Positions 1-58,241 of a stretch of 58,241 bases of DNA are shown here, piece by piece (positions within the stretch are counted from its first letter, which is position 1; the number at the start of each line of letters is the position of its first letter). Below the pieces are notes generated by a model that was given only the letters and a program-made list of their open reading frames with translations, was not told the DNA's origin and searched no databases. This DNA comes from Bacteroidales bacterium (GTDB lineage: Bacteria > Bacteroidota > Bacteroidia > Bacteroidales > VadinHA17): positions 1-58,241 of the forward strand of contig JAFGXX010000197.1 in assembly GCA_016936435.1 (NCBI GenBank), given 5' to 3'. A program made the translations under genes and the position numbers.

Positions 1-56
1 TCAGGCGAAGATAAATTGTAAAAAATATTTAAAAATCAATAATATTTTAACCATTG

Positions 57-87
57 TTGGAAAAAAACATTCGATGATATATATTTG
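57..87 (+). promoter_or_regulatory. Bacteroidota housekeeping sigma promoter for exbB-exbD-exbD-tonB
   Basis: TTG at 57-59, 20-nt spacer, TATATTTG at 80-87 (TAnnTTTG -7 consensus). Confidence 0.7.
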
Positions 88-125
88 CGAATTGTAAAAT
101 CTTAAACCTAAACAAATCGATAAAA

Positions 126-944
126 ATGAGTAAACAAGGAAGTTCGTTCAAAGATGCACTGCAGAACATTTTTGCAGTAAGTGCTATTTTAATAGCTTTT
201 GTGGCTTCTTGGCTGTTGTTCACCAACGTGATGGGAAGCCCGGTTAACTTCGAAGGTGGTAATCCGAATGGACATGCGCTGGAGGGTAACTATCTGGGGA
301 TTATTTACAAAGGTGGTTTCATTGTTCCTATCCTGATGACATGTGTGCTTTCCCTTATCATCTTTGTATTTGAGAGGCTGATCACCCTTTCAAGAGCAAA
401 AGGTAAAGGCAGGCTCAACACATTTGTAAGAAAGCTCCAGATTCTCCTTCAGGAAGACAAGATTGAAGAAGCTATCGAAGCCTGTGACAAACAGAAAGGA
501 TCTCTTGCCAATGTAATGAAAGCCGGACTGACCCGTTACAGGAGTCTGCAGGCCGACAAGGAACTTGAAAAAGACCAGAAGATCCTGTCCATTCAGAAAT
601 CTTTTGAAGAGGCAACAGCTCTCGAGCTCCCGATGCTTTCGAGGAACATGGTTATTTTCTCTACTCTGGCATCAATCTCAGTGCTTATAGGTCTTATCGG
701 AACGGTTCTTGGTATGATCCGTGCTTTCGCCGCTCTTGCCCAGTCAGGCGCACCCGATGCTCTTGCTCTCTCCCAGGGTATTTCGGAAGCTCTTGTTAAT
801 ACTGCTTTCGGTATTACAGGATCCACACTGGCAATTATTGCTTTCAACTATTTCAGTTCCAGCATTGACTCCTATACATTTAAAATTGATGAGGCAGGTT
901 TCAGCCTGACGCAGAGCTTTGCAGCATCGCTGAAAAACGCATAA
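126..944 (+). CDS. exbB: MotA/TolQ/ExbB proton channel protein
   Basis: GLIGTVLGMIRAF and GISEALVNTAFG motifs; followed by two ExbD and TonB. Confidence 0.93.
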   Translation: MSKQGSSFKDALQNIFAVSAILIAFVASWLLFTNVMGSPVNFEGGNPNGHALEGNYLGIIYKGGFIVPILMTCVLSLIIFVFERLITLSRAKGKGRLNTFVRKLQILLQEDKIEEAIEACDKQKGSLANVMKAGLTRYRSLQADKELEKDQKILSIQKSFEEATALELPMLSRNMVIFSTLASISVLIGLIGTVLGMIRAFAALAQSGAPDALALSQGISEALVNTAFGITGSTLAIIAFNYFSSSIDSYTFKIDEAGFSLTQSFAASLKNA

Positions 945-985
945 CAAGAATTTATCTTTTGGACTAAATAATTAAAGAAACTGTA

Positions 986-1627
986 ATGCCAAAGATTAAA
1001 TTACCAACACAGTCGCCCCATATTGACATGACGCCGATGGTCGACCTTTTCTCGGTGGTGCTTATTTTCCTTATGCTTACCACCACGATGAGGCAGCCAG
1101 AACCGGCTACTGTTGATACGCCCTTTTCAATATCAGAAACGCCTACTCCTGATTTTAATCAAATGATATTCCTTATTTCAGCTGATGGAAAGGTTTTCAT
1201 GAATTTCGATAACGGCCCCGACACTCTTCTTAAGTACAGACCGAAGATACTTGATGAGATGGGAAAAAGATACGAGATCGAATTCACCGACCTGGAACGC
1301 AGAGCTTTTGAAAAGTACAAATCAGCGCTCGGTGTACCAATAACCAGAATGAAGGAATTCCTGAACAGTAACGATAATAACCTGAAAAACAGTATTCAGG
1401 AAGGGGGTATACCCATCGATTCAGCCGACAATCAGCTGGCGATGTGGATTTTGTGTGCCCGCCAGGTAAACCCGAATATTCAGGCTTCTATCAAAGGTGA
1501 TTCCAACACTGAGTTCTCAGTAGTGGAAAAAGTGCTCGATATACTTCAGGATAAAAATGTTAACAGGTTTAATCTGGTAACAAGTCTGGAAGCAGCTAAA
1601 ATAAACCTAGAAGAAATACAACAGTGA
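986..1627 (+). CDS. exbD: Biopolymer transporter ExbD (copy 1)
   Basis: IDMTPMVD motif, one TM, C-terminal IKGD...VLDIL motif. Confidence 0.92.
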   Translation: MPKIKLPTQSPHIDMTPMVDLFSVVLIFLMLTTTMRQPEPATVDTPFSISETPTPDFNQMIFLISADGKVFMNFDNGPDTLLKYRPKILDEMGKRYEIEFTDLERRAFEKYKSALGVPITRMKEFLNSNDNNLKNSIQEGGIPIDSADNQLAMWILCARQVNPNIQASIKGDSNTEFSVVEKVLDILQDKNVNRFNLVTSLEAAKINLEEIQQ

Positions 1628-1628
1628 T

Positions 1629-2297
1629 ATGGCAGAGATTATCGTAGAAGAAAAAGGCGGTGGCGGGAAGAAGAAAGCGAAGAAGCATCCTCCCCATATC
1701 GACATGACACCGATGGTGGACCTCATGTGTCTGCTTATCGTATTCTTCATGTTGACAACTGCATTCAGCAAGGCAAAGATCATGGAGATCATTCTGCCGG
1801 AAAAAGTTAAGGATCCGACACAGCAGGAAGCTCCAAAGATTGTGGCCAGCCGTACACTGAATATACTTCTCGGTCCCGACGACAGACTCTTCTGGTATCC
1901 GGGAGCCGTCAAGGAAGAAGATTTTAACAACCTTCCTCCCCTGATGGAGACAGATTTCAGTGCAGACGGTATCCGCAAGCTCCTGCTTGATAGGAACAGA
2001 ACCCTGGCAAGAACAATAACAGAATTCAGGGATGAAGTAATAGCAGGAAGGATCAATATCTCACAGGATTCACTGCAGAACTCGATCAGCCAGCTGAAAA
2101 AGGATGACGACACAGGACCTATTGTGCTTATAAAAGCATACAAGGAATCCAACTACGGCAACTTTGTAGATATACTCGATGAGATGAATATCTGCGGAAT
2201 TGCCCGTTATACGTTTATGAAAATTGCATGGTATGAAGAGAAGATGGTAGAGACGGCTATAGCTGCCACCCCTGCATTGGCTTCTTCAACCAATTAA
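1629..2297 (+). CDS. exbD: Biopolymer transporter ExbD (copy 2)
   Basis: IDMTPMVDL motif, IKA...YGNFVDILDEM. Confidence 0.92.
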   Translation: MAEIIVEEKGGGGKKKAKKHPPHIDMTPMVDLMCLLIVFFMLTTAFSKAKIMEIILPEKVKDPTQQEAPKIVASRTLNILLGPDDRLFWYPGAVKEEDFNNLPPLMETDFSADGIRKLLLDRNRTLARTITEFRDEVIAGRINISQDSLQNSISQLKKDDDTGPIVLIKAYKESNYGNFVDILDEMNICGIARYTFMKIAWYEEKMVETAIAATPALASSTN

Positions 2298-2315
2298 CCC
2301 GTAAACCTTTAAGTG

Positions 2316-3098
2316 ATGGCAAAGGAAAAATTCAGAGCACCTGCTTTCGACGACATAGTCTTCGAATTCAGAAACAAGGAATACGGAGCTTATACTCTCA
2401 GGAAGAAATACAAGAGGAACGTCATCATTGCACTTACAATCGGCGTGATCCTTATGAGTGCTGTAATCATAACACCATATCTCAATGCCAAAGCAGCAGA
2501 GAGCCGCACTCAGAGACAGGAGAGACAGGTAGAGATCCAGATGGAGAACCTTGAGACTCCCGATCAGGACTTTGCTCCTCCTCCTCCCCCTCCGCCTCCT
2601 CCACAGGATGTAGTTCAGCAGGCAAAATATGTTCCTCCGGTTGTCGTAGACTCTGTTAAACCGGAAGACGCTGTTGTCGAACTCATGACGATGGACGAAG
2701 CTCAGGTAGAGGTTCAGAACGAAGAGGTTGTTGAGTATGTAGAACCTGTCAAGGAAGAAGTTGAAGAAGTAGAGGCAGAACCCGAACCATTCGTGGTTGT
2801 AGAGGAAATGCCGATGTTCCCCGGAGGGGAGACAGAACTTCTCAAGTATATCGGTGAACATACCAACTATCCTGAAGTGGCCAAGGAAAACAACATCCAG
2901 GGTCGTGTTATAGTAAGGTTCTGTGTCACTGCCAAAGGTACGGTAAGTCAAATTTCCGTGCTCAAGGGAGTTGACCCTGAACTCGACAAAGAGGCAGTCA
3001 GAGTTGTTTCGACACTTCCTACATTTAAGCCCGGTAAACAGGGCGGAAAACCTGTTCCTGTATGGTACATGGTACCTATTACCTTTACGCTTAAATAA
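2316..3098 (+). CDS. tonB: Energy transducer TonB
   Basis: FDDIVFE-RNKEYGAY-LR N-terminus, TM, polyproline linker, YPEVAKENNIQGRV TonB_C domain; ATG at 2316 preferred over GTG at 2313. Confidence 0.93.
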   Translation: MAKEKFRAPAFDDIVFEFRNKEYGAYTLRKKYKRNVIIALTIGVILMSAVIITPYLNAKAAESRTQRQERQVEIQMENLETPDQDFAPPPPPPPPPQDVVQQAKYVPPVVVDSVKPEDAVVELMTMDEAQVEVQNEEVVEYVEPVKEEVEEVEAEPEPFVVVEEMPMFPGGETELLKYIGEHTNYPEVAKENNIQGRVIVRFCVTAKGTVSQISVLKGVDPELDKEAVRVVSTLPTFKPGKQGGKPVPVWYMVPITFTLK

Positions 3099-3121
3099 TC
3101 ATTTTTATGATTATATATTTT

Positions 3122-3155
3122 AAAGGGCCCCGTCTGAGGGCCCTTTCTTTTTTTT
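3122..3155 (+). terminator. Intrinsic terminator, possibly bidirectional, between tonB and ltaE
   Basis: AAAGGGCCC-cgtctga-GGGCCCTTT stem followed by a T tract, between convergent genes. Confidence 0.85.
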
Positions 3156-4196
3156 CTACAGTGAGGCAGCAGCCATTTCCTGCTTAAGCAAAAACGTAAA
3201 CCTCTCTATATCTTCCTCAGTGGTATCCCAGCTCGTCATCAGACGGTATTCAGATGTGAATTCATTCCAGGAATAAAAAAAGTAGTGCTTCATCATTTTT
3301 TCTGCAACCACATCAGGCATAATCACAAACACGCCATTTGACTGAACAGGCTGTGTTATCGTAATACCGCTGATGCCTTTAAGTTTATCTTCCAGCATGG
3401 AGGCCATGGCATTTGCATGAGAAGCACACAGTATCCACAGGTCATTGCGGAAATAGGCCAGAAACTGCGCTGAGATGTATCTCATCTTAGAAGCCAGCTG
3501 CATCCCCTGTTTTCTGATATATTTAAAACCTTCCGATAGACCGGGTTTCAGAAAACAGATGGCCTCTCCCATCATCATGCCATTTTTAGTACCACCGAAA
3601 GACAGTACGTCAACACCTGCATCGGTAGTGAATGAACGAAACGGGAGGTTCAGCGAAACGGCTGCATTAGCCAGGCGTGCGCCATCCATGTGAAGATACA
3701 TGCCATGAGAATGAGCATAGCCGGCCATGGTCCTTATCTCTTCTACCGTGTAAACGGTACCCATTTCGGAAGCCTGTGTTATCGAAATCACACCCGGCTG
3801 CGGATGATGCTCAAAACCAAAACCATGCATGTGCCGGGCAATCAGTGCAGGAGTGATCTTGCCATCGGGTGTCTCCGAAGTAAGCACCTTACATCCTGTG
3901 AATTTCTCGGGGGCTCCACACTCATCCTGCTGAAGATGAGCCGTTTCGGCTGCAATCAGCGAATTCCATGAACGCGTTACCCCTGTAATGCCCAGAACAT
4001 TTGCGGCAGTACCGGTAAAGACAAAGAAGACCTCCGTATCGGGACCGAGTTGTTCCCTGAACACTTCCCTGGCTTGTTCTGTATATGGATCTGCACCATA
4101 ACCGACTACATGACCTTCATTTACAGCTAAAAACTCTTTCATAATATCCGGATGTACACCGGCATTATTGTCGCTTGCAAAACCACGTTTTATCAT
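3156..4196 (-). CDS. ltaE: Low-specificity L-threonine aldolase (PLP)
   Basis: FASDN, GTAAN, LHMDGARLANA, SFGGTKNG (PLP lysine). Confidence 0.9.
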   Translation of the reverse strand: MIKRGFASDNNAGVHPDIMKEFLAVNEGHVVGYGADPYTEQAREVFREQLGPDTEVFFVFTGTAANVLGITGVTRSWNSLIAAETAHLQQDECGAPEKFTGCKVLTSETPDGKITPALIARHMHGFGFEHHPQPGVISITQASEMGTVYTVEEIRTMAGYAHSHGMYLHMDGARLANAAVSLNLPFRSFTTDAGVDVLSFGGTKNGMMMGEAICFLKPGLSEGFKYIRKQGMQLASKMRYISAQFLAYFRNDLWILCASHANAMASMLEDKLKGISGITITQPVQSNGVFVIMPDVVAEKMMKHYFFYSWNEFTSEYRLMTSWDTTEEDIERFTFLLKQEMAAASL

Positions 4197-4338
4197 GACA
4201 AAAATTAAAATTTGCTAACAGCTCATCATTCCATTTACACCAGGGAAAGATTGTATTTAAAATATTACAACCTCAGATCAGGCGGCTATACAGCTATGCA
4301 GGCCAATTATAAACCTATTCAGGTTTTAGCGGACTGAA

Positions 4339-5544
4339 TTATCTGATCTTTGAACCTTTTTGTGCAAAGAAAGTGATATATGCATAATATATGAACAGAC
4401 AGGATATTGCCACTACCAGTCCGGTTCCCTTCTGAATGGCGCCCATCATCGGAGGCAGAAGAGCTGCTCCTATCACCGATGTTGCTATCACTCCCGAACC
4501 GACTTTTGTATGAGGACCCAGATCTTCGAGAGAAAGATTATAAATGCAGGGCCACATTATTGAATGCATCAGACCGGTACCAATGAAGAGCACCAGTGCG
4601 ATTGATTTCATGCCCATAGAGCCCAGTACCAGTGACAACAACAGCATAATTCCTCCTATTATGGCGTTAAAGCTCAGAATAGTCCTTGCACTGAACTTCC
4701 TCAGGATGAATATGCCTGCAACACGGCCAACCATTAATCCTGCCCAGTAATAGGCAAGAAGCCTGGTTCTGGTATCTCCGACGAAGTTAAAACCCAGTTT
4801 ATCGGAATAATCTGCGAAGAAGCTGGGGATACCTATTTCGACACCCATATAGAAGAAAATAGCCAGTGAGCCCAGCCACATATGAGTATATTTATAAGCA
4901 CTTGATCTTGATTTCTTTACCTCGCCAGCTACATTTTCCCCCTCGTTTATTTCCGGCAGTTTCAGGAAGAACATTACCACGACAATGATGAGTGTTGCAA
5001 TGCCTATTCCGGCAAATGGTCCCTGGACAGCCTTAGGGTCTGCTGCTCCGCCTTCGTTGGCCGATACGATCAGCATCGACACAAATATGGGGGCAATAAC
5101 CGTTGCCACCGAGTTAAGCGCATTTGTAAGTGTAAGTCGGCTGGCTGCAGTTTCAGGTGTTCCCAGGGCATTAACATAAGGATTTGCTGCAACCTGAAGT
5201 ATCACAACTCCTATGGCGAAGACCGAGACAGCGCTCAGAAAACCGTAGTACCCGAATGTCACCCCGGGAATACACAGGAAAAAACCAATGGCTATCAGGG
5301 CCAGGGAACTAAGCACACCCCACCTGTAACCTATCCTGTTGAGGAGATAGCCAACAGGTATCGAAAGAATATATGCACCGTAAAAGAATGTATTGGGAAG
5401 CTGTTTTTCCACTTCATTCAGGCTGAATGCATTCTTCAGGTAATCTATCAGCGAATTGTTCATCGTTGTTATGAAGCCGAGAAGAAAGAACATCGAAGCC
5501 ATAACGATGAGAGGGAACAGGAATTTATTCTTGTTGTCAGTCAT
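4339..5544 (-). CDS. MFS glucose/galactose transporter (GluP/FucP family)
   Basis: About 12 TM segments, LQVAANPYV, YMGVE, SIMWP motifs; in an operon with galK/galM. Confidence 0.88.
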   Translation of the reverse strand: MTDNKNKFLFPLIVMASMFFLLGFITTMNNSLIDYLKNAFSLNEVEKQLPNTFFYGAYILSIPVGYLLNRIGYRWGVLSSLALIAIGFFLCIPGVTFGYYGFLSAVSVFAIGVVILQVAANPYVNALGTPETAASRLTLTNALNSVATVIAPIFVSMLIVSANEGGAADPKAVQGPFAGIGIATLIIVVVMFFLKLPEINEGENVAGEVKKSRSSAYKYTHMWLGSLAIFFYMGVEIGIPSFFADYSDKLGFNFVGDTRTRLLAYYWAGLMVGRVAGIFILRKFSARTILSFNAIIGGIMLLLSLVLGSMGMKSIALVLFIGTGLMHSIMWPCIYNLSLEDLGPHTKVGSGVIATSVIGAALLPPMMGAIQKGTGLVVAISCLFIYYAYITFFAQKGSKIR

Positions 5545-5592
5545 GGTTTTTGGTGATTATTGATTAATAATGAAAGGAATTTAAAAGTTATG

Positions 5593-6648
5593 TCATCTGG
5601 TGCTGAAGCGGTGGAGGCAGCTGTGCCTGTATTCTTCTCCCGGGTTCAGTATGGTTGAAGGGAAGTGAGGCTTGTTGACAGCATCTGCAAAATGTTGTGT
5701 TTCAAGACAGAAAGCCCACCGCCGCTGATATTTTTTCCCTCCCTTCCCTTCTTCATTATCGATCCAGTTTGCAGTATAAAGCTGCAGTCCGGGTTGTGTC
5801 GTAAAGATTTCCATCACGCGCCCGGAAAGTGGATCATAAGCAACAGCCGCCAGTCCGGGAGTTCCCGTCCTGTGTCTTAGCACCCAGTTGTGATCGTAGC
5901 CGGCGCCATATATGAGCTGCAGATCTTCCTTGTCGATATCCGCCCCTATTCTTTTCGGAATTGTAAAATCCATCGGAGTGCCTGCTACCGGACGTATTTC
6001 GCCGGTTGGTACATTTGTATCATCGGTAGGTGTAAAAAAATCTCCGTTTATCATCAGTTCATGATCATATATGCTTCCTGAACCTTCTCCCGACAGATTA
6101 AAGTAAGAATGCGAAGCAAGGTTTACGACTGTTGTTTTGTCGGTGTATGCCTGATAATCTATCCGAAGTTCATTATCATCTGAAAGAGAATATGTTACAG
6201 TGACAGTCAGATTTCCGGGGTAGCCTTCTTCCCCGTCGGGTGAAATATACTGCATCCTTACTTCCGATGCCGTGCTGCCGAGCACTGTCCAGACAACCTT
6301 GTTGAATCCCCTTATACCTCCGTGAAGATGGTTGGGGCCGTTATTCACCGCGAGATTATATTCCTTATCTCCGAGAGTGAATCTTCCTTTTGCTATCCTG
6401 TTTGCGCATCTTCCGCATACAGCCCCCATATAGGGTCCGTTGCCGTTTATGTACTCCTTCAGGGTATCATATCCCTGGACAATATCAGCTACTTTTCCTG
6501 ACCTGTCGGGAACGAAGATGCTTACAATTATGGCACCATAATTGGTGATCTGTACCGCTATTTTATTTTTATTTTCCAGGGTATAGAGGGAAACCGCTTT
6601 GCCCTCATGAATACCCTCGAAGCATTCTTCGGCTATGATATTATTCAT
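5593..6648 (-). CDS. galM: Aldose 1-epimerase (galactose mutarotase)
   Basis: GRCANRI, NHLHGG, EEGYPG, HSYFNL, GYDHN, FCLETQH. Confidence 0.95.
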   Translation of the reverse strand: MNNIIAEECFEGIHEGKAVSLYTLENKNKIAVQITNYGAIIVSIFVPDRSGKVADIVQGYDTLKEYINGNGPYMGAVCGRCANRIAKGRFTLGDKEYNLAVNNGPNHLHGGIRGFNKVVWTVLGSTASEVRMQYISPDGEEGYPGNLTVTVTYSLSDDNELRIDYQAYTDKTTVVNLASHSYFNLSGEGSGSIYDHELMINGDFFTPTDDTNVPTGEIRPVAGTPMDFTIPKRIGADIDKEDLQLIYGAGYDHNWVLRHRTGTPGLAAVAYDPLSGRVMEIFTTQPGLQLYTANWIDNEEGKGGKKYQRRWAFCLETQHFADAVNKPHFPSTILNPGEEYRHSCLHRFSTR

Positions 6649-6660
6649 TGGTTAAAGCAG

Positions 6661-7944
6661 TTAAAGTTCAACAATTCCGGCTCCCCTGTGTCGGATGAAA
6701 AGATTTTTACATGCACCTTTCCCGAAAAAATGTTCGAGAGTGTCAATATATTTTTGAAGCAGGGCAGCAGGCACGAATGCCTGGATTGTGCCGGCAAAAC
6801 CTCCTCCATGAACTCTCCATGCGCCTTCTCCTCTGAGAATCAGGTCGCTGAGGGCCAGAGCCACTGATACTCCCTGTTCTTTTATGTTATTGACAGGGAA
6901 GATGTTCTGGTTGTACATGTAGGAGCTGAATCCTGAATCGACAACCATTGAGAGAAATGCTTTGAAATCGTTTTTTTCGAGTGCTTCCACCTGTTCAACA
7001 ACGCGCTGGTTATCTCCATGAAAATGTATGGCTCTCAGGATGGCCCTGTCACCGACCTTTTCCCGGATGTTGGGGGCAACGTCAAGTACCTGTTCAAGGC
7101 TGACTTCTCTCAGGACCCTGGCTCCCAGTTCAGCCGCAACGGCTTTCATATCTGAAGGCAGAGATGCATATTCATCGTTAAGGTCGGCATGGTTTCCTCC
7201 TGTATCGGTTATGACAAGTGAAAAACCTGTTGCCACAAAATCGAAGTCTACCTTTTTAACCACCGGCGAGGAAGGATCCCTGAAGTCGATGGTTATGAGG
7301 CCTCCCATGGCGCATGCGGTCTGGTCCATCAGTCCGCAGGGTTTTCCAAAGTAATTGTTTTCTGCATACTGTCCAATTATTGCGTTCCTGATAGGGTCCA
7401 TTCTGTCGTTATTGAATAAGCGGTTCAGGATTGCGCCCACCAGCACTTCAAAAGAGGCTGAAGAGCTAAGTCCTGAGCCCTTCGGAACACCTCCGTCGAT
7501 ACAAGCGTCGAAACCACCCACTTCAAAACCGAGCTCCCTGAACCTCGAGCATATCCCTCTGACCAGGGCTGCTGATGTGAACCTCTCATCCATCACCGGG
7601 GTCAGCGACGACAAATCAACCTCGAAACGCGGATAACCCTCTGAAAGGATACGGATGACATCAGTTCCGTTTGGACCTGCAACTGCCACATTATCGAGGT
7701 TAACAGCACCGGCAAGCACTCTTCCCCAGTTATGGTCAGTATGATTGCCGCCTATTTCAGTGCGTCCGGGTGAACTGAAAAATTCCACATCCTTCACGCC
7801 GAACTCAGAAGTGAACTGATCGAGAAGCTTCAGATATCTCTCTGAATTTCGTTTAAGTTCTGAAATATCATTACCATACAGCTCGCGAAAGATATCGTTG
7901 TCACCGCCATTAATTTTTGTTGTAAGTACTTCTTTAGTAGCCAT
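6661..7944 (-). CDS. galK: Galactokinase (GHMP kinase)
   Basis: SPGRTEIGGNHTDH, PKGSGLSSSA, CGLMDQ, RVHGGGFAG; ATG at 7944, alternative TTG at 7947. Confidence 0.9.
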   Translation of the reverse strand: MATKEVLTTKINGGDNDIFRELYGNDISELKRNSERYLKLLDQFTSEFGVKDVEFFSSPGRTEIGGNHTDHNWGRVLAGAVNLDNVAVAGPNGTDVIRILSEGYPRFEVDLSSLTPVMDERFTSAALVRGICSRFRELGFEVGGFDACIDGGVPKGSGLSSSASFEVLVGAILNRLFNNDRMDPIRNAIIGQYAENNYFGKPCGLMDQTACAMGGLITIDFRDPSSPVVKKVDFDFVATGFSLVITDTGGNHADLNDEYASLPSDMKAVAAELGARVLREVSLEQVLDVAPNIREKVGDRAILRAIHFHGDNQRVVEQVEALEKNDFKAFLSMVVDSGFSSYMYNQNIFPVNNIKEQGVSVALALSDLILRGEGAWRVHGGGFAGTIQAFVPAALLQKYIDTLEHFFGKGACKNLFIRHRGAGIVEL

Positions 7945-7967
7945 CAATATTATGTGTTACAAGTTAA

Positions 7968-9305
7968 TTATCGTTTTTTGCTACCCACAAGAGCATAGAA
8001 TACTATATAGAGATAACATATTATCGGAAGAATAAAAGCAGCTCTTACCCCTATCGTATCAGCCATAACGCCCATAAGCACAGGTACTACCGCACCTCCC
8101 ACAATAAGAGTATTTATCAGTCCGGATGCCATGCTAAGCTCGCCCTTATCGAGGCCTTCGACACCGAGAGTGAAAATATTCGGGAACATGATAGAGTTGA
8201 AGAAGCCTATTGCAAGACCCAGCCATAGAGTAAAACTACCGCTTGTAGACATTACAACGACGAGGAGGGCTGCGGCAATAATGCCGAAAACAGCCAGTGA
8301 ACGTGCAGCTTTTCCCCTGCCAAGCTGAATTGCAAGATAATTCAGCAATGCAATTCCGGCAAAGATTAGTCCGTCGGTAATTTCAGACCTCACGAACCAG
8401 CCTACAAAAAATGCAAGAGCGATCACGATCACGGTATAGAGATATTTTCTTGCGCTCCTGACATTAGAGAGCATGAATGAACCATAAAAACGTCCAACCA
8501 TAGATCCGCCCCAGTAGAGAGCTATCATCCTGGCAGCATCGGATTGCGCCATGTTCAGCGCTGTCTGGAAATAACGCTGAAGGAAGGCGGCGGTACCAAC
8601 CTCTGCTCCCACATAACAAAAAATACCCACGGCACCCAGAGTTACATGCGGATATTTCCATACGCTCTTTTTTTCCACACCCTGAGTAGATATAAGGGGA
8701 AGACGAAGCATATATACTGCAAATGCAATAATAAGGACTATGATACCTATTACCAGGAAAGGCCCGGGTACTGATCTGGCGGCTTCAGAAGCAGACAGGG
8801 CAGCGTCGGCTGCTGTCTTAAAGACAAATACTCCTGCAATGATTGGTGCCAGATACGTGGCAATTGAATTCAGAGCCTGTGTCAGGTTCAGTCTGCCCGA
8901 GGCTGTTTCAGAGGGCCCCAGTGCTGTAACGTAAGGATTTGCTGCAACCTGAAGAAAAACAACACCACCTGCCATTATAAATATTGCGAACAGAAAAAAC
9001 GGAAATGAAAGTGCTTTTGCGGCCGGGAAAAAGAGAAAGCTGCCTGCAGCCACCAGAAGGAGTCCGAGTATAACACCTCCTTTGTAGCCGATTTTTTTAA
9101 TGATACCGCCGGCAGTAAAAGAGAGAACAAAGTAGGTAAAGAAAAATGCACCGTTCACCAGCTGTGCCTGGAAATTTGAAAGCTCAAAAACAGCTTTGAA
9201 CTTATCGGCAAGAGTTATATTAAAAGTCGTAACAAAGCCGAAAAGGAAAAATATCATCCCCATAAAGGCCATTCCGGCTAGCTGAGTGTTTTTCTGTTCA
9301 GTCAT
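7968..9305 (-). CDS. MFS sugar transporter (GluP/FucP family), second copy
   Basis: LQVAANPYV, YVGAEV, NSIMFPNIF motifs. Confidence 0.88.
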   Translation of the reverse strand: MTEQKNTQLAGMAFMGMIFFLFGFVTTFNITLADKFKAVFELSNFQAQLVNGAFFFTYFVLSFTAGGIIKKIGYKGGVILGLLLVAAGSFLFFPAAKALSFPFFLFAIFIMAGGVVFLQVAANPYVTALGPSETASGRLNLTQALNSIATYLAPIIAGVFVFKTAADAALSASEAARSVPGPFLVIGIIVLIIAFAVYMLRLPLISTQGVEKKSVWKYPHVTLGAVGIFCYVGAEVGTAAFLQRYFQTALNMAQSDAARMIALYWGGSMVGRFYGSFMLSNVRSARKYLYTVIVIALAFFVGWFVRSEITDGLIFAGIALLNYLAIQLGRGKAARSLAVFGIIAAALLVVVMSTSGSFTLWLGLAIGFFNSIMFPNIFTLGVEGLDKGELSMASGLINTLIVGGAVVPVLMGVMADTIGVRAAFILPIICYLYIVFYALVGSKKR

Positions 9306-9444
9306 TTTGCAGTTATTAGGTTAAACACATAGTTGTTATTTAGTGATCGTAAATTTACATTTAAAGATGGATTTTCAAAGAGTATGGTAAAATTTATTGT
9401 TTGAGTATTTAAGGAACAGCCAGAAGTAAACATGACCATTTAGC

Positions 9445-9452
9445 TATATTTG
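9445..9452 (+). promoter_or_regulatory. -7 promoter element for truA
   Basis: TATATTTG, 4 nt before ATG 9457. Confidence 0.6.
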
Positions 9453-9456
9453 CACA

Positions 9457-10224
9457 ATGCAGGGAGTGAAAAGGAGATATTTCATGTTTTTATCATTCAG
9501 CGGGGCTGCATATCATGGCTGGCAGCTGCAACCTCATGCCCCTACTGTTCAGAAGGTGCTGGAAAACGCCATGAGCACAATCGCCGGTGAAAAGATAACA
9601 GTTACGGGTGCAGGAAGAACAGATACAGGTGTGCATGCAAGTTTTTTTTGTGCTCATTTCGACTCTGATACATATCATACCAAAGACCCGGATAAATTTC
9701 TCCACAGGCTGAATCGTTATCTTCCTTCTGATATTGCGATACGTAGAATAGCAGAGGTGGTGCCAGATGCCCATGCAAGATTCAGTGCTCTTTCGAGAAC
9801 TTACAGGTATTATGTAACCAGGTTAAAGGATCCTTTCAGCACAGACCGTGCCTGGTATGTACCCGGATCCGTTGATTACGAAACAATGAATGAAGCATGC
9901 GCTATACTGATGAAACATGATGATTTCACCAGTTTCAGCAAACTCCATTCAGGAACCAGGACAAACATTTGCAGAATTGATCATGCAGGATGGGAAGAAG
10001 ACAGCAACAGATTGGTCCTTACCATTAAGGCCGACAGATTCTTGAGAAATATGGTCAGGTCCATTACCGGGACTATGATCGATATAGGAAAAGGCAAACT
10101 CACAATTAAACAGTTCGAAGAGATCATTATGGCGAAGGATCGCTGCAGGGCAGGCTTATCAGCGCCAGCAAGGGGACTCTTCCTTGAAGATATAGAATAC
10201 CCCGACGAACTGTTCCTTCATTAA
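9457..10224 (+). CDS. truA: tRNA pseudouridine(38-40) synthase
   Basis: YHGWQ, GAGRTDTGVHA, FLRNMVR, APARGLFL; alternative GTG start at 9466. Confidence 0.95.
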   Translation: MQGVKRRYFMFLSFSGAAYHGWQLQPHAPTVQKVLENAMSTIAGEKITVTGAGRTDTGVHASFFCAHFDSDTYHTKDPDKFLHRLNRYLPSDIAIRRIAEVVPDAHARFSALSRTYRYYVTRLKDPFSTDRAWYVPGSVDYETMNEACAILMKHDDFTSFSKLHSGTRTNICRIDHAGWEEDSNRLVLTIKADRFLRNMVRSITGTMIDIGKGKLTIKQFEEIIMAKDRCRAGLSAPARGLFLEDIEYPDELFLH

Positions 10225-10299
10225 TAATCATTATAATTGTCAATCTGAAAATATAGCATAGATGCCGGAAGTAATTAATGAATAAATAACAGAAATAAA

Positions 10300-10824
10300 A
10301 TGACCGCTCAGATTCTGTTCCCGATTTTTTGCTCAGTGATTATTGTTGTTTCTGTTCTGGCAGTAACAACCCGTTCGGTTACAATGTCGGCGGTTTATAC
10401 CTCAATATTGCTAGCCGGCACATCAGGCATTTTTTTTTCGCTCAGACTTTTTTCTCTGGCTGCAATTAATCTTGTTTTATGTGCCGGAATAGTGATCCTG
10501 CTGGTGCGTAAGCCGGAATGGAGAATAAAAACACCTCTGCCTGAGGAAAAACGACAAACATGGCTCAGGCAGGCTATAGCCATAATTGCAGCTGCAGCAT
10601 TTGCGGCTGTAACAATAATTACAATAGTGCGCTTCAGGTTTGCACCCTACAGTGGGCCGGCAGGTGACACGAATCTGCCTGGAGGCTTTGACAATTTTAT
10701 CCCGTCACTTACAAATGGCTGGCTTTTGCCTCTGCTGATGATATCTTTTATTATAATGACAGCTATTATACTGATAAAAGCTGTTTCGCGTGACCGGGAG
10801 ACCTTGGAGAAGAAGAAAAACTAA
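10300..10824 (+). CDS. nuoJ: Divergent NADH-quinone oxidoreductase subunit J-like membrane protein
   Basis: 5-TM layout and size, directly upstream of a nuoK-like gene; the VYAG and PFE motifs are degenerate. Confidence 0.65.
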   Translation: MTAQILFPIFCSVIIVVSVLAVTTRSVTMSAVYTSILLAGTSGIFFSLRLFSLAAINLVLCAGIVILLVRKPEWRIKTPLPEEKRQTWLRQAIAIIAAAAFAAVTIITIVRFRFAPYSGPAGDTNLPGGFDNFIPSLTNGWLLPLLMISFIIMTAIILIKAVSRDRETLEKKKN

Positions 10825-10840
10825 TAAAAATAAAGAGCAC

Positions 10841-11161
10841 ATGAACACGGATATTCACCTTGAATATTATCTCATTACAGCAGTTGTTATGTTCTCTGCC
10901 GGAATTTATGGTTTGATAATCCGGAAGAGCCGGATTTCCGTGACAGTATCGCTGGCTCTGATGTTAAATTCAGTCATCATAAATTTTGCTGCTTTCAACA
11001 GCTACCTTTTTTTTCATAAAACAGAAGGCCTTATGGTAGCCTTAATGCTCATTGCAGTCATGATATGTGAGGCAGCAGTTGCCATTGTACTATTTATGAA
11101 GATCAGAACAAAGGAAGAACAGGCAAAAGAAGAGAAGAAACCAGGAACCAAAAAACTGTAA
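10841..11161 (+). CDS. nuoK: Divergent NuoK-like subunit
   Basis: GIYG..IR, LMLN...INF..FN, CEAAVA; 3 TMs; ATG 10841 preferred over GTG 10790. Confidence 0.8.
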   Translation: MNTDIHLEYYLITAVVMFSAGIYGLIIRKSRISVTVSLALMLNSVIINFAAFNSYLFFHKTEGLMVALMLIAVMICEAAVAIVLFMKIRTKEEQAKEEKKPGTKKL

Positions 11162-11164
11162 CCG

Positions 11165-12676
11165 ATGGGTATTCTTACAATATTCATTTTATTACCACTT
11201 TTAACCATAATAGTGATCCTTGCCGTCAGGAAACCTGATAATATAAGGGCTATTGCCAGGGCATCTGCCGTTTTACAGTTGCTTTTATCTGTTATCCTGA
11301 TACCCCTTTACCTTATAGAAATCGAACACGGTTCCTTGGAAAATATGCTTTTCACGGAAGATCTGATGTGGTTTGGCAGCATGAACATTCATTATATCGC
11401 CGGCGCTGACGGTATTACACTTTTAATGCTTATAATAAGCTCGCTGGCGGCGTTCGCAGCAGTATTTCATACAAGGCCGGGAGAAATCCCGCCGAAGGAG
11501 TTTTATGTACTACTGTTGTTAACTGTCAGTGCATCATCAGGCTTCATTGTTTCAACAGATCTGCTTACTGCATTTGTATTTTTCGCCGGGATACTTGTCC
11601 CATTATTCATCATGCAGAGCATGGAGGGCAAGGGAAACGGTAAAGCTTCACTGATGAAATTCATTCTGATCCCTGCCGGAGGTGCTGCACTGGTGCTGGT
11701 CGGTTTACTTGGGGTTTATTATAACTCAGCACCTGACGGTAATTATTTCACATTCAGTTCACTGGCTATACAGAAATATTTAATGGCCCGGCAGCCGCAA
11801 CAGGTCTTTTTCCCAATGATATTTACGGGCTTTGCAGTAACAGGAGCTTTAGTACCTTTCAGCATCTGGCTACCCGGGACTTTGTCTTCCATGTCACCGG
11901 AGTTACGGTCATTTTATTCCGGTCTGATTATTAAACTGGGAATATATGGTGCTTTCAGATTTGGCATATACCTTATGCCTGAAGGTGCCAACGAAGTGTC
12001 GTTGTACCTTCTTCCGGTCGTGGCCGCAGGGGTGGTTTTCGGATCGGCTCTCACAATAATGCAGAAAGACCTTCGGAATATTCTAATATGGTCTTCAGTA
12101 AGTTACAGCGGACTCATATTCTTCTCCCTGCTCCTGGTTAATGAGATGGCATTAACGGGTGCAATCGTGATGTTGTTCTCTCACGGAACTGCAGTTATCC
12201 TGCTTTTTGCGCTTACAGAAATGATAAATACACGGACAGGGACAGCAGAAGTAAAAAGTATTCTTAATCTCCGGCTGCGTCGTTTGGGTTTGCCTGTCAG
12301 CTATTTGATTGCGGTCCTCATTATGGGAGGAGTACCGGGTTCAGTGGGTTTTACGGGGTGGAAACTGATGATCAGCGCATTTTTACAGGAAAATGAACCT
12401 TTAAGAAAGATAAGCGGTATTGTGGTCCTGGTTTCAATGGCCATAATGATAATTTTCATTTTGCTGATCGCTCTTAAGATCCTCTTCAGAGCATCTGAAA
12501 AAGCTGAAAGCAGGAATGCCGACTGTAACGGGATAATGCTATCGGAAAGGATCACGGTTTTGATACTCCTGATACCGCCTCTGGTGGCAGGTTTTTTTCC
12601 GGCATGGATACTGTCACTTATAGATGCGGGACTAAAGCCTCTGCTGTCAAGGATAAATACTATTAATCTGTTTTAA
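11165..12676 (+). CDS. nuoM: Divergent NuoM-like antiporter subunit
   Basis: HYIAGADGI, DL..F.F, P...WLP, IKLGIYG, SHG, GVPGSVGF. Confidence 0.8.
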   Translation: MGILTIFILLPLLTIIVILAVRKPDNIRAIARASAVLQLLLSVILIPLYLIEIEHGSLENMLFTEDLMWFGSMNIHYIAGADGITLLMLIISSLAAFAAVFHTRPGEIPPKEFYVLLLLTVSASSGFIVSTDLLTAFVFFAGILVPLFIMQSMEGKGNGKASLMKFILIPAGGAALVLVGLLGVYYNSAPDGNYFTFSSLAIQKYLMARQPQQVFFPMIFTGFAVTGALVPFSIWLPGTLSSMSPELRSFYSGLIIKLGIYGAFRFGIYLMPEGANEVSLYLLPVVAAGVVFGSALTIMQKDLRNILIWSSVSYSGLIFFSLLLVNEMALTGAIVMLFSHGTAVILLFALTEMINTRTGTAEVKSILNLRLRRLGLPVSYLIAVLIMGGVPGSVGFTGWKLMISAFLQENEPLRKISGIVVLVSMAIMIIFILLIALKILFRASEKAESRNADCNGIMLSERITVLILLIPPLVAGFFPAWILSLIDAGLKPLLSRINTINLF

Positions 12677-12700
12677 AGAATTATAGCGACCATAGAATTT

Positions 12701-14122
12701 ATGAACCTGGAAGAACTGATATATATGCGTCATGAAGTGCTGCTTGCGGCAGTGATGATCCTGACCTTAACAGCAGGCTCGAACAGAAAAATGTTTAGTG
12801 CGTTCACATTAAGCATTACCGCAACAGGGCTCTTCCTTGTTGTGGCAGCCATGGGTTTTTTAACCGTTAAAGACGGCATCGCTTTCGGAGGAATGTTCCT
12901 GGCATCCCCGCTTCCCATCATTATGAAGAATATTCTGAATGTGGCCATTCTTATTATCCTGCTGAAGACATTCGGATGGCTAAGCAGGCAGAAAGATACA
13001 CGCGATGCAAGAGACTTTTATGTTCTTATCTTTTTATCTCTTCTTGGAATATACCTGATGCTTTCAGCAGGTCATTTCCTGGTACTCTATCTGGGAATTG
13101 AACTGGCAGCTCTTCCTGTTTCAGCAATGGTAAAAATACAAAAGGGGAAGCGGGACCTTCCGGCATCTACGGACGGGATGATCAGGACTTCATTATTTTC
13201 ATCTTTGCTTATACTGTCCGGTATATCAATCACATACGGGATATGCGGGACACTGTACTTCTCCGAGCTGATCACCATTAACATGAACAACACCCTTCAG
13301 GTACTTGCTTTATTCTTAATGTTTGGAGGTATTCTGATAAAAATATTTATCGTCCCGTACTATCTTATTATCGGCGGCATGGGTGGACGTGATCCTTCAG
13401 GATTGACATCACTGCAAGCAATTGTAATATCTGTCTCATCAATTTTTATCCTGCTGATAATTCTTTTTTCCATATTCCCGTCAGTTTCGATACTGTGGCA
13501 AAAGACTATATTTTTTCTCACTCTTGGAGGGATCACTGCAGGAAATATCATAACATTGAGGCAGAAGAAGACCAGCCGTTTTCTTGCCTGGTCTACACTG
13601 GTGCAGACGGCTTATATACTGACCGGCATTATCGGTATCAGTCCTCTTGGCATGGCATCGATAATATACTCGTCAGCAGCATTTATTTTTTCTGCCATGG
13701 GTTTGTTTGTAACTGTGTTACTGGTGACAGAAGCGACAGGCAGGGATGAAATTTCAGATTTCAGGGGATTGTACCATTCAAACAGGAGTCTGGCTCTTGC
13801 GATAACCGTTGCTTTGCTCTCACTAGCAGCCATTCCTCCTTTTGCAGGTTTCTTCGGGAGATTTTTTGTTTTTGCGGCGGCCGCTGAAAAGGGATTCTAT
13901 TTCTTTCTCCTTGTAATTTCTGCAAATACGTTACTGACACTATATTACTATATTGATCTTATCAGGATTATCTTCTCTGCCAGCCCTGACCGGCCTTTAA
14001 AGAAGATAAAAAGTGATTTTGCCGGCAGCCTGGCACTGATAATCTGCATTGCAGGTATTTTACTGGCAGGTTTTGCAGGTGGTCTTTTTGACAGGCTGCA
14101 TGATCTCAGTTTCGGTGTGTGA
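12701..14122 (+). CDS. nuoN: Divergent NuoN-like antiporter subunit
   Basis: YLGIELAALP, YGICGTLYF, GNI..LRQ...RFLAWS, LSLAAIPPFAGF, YYY. Confidence 0.82.
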   Translation: MNLEELIYMRHEVLLAAVMILTLTAGSNRKMFSAFTLSITATGLFLVVAAMGFLTVKDGIAFGGMFLASPLPIIMKNILNVAILIILLKTFGWLSRQKDTRDARDFYVLIFLSLLGIYLMLSAGHFLVLYLGIELAALPVSAMVKIQKGKRDLPASTDGMIRTSLFSSLLILSGISITYGICGTLYFSELITINMNNTLQVLALFLMFGGILIKIFIVPYYLIIGGMGGRDPSGLTSLQAIVISVSSIFILLIILFSIFPSVSILWQKTIFFLTLGGITAGNIITLRQKKTSRFLAWSTLVQTAYILTGIIGISPLGMASIIYSSAAFIFSAMGLFVTVLLVTEATGRDEISDFRGLYHSNRSLALAITVALLSLAAIPPFAGFFGRFFVFAAAAEKGFYFFLLVISANTLLTLYYYIDLIRIIFSASPDRPLKKIKSDFAGSLALIICIAGILLAGFAGGLFDRLHDLSFGV

Positions 14123-14153
14123 ATCGCTCAGTTGTTTTTAAGCATGTATTATG

Positions 14154-14906
14154 CTATAGCGAATCATCGTTCCAGATATCCCAAGATCGCTCGGCCTGCG
14201 AACGCAGCATCTTCATCCCGGTTATTATTCTGCAGCCTCTCTCCTTTCCTGTTCTGAGAAATTCTGTCATCTCCGGATTATAAACCAGGTCGAAGAGAGT
14301 ATGTTCCGGGCCAAGGCTACCGTAGTCAATATCAGGCTTTGAACCTGTATCAGGGTACATTCCAAGTGGTGTTGTATTCACTATTATATCGACCGAGCCC
14401 AGAACTGACGGTGTTATTTCTTCATATGTAAGAACCCCTGACCTGTTCTTCCTGGAAACCTGAATAATCTCACAACCCAGTTTTTTGAGGGTCCATACTA
14501 CGGCTTTGCTGCTGCCACCTGTACCCAGGACCATTACTCTTCGGGCAGTACCTCTGATGCAGGGAACCAGGGAGTCTTTAATTCCCGTTACGTCGCTGTT
14601 GAAGGCTGAGATATAGGGTCTGTCCTTCATCCACTTAATTTTAAGCACATTTGCAGCTCCGATCTGGTCAACTTCGTCTCCTGTTATGTCGACATATCTG
14701 AGTATTTCGGTTTTATAGGGGATTGTAACATTGAGTCCGGTCAGACCAGGATTTTTTTTAAGAAGAGTCCGAAATTCCTCTATCTTTTTTATGGGATAAT
14801 TTTCATAGACACAGTCTGTGATATTTTCCCTTCTGAATTTTTCCGAGAAATATCTGACAGAAAATGAGTGTGTGAGGGGATATCCTATGAGCCCGAATTT
14901 TCTCAT
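14154..14906 (-). CDS. aroE: Shikimate dehydrogenase
   Basis: GLIGYPLTHSFS, GLNVTIPYK, NTTPLGM, DLVYNP. Confidence 0.93.
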   Translation of the reverse strand: MRKFGLIGYPLTHSFSVRYFSEKFRRENITDCVYENYPIKKIEEFRTLLKKNPGLTGLNVTIPYKTEILRYVDITGDEVDQIGAANVLKIKWMKDRPYISAFNSDVTGIKDSLVPCIRGTARRVMVLGTGGSSKAVVWTLKKLGCEIIQVSRKNRSGVLTYEEITPSVLGSVDIIVNTTPLGMYPDTGSKPDIDYGSLGPEHTLFDLVYNPEMTEFLRTGKERGCRIITGMKMLRSQAERSWDIWNDDSL

Positions 14907-14939
14907 CTCCGGTCTAATGAGAAGAATTTAAGAAACACA

Positions 14940-15713
14940 CTATTGTTTAAGTTCATCCGGAAGAAACTGGAAGAATGTATCGCCACGCAGTCCTAGCCTG
15001 AGAGATTCGAGGGGTATTATTTCGTAAGGTGCAATATTTCCAAGGTTTACGTTGGCGCCGAAATGTTTGATAAACCATGCCTGCTGGCTCTTCATCGGGG
15101 CTTCCCAGATAACATTTTCGAGTTTCACCTGGTCGGAAATGGCGCCGATAATGGAGTTGTTTATTGAGCCATCCTCGTTATAAATGCCTGTAGTCCCTGA
15201 TTCCCTTGCTTCTGCTATCACTTTAACAGAACCGGCATCGAGTTCTGCTTTCATCATCTCCACCCACTGATCAGGGCTGTAAACGACCTCTTTCTTTTTT
15301 GAACCAACTTCGGAGATCACGGTTCTGTGTCTGGCAAGTTTGTGAATATATTCAAGTTTACGGTCATGGTCAATATCGAAAGACCCGTCAGATACCTCAA
15401 CTAGGTCGATCCTGTACTTATCGAGAAACTTTACAAATTCTTTGAACATATCGCGTATTACAAACGCTTCAAAGAGGGTTCCCCCGAAATAAGGTATCAC
15501 ACCTTCCTTTTTGTAAATATTGATCTTCTTTTCAAGACCGGGAGTTATAAGAGAGGTCCCGAAACCAAGCTTAACGTAATCGGTATAACTGCTTCCGACC
15601 GACATAAAGCTGGCTGCTTCATTCAGGCTCAGGCCTTTATCCATCACCATGGTAAGTCCGTATTCTCTGGGTTTACGCGGACGGTCGGGCAGATAAGGAA
15701 GTATTTTTTTCAT
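14940..15713 (-). CDS. comA: Phosphosulfolactate synthase (ComA family)
   Basis: RPRKPR-GLTMVMDKG, VKLGFGT, GGTLFE, EVGSK, EARESG, LESLRLGLRGDT. Confidence 0.93.
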   Translation of the reverse strand: MKKILPYLPDRPRKPREYGLTMVMDKGLSLNEAASFMSVGSSYTDYVKLGFGTSLITPGLEKKINIYKKEGVIPYFGGTLFEAFVIRDMFKEFVKFLDKYRIDLVEVSDGSFDIDHDRKLEYIHKLARHRTVISEVGSKKKEVVYSPDQWVEMMKAELDAGSVKVIAEARESGTTGIYNEDGSINNSIIGAISDQVKLENVIWEAPMKSQQAWFIKHFGANVNLGNIAPYEIIPLESLRLGLRGDTFFQFLPDELKQ

Positions 15714-15740
15714 GACGTATCAGAATTACAGGTTCGGTTT

Positions 15741-17153
15741 TCAGATCAGGTCAAACTTGATCAGAAGCCTGATGATCTTTCTTGAGAGAATTTGCCTCGG
15801 GAAGAGCTCCCTGTATACAAAAAACAGACCGCTGTCTATGTCGAGGGCAAGAGAGAGGTGGTAAAAAGCTCTATCGGTGTTTCCTGATTTCAGGTAGAAA
15901 GAAGCAAGCAGATAATTTATTCCGGGCACTTCGCCTGTTGCCTTGCAGGCATGATCGAGGTATGGTAATGCCTTTTTTTCAAGCTTCTCGCTTAGAATGA
16001 TCTTGGCAAAATCGAGCCAGACCTCATCATAATAGGGATCAAGTTTCAGAGCTTCCCTGAAGCATGAAACAGAGCTCTTTAGTTCAGACCTGGCATGATA
16101 GGCTTTCCCCATAAAATACCAGTATTCAGGGTTTTCGTCATCAAGACGAACAGCTTTCCTGAAAAAAATAATACTGTCATCAGGGTTGCCGGTTTTAAGT
16201 TCTACTACCCCTAGTCCGAACCATGGTTCAGCATATTCGGGGGCAATTTCGATAGCATCGTGATAGTATTGTCTTGCCAGTATTACATCGCCTGTTTTTT
16301 CGTAGCATTCTCCCAGATAGTTAAGAGCCTCAAAACTATCAGGTTCTACTCCAAGGTATTCATGGTACACGGGAATAGCTTCGGTATACCTTTCGAGATT
16401 GCTTAGAATATTAGCTTTATTGAACAGTGCGAATGAATTCTGGTGGTTAACGGCAAGAGCATAATCATAGGCTTCGAGAGCTTTTGAAGGCTGGTCTATC
16501 TTGTTATAAATTATGCCAAGGTTATACCATGCACTGTCAGAAAAAGGTTCTTCTTCGAGATATTTTAAATAATATATTATGCTGTTGGCGTAATCTTCAG
16601 TCTTTTCGTATGCATAGGCCAGGTCGTAAAGATGTGACTGGAATTCGGGTTCCAGTTCTATTAACCTGAGAAGATAGGGGATCAGGTGATCATAGTAATT
16701 GAGATTCTGGAGAACCGATACTATTGAAAAAAGTATCCCGGCTATGTCGTCATAATCAAGAGAGAGAGCATAATCAAACACCCTCTTTGCTCCCTGAATA
16801 TCACCCAGGATGCCCATGGCAGTTCCCTTTGCGATGAAAATTTCATGATTGCCGGGTTCAATGCTTTCAAGTTGTTTAAGTATCCCCAATGCTTCCAGAG
16901 CCCGACCCTTTTCGAGAAGGACTTTTGCTTTTCGAAGCTGTATTGAAACCGAATAAGGATGTTGTTTTGAAGCCAGCGATGCTGCTTCGTAAGCCTTTAC
17001 CGAATTGTTGTTCTCTATGTAATAGTCAATTATGGATTCAAATTCAACGACATCAAAGAAATAACTTTCATTATTTCTTCTCATCCGCTCGAACTTCTGG
17101 ACAGCCTGATTTATTTCATCCTCCCACTGCAAACCAAATTTATCCTCTTCCAT
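15741..17153 (-). CDS. Tetratricopeptide repeat protein
   Basis: Many ~34-aa TPR units (AWYNLGIIY..., PWFGLG..., YWYFMGKAY...); N-terminal YFFDVVEFESIIDYY. Confidence 0.9.
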   Translation of the reverse strand: MEEDKFGLQWEDEINQAVQKFERMRRNNESYFFDVVEFESIIDYYIENNNSVKAYEAASLASKQHPYSVSIQLRKAKVLLEKGRALEALGILKQLESIEPGNHEIFIAKGTAMGILGDIQGAKRVFDYALSLDYDDIAGILFSIVSVLQNLNYYDHLIPYLLRLIELEPEFQSHLYDLAYAYEKTEDYANSIIYYLKYLEEEPFSDSAWYNLGIIYNKIDQPSKALEAYDYALAVNHQNSFALFNKANILSNLERYTEAIPVYHEYLGVEPDSFEALNYLGECYEKTGDVILARQYYHDAIEIAPEYAEPWFGLGVVELKTGNPDDSIIFFRKAVRLDDENPEYWYFMGKAYHARSELKSSVSCFREALKLDPYYDEVWLDFAKIILSEKLEKKALPYLDHACKATGEVPGINYLLASFYLKSGNTDRAFYHLSLALDIDSGLFFVYRELFPRQILSRKIIRLLIKFDLI

Positions 17154-17308
17154 GGCCAGAGTTATTATTGCACAAAAATAATATTAATTATTGCAAACCT
17201 TTAACGGCCTGTATTCAATTATTAACAATAGTACATTTTTTCAAACAGTTGTATTTCAACATAATATAAAAAGCAGCTGTTTTTTTTACTTTTTTCTGCC
17301 ATATAAAC

Positions 17309-17335
17309 GCAACCTATGCAGTCAAATATTCATCT
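17309..17335 (+). promoter_or_regulatory. Putative ECF-sigma promoter
   Basis: GCAACC (17309-14), 16 nt, CATCT (17331-35); resembles the ECF AAC/CGTC layout. Confidence 0.4.
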
Positions 17336-17342
17336 TCTCTGT

Positions 17343-17436
17343 AAATACATATTAGATTACCCTATACCCAATTTACCCTGGAATTAACCTAAATTCTACC
17401 TCAGAAAGACCGGGCAAACCCCCGGTCTTTCTATTG
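17343..17436 (+). ncRNA. Candidate small RNA (~90 nt)
   Basis: Lies between the ECF-like promoter and a 12-bp terminator-like stem, in a divergent intergenic region with no credible ORF. Confidence 0.35.
17403..17436 (+). terminator. Terminator-like hairpin
   Basis: Perfect 12-bp stem AGAAAGACCGGG-caaacc-CCCGGTCTTTCT. Confidence 0.7.
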
Positions 17437-17449
17437 ATACTAATTTTGG

Positions 17450-17457
17450 TATCTTTG
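17450..17457 (+). promoter_or_regulatory. -7 promoter element for the PD40 lipoprotein gene
   Basis: TATCTTTG, 26 nt before ATG 17484. Confidence 0.6.
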
Positions 17458-17483
17458 CGTTAAAGTAGTATAATAAGTCTGTT

Positions 17484-18500
17484 ATGAAAAGATATTTAAA
17501 AATTTCCACCGGTTTATTACTTTCGATAGTCCTTATGATAGGTTCAGGGCTCCTGTCGTGCAAAAAAGAAGAGAATCCCATTAAGTTTCCCTTTGGCACC
17601 TTCCCCGATACTGCAACATTTGCACTTCAAGACCTGAATTCGGAGTATGATGATTACAACCTCGATATCCATCAGATATACGATAATGTTTTTCTGTTTT
17701 TTTCGAGCAACAGGAACAGTATGGGAGATGAATTTGACCTTGTTCAGGGAATGGTGTCCTTTGTATGGGACCAGACAACGGGTGCCTTTGGATTCGGATG
17801 TGAGGTGACATCAGATCCATTCCTGACTGAACTTGCTTCAAGAGTCAATAGCCCCGGCAATGAATTCGGACCCTATCGTTTTTTCAGTACTGTCGACGGC
17901 TACGAGTACCTGTTACTATCTTCACAGAATGAAGATGGGGACCTTGATTTTTACTATTGCAAAAACCAGCCATCGCAGGGAGCAGCTATTCCTGCAATTT
18001 CAGGACCCTACCCGGTCAGTCTTCTCAACACAGTTCATGACGACGCATATATAAGCTTTGACAACAACCAGGACACCGCAGTCTTTTCAACGAATGTCGG
18101 AGGCAACTTTGATATTTTCATTGCAGCAAGACCTGCCGAGACTGATCCTGAGACATGGTTCAGCGGTTTGTATTCAGAATCCTCGGTGCCGGTTGACAGC
18201 GTCAACAGCAGCAGTGAAGATAAATGTCCTTTTATTTTCGGGGATATTATGGTATTTGCATCTGACCGCCCCGGAGGGATGGGAGGATTTGACCTGTACA
18301 TGTCGTTATTCAGAAACGGGAAGTGGAGCACGGCTGAGAACCTGGGTCCCGATATCAACACTCAATACGATGAATACAGGCCTGTTACAGGTACTGTAAC
18401 CAATTATACCAATCTCCTTCTGATGTTCTCATCAAACAGGCCGGGAGGACAGGGAGGATATGATCTGTATTTCAGGGGAATGGATGATCCCCTGAAGTGA
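17484..18500 (+). CDS. Lipoprotein with PD40 (WD40-like) repeats
   Basis: Lipobox LLSC-KKEE; repeated F(A/S)S(D/N)RPGGxGG(F/Y)DLY and NLGPDINT motifs. Confidence 0.82.
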   Translation: MKRYLKISTGLLLSIVLMIGSGLLSCKKEENPIKFPFGTFPDTATFALQDLNSEYDDYNLDIHQIYDNVFLFFSSNRNSMGDEFDLVQGMVSFVWDQTTGAFGFGCEVTSDPFLTELASRVNSPGNEFGPYRFFSTVDGYEYLLLSSQNEDGDLDFYYCKNQPSQGAAIPAISGPYPVSLLNTVHDDAYISFDNNQDTAVFSTNVGGNFDIFIAARPAETDPETWFSGLYSESSVPVDSVNSSSEDKCPFIFGDIMVFASDRPGGMGGFDLYMSLFRNGKWSTAENLGPDINTQYDEYRPVTGTVTNYTNLLLMFSSNRPGGQGGYDLYFRGMDDPLK

Positions 18501-18503
18501 TCT

Positions 18504-19382
18504 TCAACCTTGTTTCCTGTTTTGGGCTGCAAAGAGCGTATTTTTCAGCAGCGAAACTCTTGTCATGGGTCCTACACCACCGGGTACAGGTGTTATGAAG
18601 GAGCACTTTGGAGCAACGCTTTCAAAGTCTACATCACCTGAAAGCCTGAAGCCCGATTTTGTTCCCGGAGCTTCTACACGCGTGGTACCAACATCAATTA
18701 CGACAGCACCCTCCTTAACCATTTCTGCTTTAACAAATCCCGGTGAACCTAATGCGGCAATTATTATATCGGCCTCCCTTAAAACATCAGGTATGTTTGC
18801 TGTCCGGCTGTGAACCACGGTCACAGTAGCATCGACACCTTTTCCTGAAAGAAGGATGCTCACCGGGCGTCCTACAATGTTGCTTCTGCCGATCACAACA
18901 CAGTTTTTACCCCGGGTCTCGATCCTGTATCTTTTAATAAGTTCCATGATGCCATAAGGTGTTGCAGGAAGAAATCCCTCAAGGCCTATCATCATTCTTC
19001 CCAGGTTGACAGGGTGAAAGCCGTCAGCATCTTTTGAAGGATCAATGGCTTCTATCACTTTCGTCTCTTTTATATGATCAGGAAGCGGAAGCTGCACAAT
19101 AAATCCGTCGATACTGCTGTCGCTGTTAAATTCTTCTATTTTTGCGAGAAGGATATCCTCAGGCACATCATTTCCATATGTTACCAGGGTAGAGCGAAAA
19201 CCCACCTCCTCACAATCTTTTACCTTATTGGATACATAGGTCCGGCTGGATGGGTCGTCACCCACAAGAACAGCTGCCAGATGAGGGACAGCGAATCCTC
19301 TTTTCCGCATCGAAGCAACCTTATCGGCAATTTCGCGTCTGATATCGGCTGCAGTTTGCTTTCCGTCGATCAGGGTATACAT
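18504..19382 (-). CDS. folD: Methylenetetrahydrofolate dehydrogenase/cyclohydrolase
   Basis: VQLPLP, KDADGFHP, GRSNIVGRP, TPVPGGVGPMT. Confidence 0.96.
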   Translation of the reverse strand: MYTLIDGKQTAADIRREIADKVASMRKRGFAVPHLAAVLVGDDPSSRTYVSNKVKDCEEVGFRSTLVTYGNDVPEDILLAKIEEFNSDSSIDGFIVQLPLPDHIKETKVIEAIDPSKDADGFHPVNLGRMMIGLEGFLPATPYGIMELIKRYRIETRGKNCVVIGRSNIVGRPVSILLSGKGVDATVTVVHSRTANIPDVLREADIIIAALGSPGFVKAEMVKEGAVVIDVGTTRVEAPGTKSGFRLSGDVDFESVAPKCSFITPVPGGVGPMTRVSLLKNTLFAAQNRKQG

Positions 19383-19390
19383 ATTGTCAG

Positions 19391-20713
19391 TTATCTTTTG
19401 CCAAGCATTTTTGCAGCATTTCCGCCACTTTTTGTTACCATTTTCATCATCTTTCTGGTATCGTCGAACTGCTTGAGAAGCTTGTTCACTTCCTGGACTG
19501 TGGTACCGCTGCCCATTGCTATACGTTTTCTTCTGCTTCCGTTCAGGACAACAGGATTTGACCTCTCTTCAGGTGTCATGCTTCTGATTATCGCTTCTAT
19601 GCTTTTAAATGCATTATCATCGATATCGAGGTCTTTAACAGCTTTGCCTACACCGGGTATCATGGCCATCAGATCCTTAATATTGCCCATTTTTTTTATC
19701 TGCTGGATCTGTGAGATGAAATCGTTGAAATCGAACTGATCTTTGGCGATTTTTTTCTGGAGTTTTCTTGCCTCCTCGGCGTCATATTGTTCCTGAGCTT
19801 TTTCGACAAGTGAAACGATGTCTCCCATTCCCAGTATCCTGTCGGCCATCCTTAGCGGATAAAAGATGTCGATGGCATCCAGTTTCTCGCCCGAGCTTAT
19901 GAACTTTACAGGTTTATTTACTACATACTTAATAGAAAGGGCTGCTCCGCCTCGTGTATCACCGTCGAGTTTTGTAAGGACGACACCATCAAAATCAAGC
20001 CGCTCATTAAACTCTTTTGCTGTGTTTACAGCGTCCTGGCCGGTCATGGAGTCGACCACAAAGAGTATCTCATGGGGGTTTACGGCTGATTTTATTGACG
20101 ATATTTCATTCATCATCTCCTCATCGACAGCAAGACGTCCGGCAGTGTCTATAATAACTACGTCGTTACCTTTCAACTTTGCTTCCCGCACTGCGTTCCT
20201 GGCGATCTGGACCGGATTCATATTACCCTCCTCGGTATAAACCGGAACTTCGGCCTGCTCTCCGATGACACTGAGCTGCTCGATGGCTGCCGGACGATAT
20301 ACGTCACCGGCAACAAGAAGCGGGTTCCTGCTCCTTTTCGTTTTAACCCATTTAGCCAGTTTGGCGCTGAAAGTGGTCTTACCTGAACCCTGAAGTCCTG
20401 CAATAAGAATAATGGACGGATTAACCTTAATATTGATGTCGGTCTTATCGCCCCCCATCAGTCCGGCAAGTTCATCATGCACGATCTTAACCATCATCTG
20501 GGATGGATTGACGGCTTTAAGTACTTCCTGACCGAGAGCTTTAGCCCTTACCGTATCGGTGAATTGTTTCGCGATCTTAAAATTAACGTCAGCATCCAGC
20601 AGAGCCCTTCTGACTTCCTTAAGTGTCTCGGCAATATTTATTTCCGAAATTCTGCCCTGTCCCTTAAGTAGCTTAAAGGATCTCTCCAAACGTTCACTTA
20701 AATTTTCAAACAT
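19391..20713 (-). CDS. ffh: Signal recognition particle protein
   Basis: GLQGSGKTT, DTAGR, TKLDGDTRGGAALS, RILGMGD, M domain. Confidence 0.97.
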   Translation of the reverse strand: MFENLSERLERSFKLLKGQGRISEINIAETLKEVRRALLDADVNFKIAKQFTDTVRAKALGQEVLKAVNPSQMMVKIVHDELAGLMGGDKTDINIKVNPSIILIAGLQGSGKTTFSAKLAKWVKTKRSRNPLLVAGDVYRPAAIEQLSVIGEQAEVPVYTEEGNMNPVQIARNAVREAKLKGNDVVIIDTAGRLAVDEEMMNEISSIKSAVNPHEILFVVDSMTGQDAVNTAKEFNERLDFDGVVLTKLDGDTRGGAALSIKYVVNKPVKFISSGEKLDAIDIFYPLRMADRILGMGDIVSLVEKAQEQYDAEEARKLQKKIAKDQFDFNDFISQIQQIKKMGNIKDLMAMIPGVGKAVKDLDIDDNAFKSIEAIIRSMTPEERSNPVVLNGSRRKRIAMGSGTTVQEVNKLLKQFDDTRKMMKMVTKSGGNAAKMLGKR

Positions 20714-20743
20714 CGTTATATATCAATGATTTTAAATGTTATA

Positions 20744-22531
20744 CTACATCCTTTCCGGCATTTCAATACCCAGAAGCCACATTCCGGTACCCAGAACCCT
20801 GCTGGTGGCATCAGAGAGTGCAAGGCGAAGGTTGCGAACTGAGTTATCGGGTTCTCCCAAAATCGTGAAATCGTGATAGAACTGGTTATATTCCCTGGCA
20901 AGTTCGTAGCAGTAGTTTGCCACAATCGCAGGACTGTATGTTTCTGCCGCTTCAGATACCACTGCCGTGAATCTTCTGAGGATCTTAATCAGCGCTAATT
21001 CTTTTTCCCCGGCTTTTATTCCGGCCGGTATGACTTTATCGTATGCCACTCCGTTCTGATCTGCTTTACGGAATACGGATCTTATCCTTGCATAGGTATA
21101 CTGGATAAATGGCCCTGTATTTCCGTTGAAGTCGATTGATTCGGAAGGGTTGAAGGTCATGTTTTTTCTCGGGTCAACTTTCAGAATAAAATATTTAAGC
21201 GCTCCCATCCCTATTTTTGCAAATATCTCTTCTTTCTCTTCATTGGTAAAGTCGGCCAGCTTACCCAGTTCCGCTGATACATCGCGGGCTGTCTCTTTCA
21301 TTTCTTCAATGAGGTCATCGGCATCAACGATGGTTCCTTCCCTCGATTTCATTTTTCCCTCAGGAAGTTCAACCATCCCGTAAGAAAAATGGTAAAGACC
21401 ATCCGACCAGGGATATCGCATTTTCTTAAGGACCGCCTTCAGAACCTGGAAGTGATAATTCTGCTCATTGCCAACAACATACAAACAACGGTCGAATCCA
21501 TATTCCTCATGTCTGAGAACGGCTGTACCGAGATCCTGGGTCATATAGACAGCTGTTCCGTCGGACCTTAGAAGAAGTTTCTGATCGAGACCTTCAGCAC
21601 TGAGGTCGACCCATATAGAACTGTCGTCATGCCTGTATAAAACATTTTCTTTCAGCGCGTTCATTACGAGATCACGTCCGATCTTATAAGTATCTGATTC
21701 ATAATATATTTTATCGAAGTCGACACCTAACAAACTGTATGTTACATCAAATCCCGAATAGACCCACTGGTTCATTCTCCTCCACAGTTCCATGACTTCG
21801 CTGTCGCCTGCTTCCCATTTCAGAAGCATATCACGGGCTTCCCTGATAAGCGGAGCGGAATTTCTTGCTTCAGCCTCGTCCACACCATTTTCCTTAAGCC
21901 CTTCAACTTCCTGCTTGTATTTTCTTTCAAAGAGAACATAGTATTTCCCGACAAGATGGTCGCCTTTGATACCTGAAGACTCAGGAGTTTCGCCCTCACC
22001 ATATTTCTGCCAGGCAAGCATCGACTTGCAGATATGTATTCCCCTGTCGTTTACAATATTGGTTTTTATAACCTTATGTCCGCAGGCAGACAGAAGCCTG
22101 TATAAAGAATAACCCAGCAGATTGTTCCTGATATGCCCCAGGTGCAACGGTTTATTGGTGTTTGGCGAAGAAAACTCCACCATTATCGTTTCGGGTTGTT
22201 TAACCCTGCATTGTGCCAGGTAGTCATTGCCGGCTATCATTTGTGAGAAGAAACCCATCCACCACTTATCCGATACTTCCAGGTTTAGAAATCCCTTGAT
22301 CACATTGAAACCTGCCAGTGAGGAACAGGCCCCGACCAGATAAGTACCAATGGATTCTCCTGTTTTTTCCGGGGTGTTTTTTGAAAACCTCAGCAGAGGG
22401 AATACCACCAGGGTAAAATCGCCACTGAATTCTTTTTTTGTTTCCTGTAACTGAATAAGGTCGTCGTCGGCTTCACCGGCATACAGAACCCTGACGGCTT
22501 CTTTTATCTTTTCTCTGAGCAGATCTTCCAT
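20744..22531 (-). CDS. argS: Arginine--tRNA ligase
   Basis: EFSSPNTNKPLHLGHIRN (HIGH), KMKSREG, GPFIQYTYAR, C-terminal PERM. Confidence 0.97.
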   Translation of the reverse strand: MEDLLREKIKEAVRVLYAGEADDDLIQLQETKKEFSGDFTLVVFPLLRFSKNTPEKTGESIGTYLVGACSSLAGFNVIKGFLNLEVSDKWWMGFFSQMIAGNDYLAQCRVKQPETIMVEFSSPNTNKPLHLGHIRNNLLGYSLYRLLSACGHKVIKTNIVNDRGIHICKSMLAWQKYGEGETPESSGIKGDHLVGKYYVLFERKYKQEVEGLKENGVDEAEARNSAPLIREARDMLLKWEAGDSEVMELWRRMNQWVYSGFDVTYSLLGVDFDKIYYESDTYKIGRDLVMNALKENVLYRHDDSSIWVDLSAEGLDQKLLLRSDGTAVYMTQDLGTAVLRHEEYGFDRCLYVVGNEQNYHFQVLKAVLKKMRYPWSDGLYHFSYGMVELPEGKMKSREGTIVDADDLIEEMKETARDVSAELGKLADFTNEEKEEIFAKIGMGALKYFILKVDPRKNMTFNPSESIDFNGNTGPFIQYTYARIRSVFRKADQNGVAYDKVIPAGIKAGEKELALIKILRRFTAVVSEAAETYSPAIVANYCYELAREYNQFYHDFTILGEPDNSVRNLRLALSDATSRVLGTGMWLLGIEMPERM

Positions 22532-22553
22532 TCTTGCAAAAAATTTTCAGGCG

Positions 22554-22561
22554 CAAAGATA
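22554..22561 (-). promoter_or_regulatory. -7 promoter element for argS-ffh-folD
   Basis: TATCTTTG on the minus strand, 22 nt before the argS start. Confidence 0.65.
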
Positions 22562-22750
22562 ATATTTTCGGGCAATGGACTGAAACATAACGGTGTCAAA
22601 ACGTACATGAGCTGATAAAACCGTGGCTAAAGATGATTTTTTTCTTTTTCTTTATACTCCTGTGAATATCTTTAAGGTTTTTTAACTTGTAATTACAAAA
22701 GAGTTTTAATTTTATGACCGTATTATTTCTTCAAATTTAACAGCGACAAA

Positions 22751-23206
22751 GTGGAGCTAAAAAATCTTTTCATTGAGCCAACGGCGAAGACTCCCCGGAT
22801 TGAACTTAACCCCGCAACGGGCGAACTGGCCTTTAGCGGAAGATCGATACCCGAAAATGCTGTCGACTTATATGAGAATGTCTTCAAATGGGTAACTCAC
22901 TATTCCAAGGACCCTCAGAAGATAACCAATCTGCGGCTGAACCTGGAGTATTTCAATACCGCTTCTTCCATCTGGCTTGCCAAAATAGTGAAGACACTCT
23001 GTTCGATAAATGAACCGGAGAATACACTGATGATCCATCTGTATTTCAATGCTGATGAATTCGACAGCATGGAACTTGAAGAACTTAAAGACAGTTTCGG
23101 CCCTGTTATTGACATGATCGCGAATCCTATTGTAAGCATCGGCATTAAGATATATGCTCTTGACGACAATGGAGAGATATTAAAGGAGTCGGTGGTTTTA
23201 TTATAG
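22751..23206 (+). CDS. SiaC family regulatory phosphoprotein (DUF1987)
   Basis: T..TP.I, G.SIPENA, LEYFNTASS motif; GTG start. Confidence 0.8.
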   Translation: MELKNLFIEPTAKTPRIELNPATGELAFSGRSIPENAVDLYENVFKWVTHYSKDPQKITNLRLNLEYFNTASSIWLAKIVKTLCSINEPENTLMIHLYFNADEFDSMELEELKDSFGPVIDMIANPIVSIGIKIYALDDNGEILKESVVLL

Positions 23207-23280
23207 GTCTCAGGGTTCTTCCCGGGTACATTCTTTTATGATTTTTTGGTACCTTTATTACTCCAAAATCATGTATTATC

Positions 23281-24777
23281 ATGCGCACCGGAATTGTTTT
23301 CCTGCTCACAATTATCACTATCATGGACCTTTTTTCACAAAACAGAACGGTTGACAGACAGCCGGTTGCTGCAGGACGATTTTACACGTCCGGCAAATCA
23401 ACACTCAGCACAGAACTGACAAAGCTCTTTACAGAATGCAAAAAAACGGATAAGCCACTGAAAACGAGGGCAATAATTTCCCCACATGCCGGTTATGTCT
23501 TTTCCGGCAGGATAGCGGCATCAGCATTTTCGGCAACTCCTCCCGATGCCGGGTATAAAAATATCTTCCTTATAGGTTCCAGCCACGTAATGGCTTTCGA
23601 AGGGGCTTCAGTATACTATACGGGTGATTTTATAACTCCCCTGGGCCGGACCATCGTTAACAGGGAGATAGGAGAAAAACTCAGGAAAGAAAATGCGGTT
23701 TTTAACTTCCCCACTACTGCTCATAACCAGGACCATTGTCTTGAGGTACAAATACCATTTATACAACATTATTATAAACCAACTCCGAAGATAGTCCCGG
23801 TCATTATCGGCACAACCAACCCCGCCACCATCAGGAAGATTGCTGAGGCTCTCAGACCATGGTTTACAAGTGAAAATCTTTTTGTTATAAGCAGCGACTT
23901 TTCACATTATCCGTCATATAACGAGGCCAGAAAAGCCGACGATCTGACAGCCAGAGGACTGGTATCGGGCGATCCGGATATGTTTCTGGCAGCTCTCAGG
24001 AAAAATTCATCCTCAAACATTCCCAACCTCGCAACGTCGATGTGTGGCTGGAGTTCCGGGCTGGCATTACTATACCTTACCGAAGGAAGAGATGAGTTTG
24101 AATATGTCAGGCTGGATTACTGCAACTCGGGCGATTCGGAATACGGAAGCAAAGATGAAGTGGTAGGTTATCATGCAATAGCTGTAGTGGAAAATACCGA
24201 GGAAGGAGCTTCCGGAAACGAACTGATGATTACCGGGGAGGAAAAAGATATCCTTTTCACCATAGCACATAATACCATAAAAAGCGCTCTTTCAGGTAAA
24301 ATGACCTACTCAATTGATGAAAACATAATCACAGCAGGACTGAAGCAACCTTATGGCGCCTTTGTCACTCTCAAAATCAAAGGGGTTCTGAGAGGTTGCA
24401 TAGGGCGGTTCGTGAGTGAAGAACCATTATATGAAGTTGTGAAAGCTTCAGCATACTCCTCGGCTTTCGAAGATCCCAGATTCCCTGCACTTTCAGAAAA
24501 AGAATATGAAAAGGTCGAAATGGAAATCACTGTCCTCGGCCCCATGCAAAGGATTGACAACATCGGTGAGATAAAAACCGGCAGACACGGAATATATATA
24601 AAGAAAGGGGCCCGGTCAGGGACCATGCTTCCACAGGTTGCAACAGAACATGGCTGGACCGTGGAAGAGTTCCTCGGTTATACATCGCGCGACAAGGCAG
24701 GAATAGGATGGGATGGATGGAAAGATGCCGAGATCTATATATATGAAGGTTTGGTTCTGGAAGAAAACAGAAAATGA
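23281..24777 (+). CDS. amrB: AmmeMemoRadiSam protein B (Memo) fused to protein A (AMMECR1), with predicted N-terminal signal peptide
   Basis: Memo part: R.PVAAGRFY, PHAGYVFSG, DHCLEVQIPF, SSDFSHY, MCG. AMMECR1 part: GAFVTL, LRGCIG, DPRFP, LPQV..E..W, KAG. Confidence 0.92.
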   Translation: MRTGIVFLLTIITIMDLFSQNRTVDRQPVAAGRFYTSGKSTLSTELTKLFTECKKTDKPLKTRAIISPHAGYVFSGRIAASAFSATPPDAGYKNIFLIGSSHVMAFEGASVYYTGDFITPLGRTIVNREIGEKLRKENAVFNFPTTAHNQDHCLEVQIPFIQHYYKPTPKIVPVIIGTTNPATIRKIAEALRPWFTSENLFVISSDFSHYPSYNEARKADDLTARGLVSGDPDMFLAALRKNSSSNIPNLATSMCGWSSGLALLYLTEGRDEFEYVRLDYCNSGDSEYGSKDEVVGYHAIAVVENTEEGASGNELMITGEEKDILFTIAHNTIKSALSGKMTYSIDENIITAGLKQPYGAFVTLKIKGVLRGCIGRFVSEEPLYEVVKASAYSSAFEDPRFPALSEKEYEKVEMEITVLGPMQRIDNIGEIKTGRHGIYIKKGARSGTMLPQVATEHGWTVEEFLGYTSRDKAGIGWDGWKDAEIYIYEGLVLEENRK

Positions 24778-27194
24778 TCATGTATCATGTCACGGGTACG
24801 CTAATCACAATCTCCCTTCTATATCTGACCAGTCTTTTTTTCCAAAGGTCGGGTATATATTCCCTGTTCTTTCACCGGATGTTTTGGAACTCGATACTGG
24901 CATTGACTTTTCTGTTTACCGCATTCGCCGGTATCTTCATGGCTCTGGCGACAAACTTCAAATGGGATAGCCCCTTCACCGGGCAACTGCTTTACTGGCA
25001 TGTGGAGGCAGGGGTGGCCATGGGTCTGACAGGGCTGCTACATTTAATCTGGCATTTATCATATTTCAGGGGCTTCTTAAGCAAGTCCGCAACACATAAC
25101 AGGAAAGTCAGCCCTTTGAGAAGGGAGCCCTTCTCAGTGGCCGCAAACCTCTTTATGGTTGGATTTACGAGCACAGCCGTGCAGATACTTCTGATAAGAG
25201 AACTTATGAATATTACCGGAGGCTATGAGCTGATAAGCGGTGTTTTTCTCGCTTCATGGCTTATCACATCGGCTGCCGGAGCTGCAATCGGAGGAAGATC
25301 TTCACTCAACGACCTGAGAAAGATCAATCTTCTGTTCGCCATTTCCCCCTTTATCTCAATAGTCCTGCTTCTTACCCTTTCACGACTTTTTCTTCAAACA
25401 GGAGAAGTTCCGACATTTATGGCAGGTATGATCCTTACGCTTGTATTGCTCCTGCCCTTTTGCCTGATTTCGGGTTTTACCTTTGTGAGGCTGATAATCA
25501 ACGCAAAAGAGATGAATAACTTTCCACCCGGACGGTCTTTTGCAATCGAAACCACAGGAGGTATTACAGCAGGTCTTCTGTTGACACTTCTTACCTCTGG
25601 TCTGCTGAACACATGGGAACTATTGCTCCTCATTCTGCTCTTATTCCTTGCATACATGACGCTGTCGTTTTACGTCGACAGAAAAGGACCGACTTTCATG
25701 ACGAAGCTGTTTTTTACAGTCATTATTTCAGCTGCAGTTATTTCCGAACCCGACATACTCTTCAGGCAATTTCTGCTTTCCTCAATACATGTTACCTCCA
25801 CAAGGGACACTCCCTACGGCAATATAACCACAGGTGAATATTCAGGAGAGGAAAGTGTATGGTACAATCACATTCTCCTCAGTTACCCTGATGATGCCAT
25901 TGAAAGAGAAGAAAACATCCATTTTGCAATGCTTCAGGCTGATAACCCTGAGACTGTCCTGCTGATCTCTGGTAAACCGGAATCACATATACCCGAAATA
26001 CTGAAATACGGTGTTAGAAAAATAACATATGTAGAAAGGGATCCTTATCTGGCAAAGAACGCTGAAACATTGAATATCGAAACGGCTGCGGAGATTATCG
26101 TTGAAAACAGTGATGCTTTCAGATATATAGGAAAAACAAAAGAGGTTTTCGATTTAATAATACTGCTTCTGCCTCCGCCTTCGACCTTCTCCCTGAACAG
26201 GTACTATACATCGGAATTTTTCGAAGATGTCAAAAAAAGGCTCTCACAGGGCGGGGTATTCATGTGTTCACCGGGACCTAACGATTATTATTTAAACCGT
26301 GAATCCGTAAACCTGTATTCTTCTATCCATAACAGTCTGGCGTCAGGCTTCGGCAATGTGATTCCCGTTGCCGGCAATAAATTATTTTTTATCGCATCCG
26401 ACAAGAAGATCTCCGTCGCATTTTCAAAACTCGTTTCAGAAAAAGGAATTAAAAATCTTTATGTTAACCCCGGATTTCTCTCCGACGACCTTACAGAAAT
26501 CAAATCCGCTGAAATTAAAGCCCTTATGGATTCAGGGATAAGAAAGAACCATTCCTCTCATCCTGTGGCATGTTTTCATTTCCAGTCATATAATCTGAGT
26601 AAAGACCTGAGCAAAAAAATACCTGCAATAGTACTAATGGTTGCAGCATTTCTTCTCCCTCTTCCGGCAGTCAGGCGGAAAAACATGTTGATGTATTTCT
26701 CTGCGGCCTCCCTCGCAGGTTTCGAAATAATAGTATTGCTTGCTCTTCAGATAGCTGTCGGCAACATGTACCAGATGACAGGTCTGGTTATAGCTATTTT
26801 GATGGCAGGTCTGGCAGCAGGAGCCGGCATTGCTTTCAGATGGGAAAGTGTCAGCAGACTAAAGCTGATCGCCTTTATGCTGATCCTTTATTATTTAGCG
26901 GCAGCTTTGGCGACAGGGGCGGTCACAGAGATAAAGAGTTCATTCGTCGCGGCAGCGCTGATTCTTATCTCGGTTTTGCCACCTGCCTTCATAACCGGAC
27001 ACATCTTCCGGACACTTACAGGCAGGTCCCATGCAACAAATCCTTCAGGGTCAACCTATAGTGCAGATCTGGCAGGTTCTGCACTGGGTTTTATTCTGTT
27101 ATCAGGTGTTGCAGTTCCTGCTCTGGGATTAAGGAATTCCGTCATTCTGTTATCGGTCTTTTTGTTTACAGGCATAATTTTCGCGAAAAAGTAA
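24774..27194 (+). CDS. Polytopic membrane protein: His-containing (DUF4405/cytochrome-b-like) N-terminus, TM block, spermidine-synthase-like SAM fold, TM block
   Basis: WHVEAG...LHLIWH; QILLIREL; TPYGNI, EENIH, YVERDP, DAFRYI, NRYYTSEFF; YSADLAGSALG; ATGA overlap with the upstream gene. Confidence 0.75.
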   Translation: MIMYHVTGTLITISLLYLTSLFFQRSGIYSLFFHRMFWNSILALTFLFTAFAGIFMALATNFKWDSPFTGQLLYWHVEAGVAMGLTGLLHLIWHLSYFRGFLSKSATHNRKVSPLRREPFSVAANLFMVGFTSTAVQILLIRELMNITGGYELISGVFLASWLITSAAGAAIGGRSSLNDLRKINLLFAISPFISIVLLLTLSRLFLQTGEVPTFMAGMILTLVLLLPFCLISGFTFVRLIINAKEMNNFPPGRSFAIETTGGITAGLLLTLLTSGLLNTWELLLLILLLFLAYMTLSFYVDRKGPTFMTKLFFTVIISAAVISEPDILFRQFLLSSIHVTSTRDTPYGNITTGEYSGEESVWYNHILLSYPDDAIEREENIHFAMLQADNPETVLLISGKPESHIPEILKYGVRKITYVERDPYLAKNAETLNIETAAEIIVENSDAFRYIGKTKEVFDLIILLLPPPSTFSLNRYYTSEFFEDVKKRLSQGGVFMCSPGPNDYYLNRESVNLYSSIHNSLASGFGNVIPVAGNKLFFIASDKKISVAFSKLVSEKGIKNLYVNPGFLSDDLTEIKSAEIKALMDSGIRKNHSSHPVACFHFQSYNLSKDLSKKIPAIVLMVAAFLLPLPAVRRKNMLMYFSAASLAGFEIIVLLALQIAVGNMYQMTGLVIAILMAGLAAGAGIAFRWESVSRLKLIAFMLILYYLAAALATGAVTEIKSSFVAAALILISVLPPAFITGHIFRTLTGRSHATNPSGSTYSADLAGSALGFILLSGVAVPALGLRNSVILLSVFLFTGIIFAKK

Positions 27195-27256
27195 AAATGA
27201 TATGCTTATGAATACTTAATTCTGTCCGTTAAAGGATTATTTTTGAAAAAAAATCA

Positions 27257-28405
27257 ATGCATGGAACTTTGAAAAACAAAAACCGCAATATCAGCAAGAG
27301 AGAATTCGTCAGAAAATGTTTTGCAGTGTCATCAGGTCTGGTATGTATGCCGCGCTTCGCTGTTTTCAGCGCGGATAATGAAGAAAATCAGGAACTTCAC
27401 CGTAAGCTTGCCATGTATCAGGAAGAGACACCCCGGGGGATAATGTGCAGAATATGTCCCAACGAATGCGTGCTGAAGGAAGGGGAAATAAGCGACTGCA
27501 GGAACAGGATCGTACGTAATTCGAAGTTATACACCATGGCTTTCGGCAACCCCTGCTCGGTTAATGTCGATCCGGTCGAAAAAAAACCTTTATATCATTT
27601 TCTTCCAGGAACACGGGCATTTTCGATAGCTACGGCCGGATGTAACATGTCGTGTCTTAATTGTCAGAACTGGGCCATTTCCCAAACCAGCCCCGACAAG
27701 ACCAGAAATTACGATCTGATGCCCGACAGAGTAGTAAGCGAAGCTGCCCGTAACAAATGCCGTTCGATAGCTTACACATATTCGGAGCCCACAACATTTT
27801 ATGAATATGCCTGTGAGACATCTGTGATAGCCCGCAGGGAAGGTATACGTAATATCTTCAAGACAAACGGCTATATCAATCCGGAGCCGCTGAAGAATAT
27901 ATGCAAATACCTCGATGGAGTAAATGTGGATCTTAAATCCTTCTCCGAGAGCACCTATCTCAGGCTCACAGGCGGAAAACTTCAGCCGGTGCTTGATTCC
28001 CTTAAAATATACAGGGATATGGGTGTATGGCTCGAGATTACCAATCTGATAGTACCCGGATGGACCGATAATATGGATGAAATTGAAAGCATGTGTAAAT
28101 GGCTTGGTGAGAATGGATTCAGAGATACTCCTCTGCACTTCAGCCGTTTTCATCCGACCTACAAGCTGCAGCAGCTCCCTCCCACTCCCATCGAAAACCT
28201 GAAAAACGCCGTTACTATTGCAAGGTCCGAGGGCATAAGGTATGTTTACACAGGCAATGCTCCAGGTCATGATATTTCCGACACAAAATGCGCAGCATGC
28301 GGGACAACGCTAATAACGCGTCAAGGCTACACGGTAACATCGAACTCTGTAAAGGACGGTAAATGCAGCAATTGCGGAAACCCCGTCCCGGGAGTATGGA
28401 CCTGA
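27257..28405 (+). CDS. amrS: AmmeMemoRadiSam radical SAM enzyme with Tat-like N-terminus
   Basis: CRICPNEC, DPVEKKPLYHF, GCNMSCLNCQN (CxxxCxxC), AYTYSEP, LHFSRFHP, C-terminal CxxC..CxxC; ISKREFV leader. Confidence 0.93.
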   Translation: MHGTLKNKNRNISKREFVRKCFAVSSGLVCMPRFAVFSADNEENQELHRKLAMYQEETPRGIMCRICPNECVLKEGEISDCRNRIVRNSKLYTMAFGNPCSVNVDPVEKKPLYHFLPGTRAFSIATAGCNMSCLNCQNWAISQTSPDKTRNYDLMPDRVVSEAARNKCRSIAYTYSEPTTFYEYACETSVIARREGIRNIFKTNGYINPEPLKNICKYLDGVNVDLKSFSESTYLRLTGGKLQPVLDSLKIYRDMGVWLEITNLIVPGWTDNMDEIESMCKWLGENGFRDTPLHFSRFHPTYKLQQLPPTPIENLKNAVTIARSEGIRYVYTGNAPGHDISDTKCAACGTTLITRQGYTVTSNSVKDGKCSNCGNPVPGVWT

Positions 28406-28422
28406 TCATATCAGCACATTGA

Positions 28423-30453
<2,031 letters not shown>

Positions 30454-30488
30454 TAAGGACCCTTTTATCTACTTTCACAAAAAACTGT

Positions 30489-30496
30489 TAGGTTTG
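30489..30496 (+). promoter_or_regulatory. -7 promoter element for the hypothetical-dapA operon
   Basis: TAGGTTTG, 4 nt before ATG 30501. Confidence 0.55.
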
Positions 30497-30500
30497 CAGC

Positions 30501-31076
30501 ATGGAATTATTCAGGAGACAAAGACTGAAAATAGGTAGCTGGATCCTCTCCGGAAAAATAAATGGAAAAAAGAGGAAGCCATCTTACAGCGGCATCACAG
30601 GGATACGAAACATAGGTATCATCTGGGATGCCGAAAAGACAGGGGATTTTCCTGCCTTATCAAGATTCCACCTTCAGATGCAGGAGAGAAAGATAAATGT
30701 AAAAATACTGGGCTATTACCCGGAACCTGAGCTTCCTGACCAGTATACAGCCATCAGGTACCTGTCATGCATCAGGAGAAATGAGCTTAATTATTTCTAT
30801 ATTCCACGTTCCACGGAGACTGATGTTTTTATCAACACTAAATTTGATGTACTTATAGATATAAATTTCAACAGGGTTTTTCCACTGTTGTACATAACTT
30901 CACTTTCAAATTCATTATTCAGGGTAGGCCTATTCACCTCTGAAAAGGATTCATCACCGTTTGATCTTATGATGGAAATGAAAACACCTGTCAGCATTGA
31001 CAGTTATCTTGAGCAGATAATACGTTACCTTGAAATGATAAAATCGGATTCTCCGGGCCATTTAGTCAATCAATAG
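30501..31076 (+). CDS. Conserved Bacteroidota hypothetical protein (DUF6913-like)
   Basis: IGII, F....FDVLIDIN, S...FRVG, FDLMM, YL.MI pattern; directly upstream of dapA. Confidence 0.65.
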   Translation: MELFRRQRLKIGSWILSGKINGKKRKPSYSGITGIRNIGIIWDAEKTGDFPALSRFHLQMQERKINVKILGYYPEPELPDQYTAIRYLSCIRRNELNYFYIPRSTETDVFINTKFDVLIDINFNRVFPLLYITSLSNSLFRVGLFTSEKDSSPFDLMMEMKTPVSIDSYLEQIIRYLEMIKSDSPGHLVNQ

Positions 31077-31078
31077 AA

Positions 31079-31957
31079 ATGAAAAGATTCAAAGGAACAG
31101 GTGTTGCCATTATCACACCTTTTAAAAATGATTCCAGCATCGATTTTTCGGCACTGGGACGCGTCGTCAACCATGTAATTGAAGGAGGAGTGAATTACCT
31201 CGTAGCCATGGGCACCACAGGAGAGGCTTCGACTCTTTCCATGGACGAGAAAAGGGCTCTGATATCTTATGTAACTGAAGTCATCGACAACCGTGTTCCT
31301 CTCGTGGTTGGGATCGGGGGTAATAATACCAGTGAGGTGATAAAAACGATAAGGGACCTTGGTGTTCAGGGAGTAGATGCGATCCTGTCTGTAGCTCCAT
31401 ACTATAACAAGCCAGGCCAGCGTGGACTGTTTCAGCATTTCAAGGCTATAGCTGATTCCACACCCCTTCCGCTGATAATTTATAATGTACCGGGGCGTAC
31501 TGCAAGCAACATTTCTTCAGAAACATGCATTGAGCTGGCATGTGAATTTGAGAACATTATTGGCGTGAAGGAAGCGTCGGGAGATATCGGACAAATAATG
31601 AGGATTATAAAGGGTAAACCTGATAATTTCCTGGTTATTTCAGGTGACGACGGGATGACAATACCGATAATTGCATCGGGTGGTGCGGGCGTTATCTCCG
31701 TTCTTGCCAATGCCTACCCTGCCGAGTGCAGTGAACTTGTTTCAAATGCCCTTAAGAATAACTTCAGGGCTGCCAGGGATATACATTTCCGCTTTATGGA
31801 GACGATAGAACTTATGTTTGCTGACGGAAATCCTGCAGGGATAAAAGCAATTATGAGCCTTAAAGGACTGTGCAGTAATAGTTTACGACTCCCCCTGGTA
31901 CCTGTGAACAAGTCAGTATATTCCCGGATACAGAAGGTTGTCGAAGAGCTTAAATAA
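31079..31957 (+). CDS. dapA: 4-hydroxy-tetrahydrodipicolinate synthase
   Basis: GTTGE, PYYNKP, YNVPGRT, GVKEAS, SGDD. Confidence 0.96.
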   Translation: MKRFKGTGVAIITPFKNDSSIDFSALGRVVNHVIEGGVNYLVAMGTTGEASTLSMDEKRALISYVTEVIDNRVPLVVGIGGNNTSEVIKTIRDLGVQGVDAILSVAPYYNKPGQRGLFQHFKAIADSTPLPLIIYNVPGRTASNISSETCIELACEFENIIGVKEASGDIGQIMRIIKGKPDNFLVISGDDGMTIPIIASGGAGVISVLANAYPAECSELVSNALKNNFRAARDIHFRFMETIELMFADGNPAGIKAIMSLKGLCSNSLRLPLVPVNKSVYSRIQKVVEELK

Positions 31958-31971
31958 TCACATCAGAGTAA

Positions 31972-34900
31972 TCATACATTTGGGCTGGCTCCTTCGCTCT
32001 GCTGCCTTCCGTGACAGTGTTTATACTTTTTACCGCTTCCGCACGGACAGAGGTCATTTCTTCCAACTTTCTTATCTACACGCACGGGCTCGGTTTTCCG
32101 TTCCTTATCAGGGCCTCCTCCTGCTGAGCCATACTGGCTGAATTCGCTCTTCTGGGTTTTAAGGTTCTCTGCCTGTCGCCGCCGCTGGGCTTCTCTGACC
32201 TGGTCAGGATCCTGTGTCGGGATATAGCCTTTCATCAGAGTACTCACAACGTCCTTGTTAACCTTGTTGATCATGGTCTTGAAAAGCTCATACGATTCAA
32301 ACTTATATATAAGCAGAGGATCTTTCTGTTCGTAGGTCGCATTCTGAACTGATTGTTTCAGTTCATCCATTTCGCGAAGGTGTTCTTTCCATGAATCGTC
32401 GATAGTGGCGAGCATAACTGTTTTTTCATAGGCTTTCGCCAGTTCCCTGCCTTCCGACTCGGCTGTCGCCTTAAGATTCGTAATTACCTGAAATACTTTG
32501 AATCCGTCGCTTATCGGCACAACAACATTTTCATACTGGTGCGACATCCTGTCATAAACGTCTTTCAGTACAGGATAAGCCTGTTGCGAAATCGATTCCA
32601 CCTTTCTCCTGTACGTATCTATCACCTTTGAATATACTTTTTCGATGACCTCGTTTGATGATTCTTTCAGGAACTCGCTATCTTTTACGGGCGAATCTAT
32701 TGAAAATGAACGTATAAGGTCAAAATCAAAACCTTCAAAGTCGCCCTCGTTCTGGTAGGTCTCAACAAGGCTTGCGGTAACATCATACATGGCGTTAGCC
32801 ACGTCGACACTCAGTCGTTCTCCAAGGAGAGCATGCCTTCTTTTTTTGTAGATCACTGTTCTCTGGGAGTTCATCACATCATCATATTCGAGAAGTCTTT
32901 TTCGTATCCCGAAATTATTCTCCTCGACTTTTTTCTGTGCCCGCTCTATCGATTTGGTGATCATGGCGTGCTGTATCATCTCACCGTCCTTAAGGCCCAG
33001 CCTGTCCATTATACCTGCTATTCTTTCAGAACCGAAGAGTCTCATCAGTTCATCTTCGAGAGATACAAAAAATTGTGATGATCCCGGATCACCCTGTCGT
33101 CCTGAGCGGCCTCTGAGCTGCCTGTCGACGCGCCTCGATTCATGCCTTTCTGTACCAATGATGGCAAGGCCTCCGGCCTTTTTGACCTCAGGGGTAAGTT
33201 TTATGTCGGTACCCCTACCGGCCATATTTGTTGCAATGGTTATTGTACCGGTCTTTCCTGCTTCAGCAACTATCTCTGCTTCTCTCTGATGGAGCTTGGC
33301 GTTGAGGACATTATGCCTGAGTCCTTTCATTTTAAGCATGCGGCTCAGCAGTTCAGATATTTCGACGGAGGTGGTACCGACAAGAACAGGCCTTCCTTCC
33401 TTGTTCAGTTTTACGATCTCGTCGATTACGGCATTATATTTCTCCCTCTTGGTCTTGTATATTATGTCTTCACGGTCGTCTCTTACAACCGGCTTGTTAG
33501 TTGGTATCACAACAACATCCAGCTTATAGATATTCCAGAATTCACCGGCTTCGGTCTCAGCTGTGCCAGTCATTCCGGCCAGCTTGTGGTACATCCTGAA
33601 ATAATTCTGGAGTGTGATAGTTGCATATGTCTGCGTGGCAGCTTCAACTTTGACATTCTCCTTGGCTTCGATAGCCTGATGCAGCCCGTCGGAATATCTC
33701 CTGCCTTCGAGGATACGGCCGGTCTGCTCATCGACGATCTTCACCTTATTATCCATGATCACATATTCCACATCCTTGTCGAAAAGAGTATAGGCTTTCA
33801 GCAACTGTGTCATAGTATGCACTCTTTCCGACTTAACAGAATAATCCTGAAGGAGTTCGTCTTTGAGTTTCAGTTTCTCCCTATCGTTCACACCCGATTT
33901 TTCAAGATCGGCAATCTTGGATCCCACATCCGGAAGGATGAAGAAACTTGCATCCTCGACGGAAGTTGATATAAGATCCAGACCTTTTTCAGTCAGCTCT
34001 ATCGAATTTGACTTTTCATCGATGACGAAATACAGTTCCTCGGTCACCTTGGGCATTTCCTTACTGTTGTTCTGCATGTAGAAATTTTCTGTTTTCTGCA
34101 GCAGGGTCCTGTTGCCTTCCTCACTGAGGAACTTGATAAGGGCGTTATTCTTTGGGAGACCCTTGAAGGCTCTCAGGAGAAGTAGTCCTCCATCTTCGCT
34201 CTTGCCTTCCGAGATCAGCCTTTTTGAGTCTGCAAGTATCTGCGTGACAAGCTTCTTCTGGGCGCTGACAAGTTTCTCGACTTTGGGTTTGAGTTCATCA
34301 AACTGCTGGGTGTCGCTTTTGGCAGTGGGACCCGATATTATGAGAGGTGTTCTTGCATCGTCGATAAGGACTGAATCCACCTCGTCAACGATTGCGTAAT
34401 GGTGTTTACGCTGAACAAGGTCCTCAGGGTTAATAGCCATGTTGTCTCTGAGGTAATCGAAACCGAACTCGTTGTTGGTACCGAATGTAATATCGGCGTT
34501 GTAGGCTTTTCTTCTTTCGGCCGAATTGGGCTGGTGCTTGTCGATACAATCGACGCTCAGGCCGTGAAATTCATAGATGGGGCCCATCCATTCCGAGTCA
34601 CGTTTAGACAGGTAATCGTTCACTGTCACGATATGCACACCTCTGCCTGCAAGAGCATTGAGGAATACAGGCAGTGTGGCCACCACCGTTTTGCCCTCAC
34701 CTGTGGCCATCTCAGCTATCTTACCCTTATGCAGAGCTACTCCCCCGATCAGCTGGACATCATAATGGACCATATCCCACAAAATCTCATTGCCTCCTGC
34801 CAGCCATCTGTTATTCCATATTGCTTTATCTCCCCTGACCGTGATGCTCTCACGTGTGGCCGCAAGGTCACGGTCGTACTGAAGCGCTGTCACTTCAAGC

Positions 34901-35283
34901 GTATCATTCTCCTTGAACCTCCGGGCAGTCTCTTTAACGATTGCAAAGGCACGGGGAAGGCAATCATCAAGTATCTTTTCAAGCTTCTCCTCAATCTTTT
35001 TCTCCTGCCTGTCTGCTTCATTGTATAATTCCTCTTTCAGGTTTACATCTTCCTCATGATCGGCTTTGGACTTAAGAGCCCTGATCTCTTCTTCATCAGC
35101 AGAAATGAATGCTGCGATCTCCTTTCTGAGCTCGTTGGTCTTTTCGCGAAGCTCATCGTTTGTTAGACCCTGCAGCTTATCATATTCTGTATGTGTCTTT
35201 TCAACGTAAGGGCTTATCTCCTTGATATCACGCTCATATTTATTGCCGAGGAAAAGACCAAGAATATTGTTAATGATGCTCAT
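31972..35283 (-). CDS. secA: Preprotein translocase subunit SecA
   Basis: [54 protein letters not shown] motif [18 protein letters not shown]. Confidence 0.98.
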
Positions 35284-35320
35284 ATCATAGTTTATTTTTT
35301 CGCAAATGTGAAATAAGATG

Positions 35321-35328
35321 CAAAATTA
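35321..35328 (-). promoter_or_regulatory. -7 promoter element for secA
   Basis: TAATTTTG on the minus strand. Confidence 0.55.
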
Positions 35329-35435
35329 GTTTATTTTTTCGAAATGAACGGAAATCAATCCATCAGGAAGTAATAACCCGGGAAACCGGATCCGTGAGGC
35401 CGGTCATTATTTTAACGGGGTTATAAAACGTTTGC

Positions 35436-37880
35436 TTATTTTACCAGGTTATATTTAAGGTAGCTAATATCTTTCCCGCTGTTCAGTACGATGAAATAGA
35501 TACCTGCAGGCAGGTGTGAAATGTCAATTTGTATTTCATCTTTGTTTCCGCCGTCGCCTTTAAGCAGAGGCACTCCTGTTGCAGAAAGGACGGTATAAGT
35601 CAGATAAGCCTTAGAAGAGGATGCTCCTATAGTAAAACGTCCGTATCCCGGATTGGGATAGAGGGAGTAAGTATCAGGCCGGACATCCTCAATAGCGTTA
35701 ATAAGGGGGCCTGCGTGCAGATCCTGTATGACCCAGCCCCATCCGTTTGCATAGGGATCTGAAAAGAGTCTGAAGCGAAGCATCATAACGTCGCCGTCAC
35801 TGAAATATTCAGAAGTCTTCAGAAAGATCGTATGTTTTACCAGCATCGATTCCTTCCCTGTGAAGGTAGAGTTCATATCATCGATTGAGCTGTTATAGTC
35901 TTTTTCCCATGAATCGATGTACCGGCTGTCGTAACCGTCTGTAAGCGCTATCCATGTTTTTCCATAATCAGGCGAGCCTTCAACTATCACATAATCATAA
36001 AAATACAGAGACCCAAACAGTGATCCTTCCTCTCCCGGTTCAACAAGTACCACTTCATCATAACTGATAATCATTCCATTCCCGTCGAAACGCAAGGGAG
36101 TTTTCAGCAGGGCCGTATAGCCGATACTGTCACCGTTTTCTTCAGGACTTTCATAAGGATGTCGGGTGTGGAGACCAAAGTCAGAAAAGCCGGGAGAAAT
36201 TGTTATTTCGAAACCATTGTTAAGAAAATCGCTTTCTGCACCCGAAAAATCGGTGGTATAACTTTCTGCAACGGAATTGACGAGTATGAAATCAACTGTG
36301 AACCATCCTTCTGATGGAAGTATTTTCATGTTGGGGGAAGAAGCATTGTCGGCAGCGATGATCCTGTACTCGAGTGAATCGCCTCCGGAGAAAGTGAGCG
36401 AAGCGGCATCGAGAACAGCCTTATACCCGTATTCGCTTACTTTGTTCATCCCGGCATAAGATGAAACACCTTCATTTATTCTGTATTCAACATATACGGT
36501 GTCAACTTCAATATTGTCGGCAGCATCAGCAATTAGTTTTATCGAATCGATAACAGAAAGATAGTAATCGGCCGGAGTATGAAGAATTACAGGTTTTACC
36601 GTATCGGTGCCTATGAAAACTGTGTAGGGAAATGCAGTATCGGAAGGAGAAACGAAGCTACGCAGGAAGTAGTCCTCGACAGAAAAAAAATAGTCAATAC
36701 GTGTTTCGTATGATGGTACCGGGATGGTGGCGGTGTAACTGTTACCCGAACCAGGTGAGTCCATCACTATGTTATTGCTTGTTGTGAAATTATCTGACGA
36801 CCAGGTGAGGATAACCCTGTTGCGGTTATATAATGTGTCGGATTTGATCTCAGCGTTGATTACAAGGGAGGAAATGTTTTCCTCTGTATCCGGAAGAGGC
36901 TCATGTATTATTCTTGTATTTATCCAACCCATTTCTCCAAGCATCGATCTCACTACCGTGCCGGGATCATGGATTGCCTCTCCCCTGCTGATGAACGGTG
37001 TCATCAGGGCATTGGAACTGTTATAGCTATCCTCATCGAGATGTGCTATGCTTGAGCCGGGGTCATATTCGGCAGGAGCGTAAATTCTTGCCCTCTGTCC
37101 TCCGCTGGCAGCTCTTACCACCGGACCGTCAAACCACAGTGATCCGCCGGTAATTTGTGTTTTCAGCTCAGCAGATGGATTTGCAAAGATAAGTGTATCG
37201 GTAAGCTGCTGACCCTGATTGTTCTCAACAAAGACGTCATAAATCATAGGAATACCCGATGCACCGTAGGAGCCTGACGAGGATTCGACATAATAGCTGT
37301 CGAAGAATCCTAATCCGTGTATCATTTCATGAAGAGCAACGGTAACAAGATCATATTTCAGAGTCGGAGTATTTCCGTCAGTACCGTAATACCAGCTTGC
37401 CGAACTGTTAAGGTTGAGGTCGATATCACCGGCGAATTCCTCATTAAGAGGTTCTCCCGCTATTTTTTCGGCAAGAGAAACAGGATATATGGCCCCGGGT
37501 ATCCATGCATCTATCCCCCATCCCAGTGCATAGGCCGAGGCTGATGAATTGCCCAGGACTCCCGAAGTGGTAATGTTGATCCAGTTGGCATTCACATCGA
37601 TTACAGCGTCGGAGGGCAGGATGGACGAAAGAATTGATGCGGCGTAGCTTATGGCATCTTTGGCAAAAAGCGGGAAACCATCAAAATTTATATTAACCGT
37701 TGCACCTCCTTTTGTTTTTTTCAGAAATTCAGGAGGCGGCGGAATGTATATCCTGTTCACCTTGTCGGCAGCATAAGTCGACCCGGTGAACAGGGGTTTA
37801 TTTATCAGCCTCTGAGCGGAAAGGTCAGAAACCGATAGTATAAGAACTAAAACTGATAAAAATAAGCAGTTCTTATTCAT
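35436..37880 (-). CDS. T9SS-secreted putative zinc metalloprotease
   Basis: Signal peptide; VALHEMIHGLGF, GSSIAHLDE, ALMTP; C-terminal YPNP...IDISHLPAGIYFI type A sorting domain. Confidence 0.82.
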   Translation of the reverse strand: MNKNCLFLSVLVLILSVSDLSAQRLINKPLFTGSTYAADKVNRIYIPPPPEFLKKTKGGATVNINFDGFPLFAKDAISYAASILSSILPSDAVIDVNANWINITTSGVLGNSSASAYALGWGIDAWIPGAIYPVSLAEKIAGEPLNEEFAGDIDLNLNSSASWYYGTDGNTPTLKYDLVTVALHEMIHGLGFFDSYYVESSSGSYGASGIPMIYDVFVENNQGQQLTDTLIFANPSAELKTQITGGSLWFDGPVVRAASGGQRARIYAPAEYDPGSSIAHLDEDSYNSSNALMTPFISRGEAIHDPGTVVRSMLGEMGWINTRIIHEPLPDTEENISSLVINAEIKSDTLYNRNRVILTWSSDNFTTSNNIVMDSPGSGNSYTATIPVPSYETRIDYFFSVEDYFLRSFVSPSDTAFPYTVFIGTDTVKPVILHTPADYYLSVIDSIKLIADAADNIEVDTVYVEYRINEGVSSYAGMNKVSEYGYKAVLDAASLTFSGGDSLEYRIIAADNASSPNMKILPSEGWFTVDFILVNSVAESYTTDFSGAESDFLNNGFEITISPGFSDFGLHTRHPYESPEENGDSIGYTALLKTPLRFDGNGMIISYDEVVLVEPGEEGSLFGSLYFYDYVIVEGSPDYGKTWIALTDGYDSRYIDSWEKDYNSSIDDMNSTFTGKESMLVKHTIFLKTSEYFSDGDVMMLRFRLFSDPYANGWGWVIQDLHAGPLINAIEDVRPDTYSLYPNPGYGRFTIGASSSKAYLTYTVLSATGVPLLKGDGGNKDEIQIDISHLPAGIYFIVLNSGKDISYLKYNLVK

Positions 37881-37885
37881 CAGGT

Positions 37886-38389
37886 TTATTCAGCTTCAGG
37901 CGTTGCGGTTCTCATTTTCATGATATCCCTGTCGAATGCATACAGGCTGTTCTTTCCTATAAGACGAAGTTTATCGATAATTGCCTGCACTGATGATTCT
38001 TCTTCGATCTGTTCCGTTACGAACCACTGAAGAAAATTATGAGTGGTGTAGTCTTTCTCGTTAAGGGTGAGTTCAACTATCTCATTTATGCTTTGGGTAA
38101 CAAATTGCTCATGCTTAAGGACTTCAGCAAACATCTCCTCGATATTCTTATAGTCGGCAGGTGGCTTTTTGAAAGCCGGAATTACTGCTTTGCCTCCTCT
38201 TTCGTTAATGAATTTGATGAATTTGAGCATGTGCATTTTTTCTTCTTCGGCCTGAGCATAGAGCCAGGAAGAGACACCTGCAAAACCTGATGTCTCTGCC
38301 CATGATGCCATGGCCAGATAAAGGTTTGACGAATAACCTTCACGCTCTACCTGCCTGTTGCAGATATCTTCAATTTTTTTCTTTAACAT
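37886..38389 (-). CDS. ftnA: Non-heme ferritin
   Basis: E..SSNLYLAMA, QAEEEKMH, HEQFVT, FLQWFVTEQIEEE. Confidence 0.93.
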   Translation of the reverse strand: MLKKKIEDICNRQVEREGYSSNLYLAMASWAETSGFAGVSSWLYAQAEEEKMHMLKFIKFINERGGKAVIPAFKKPPADYKNIEEMFAEVLKHEQFVTQSINEIVELTLNEKDYTTHNFLQWFVTEQIEEESSVQAIIDKLRLIGKNSLYAFDRDIMKMRTATPEAE

Positions 38390-38471
38390 AACGCTTCTTT
38401 TTAATTTGTTTCCTGTTTAAACATTAAATTACATCCGTTGTTCAAAACGAGACTGTCAAAAAGTAATTGTT

Positions 38472-40223
38472 TTAAGGCAGATCCAGATTGAACGACTTTC
38501 TGAACTCCTTCAGTACGGGATATTTATTCTGAAGATAATTATACTTCTGTTCATCCGTATACAAAAGCTGATCGTTTTCCGAAAGATCGACTGATGTTTC
38601 AATGTCGACAGGGGGCATTGTAAATCTGTTCTCAAGAAAACCGATCAGTTTTGGTTTATAGGTCAGTACAAAAAGGTCTTTCTGAGCTGCGTTGCTGAGA
38701 TGTATCCTGATGGTATTTTCTTCTTCCACCTCAGGCTTTATTGATCTGAACATGCTCATCACCCTTGCACCTTCGCCTTTAAGGCTTTCGACAAATTCAT
38801 TCCATGAAGCGTGGAATGCTTCACCACTGAATTCAATTCTGGCTGTGCCAGGCACAGGGCCGGCTGATGAAGGATCATCTGCAGCATCAGAACTTATTTC
38901 GGAAGGAGCTGTGTTTTCCGTGAAAACATCTTTTACTGAAAACGACCTGACCTTCTTTTCAATCACCGGGTTGTGTTTAGGGATTGAATTTCCTGCAGGT
39001 GCGACAGCTTCGTTTTTCCTGTTTTCCTCCTTTCTTATTATTTCTGATTTTGAAGGAAGAGGAAAATCTGTCACCTTATCGTCGGGTCTACCGCTTTCAG
39101 GCTTTTTTTTTTGAATGCTGTTGTCGTCTGAAGAAGATATCCGGCATAGTTTAATGAGCCACAGCTCGGCGTGAAGTCTCTGATTTTTACTGTTCTTGTA
39201 GGTGATATCGCAGTTGCTTCCAGCCTCAAGTGCACTATACAGGAAGTCGACAGGGCACAACGATGATTGTTCAAGATATTTCTGTTTTACGGAAGGTGTT
39301 GCTTCCAGGAGTCTGAGTGTAACTTCATCCTTGCTTACCAGCAGATTACGCAGATGACTGTTGAATCCGGCCACAAAGTTATGTCCGTCGAAACCATTTT
39401 CAAGTATCTCGTTGAATATCAACAAAATGGACGAAACATCCCCCTTCAGGGCTGCTGCGACACCTTTGAAATAATATTCATAATCCAGCACGTTGAGGTT
39501 TTCAATCACATCGTGGTAGGTAATGTTACGTCCACACAGACTTACCACCTGGTCGAATATCGAGAGAGCATCCCTGAGTGCTCCGTCGGCTTTCTGAGCA
39601 ATGATGTGAAGGGCTTCTTCCTCGGCTGTGACAGACTCTTTTGCTGCCACGTACTCAAGTCGCTTCACTATGTCTTCGATCCTAATCCTGTTGAAATCAA
39701 AGATCTGGCACCTTGAAAGTATCGTTGGTATTATCTTGTGTTTTTCGGTGGTGGCAAGAATAAAAATGGCATGCGGGGGTGGTTCCTCGAGTGTCTTAAG
39801 AAAGGCATTAAAAGCTGAAGAAGACAGCATATGGACTTCATCGATAATATATACGCTGTATTTTCCGACCTGTGGGGGGATCCTTACCTGCTCATTCAGG
39901 CTTCTGATATCTTCGACTTTATTGTTGGAGGCAGCATCGAGTTCATGTATGTTAAAAGACCTTGAGCTGTTGAATGAAAGACATGATTCGCATTTATCGC
40001 AGGCTTCACCGTTTTCGGTCAGGTTGGTGCAGTTAATCGTTTTTGCAAAGATCCTTGCACATGTCGTTTTGCCAACACCACGCGGACCGCAGAAAAGATA
40101 GGCCTGTGCCAGGAGCCTGTTTTTGATGGCGCTCTTTAGTGTATTGGTTATAGTATCCTGTCCGACTACCATTTCGAAAGTGGCCGGACGGTATTTTCGT
40201 GCAGAAACGATGAAGTTATCCAT
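38472..40223 (-). CDS. dnaX: DNA polymerase III subunit tau/gamma
   Basis: ARKYRP, GPRGVGKTT, ELDAASNN, IIDEVHMLS, TILSRCQ, GALRDALS. Confidence 0.96.
   Translation of the reverse strand: MDNFIVSARKYRPATFEMVVGQDTITNTLKSAIKNRLLAQAYLFCGPRGVGKTTCARIFAKTINCTNLTENGEACDKCESCLSFNSSRSFNIHELDAASNNKVEDIRSLNEQVRIPPQVGKYSVYIIDEVHMLSSSAFNAFLKTLEEPPPHAIFILATTEKHKIIPTILSRCQIFDFNRIRIEDIVKRLEYVAAKESVTAEEEALHIIAQKADGALRDALSIFDQVVSLCGRNITYHDVIENLNVLDYEYYFKGVAAALKGDVSSILLIFNEILENGFDGHNFVAGFNSHLRNLLVSKDEVTLRLLEATPSVKQKYLEQSSLCPVDFLYSALEAGSNCDITYKNSKNQRLHAELWLIKLCRISSSDDNSIQKKKPESGRPDDKVTDFPLPSKSEIIRKEENRKNEAVAPAGNSIPKHNPVIEKKVRSFSVKDVFTENTAPSEISSDAADDPSSAGPVPGTARIEFSGEAFHASWNEFVESLKGEGARVMSMFRSIKPEVEEENTIRIHLSNAAQKDLFVLTYKPKLIGFLENRFTMPPVDIETSVDLSENDQLLYTDEQKYNYLQNKYPVLKEFRKSFNLDLP
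39097..39112 (-). other. Slippery site A10G with -1 frame stop (putative gamma-producing recoding site)
   Basis: Minus strand reads CAA AAA AAA AAG CCT GA; the -1 frame reads AAA AAA GCC TGA. Confidence 0.7.
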
Positions 40224-40258
40224 AAAAAGTCAGCTTCAGAATTGTCACAAGCGTTATG

Positions 40259-40266
40259 CAAATATA
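40259..40266 (-). promoter_or_regulatory. -7 promoter element for dnaX
   Basis: TATATTTG on the minus strand. Confidence 0.6.
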
Positions 40267-40365
40267 GTTAAAAAGGTATGATCAAAAGAGTTTGTTGATA
40301 ATTAGGTTTGTCTTCCCGGATGTCGCCCTTGCTGCAATCCGGTATTATTTTTCGACAGATAATTT

Positions 40366-40395
40366 TTTGATTAAAAGAAAAATATTGTACTTTTG
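40366..40395 (+). promoter_or_regulatory. Promoter for rpsF-rpsR-rplI
   Basis: TTTG (40366-69), 18 nt, TACTTTTG (40388-95). Confidence 0.7.
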
Positions 40396-40432
40396 CGAGC
40401 CAAATTCAATAAACTAAAGTAAGAGAAAAATT

Positions 40433-40786
40433 ATGTTGAACCATTACGAAACCGTTTTCATTGCAACTCCCGTTTTGTCTGAGAACCAGATGAAGGAAGC
40501 GGTACAAAAATTCAAGAAGGTCATCACCGACAATGGAGGTGAGATCGTTCATGAAGAGAACTGGGGCCTCAAGAAACTGGCCTACCCTATTCAGAAAAAG
40601 TCGACAGGCTTTTATTATCTTATCGAATTCATCGGAAAAGGAGATCTCATCGAGAAACTGGAAATCCAGTACAGACGTGATGAAAGGATCATCAGGTTCC
40701 TGACTTTCAGGATGGAGAAATTTGCCGTCGAATATGCAGAGAAAAAGAGAAGACTGAAAGAAGAAATAAAAGCAGAGGAGGTATAA
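40433..40786 (+). CDS. rpsF: 30S ribosomal protein bS6
   Basis: [20 protein letters not shown]. Confidence 0.97.
40776..40782 (+). promoter_or_regulatory. Strong Shine-Dalgarno site for rpsR
   Basis: AGGAGGT, 7 nt before ATG 40790. Confidence 0.75.
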
Positions 40787-40789
40787 ACA

Positions 40790-41059
40790 ATGGCACAGAA
40801 TGAATCAGAGATAAGATATCTTACCCCTCCCACCGTAGAGGTTAAGAAAAAGAAATACTGCCGGTTCAAAAAGAACAGGATCCGCTACATAGACTACAAG
40901 GACCCTGAATTTCTTAAAAAATTCCTTAATGATCAGGGGAAAATATTACCCCGGAGATTAACCGGAACATCGCTGAAATATCAGAGGAAAGTGGCAAAAG
41001 CAGTCAAAAGAGCGCGCCATATTGCCCTTCTTCCTTATGTTGCAGACCTATTAAAATAA
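40790..41059 (+). CDS. rpsR: 30S ribosomal protein bS18
   Basis: [31 protein letters not shown]. Confidence 0.98.
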
Positions 41060-41064
41060 GGAGG
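41057..41064 (+). promoter_or_regulatory. Strong Shine-Dalgarno site for rplI
   Basis: TAAGGAGG overlapping the rpsR stop, 7 nt before ATG 41072. Confidence 0.75.
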
Positions 41065-41071
41065 GAAATCT

Positions 41072-41518
41072 ATGGAAATATTATTGTTACAGGATGTCAA
41101 CAAACTTGGTCAGAAAGATGACCTTGTTACCGTTAAGAACGGGTATGCCAGGAATTATCTGATCCCCCAGGGGTATGCAATTGCAGCAACTCCATCGGTT
41201 AAAAAATCGCATTCAGAAAACCTTAAGCAAAGAGCACATAAAGAAGAGAAAATAAGAGCTGAAGCTGAAGAACTTGCAGCAAAAATGGCTGATATATCTC
41301 TTGTTATAGGTGCAAAGACAAGCAGTTCGGGGAAGATATTCGGATCAGTGAATACGATTCAGATTGCTGAAGCGCTAAAGTCGAAGGGTTTTGTTATTGA
41401 CAGGAAGCATATAACACTTCCCGGCGACGCCATAAAAGAAGTTGGAAAATATCAGGCTTCGGTTAAACTTCACAGGGACGTGAAGGTGAATATCAGCTTC
41501 GAAATCGTTGCTGAGTAG
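41072..41518 (+). CDS. rplI: 50S ribosomal protein bL9
   Basis: VKNGYARNYLIP, GKIFGSV, IKEVG. Confidence 0.97.
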   Translation: MEILLLQDVNKLGQKDDLVTVKNGYARNYLIPQGYAIAATPSVKKSHSENLKQRAHKEEKIRAEAEELAAKMADISLVIGAKTSSSGKIFGSVNTIQIAEALKSKGFVIDRKHITLPGDAIKEVGKYQASVKLHRDVKVNISFEIVAE

Positions 41519-41537
41519 TTCATTACCATAAAAATAC

Positions 41538-41686
41538 AAAGGAGGATATCTCAGAAAACCCTACTATCTGCAGCCGGAAGAGGTAATTTATACATTTCAT
41601 AATCACCCTTTCTCCGGATAACCCGATCATAACCGGAGCAGGCAGGAAAATAAGGGACACCGCTGCTGAGATATCCTCTTTTTTTT
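41538..41686. repeat. Long-loop inverted repeat (MITE-like element, possibly a bidirectional terminator)
   Basis: GAGGATATCTCAG (41542-54) and CTGAGATATCCTC (41666-78), flanked by A and T tracts, with a 111-nt spacer containing smaller hairpins. Confidence 0.6.
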
Positions 41687-42065
41687 ATCCTTTGGCGGCA
41701 ATAGTTTCAATCTCAATAAGTGCTCCCAGGGGCAATTCCTTTACAGCAAAAGCTGCTCTTGCCGGCTGATGTTCGAAATACACTTCACCATATACCTCAT
41801 TCATAGCCCTGAAGTCGGCCATATCTTTAAGCAGACAGGTTGATTTTACCACCTCAACAAAACTGTATCCGGCGGCCTGAAGTATAGCCTCAATATTTTT
41901 AAGGACCTGTCTGGTCTGTTCCCTGATACCTCCTTCAACCATTTTAGCGGTAGAGGGATCGATAGCCACCTGTCCTGAGATATACAGAGTGTTGTTAATT
42001 TCCACGGCCTGACTGTAAGGGCCGATAGCTGCGGGAGCGCCTGAAGTATTTATTATTCGTTTCAT
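41685..42065 (-). CDS. ridA: RidA family enamine/imine deaminase
   Basis: APAAIGPYSQA, YISGQ, PARAA, LP.GALIEIE. Confidence 0.93.
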   Translation of the reverse strand: MKRIINTSGAPAAIGPYSQAVEINNTLYISGQVAIDPSTAKMVEGGIREQTRQVLKNIEAILQAAGYSFVEVVKSTCLLKDMADFRAMNEVYGEVYFEHQPARAAFAVKELPLGALIEIETIAAKG

Positions 42066-42077
42066 GGGATGATGTTT

Positions 42078-44753
42078 TTAGAAATTATCATGATAGTCTT
42101 TTCTTCTTTCATATTTCAGGTCGGAAAGGATCGAAGCATTAACCCTGATGGCAAATTCCCACATTCTCATGTTTCCATTTGGTATCCAGTTGAAGCTCAT
42201 GTTCCAGCAATGCAGGTCGCGGGTTATCTGGAACTGAGTCATCGTGATCGCTTTGGCAGTAAAATCGTATCCTGTCGTATAGGTAATGTTCATTTTGCTT
42301 GTCAGCTGCAGATGGCCTCGCATGGTCAGAGCCTGTGATACTGTTGATTTAAAGGCAGGTTTCGAATAGCTTAGAGAATAACTCACGTTCATTGACCAGG
42401 GAGTGTTGAATTTCATGTAGCCGTATTCATCAAATTGTGAATCTTCAGAATCAGGTACATCAGCCGATGCCAGATCAGGTTCGTTAAGCTGCCTCCCGGC
42501 AACAGATGATGATGTAACGGCAGACGAGGCCTGGGATCTCTTCTCCTCTCCTTTCCTCAGAAGGTCGCTCACGCTGAAATCAATGCTGACGCCGAAGTTA
42601 TTAAGCCTCATCAGTTTCCTGTTCTGACTGAAATAGAAAGTCCCTGTCTGCCGGCCCCTGCTATCGAGGCCATAGAGTGAGAATGAACCGTTTGCAGAGA
42701 CTCCGATGTTCTCCATAAGTGTTGTCCGGAGAACCATGTTCACCGGGCTCCAGTTGAGGGAATCGGCGAAAATATTATAAGAGGTTGATATCCCGAAGTT
42801 GTCGATCAGATTTACTTTTTTAGGTTTACCCGTTGTGTCGTTACGTTCGAATACTTTGGCTTCCAGTATATTGGTCAGGCTTAAAGAGACAGTTCCGTTT
42901 TTCCTCGACAGCGATGGTGTTCCGTATATGTTACCGTCGAAGATAGAATATTCCGTTGTCCGGCCTGTTGTGTCGATCTGGACCTGCCGGTACATATCCG
43001 AGCTCAGACCGCTGAATGAAGGAACGAAGCTAATGCTTACCGAAGGTTTCATAACGTGACGTATAGCGTCGATCCTGGCATCGGGTTTTGTAAAATCAAA
43101 CATTCCGAATATCTGGGGGCTGTAACCGGCACTAACAGATGGATTTATCGCCTGTCCGTAGAAATATCCTCTCAGCGTATCGCGCACCACCGCCTGAAGA
43201 TCGTCGTTCCATATCCTTTCGATTTTCTGTGTGTACAATACACCTTTATAAGATACACTGGGGGATATTGTAAAATTCCTGAAGGGCCTCAGCTGAAGGC
43301 TTACCGGTATTTCATGAGTGAAGCCGCTTCTCATGTTTTTCCAGACAGCGTCGGTAAACAGCAGGCTGTCGTAAGTGCTGATCTGATTGTCGAGATAGGC
43401 AGAATACTGCAATTGAAGCTCCTGCCACCATTTTGAAGGGCCTGTCTGGTTTTTGCTCTTAAAGGGATATATCCTTGTAGCTGTGAAGCTCATCTTCGGA
43501 AGATTGAGGCTTACGGTCTTGTTTCTGACATTCTGACTGTGGTTCATACTGGCCGCAAAATTGAACGGTGTACCGGTGAAGGTCTTTGAATAGCTTATGC
43601 TTGACTGGCGCTGTGTGGTTATGTGATCATTGATATTATAGCTGTTGTTCCTGTCATATTCGCTTGAGCTCATGTTGACGCTGGCCGAAAACCGTGATCC
43701 GGGACGGGCCTTCGCATCCTGGCTGTAGTTCCATCCCAGACTGTAGTTTTTCGATTTTGACTCATCCTGAAGTCCCTTGTGCCCCGATATATTGTTCGCA
43801 TAACTGAATGTAAAGTTCCCCCGGTAACGGTAACGCTTGTTATAGGTGGTGGCTGCATTCAGAAGCCACGATCCGTTTGTAAAAAGACTCCCTTTAAGGG
43901 TGAGGTCAAAATACTGGCTCAAAGCGAAGTAATAACCTCCTTCAGTAAGCGCATAGCCTCTCTCAGCCTCATAATGAGGTTTGGGAATAAGGATCCCTGA
44001 TGCAGCTTTCTTCGTCTGTATCGGGAAGTAGCCGAAAGGAAGAAAAAGAGGAAGCGGGATACCTTCAAGAACCAGGTTTCCCGGTCCCGACACAATTTTT
44101 TTACCAGGATAGATCTTGGCTCGCGGCAGATTGATATAGAAGTGCGGAGTATCGAGATCGCAGGTGGAATAGGTGCTTTTAAAAATGTTTGAAGTACCGT
44201 CATCAAGCAGCTTTGTAACCCGGCTATGGAGATAGCCTTCCTCCTGCTGGGTGACGATATTTTTTACAACAGCTTTTTTTGTGGTGAAATTATACCTGAG
44301 TGTGTCCGAATCGAATGACTGATCACCCGATTTGAATGCCGGCTTCCCAGTTATTTCGCCCGATGTGTCCCTGATGCCAACAGCGAATACCTCGCTGGTC
44401 TCCATATCGAACACTATTGAATCGGCTTTAATTTCAATATCTCCGTAGTTAACTACACCTCCCTTTACTATGGTGGCCCTGCCATTAACCAGGTCGTTCT
44501 TGATGTAACCATCGGGGGCACTGCTGTATATCACCTTTTCATCGACAGCGTCACCGGATATTTTCCTGATCATTCCTGTGCTGTCGGAAGACATAAAAAG
44601 GTCGCGTATCAGAGTTGTATCCTGAAGGGGGATATCTTCCTGGGAAAACAAGGGAACAGACATTAGCGTCACCAGGAACACTATAACCAACCGCTTTTTA
44701 TGAAAATTATACAACTTAAATACTATTTTTGTATAGTTTTTGTATGACGTCAA
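42078..44753 (-). CDS. lptD: Putative LPS assembly protein LptD (Bacteroidota type)
   Basis: YSTCD...PHF, LPFGYFP, GGYYF, C-terminal RDLHCW...LSDLKYE beta-barrel end; TTG start uncertain. Confidence 0.85.
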   Translation of the reverse strand: MTSYKNYTKIVFKLYNFHKKRLVIVFLVTLMSVPLFSQEDIPLQDTTLIRDLFMSSDSTGMIRKISGDAVDEKVIYSSAPDGYIKNDLVNGRATIVKGGVVNYGDIEIKADSIVFDMETSEVFAVGIRDTSGEITGKPAFKSGDQSFDSDTLRYNFTTKKAVVKNIVTQQEEGYLHSRVTKLLDDGTSNIFKSTYSTCDLDTPHFYINLPRAKIYPGKKIVSGPGNLVLEGIPLPLFLPFGYFPIQTKKAASGILIPKPHYEAERGYALTEGGYYFALSQYFDLTLKGSLFTNGSWLLNAATTYNKRYRYRGNFTFSYANNISGHKGLQDESKSKNYSLGWNYSQDAKARPGSRFSASVNMSSSEYDRNNSYNINDHITTQRQSSISYSKTFTGTPFNFAASMNHSQNVRNKTVSLNLPKMSFTATRIYPFKSKNQTGPSKWWQELQLQYSAYLDNQISTYDSLLFTDAVWKNMRSGFTHEIPVSLQLRPFRNFTISPSVSYKGVLYTQKIERIWNDDLQAVVRDTLRGYFYGQAINPSVSAGYSPQIFGMFDFTKPDARIDAIRHVMKPSVSISFVPSFSGLSSDMYRQVQIDTTGRTTEYSIFDGNIYGTPSLSRKNGTVSLSLTNILEAKVFERNDTTGKPKKVNLIDNFGISTSYNIFADSLNWSPVNMVLRTTLMENIGVSANGSFSLYGLDSRGRQTGTFYFSQNRKLMRLNNFGVSIDFSVSDLLRKGEEKRSQASSAVTSSSVAGRQLNEPDLASADVPDSEDSQFDEYGYMKFNTPWSMNVSYSLSYSKPAFKSTVSQALTMRGHLQLTSKMNITYTTGYDFTAKAITMTQFQITRDLHCWNMSFNWIPNGNMRMWEFAIRVNASILSDLKYERRKDYHDNF
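44724..44731 (+). promoter_or_regulatory. -7 element for the amidase gene, inside the lptD 5' coding region
   Basis: TATTTTTG. Confidence 0.5.
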
Positions 44754-44763
44754 ATGTCAGCGT

Positions 44764-44771
44764 CAAAACTA
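44764..44771 (-). promoter_or_regulatory. -7 element for lptD
   Basis: TAGTTTTG on the minus strand, 10 nt before TTG 44753. Confidence 0.5.
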
Positions 44772-44792
44772 TTAAAAAAACGCGAACTTGTT

Positions 44793-45968
44793 ATGAGTAC
44801 CGGAATTAAAAACGGCAAATGGAAGGCCTTTAATATATCCCGGGCAGCATTACTTCTGTCATTGTTTATGCCGGCCGCCACCATCATGCCGGAACCGGTC
44901 CCGAAGTCTGACGGCAAATGGGTTATAGTTATCGATCCCGGCCATGGCGGCAAGGATCCTGGCGCCGTGGGTGCCTACAGCAAAGAGAAGGATATAACCC
45001 TGGCAATAGCCATCAAGACAGCCAATTACATAAAGGAGAATATAAAAGACGTTAAAGTCGTCCTGACCAGACAGGACGATTCGGCAGTAGACCTCATCGA
45101 AAGACCAAGGATCGCAAACAGGAACAATGCCGATCTTTTTATTTCGATACATGCCAACGCGATGCCTTCAGGGGCAAAGCACATCATGGGCGCCGAAACA
45201 TGGATAATGGGACTGGCCTCCAATGATGAAAACCTTCAGGTGGCCATGAAGGAAAACGAAGTTATCTATCTCGAGGACGACTATTCCACCAAGTATGAAG
45301 GTTTTGATCCCAAGTCACCGGAATCGTACATAATCTTTTCTCTTACCCAGAACCTATACCAGAAACAGAGTCTGGATCTGGCATGGAAAATCCAGACACA
45401 GTTCCGGGAAAGGGTAAACAGAAAAGACAGGGGTGTGAAGCAGGCCGGATTCTGGGTACTTAAAAACACAACCATGCCAAGTGTCCTGGTAGAAACAGGA
45501 TTCATTACAAACCCGGCAGAAGAAAAATTCCTGAATTCAAAGCAGGGACAGGAATATCTTGCGTCGGCAATTTACCGTGCCTGCAGGGATTTCCTCGCTG
45601 AAATTGAAATGAAGAGCGGGATCAAAGTAGATCAGAGCAGCACTACTCCCGCCAGACCTGCAACGACAGAGACCCGGACTGATAAGGCCTTCTCATCGCC
45701 ACCAGGACAAACGGTTTTCACCATCCAGGTAGCGGCATCGGCCGAGCCAGGAGAAATAAACCCGGGAAATTTCAAGGGTATTACGGATATACGTGAAATC
45801 AATAGCGAAGGACGTTACAGATACGTTTCCGGGATGTTCGGCAACTACGATGAAGCAGTAAACCACAGGAAAAAGATTGAAGCCGTGTATCCCGACGCTT
45901 TTGTAATTGCAGTTAAAGACAACAAAATATTACCTTTGCAGCAGGCCATCCGGGATAACAATAATTAA
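44793..45968 (+). CDS. N-acetylmuramoyl-L-alanine amidase (Amidase_3) with C-terminal SPOR-like domain
   Basis: IDPGHGGKDPG, EKDITL, FISIHAN, PSVLVETGFITN; C-terminal FTIQV...YPDAFV; start 44793 or 44754. Confidence 0.9.
   Translation: MSTGIKNGKWKAFNISRAALLLSLFMPAATIMPEPVPKSDGKWVIVIDPGHGGKDPGAVGAYSKEKDITLAIAIKTANYIKENIKDVKVVLTRQDDSAVDLIERPRIANRNNADLFISIHANAMPSGAKHIMGAETWIMGLASNDENLQVAMKENEVIYLEDDYSTKYEGFDPKSPESYIIFSLTQNLYQKQSLDLAWKIQTQFRERVNRKDRGVKQAGFWVLKNTTMPSVLVETGFITNPAEEKFLNSKQGQEYLASAIYRACRDFLAEIEMKSGIKVDQSSTTPARPATTETRTDKAFSSPPGQTVFTIQVAASAEPGEINPGNFKGITDIREINSEGRYRYVSGMFGNYDEAVNHRKKIEAVYPDAFVIAVKDNKILPLQQAIRDNNN
45931..45938 (+). promoter_or_regulatory. -7 element for mlaD, inside the amidase 3' end
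   Basis: TACCTTTG, 46 nt before ATG 45985. Confidence 0.5.
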
Positions 45969-45984
45969 AACCCAAGATCACAAG

Positions 45985-46935
45985 ATGAAGATCTCAAATG
46001 AAGTAAAAGTAGGTGCTGTCGCACTGGTAACAATAATTGCATTTATCTGGCTCTTTAATTTCCTGAAGGGAAAGGATTATTTCAGTAAGACTGCAAAATA
46101 TTATGCTGTTTACGACAAAATAGGGGGACTTGCTGAATCGAGCCCTGTTGAAATCAATGGCTATAAGGTAGGCGTGGTTCAGTCGATCGATTTTGTCGAC
46201 CCGACAAGCGGAAAGCTTCTGGTGGTCTTCTCTGTAAGCAAGGATTTCAGGCTGCCCGAGGGAACCAGGGCCGAAGTACTGCCCGTTTCCATAATTGCAG
46301 GCATGAAGGTCCAGTTTCTTTATGGTGACGGACCCGGCTACCATAATTTTGGAGACACCCTGACAGGCGTCCTTTCAGAATCAATCCTTACATCCCTGGA
46401 TGAAGAACTGCAGCCAGTAAAAGAAAAGATAACAGGACTCGTCGATGTGATTGATTCAGTTATTACCTCAATAAATGAGATCCTCAGCCCCGACTTCAGA
46501 ACCAACCTGAGCGCTACGATGGCAAATCTCGACCACACTACGGGTAGCATGGCAAGGATACTCGGATCAAAAGAACAGGAACTGAAAATTACTCTTGAAA
46601 ATATTACAAAGTTCTCGGATATGCTCTCAGAGAATACCGCAAAGATGAACAATACCTTAAGCAATCTTGAATCTATCAGCGACACACTGGCAGCCTCAGA
46701 TCTTTACAACACCATCGCCGGATTGAAAGAAGGTCTGGAAAAAACTTCCGTATTGCTCGGTAACCTTAATGAAGGAAAAGGCAGTGCCGGACAAATGCTT
46801 ACAGACGATTCACTTTATATAAATCTGAGTAATTCTCTTGAAAGCCTGAACCTCCTCCTGGAAGATCTAAAGGACCATCCCGGAAAATATGTACACTTTT
46901 CTCTCTTCGGCAGAAAAGACAATTCCGGAGAATAA
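45985..46935 (+). CDS. MlaD/MCE family protein
   Basis: MKISNEVKVG, TM, GL..SSPV.INGYKVG.V MCE motif, coiled coil, P.KYVHFSLFG; ATG 45985. Confidence 0.88.
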   Translation: MKISNEVKVGAVALVTIIAFIWLFNFLKGKDYFSKTAKYYAVYDKIGGLAESSPVEINGYKVGVVQSIDFVDPTSGKLLVVFSVSKDFRLPEGTRAEVLPVSIIAGMKVQFLYGDGPGYHNFGDTLTGVLSESILTSLDEELQPVKEKITGLVDVIDSVITSINEILSPDFRTNLSATMANLDHTTGSMARILGSKEQELKITLENITKFSDMLSENTAKMNNTLSNLESISDTLAASDLYNTIAGLKEGLEKTSVLLGNLNEGKGSAGQMLTDDSLYINLSNSLESLNLLLEDLKDHPGKYVHFSLFGRKDNSGE

Positions 46936-47273
46936 ATAAGCTACATTATTTTCAGATTCTCCTGATGCAGAACAAGTAACTAAAAGCAATGTCAAAATAT
47001 TACTAATTTTAAGGAGAGCCTGCTAAATTTTGAGCATGATCGCCTAAGAAATTGTAATCCACACATAAGCCTTTCGATTATTTTATAACATATTTATAAT
47101 CAGACATTTAAACGTATTGAAATTTTTTTGTAACATTAAGTTACTGATGGTTAAAAACATATACTTTTTTTGAATTTATCAAGAGAAAATAATTTTTTTT
47201 TTAAGTTTTTTTTTTACAAATATTGCTCCACGAATCAGCTTAAAACGTACCTTTAAAAAAACTACCTCTTTCA

Positions 47274-48704
47274 ATGAATAAAACTCATCATGACGTATGG
47301 AATAACTGTCTTCAGATCATCAGGGATATTATTCCGTCTGTCAGTTTCAAGACGTGGTTTGAGCCCATCATACCCCTGAAGCTTGAGAACAATGTATTGA
47401 CCATTCAGGTACCGAGTCCTTTCTTTTACGAATACCTCGAAGAACAATACATTGATATTCTCAGAAAAACCCTCAGGCGTGAGATCGGCGCCGACGCCAA
47501 GCTTGAATACAACGTCGTGATGGAGAATGCGAATTTTGCAGATGGCAAACCCTACACTGTCAGATATCCCTCAAGGAATAAAACCGATCTTCACAACAAA
47601 CCGGTTCAGGTCCCTTTTGAAGTTGCCCAGCCCGAAATAAAAAATCCGTTCGTAATACCGGGTATCAAGAAGATCCATTTCGATCCCAAGCTGAATCCCG
47701 ACTACAACTTCAGCAATTACGTGGAAGGCGAATGCAACAGGCTTGCAAGGTCGGCGGGACTGGCTGTGGGCAACAATCCCGGAGGAACAGCATTTAATCC
47801 GCTGATGATATACGGTGATTCAGGACTTGGAAAAACACACCTGGCACAGGCTATCGGAATCCTTGTAAAGGAGAAACATCCCGACAAGATCGTACTCTAT
47901 GTTAATGCCAACAAATTTCAGACACAGTTTGTCGAGTCGGTAAGAAACAATAACAAGAATGATTTTCTTCATTTTTACCAGATGATCGATGTCCTTATTC
48001 TCGACGACGTTCATGAGTTTGCAGGTAAAGAAAAGACACAGGATACATTCTTCCATATTTTCAATCATCTCCATCAGTCAGGCAAACAACTGATTCTCAC
48101 CTGCGACAAGCCTCCTGTCGACCTCCAGGGAATGGAACAACGGCTCCTGTCAAGATTTAAATGGGGTCTGCAGGCTGACCTTCAGCGCCCTGACTATGAA
48201 ACAAGGCTTGCTATACTCAGGAAAAAAGCCTACAACGACGGGATAGAACTCCCCGACGAAATATTTGAATACCTGGCCGCAAATATTTCCAATAACATCA
48301 GGGAACTGGAAGCAGTTCTGATTTCCCTCTATGCCCAGTCGACACTTAACAGGAAAGAGATCACCCTCGACCTGGCCAAACTGATGGTCGAAAAACTCAT
48401 CAGCACCACAAGGAAGGAGATCACCATCGATTATATACAGAAGATTGTCTGCGAATACTACAAAATACCCATCGACCTTATCCAGGGTAAAACACGCAAA
48501 AGAGAAATAGTACAGGCACGGCAGGTATCAATGTACTTCTCAAAGAACCTGACAAAAGCATCGCTTGCCAGTATCGGATCACACATAGGAGGTAAAGACC
48601 ATGCCACCGTTCTTCACGCGTGTAAAACAGTCAACAACCTTATCGATACCGATAAGCATTTCAGGAACCAGATTAACGAGATCGAGAAGAAACTGAAGGT
48701 CTGA
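47274..48704 (+). CDS. dnaA: Chromosomal replication initiator DnaA
   Basis: FNPLMIYGDSGLGKTHL, LLSRFKWG, NIRELE, ARQVSMY, GGKDHATVLHA. Confidence 0.98.
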   Translation: MNKTHHDVWNNCLQIIRDIIPSVSFKTWFEPIIPLKLENNVLTIQVPSPFFYEYLEEQYIDILRKTLRREIGADAKLEYNVVMENANFADGKPYTVRYPSRNKTDLHNKPVQVPFEVAQPEIKNPFVIPGIKKIHFDPKLNPDYNFSNYVEGECNRLARSAGLAVGNNPGGTAFNPLMIYGDSGLGKTHLAQAIGILVKEKHPDKIVLYVNANKFQTQFVESVRNNNKNDFLHFYQMIDVLILDDVHEFAGKEKTQDTFFHIFNHLHQSGKQLILTCDKPPVDLQGMEQRLLSRFKWGLQADLQRPDYETRLAILRKKAYNDGIELPDEIFEYLAANISNNIRELEAVLISLYAQSTLNRKEITLDLAKLMVEKLISTTRKEITIDYIQKIVCEYYKIPIDLIQGKTRKREIVQARQVSMYFSKNLTKASLASIGSHIGGKDHATVLHACKTVNNLIDTDKHFRNQINEIEKKLKV

Positions 48705-51513
48705 CTCCCGGGCTGACATCCTTAACACACCTGAACCCTACCGTTGAGCTTCTGTCGTAACCCGGCGACACAAGAAGCATTATCTGAGTACGGTCGAGTG
48801 ACTGCGGACCTCCTTTGATATACCACCAGCTTGAATCAGGATTGTAATAACTCCCTCCTCTTATCACGGTGATATAGTTGGTCCCGTTAAAGTACATATC
48901 GTTGGTCATCTGCCATACATTTCCGACAAGGTCCATCACTCCTGCCTGACTCTGCCCTTTGGGAAAAGCATCGACGGGAGTTGGTCTTCCGAAGGCATTG
49001 TTACAGTTTGTTCCGTGGAAATCATTACCCCATGGCCACTTACGGCCATCTGTCCCCTGGGCGGCAAGCTGCCATTCATCCTCGGTGGGAAGCCTTTTGC
49101 CCGCCCAAGCAGCATAAGCTTTCATGTCTTCATAACTTACATAAACCACAGGATAATTATCCTGTCCCTGCCTGTAGATAACAGACCCCCAGTGCCTCAG
49201 ATAGTTAACGGTATCAGCCGGCACATACCCCGATTTTGTAATGAATTCATAATAGCGGGCATTTGTGACCGGGTACCTGTCTATAAGAAAAGTATCAACT
49301 GTTACCTGCCTGCTGCCCGGAGTAGGATAAGGAATGAAATCTTCCGAAGTGCTTACATCATAGGTGAAGGTGCCACCCGGAACCAATACCATAGCATCAG
49401 GTACAAGGTCAGCTCTTTCTGTCCTTTCTGTCCTGCTTACAAGCCGGGGTTTACCTCCCTTAATGTTTATAACATTCTCATCCTTAAGTATTTTACCATC
49501 CAGTAACTGAATTACTATCTTACCTTCATAATACCCGAAGAGGTCTCTTACGCATACAGCTGTGTCGCTGACGATTCGGAACTGCCTGTTTTCTGTTTTG
49601 TACGAGGGGTTTCCCTTCCAGAAGAACACCCTGCCTTTTGCGGGTGCCATTAGTTTTATCGAGTCTCCTTCGAGGCGGGACTGCAGGATATCAGGCAGTT
49701 CTGCGATGCAGTCAACCGATCCTTCCATCCTCGTTCCCGAAAGGCCGGCAAGCCATCCTCCGGTTGTTGAGCTGATATAAAGATCGTCGCCTTCCGCTGA
49801 GGGTAATATGTTCTCATGATTCCATAACGAAACATAGTGACGGTCTTCCCTGAAGGGTGTTTTAAAAAGTCTTCCTGAGAAACCTTCATGCCTCATATTC
49901 AGTATCGTGAACAGGGTTTTTTCACCCGAATTCCATTTGTTGACATATATGTTGTCGACCATAGTCTCCAGCAGTGGGGTCCAGTCCTTATCGAGAAATG
50001 CGTCGTTGTTCTGTCTGAGAGTGAAAGTGGTAAGAGCAAGGTAATCGAGGTCTGATTCATAATTCTCGTTCCTTCCACCGGGCCGGAACATATTCAGTTC
50101 TGTTCCGTAGCCGTTAAAAAAGGCAATTGCAATTTCGCGGTGAAGGACATCCTCACCCACATCACAAACCCTGAAGATAGAGAAATCGGGTTTTATAAGC
50201 TTGTTAAGGTTCAGCTCGGGGCTGTAGTATATTGCATTATGAACACGACCTGATATTATTCCCGGCATATCGCGTGTTATTGCCATTCCTTCCGAGAACA
50301 TAACAACACCCTTTCTGACGCTGTCGGCCGCGGCCTGCAGTTCATAGCTTGAATTCCCCCTGGTATCGAGCACTACTCCGTCGGCTTCAGTCTCCTGAAT
50401 GAGTTTCGCCATTCCCCTGAGATGATCTTCCTTCCTGGTGCTGTTATCCCATGGGTTGTATGCGATAAAAAATCGGGTACCATAAGGGCGTGAGAGCCTG
50501 GCAAAGTTCCGGAGCTGAGTCGTCCCGCCCGGAAGATCGCGGTAGAGATCCCACTGGTTCCTTTCGTCGAGACCCAGCCTGGGCCAGGTTGGCCGTATTC
50601 CCATTACATCAGGATACCCGAACCTTTCTATCCCTTTTTTCAGGTATTCACCGTAGTTGTATCTGCCTGACTGCCTGTCATAGAATTCTATATCCCAGGC
50701 CATCTGAAGTATTATAAGGTAACTTTCCTTTATCCAGGCCAGATCGCTCCTTTCATAAAGGGAATTGTCGAATTCCTTCAGGTCGTAAAGATACCTGTCC
50801 CTGAACATAAGTCTCATACCGTTCTGCCATTCACCCTGATAGGTTTCAGCATACATAATATATTTAACCTTTGAGCCGGGTGGCAGGACGGTTTCGTATC
50901 TTCTTCGCTCTCCTCCTTCCGTTAGCTGGCGTCGTGCGATGGCACATACTGATATCCCGTTGCCGGCTGAAAAAGATGAGTAGCCCATCTCCCATGCGTT
51001 ATCAGGCAATATCACCCTCAGAGGCCTGAATCCCGGCCTGAAAAGAGCTGCCCTGGCGAGACCGGGAGGGCCGTATCCGGTTATGTAAAATGAGGAAGGA
51101 TCTTCCCCGAAAGGCACCACGTTGCTGATAGTAACAGTATCCTGTCCCCTGTTCTCAAACGACAACAAGGCTGTCCAGCTTCCTGACTCAGGCTCAGGAG
51201 TACTGAACGCAACTGCAAGGTCATTGTCGTAAATCAGACAGTAATATGAAGAAGAATCTACAACTTCAGCATCGGTCGATGTGAACGGCTTACCGTCTGC
51301 AAGAAAGCTAAATAGGGGCCTTGCCTGGCTCAGCGTTATTATCATGTTGCCCTGAGTGGTGAAATTTCTCAGCGCGAGACCCCGGCTTCTGTCAATACCG
51401 GCATACTGAACAGACTGAGAACAAACCGATTGTGATATAATAGCCAGTAAAAACACGGGGATAACTGGTACCCCGGGAATGCTGGCAGCCAATGCACGGA
51501 TAATTCTGAACAT
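48673..51513 (-). CDS. Exported protein with glycoside-hydrolase-like barrel and C-terminal SUMF1/FGE-sulfatase-family domain
   Basis: Signal peptide from M at 51513; ADGVVLDT; C-terminal PVTNARY, KRLPTEDEWQ, WPWG, DLVGNVWQ, RGGS, VGFRC; overlaps the dnaA 3' end by 32 nt. Confidence 0.78.
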   Translation of the reverse strand: MFRIIRALAASIPGVPVIPVFLLAIISQSVCSQSVQYAGIDRSRGLALRNFTTQGNMIITLSQARPLFSFLADGKPFTSTDAEVVDSSSYYCLIYDNDLAVAFSTPEPESGSWTALLSFENRGQDTVTISNVVPFGEDPSSFYITGYGPPGLARAALFRPGFRPLRVILPDNAWEMGYSSFSAGNGISVCAIARRQLTEGGERRRYETVLPPGSKVKYIMYAETYQGEWQNGMRLMFRDRYLYDLKEFDNSLYERSDLAWIKESYLIILQMAWDIEFYDRQSGRYNYGEYLKKGIERFGYPDVMGIRPTWPRLGLDERNQWDLYRDLPGGTTQLRNFARLSRPYGTRFFIAYNPWDNSTRKEDHLRGMAKLIQETEADGVVLDTRGNSSYELQAAADSVRKGVVMFSEGMAITRDMPGIISGRVHNAIYYSPELNLNKLIKPDFSIFRVCDVGEDVLHREIAIAFFNGYGTELNMFRPGGRNENYESDLDYLALTTFTLRQNNDAFLDKDWTPLLETMVDNIYVNKWNSGEKTLFTILNMRHEGFSGRLFKTPFREDRHYVSLWNHENILPSAEGDDLYISSTTGGWLAGLSGTRMEGSVDCIAELPDILQSRLEGDSIKLMAPAKGRVFFWKGNPSYKTENRQFRIVSDTAVCVRDLFGYYEGKIVIQLLDGKILKDENVINIKGGKPRLVSRTERTERADLVPDAMVLVPGGTFTYDVSTSEDFIPYPTPGSRQVTVDTFLIDRYPVTNARYYEFITKSGYVPADTVNYLRHWGSVIYRQGQDNYPVVYVSYEDMKAYAAWAGKRLPTEDEWQLAAQGTDGRKWPWGNDFHGTNCNNAFGRPTPVDAFPKGQSQAGVMDLVGNVWQMTNDMYFNGTNYITVIRGGSYYNPDSSWWYIKGGPQSLDRTQIMLLVSPGYDRSSTVGFRCVKDVSPGVRPSVSSRSR

Positions 51514-51703
51514 ATACTTCAACGATACTGAATAATTCTCTTTTTGATGACAGAACATCAAATTTGATGCAATATAAAACATAAGAGGCACTAAAAAAAT
51601 TGTTTTAACGTTTTGGAATATATGTGTTAAGATAATTTATCCCAATAATTTTTTAAGAAATATTAATTATCTTTATAAGATACTCTGATTTTAATCTTAC
51701 AGC

Positions 51704-51919
51704 ATGTCGAAAGTTGCCCGGATATTAAAGTATTCTTTCATCTTACTTATTATTGCAATCTTCACGTCATGTGCATCAACGCAAAAGAGTAACTGGACGA
51801 AGAAGAGAAAGCAGGCTTCAAGGGTTAATACCACACAGCTGGGGAGGAACAGGTTCTTTTATTCGCCCCACTATCAGAAAAAACTCTATAAAAGCTACAG
51901 GAACAGCCGTTACCGATGA
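51704..51919 (+). CDS. Small basic lipoprotein
   Basis: Signal peptide with FTSC lipobox; K/R/Y-rich mature part; fills the gap between the flanking genes. Confidence 0.6.
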   Translation: MSKVARILKYSFILLIIAIFTSCASTQKSNWTKKRKQASRVNTTQLGRNRFFYSPHYQKKLYKSYRNSRYR

Positions 51920-51920
51920 G

Positions 51921-52688
51921 TCAATCGTCACATTCAAAGCTCAGACCATCGTAGGCAAGCACGATACCCTGCGGAAGTTCTTCGGAGACTTTGCTGTGAA
52001 GGCCCATCTGATGGCTTATATGTGTGATGAAAGCTTTTCTTGGCGCAATTTCCCTGATAAAGTCAACAGCTTCGCGCAGGGAAAAATGAGATATGTGCTT
52101 TTCTTTTCGCAAGGCGTTTATCACCAGATACTTAACACCAAACAATCTCTCCTTGCTTTGTTCGGGAATATAGTTTGCATCGGTGATATATGCAAAATTG
52201 CCTATTCTGAATCCATATATTTCAAGGTTCATGTGACGTACCCTGACAGGAAGAACGTCAATTCCCTTAACATTGAAGCTGTAATCGGGGATATCCAGAA
52301 GTCTCATTCTTGGTATTCCCGGATACTGGTATTCTGAAAAGACATAGGAAAACTCGCGCCGTATTGCTTTCTGTACCCTCTCTTCCGCGAAAACGTCGAC
52401 AGCTTGCTGACTCTTGTGATTGAAGGCTCTCACGTCGTCCATGCCGGCAATATGATCTTTGTGCTCGTGGGTTATCAGAATGGCATCCAGCTTCCTGACA
52501 TTCTCTCTCAGCATCTGCTGCCGGAAATCGGGTCCGGCATCGATCAGCAGTGTTACTTCCGCTGTCTCGATCAGAACTGATGTCCTGAGACGTTTGTCGC
52601 GGGGATCTTCGGAAAGACAGACCGGGCATTCACACGCTATTACCGGAACGCCCTGAGAAGTACCTGTGCCCAGGAAAGTTATTTTCAA
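51921..52688 (-). CDS. MBL-fold metallo-hydrolase (PhnP/YycJ-like)
   Basis: LGTGTSQGVPVI.C.C.VC, THEHKDH, YITD, THISH. Confidence 0.9.
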   Translation of the reverse strand: MKITFLGTGTSQGVPVIACECPVCLSEDPRDKRLRTSVLIETAEVTLLIDAGPDFRQQMLRENVRKLDAILITHEHKDHIAGMDDVRAFNHKSQQAVDVFAEERVQKAIRREFSYVFSEYQYPGIPRMRLLDIPDYSFNVKGIDVLPVRVRHMNLEIYGFRIGNFAYITDANYIPEQSKERLFGVKYLVINALRKEKHISHFSLREAVDFIREIAPRKAFITHISHQMGLHSKVSEELPQGIVLAYDGLSFECDD

Positions 52689-52771
52689 TGTTAAGGTTTT
52701 TCACGACAAACCTATTACAAAAATTGCAGACAGGCAACTATGATCGTATTATAATCAGACGGTATTTTTTC

Positions 52772-52779
52772 TATATTTG
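52772..52779 (+). promoter_or_regulatory. -7 element for the methyltransferase gene
   Basis: TATATTTG, 16 nt before GTG 52796. Confidence 0.55.
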
Positions 52780-52795
52780 ATAAACTTTATCATCC

Positions 52796-53494
52796 GTGAA
52801 AGGAAAGATCTACCTGATACCCGTAACCCTGGGAGGTGATGACTTTTTGTCGGTGATACCACAGGGTTGTCTTGAAATTACCAGGAAGCTGCGTTGTTTT
52901 GCCGTTGAAGACATCAGGAGTGCAAGGCGCTACCTGAGGATGATCGACAGTGATTTTCCTGTTGATTCAACCGAGTTCCATGAACTGAGTGAACATACTG
53001 ACGACAGGGAGGCGGAGAGTCTTATTGAACCGGTACTGAAAGGCAGCGATATGGGTATTATGAGTGAAGCGGGGATGCCGGGGATAGCCGATCCCGGGTC
53101 AAAACTTATCATGGCCGCACATTCAAAGCAGGTTCAGGTTATCCCCCTGACCGGACCCTCATCCATTTTACTTGCGCTCATTGCATCGGGACTCGACGGA
53201 CAAAATTTCACATTCAACGGCTACCTTCCTGTCAAAGACGGAGAGAGGATCAGGAAACTTAAAGAGCTTGAAAGAAAAGCCAGGGAAGGATATTCGCAGA
53301 TATTCATAGAAACACCTTACCGTAATCAGAAATTGTTTGAGGCCATATTGGCTGTATGCAGCGGCGATACGCTTTTGTCTGTTGCCGCAGACCTTACCCT
53401 GCCGGGCGAATATATAAGAACGAAGAAGATTGCCGAATGGAAGAAAGATATTCCCGTCCTGCATAAAAGGCTGGTGATCTTTGTACTCCGCTAA
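52796..53494 (+). CDS. RsmI-like SAM-dependent (tetrapyrrole-methylase fold) methyltransferase
   Basis: GKIYLIPVTLG, SEAGMPGIADPG, GPSSILLAL.ASG, F.FNGYLP, IFIETPYRN. Confidence 0.88.
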   Translation: MKGKIYLIPVTLGGDDFLSVIPQGCLEITRKLRCFAVEDIRSARRYLRMIDSDFPVDSTEFHELSEHTDDREAESLIEPVLKGSDMGIMSEAGMPGIADPGSKLIMAAHSKQVQVIPLTGPSSILLALIASGLDGQNFTFNGYLPVKDGERIRKLKELERKAREGYSQIFIETPYRNQKLFEAILAVCSGDTLLSVAADLTLPGEYIRTKKIAEWKKDIPVLHKRLVIFVLR

Positions 53495-54012
53495 TGAAGA
53501 AGATCTGCCTTTTCTATTTCATACACAACGACAGCCCTTGAAGGGATCTTTTTCCCATCACCGGGAAAACCCCAGGCCAGGAAAGGTGGTAGTATAAAAA
53601 CTGCCGATCCTCCGGGTCTGAGCATCCTGAGACCCTGATCGAGACCTGATTCGATCCGGCTTTTCCCTAAAACCACTTCCAAGGGACCCGAATCGTCGGA
53701 AGAATAGCAGAAAGTCCCGTCGAGGAGGGTGCACCTGTATTCCAGTACGACAACATCATTATCAGCAAACCTTTCACCGCTTCCCTCCGACCTGATCATG
53801 TACCATAATCCTGAGGGGGTCTCCTGCATTTTAAGATCCTTCCTTTCGATATAGTTCTGAATTCTTTCACGGTCTTTCACCACCAGGTACCTGTTAAGTT
53901 CGGTCATCTCTTTTTTCCCTGGTTTTCCGTCAGGTCTTACACTTCCCGTACCACTTTTACAGGACGCTATGTTAAAAAAGCAAAGAATAATTAATGATAA
54001 TCTGACGATCAT
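53491..54012 (-). CDS. FKBP-type peptidyl-prolyl isomerase lipoprotein (GldI-like)
   Basis: IASC lipobox, T.SGLWY, LLDGT, ILPPFLAWG..GDG.KIP. Confidence 0.85.
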   Translation of the reverse strand: MIVRLSLIILCFFNIASCKSGTGSVRPDGKPGKKEMTELNRYLVVKDRERIQNYIERKDLKMQETPSGLWYMIRSEGSGERFADNDVVVLEYRCTLLDGTFCYSSDDSGPLEVVLGKSRIESGLDQGLRMLRPGGSAVFILPPFLAWGFPGDGKKIPSRAVVVYEIEKADLLH

Positions 54013-54015
54013 TTC

Positions 54016-55041
54016 TCAAACTGGTTTATTCAGAACGGCAAAGTTCTCACCGAGAATCCTGAGAAAATAGTTAATGGTATTTTCAAGGGTATCATAAAAT
54101 TCGCCTCCGGAGGCATTCAGATGTCCGCCACCGTTAAAAAATCGCGATGCTATTTCATTTGAAGGGAAATTACCCTTCGATCTTAAAGACATTTTTACAA
54201 AACCTTCCTTTTCAATAAAAAGAACTGAAAAAATGATACCCTTAATAGACAGAGGCATGTTGACAAAGCCCTCGGTGTCGCCTTTTATGTGGCTATAGGA
54301 TTTAAGTTCATCAGCCGAAAGGGATATGTATGCTGTCTGATATTCAGACAGGATCACCATTTTTTCATTCAGGGCATAGCCCATGAGTTTCATCCTTTCA
54401 GCTGAGAAGTTGTTGTAGATAAGATCATTGATTGATGACCGGTCGATACCCGTATCAAGCAGGTCGGCCACTATCCTGAAGGTATCTCCTGAATAGCTTC
54501 CATGGTCGAATTTGCCGGTATCGGTTATAATACCTACATAAACAGCCTCAGCAAATTTACTGTTCCTGAATGGAGAGCCGTCCATATAAGTCACTATCCG
54601 GTATACCATTTCAGCAGTTGAGCAAACTGAAGGATCAGATATCAGCAGGTCAGTAAAAGCCTCCGGATCAGTGTGGTGATCGATAACCACCTTTTTGGCA
54701 TCAGATGCAAGAACGTGCTTTTCAGCTTCGCCGAGACGGTTTGAATGGTTGAAATCGAGCATCACGATCAGGTCGGCTGCACTGATAAGACTACGGCATT
54801 TCGAGCGGTTGCGGATGAATACATTTACCTGGTCTGATCCTTCCATCCACTTAAGGAACTCCTGAAGGTAGTTGGGTGTCATCATGGTAACATTCTTCCC
54901 TGTCCCGCTAAGATAGTGCCACAGAGCCAGCTGAGAGCCTATTGCATCGCCGTCGGGGTTGATGTGACTTATCAGCAATATATTCTCCGATGCTTTTAAT
55001 AATTTTATTAATTCTTTTGTATATTTGAATGGTTCAGGCAC
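54016..55041 (-). CDS. nrnA: DHH family bifunctional oligoribonuclease/PAP phosphatase
   Basis: H.NPDGDAIGS, IDHH, TDTG.F, SLRS, GGGHLNASG. Confidence 0.9.
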   Translation of the reverse strand: MPEPFKYTKELIKLLKASENILLISHINPDGDAIGSQLALWHYLSGTGKNVTMMTPNYLQEFLKWMEGSDQVNVFIRNRSKCRSLISAADLIVMLDFNHSNRLGEAEKHVLASDAKKVVIDHHTDPEAFTDLLISDPSVCSTAEMVYRIVTYMDGSPFRNSKFAEAVYVGIITDTGKFDHGSYSGDTFRIVADLLDTGIDRSSINDLIYNNFSAERMKLMGYALNEKMVILSEYQTAYISLSADELKSYSHIKGDTEGFVNMPLSIKGIIFSVLFIEKEGFVKMSLRSKGNFPSNEIASRFFNGGGHLNASGGEFYDTLENTINYFLRILGENFAVLNKPV

Positions 55042-55064
55042 CTTTACTGCTGTTGATGAGTGGT

Positions 55065-55072
55065 CAAATATA
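55065..55072 (-). promoter_or_regulatory. -7 element for nrnA-fkbp
   Basis: TATATTTG on the minus strand. Confidence 0.55.
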
Positions 55073-55124
55073 ATGAATATTCCTTAAGGGACGTAAACCT
55101 TACGGCACACTTAACATCTTATTT

Positions 55125-55544
55125 ATGAGCGGAAACTTCACTCTTTCCATTATCAAACCCAATGCGGTCAGGACCGGAAAAACAGGTCCTATACTTGCCA
55201 TTATAAATGAAGCCGGCTTTGAGATCGCAGCCCTGAAGATGGTCAGAATATCGAGGAAACAGGCCGAGGTGTTCTACGAAGTGCATAAGGGCAAACCTTT
55301 TTATGAAGGTCTTATCGGTTTTATGACCTCGGGCCCCGTGTTCGTTATGATCCTTAAACATGAAAATGCTGTTGAAGAGTTCCGAAGGCTGATCGGTGAC
55401 ACTGATCCTGAAAAAGCTGAGGCCGGTACCATAAGAAAATTATATGCAGTGTCGGTGCAGATGAATGCCATACACGGATCCGACTGCGATGAAAATGCAG
55501 TCAGGGAGGCCGATCTGTTCTTTTCGGGCTTCGAAAGGTTCTGA
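55125..55544 (+). CDS. ndk: Nucleoside diphosphate kinase
   Basis: TLSIIKP, HKGKPFY, MTSGP, GTIR, NAIHGSD (catalytic His). Confidence 0.95.
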   Translation: MSGNFTLSIIKPNAVRTGKTGPILAIINEAGFEIAALKMVRISRKQAEVFYEVHKGKPFYEGLIGFMTSGPVFVMILKHENAVEEFRRLIGDTDPEKAEAGTIRKLYAVSVQMNAIHGSDCDENAVREADLFFSGFERF

Positions 55545-55599
55545 AAAATACCCGGATTAATAAATTTTGTATTAAACTTTAATTTCCGGATGGTGTTAT

Positions 55600-55607
55600 T
55601 AGCTTTG
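55600..55607 (+). promoter_or_regulatory. -7 element for the hypothetical gene
   Basis: TAGCTTTG downstream of the ORF-finder ATG, which supports a true start at 55629. Confidence 0.55.
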
Positions 55608-55628
55608 CACGATCCGGAATTTTTTTAT

Positions 55629-57377
55629 ATGAAAAGAAAAATCACTGCAGACTTCCACGACAGGAAAACCCTTGAGAAATATTCTTCAGCCTTCACCCTC
55701 TCCGACATGGAGATCTTCATATTCCCCGACCTCTTCTACCCTCTTGTCCTTGCAAATATTATGTCGCCCCTGATCTGGAAATGGAGAGAAGATCCATGGT
55801 TCAACGGTATTGAAAAGAAGAGCTTCACTTATAAAATCAACAGGATCAAACAGTATATCATACAGAATTATGTTTTCAACCTCGACCTGGCCACCTGGGG
55901 ACTTACAACCAGGACGCGGGAAATAGAACGCTTCAAAGATTTCTTCGACACCGGGATGCTGAAACAATCTAACGCGCTTTTTGGCTACGAGGGCGACAGG
56001 TATTATTTCGATATCGACATAAGAAAACATTTCGGGCTCGACAAATATGACACTGAAGTAATTCCTTACTGGAAGACAGAAACGGTTGAAGCGATGACAG
56101 CTTTCAGGCACAGGGATAATTTTACCACAGGAGCCGGCGAATGCGTTTCTTTGTCGTCACTCTATGCGGCTGCCATGTTCGTTGTGGGAAGGATACCCCT
56201 TGAGAAGATCTTCCTTATCGCCACACCACTTCACTCACAGAATTTCATTACCGAAAAGGAGGGATTAATTACCAACAACAGGAGGATAGTAACCAAAAAC
56301 ATGTGGTTCAACGGAACAGCTCTTTCGGAGAAAGCCAGGAGAGCTCTTGAAAATGAGAGAATAACTGTTGTTTCACACATTAGCGGCCACATCCATATCC
56401 TTTACAGTGAGGCAACTATCGACAAAAAAGCTTATGATCATTTTGCAGTCATGCTAAAGGATTTCCTTGTAACGGGGCTTACCGAGCATATCTTTATAAA
56501 CTTCCTCAGGTTTAAGCCGGTTTATAAATCATTGTTCCAGTTTATGTGTGAATGTTCGGGTGTGAAAAGATATATACCTCTCGATAAAATGTTTGAGTAT
56601 GAGCACACAAGCCGCTTCAGCGTATCAAGAGAGACCCGTGAGCAGCTTATCAGGGAGATCGATGGGGAAGAATTTCATCTGAGTCCTGTCCCCGGCAGGA
56701 TTTTACTGAACAGTGTAGAAGAGATGCTGGTTGAAAATCCCGGGCAATCATTAGAAAAGATCGGGCAATGGTTCATGGAAGTAAAAGGAGAGATAGCAGA
56801 AGAAAATATTAAGGAACTCTTCTCCGACCTGAGAAGGTTTACAATTACCGAGCCGCGACTTCCTTCAGCCGATAAACAATTCACAGTCCTGCCACACCCG
56901 CACCTTTCCATACAACATTCACGTGAAGAGATCATAGATATTATTTCCCGTTCTGCCGGTGAGTCGGAGATGTCGCTCCTCACCCTTTATGTGTACAGGC
57001 AGATGGACAGTATCGACTGGCGTCCATTTATCAGGGCGGCTATAGAAAGAAATCCGGTTTCCTTTGAAGAAATGAGAGAAAGAAATCTCGGGCAAATCCA
57101 CGAAATACTCAGATCCCTGCCGGATGAGTCAATTTACGACGGCAACAGACTTGCGATGCCCGACGAGGTATGGAACTTCAGAAGAGGCGACGGTGTGGAA
57201 AAAGCCTTTTTGCTTGCAGGGCATATTTTAAACAGGGATAAGGAAGCCCTTATTACTTTGAAGATTGACAACAACCTGGTAAATCTTGTTTATAATGGTG
57301 TCAGCTACAGCTTCATTTCAGGAAAATCATTCAGAAAGTCATTCAGTATCTCTAAAGATTCAATAATATCTATCTGA
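55629..57377 (+). CDS. Hypothetical protein with two transglutaminase-like cores
   Basis: GAGECVSLSSLY...PLH and MPDEVWNFRRGDGVEKAFLL motifs; no signal peptide. Confidence 0.7.
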   Translation: MKRKITADFHDRKTLEKYSSAFTLSDMEIFIFPDLFYPLVLANIMSPLIWKWREDPWFNGIEKKSFTYKINRIKQYIIQNYVFNLDLATWGLTTRTREIERFKDFFDTGMLKQSNALFGYEGDRYYFDIDIRKHFGLDKYDTEVIPYWKTETVEAMTAFRHRDNFTTGAGECVSLSSLYAAAMFVVGRIPLEKIFLIATPLHSQNFITEKEGLITNNRRIVTKNMWFNGTALSEKARRALENERITVVSHISGHIHILYSEATIDKKAYDHFAVMLKDFLVTGLTEHIFINFLRFKPVYKSLFQFMCECSGVKRYIPLDKMFEYEHTSRFSVSRETREQLIREIDGEEFHLSPVPGRILLNSVEEMLVENPGQSLEKIGQWFMEVKGEIAEENIKELFSDLRRFTITEPRLPSADKQFTVLPHPHLSIQHSREEIIDIISRSAGESEMSLLTLYVYRQMDSIDWRPFIRAAIERNPVSFEEMRERNLGQIHEILRSLPDESIYDGNRLAMPDEVWNFRRGDGVEKAFLLAGHILNRDKEALITLKIDNNLVNLVYNGVSYSFISGKSFRKSFSISKDSIISI

Positions 57378-57660
57378 GAACTATATCTTTTATTATTTCG
57401 GCTCCGGCTTTTTCGTTTATCTTGTCAACCAGGGAACGTCGCAGCATAAGGAGCTCATTTCTTACCACGGAGGAACTAAGCTTAACATGCATTATTCCGT
57501 CGCGTATGTATATCTGAGTCGTTCTTGAAGCTATTGCCTTACCTACTATCTCCTCCCACGAATTTAGTATACCTGTCTCTCTCAGTTTACCGTCAAGCTT
57601 CATCTCCTTCAGATAATCCTGAACAGCCTCGGCCAGTGATATGGTCCTGCTTCTTCTCAT
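57370..57660 (-). CDS. dciA: DUF721/DciA family protein
   Basis: W.EIVGKAIA..T, SSVVRNEL; directly downstream of recF. Confidence 0.85.
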   Translation of the reverse strand: MRRSRTISLAEAVQDYLKEMKLDGKLRETGILNSWEEIVGKAIASRTTQIYIRDGIMHVKLSSSVVRNELLMLRRSLVDKINEKAGAEIIKDIVLR

Positions 57661-58241
57661 TTTTCAGCCCTGCCGTTTTGAATAATCTCTGCCACAGAGT
57701 TATCTTTTATCCTGAAAAGTCTGTAATCGGTATCATGTGATGAAAGAATTTCATGAAGCCTGTTCTGGTGAGTGTCGGTTATAAATATCTGTCCGAACCG
57801 GTGATTACCAACAAGCCTGATTATCTGTTCCACCCTTTCGGCATCAAATTTATCAAAGATATCGTCGAGTAGAAGTATGGGTACGATACCCGATTTGCGG
57901 CTTATATAATCGAATTTTGCCAGTTTCAGAGCTACCAGGTAGGACTTTTGCTGTCCCTGTGAACCAAGGATTTTGACAGAATGATCATCCATTTCAAGTA
58001 AAAGATCATCTTTGTGTATACCTGTGGTCGTATATTCCAGAGCCCTGTCCTTTGAGACATTTTCGATGAGGGCCTCAGCAAAATCTCTTTCATCAAGATG
58101 AGATTTGTATGACAGTCTGACTTCTTCTTTCCCTGAAGCTATCATCGCATAATACTCCCTGAACACGGGCACCAGTTCATTTACCAGGCTTTTTCTTTCG
58201 CTGTAAACAGTCGTACCATATTTAACGAGCTGTACATCCCA
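57657..58241 (-). CDS. recF: DNA replication/repair protein RecF (5' end beyond the window)
   Basis: WDVQL..YG, TT.GIHKDDL, GSQGQQKS, PILLLDDIFDKFD, QIFIT; frame open to the window edge. Confidence 0.95.
   Translation of the reverse strand, partial: WDVQLVKYGTTVYSERKSLVNELVPVFREYYAMIASGKEEVRLSYKSHLDERDFAEALIENVSKDRALEYTTTGIHKDDLLLEMDDHSVKILGSQGQQKSYLVALKLAKFDYISRKSGIVPILLLDDIFDKFDAERVEQIIRLVGNHRFGQIFITDTHQNRLHEILSSHDTDYRLFRIKDNSVAEIIQNGRAEK

Follow-up and report, generated by a model that had tools for sequence, protein, structure and literature searches.

AmrA, AmrB and AmrS constitute the AmmeMemoRadiSam system (TIGR04335, TIGR04336 and TIGR04337), whose function is, to our knowledge, still unexplained. 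The need for SAM and a strong reductant is the reason why radical SAM enzymes are regarded as cytoplasmic. The genomic contexts of Memo are reportedly covered by Burroughs et al. 2019 (J Biol Chem 294:10211), which may well discuss loci such as the one described here. The published proposal for the system is RNA base modification (PMC2034487, PMC4075521). No description of an exported form was found in the literature searched on AmmeMemoRadiSam, AMMECR1 with Memo or radical SAM, radical SAM enzymes in connection with Tat or the periplasm, and flavinylation (including PMC7159879, PMC7694686 and PMC6393860). The main texts of PMC11334425 and PMC8238504 mention neither Memo nor AMMECR, and the gene-cluster table of the latter may list such loci.

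The locus analyzed here lies in a contig of a Bacteroidales bacterium (JAFGXX010000197.1), and the window is the whole of this 58,241-nucleotide stretch of DNA. Three open reading frames on the + strand encode proteins of 498, 806 and 382 aa (23281-24777, 24774-27194 and 27257-28405). Their tight linkage, noted in the initial annotation, is confirmed by an ATGA overlap at 24774-77 followed by a 62-nt gap. The trio is flanked by siaC and ligA in a housekeeping region of Bacteroidales type, and its closest relatives are likewise from Bacteroidales. Scans for promoters and terminators stayed at chance level (15 vs 11.6 and 7 vs 5.9, respectively). The features of the locus are as follows.

23281..24777, + strand: amrB-amrA fusion, 498 aa, with a Memo domain (residues 26-302) and an AMMECR1 domain (324-490)
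23281..23337, + strand: predicted Sec/SPI signal peptide with cleavage before Gln20, from sequence, homologs, start context and the Q-rule
23323..23325, + strand: Met15, candidate second start of amrB-amrA, conserved in family homologs
24774..27194, + strand: membrane partner, 806 aa, with 17 predicted helices in the AF2 model
24774..25073, + strand: N-terminal DUF4405-like module of three helices, in which His76 and His90 are invariant; a candidate conduit for electrons via haem b
25134..25757, + strand: N-terminal bundle of the MFS fold with one additional helix (TM1-7), from the fold match to VMAT2 and SotB
25758..26612, + strand: spermidine-synthase-fold domain, predicted periplasmic from fold and positive-inside count, with Leu465 in place of the catalytic Asp
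26613..27191, + strand: additional helix and C-terminal bundle of the MFS fold (TM8-14), from the AF2 model and fold match
27257..28405, + strand: amrS, encoding a radical SAM enzyme of 382 aa (TIGR04337) that has the CxxxCxxC motif and two additional four-Cys sites
27257..27373, + strand: Tat-type leader of AmrS, with an S-K-R-E-F-V-R motif at 27293-27313

Models for AmrA, AmrB and AmrS all match above their cut-offs in this one neighborhood (154.3/99, 217.4/26 and 347.6/220 NCBIfam bits, respectively), which places the locus in the AmmeMemoRadiSam family. As in the known system, the catalytic motifs are intact and the core residues of AmrS match those of leaderless homologs. Unlike that system, both proteins carry export signals and are accompanied by a constant membrane partner. 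The locus represents a real, widely conserved and apparently undescribed variant of AmmeMemoRadiSam that is likely exported.

Predicted export signals of the two soluble proteins

The amrB-amrA fusion (TIGR04336, E 2e-64; TIGR04335, E 2e-45) is the only gene of this genome that matches AmrA or AmrB. Its PHAG, DFSH, RGCIG and DPRF motifs are intact when judged by the AMMECR1 RGChG and DxRa patterns and the Memo His/Asp site, as defined in PMC2034487 and PMC7694686. The leader consists of a basic N-region, a hydrophobic core and a small residue followed by Gln (S before Q), and by pattern and homologs it fits Bacteroidota Sec/SPI signals. Cleavage between S and Q is the usual signal-peptidase site of Bacteroidota (the Q-rule; PMC5837995), and homologs of the fusion keep both the length of the signal and its xxS/A end before Q.

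Leaders of this kind can be judged by the context of their start codons, which we scored with a matrix derived from 580 starts of this genome and 6,265 of its internal ATGs. Relative to the 580 training starts, the first ATG of amrB-amrA falls at the 58th percentile and that of amrS at the 65th. In contrast, the downstream alternatives score low, with Met15 of amrB-amrA at the 10th percentile and Met53 of AmrS at the 4th. Thus, the leaders are probably translated. They are also kept in homologs. The Sec-like signal that the initial annotation had assigned to the Memo-AMMECR1 fusion is therefore upheld, both by its conservation and by the context of Met1. The idea that this signal is an artefact of AT-rich upstream DNA was rejected, because Met1, the reading frame and the length are preserved and the signals of distant homologs are unrelated.

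Met15 has properties of its own. It is invariant in 38 of 38 family homologs, although it lies inside a signal that is normally variable, and in 24 of 33 homologs the DNA upstream of it scores above the 95th percentile of internal ATGs. When compared with synonymous recoding, the score peaks at the Met15 codon with a median z of 1.49, against 0.56 in 160 control signal peptides; adjacent windows are nearly as high, however, the homologs are kin, and Met15 of the query itself scores poorly. Export signals that lack Met15 are present in other families. We regard a cytoplasmic AmrB-AmrA isoform that starts at Met15 and serves a leaderless AmrS as a tentative lead from these sequence comparisons. 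Two AmrS proteins score above the cut-off in 29 of 35 congeners, with a partial second match in three more, and 32 of the 35 have one strong AmrB match. The four relevant N-termini that were read are leaderless, namely those of the second copies in three congeners (G000, G043 and G060) and of the single copy in a fourth (G033). An isoform of this type could also explain why AmrS is leaderless in Prevotella, where AmrB-AmrA has a signal and a run of Met codons, but not why the signal is retained there. Export is not refuted by the Met15 start, which the family may use in addition to the first one.

AmrS matches TIGR04337 with its radical SAM CxxxCxxC motif intact, and its nearest solved relative is pyruvate formate-lyase (PFL) activating enzyme (E 2e-8 over residues 117-282). 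It differs from that enzyme in its two extra four-Cys sites and its leader, and no glycyl-radical enzyme adjoins it. Exported and cytoplasmic forms of AmrS have 42 near-invariant columns in common and differ in one, which makes it probable that both compartments share one chemistry. For this reason, the modification on the envelope side that had been proposed for the locus lacks direct support.

The Tat-like leader suggested for AmrS is present in the sequence, in a variant form. Among homologs the leader follows the pattern S-K-R-x-F-L/I-K. In a survey of 30 same-genus loci, six of which did not reach the amrS gene, the KR motif was found in 23 of the 24 readable loci, the query included, and the one other locus has no in-frame leader. 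Canonical RR leaders are found on AmrS in Deltaproteobacteria and other homologs, and this genome encodes tatC and two tatA genes. A pattern search of 2,020 ORFs yields 36 Tat-like leaders, of which 35 are RR (a few probably false) and the sole KR case is AmrS. This KR variant of S/T-R-R-x-F-L-K has a hydrophobicity of 2.0, inside the range of the RR leaders of the genome, together with a short hydrophobic region and a poorly conserved cleavage site. As described in PMC1182353, KR leaders are exported by Tat at a slower rate, with TtrB as a natural case. Such slow export could leave time for loading of the iron-sulfur cluster. Leaders and topology were judged throughout by pattern, hydropathy and AF2, and on this footing export of the AmmeMemoRadiSam enzymes is likely.

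Anatomy of the membrane partner

The middle gene was initially described as encoding a large polytopic membrane protein. This description stands, but it missed the anatomy of the protein, which combines a DUF4405-like module, an MFS fold and a spermidine-synthase-fold domain. In the AF2 model of the 806-aa protein (78 sequences; pLDDT 85.7, pTM 0.85), residues 121-328 and 614-806 adopt an MFS fold with two six-helix bundles, and both termini are predicted to be cytoplasmic. Alignment of this part with VIA-align gives a Z of 23.0 for VMAT2 (rmsd 4.0, 326 aligned) and 22.9 for SotB, and many MFS structures match at Z 17-23 over a model range of about 115-806. The MFS half-repeat detected by BLAST is weak (E 0.005).

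Residues 329-613, inserted between two extra helices, adopt a spermidine-synthase fold (Z 22.8 against 1uir, rmsd 3.0, 272 aligned), and PF01564 matches residues 379-513 with an E of 1e-11. With helix limits set from hydropathy and the AF2 model, the positive-inside count of K+R is 22 vs 4 in the query, and thus this domain is predicted to lie outside. The corresponding means over 78 sequences are 17.5 vs 4.6. Glu421 and Asp447, which correspond to the adenosyl-binding acids of this fold, are each kept in 75 of the 78 sequences. In contrast, the aligned position that presumably holds the catalytic Asp of spermidine synthases is Leu465 in the query, and Asp occurs there in three of the 78, all distant homologs. 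The acid of the GGG(D/E)G loop is replaced by Pro402 (Glu in one of 78), and the Gly-rich loop as a whole is decayed and variable. Glu379, Pro469 and Asn592 are invariant in all 78 sequences. With the catalytic Asp and the acid of the Gly-rich loop both lost, we reject the possibility that the protein is an active spermidine synthase.

Membrane-fused spermidine synthases (PRK03612, NF037959) also have MFS-type helices around a spermidine-synthase fold, and no literature was found on the fused MFS form. The protein described here scores far below the cut-offs of both models (63 vs 472 for PRK03612; 14.5 vs 40 bits for the fused MFS/spermidine synthase NF037959). It differs from these proteins in the two lost acids and in its extra N-terminal His module.

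This module occupies residues 1-100 and has three helices, with His76 and His90 present in 19 of 19 members. DUF4405 (PF14358) matches five of the 19, all below the cut-off (best, 26.5 vs 26.7 bits); the module of the query has no Pfam match, and its Atlas assignment to DUF4405 (0.87) serves as a lead. A fold search with the module alone was uninformative, with a best Z of 8.5 to unrelated helical bundles, and no solved structure was matched by sequence below E 0.4. Two loci (L025 and L028) encode the module as a gene of its own, and many homologs lack it. It resembles the DUF4405/FezC haem-b cytochromes in its conserved membrane histidines and in the weak DUF4405 matches of some members. However, the DUF4405 protein that binds haem b in PMC11334425 has six helices and four His, compared with three helices and two invariant His here, and thus the half-size module would need to dimerise. 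That it serves as a haem electron conduit is plausible, at somewhat less than even chances.

The initial annotation had assigned the membrane protein the supply of electrons, the transport of SAM or product, or both. As modelled, transport fits the MFS fold and its outward adenosyl-binding fold, whereas electron supply is plausible for the DUF4405-like module alone. Transport of an adenosyl ligand, either SAM or its cleavage products, by the MFS partner is slightly more likely than not.

Distribution of the unit and fusions in relatives

The membrane gene is present in 35 of 36 same-genus genomes. To place it relative to the leader of AmrS more widely, we took the best 80 of 589 confirmed loci by AmrS similarity. 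Among these best 80, leader and membrane gene occur together in 37 and are both missing in 34, with the leader alone in seven and the gene alone in two. Both gene-alone loci have a leader on inspection, as an RR had been missed in one (L015) and AmrS is split in the other (L046), where the preceding ORF is the anchored N-piece. Five of the seven leader-alone loci were searched genome-wide, and a full membrane gene was found elsewhere in four and the N-module alone in one.

A second sample, not drawn on the trait, comprised one genome from each of 24 families of the same order, together with the congener G033. All seven genomes with a full membrane gene carry an AmrS with a KR leader, all eight with AmrS but without the membrane gene are leaderless, and ten have no AmrS at E 1e-40. 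The co-occurrence of export signal and membrane gene that had been put forward as a check was thus observed (7/7 vs 0/8), largely within one clade. G033 has lost both the membrane gene and the exported AmrS and has kept amrBA between siaC and ligA.

A FastTree phylogeny was built from 212 AmrS domains, taken from 82 loci and 130 of 150 representatives after exclusion of 20 partial, intein-bearing or duplicated rows. One branch with a support of 91 has 83 of 84 signal-bearing AmrS rows on one side, and the second, leaderless AmrS of this genome (C179) sits across it. The two traits are therefore largely those of one clade, and their co-occurrence is not phylogenetically independent; an independent-pairs test that considers well-supported branches yields a single pair (p = 1 in a sign test) and has no power. 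The pattern is broken in Prevotella loci, in L032 and in G033, which combine a signal-bearing AmrB-AmrA with a leaderless AmrS alone and no membrane gene. For Prevotella, the membrane gene was not found in any of the three genomes searched. Also at odds with the export scheme, 15 of 130 AmrS representatives have Sec-type or helix anchors without a Tat motif and would need another way to obtain clusters outside. Nonetheless, the claim that both soluble proteins are exported and have a dedicated membrane partner is well supported by sequence comparison.

Additional domains were sought in the predicted ORFs of the 39 longest AmrS representatives. Two of them (P0137 and P0151) consist of an anchor, an FMN-binding domain with a flavinylation motif and the radical SAM domain, with no intervening hydrophobic segment. 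In three others (P0129, P0135 and P0162), a NapH-like domain and one further helix precede AmrS. A DsbD_2 domain occurs in three of the 39, and one is a signal-bearing Memo-AMMECR1-AmrS triple fusion. In one genome (G070), it is the membrane protein that carries fused FMN_bind and Fer4_5 domains. FMN-binding and NapH-like modules are described as extracytosolic electron conduits in PMC8238504, and relatives of the trio carry real FMN_bind and Fer4_5 domains in fused form, as do NapH-like flavinylated conduits. These fusions are the best independent sign from sequence, and suggest that AmrS lies outside and needs electrons there.

A neighbor census provided no substrate clue, as only syntenic housekeeping genes recur and no envelope gene is recurrent among distant neighbors. 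A secreted MsrB follows amrS in three related loci and is not conserved across lineages, and a purine phosphorylase or nucleoside-recognition gene lies near the trio in single loci. An isoaspartate-methyltransferase-like motif was rejected as a clue, since it occurs in two loci, 4-6 kb from the core.

Possible function of the three-gene unit

We moderately favor a periplasmic AmmeMemoRadiSam unit whose MFS partner would move SAM or its cleavage products. AmrB-AmrA is predicted to exit by Sec, and AmrS would exit by Tat with its iron-sulfur cluster preloaded. The MFS partner would carry SAM out or cleavage products back through its outward-facing, catalytically disabled spermidine-synthase domain, with SAM or 5'-deoxyadenosine as the putative ligand. 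Reduction of the AmrS cluster might proceed via the DUF4405-like module, which FMN-binding or NapH-like conduits would replace in other lineages. In an activase-type step, AmrS would generate a radical at the Gly-Cys motif of AmrA, which is invariant, and little SAM would be needed outside. The kinship of AmrS with PFL activase makes this the favored mechanism, though at well below even chances. The reaction may be that of the cytoplasmic system, with a substrate present in both compartments.

Two alternatives accept export and differ in the role of the membrane protein. The spermidine-synthase-fold domain might be active as another transferase, for example a methyltransferase, that acts on an envelope molecule together with AmrS and AmrB-AmrA and is fed by the MFS part. 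The fold, the retained adenosyl-binding acids and the three invariant residues would suit an enzyme, as would the catalytic Asp of the three distant homologs and the occurrence of PF05175 in 29% of the members of an Atlas cluster of relatives. However, the Gly-rich loop is decayed, the distant neighbors include no recurrent envelope gene, and the membrane gene is lost with AmrS and not with AmrB-AmrA, which fits a role in supply; we consider this reading unlikely. It is slightly less likely that the MFS protein imports the product of periplasmic scavenging or damage repair, while AmrS exits SAM-bound and recycles SAM. An MFS fold with an outward-facing binding domain, as modelled, is what an importer might have, and the MsrB, purine phosphorylase and nucleoside-recognition genes noted above would be fitting neighbors, but such neighbors are not conserved across lineages.

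Least likely of the three is that AmrS is not exported at all, its KR leader being weak or a membrane tether, that AmrB-AmrA is made mainly from Met15, and that the unit acts on the cytoplasmic side of the membrane. It is generally known that the cytoplasm is where SAM and low-potential reductant are located. The KR leader is unique among the Tat-like leaders of the genome, Met15 is kept throughout the family and resembles a start in most homologs, and Prevotella has a leaderless AmrS. Against these points stand the canonical RR leaders of Deltaproteobacteria and others, the signals without Met15 in other families and the Met1 contexts that score here as real starts. Furthermore, the FMN-binding fusions place AmrS on the outer side, and the spermidine-synthase domain is predicted to be outside.

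Under the periplasmic reading that we favor, the parts might be joined into one picture. This would comprise a periplasmic radical SAM enzyme, a new MFS-type SAM exporter with a disabled spermidine-synthase domain as its outer binding site, interchangeable electron conduits, and a single amrB-amrA gene that gives rise to exported and cytoplasmic forms for the same reaction on both sides of the membrane. As a whole, this combination is rather unlikely.

A periplasmic radical SAM enzyme, if true, would need a route for SAM and electrons, and the operon offers candidates for both. An RNA substrate does not fit a periplasmic location, and RNA base modification, proposed in PMC2034487 for AMMECR1 together with radical SAM and dioxygenase-like partners, would hardly be feasible for an exported form whose active site is unchanged. 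If one and the same reaction takes place in both compartments, then RNA would be ruled out as its substrate. The parts of the system include relatives of human MEMO1 and AMMECR1, and the three-gene unit makes the question of the substrate open to knockout or reconstitution.

Split and fused forms

At two of the compared loci, L123 (positions 1-3747, genome G070) and L068, FMN_bind and Fer4_5 are fused to the membrane partner, whose C-terminal tail is similar to the stretch of AmrS that precedes the first Cys cluster. The separate AmrS gene of the same genome starts just ahead of this cluster. As judged from sequence, the tail and this AmrS gene together are a split AmrS, comparable to that of L046, where the anchored N-terminal piece is the preceding open reading frame. 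Another fusion, at L121 (1149-1808, genome G065), joins a Sec signal, a small Cys-rich domain and a DUF4405-like module, in that order. AmrS homologs P0173, P0187 and P0242 carry a LAGLIDADG intein.

Neighbouring genes

A stand-alone SiaC-family gene (window positions 22751-23206) lies 74 nt upstream of amrBA, a synteny confined to 14 close loci. In three related loci (L017, 9200-9664; L021; L023, 9094-9660), a gene for secreted MsrB (SelR) immediately follows amrS. The amrS of L082 (1364-7845) and L080, whose product is probably exported, is found near genes for Tat-signal DUF362, NapH-like polyferredoxin and DUF6599 proteins, with a further DUF362 gene immediately upstream. Single cases of genes adjoining the core genes encode:

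L048, 4684-5544, a purine phosphorylase
L068, 10912-12207, a nucleoside-recognition protein
L039, 6875-7627, an ICMT-type methyltransferase
L049, 7069-7983, a Tat-signal metallophosphoesterase

AmrS with and without leaders

The source genome (G000) encodes a second, leaderless AmrS (contig C179, 613-1677; L001), which neither amrA nor amrB adjoins; of its neighbours, one resembles by sequence a class IV aminotransferase, another a 3'-5' exonuclease. AmrS is likewise leaderless in seven Prevotella loci (L047, L052, L054, L058, L061, L064 and L065), and lacks the C-terminal four-Cys site in L047 and L065, the loci where its end was read. All seven retain a signal-like leader on AmrB-AmrA, in most cases containing a run of Met codons. 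A Woesearchaeota genome (L042) carries all three genes, encoding AmrS with an RR leader, a lipoprotein-type AmrB-AmrA and the membrane protein.
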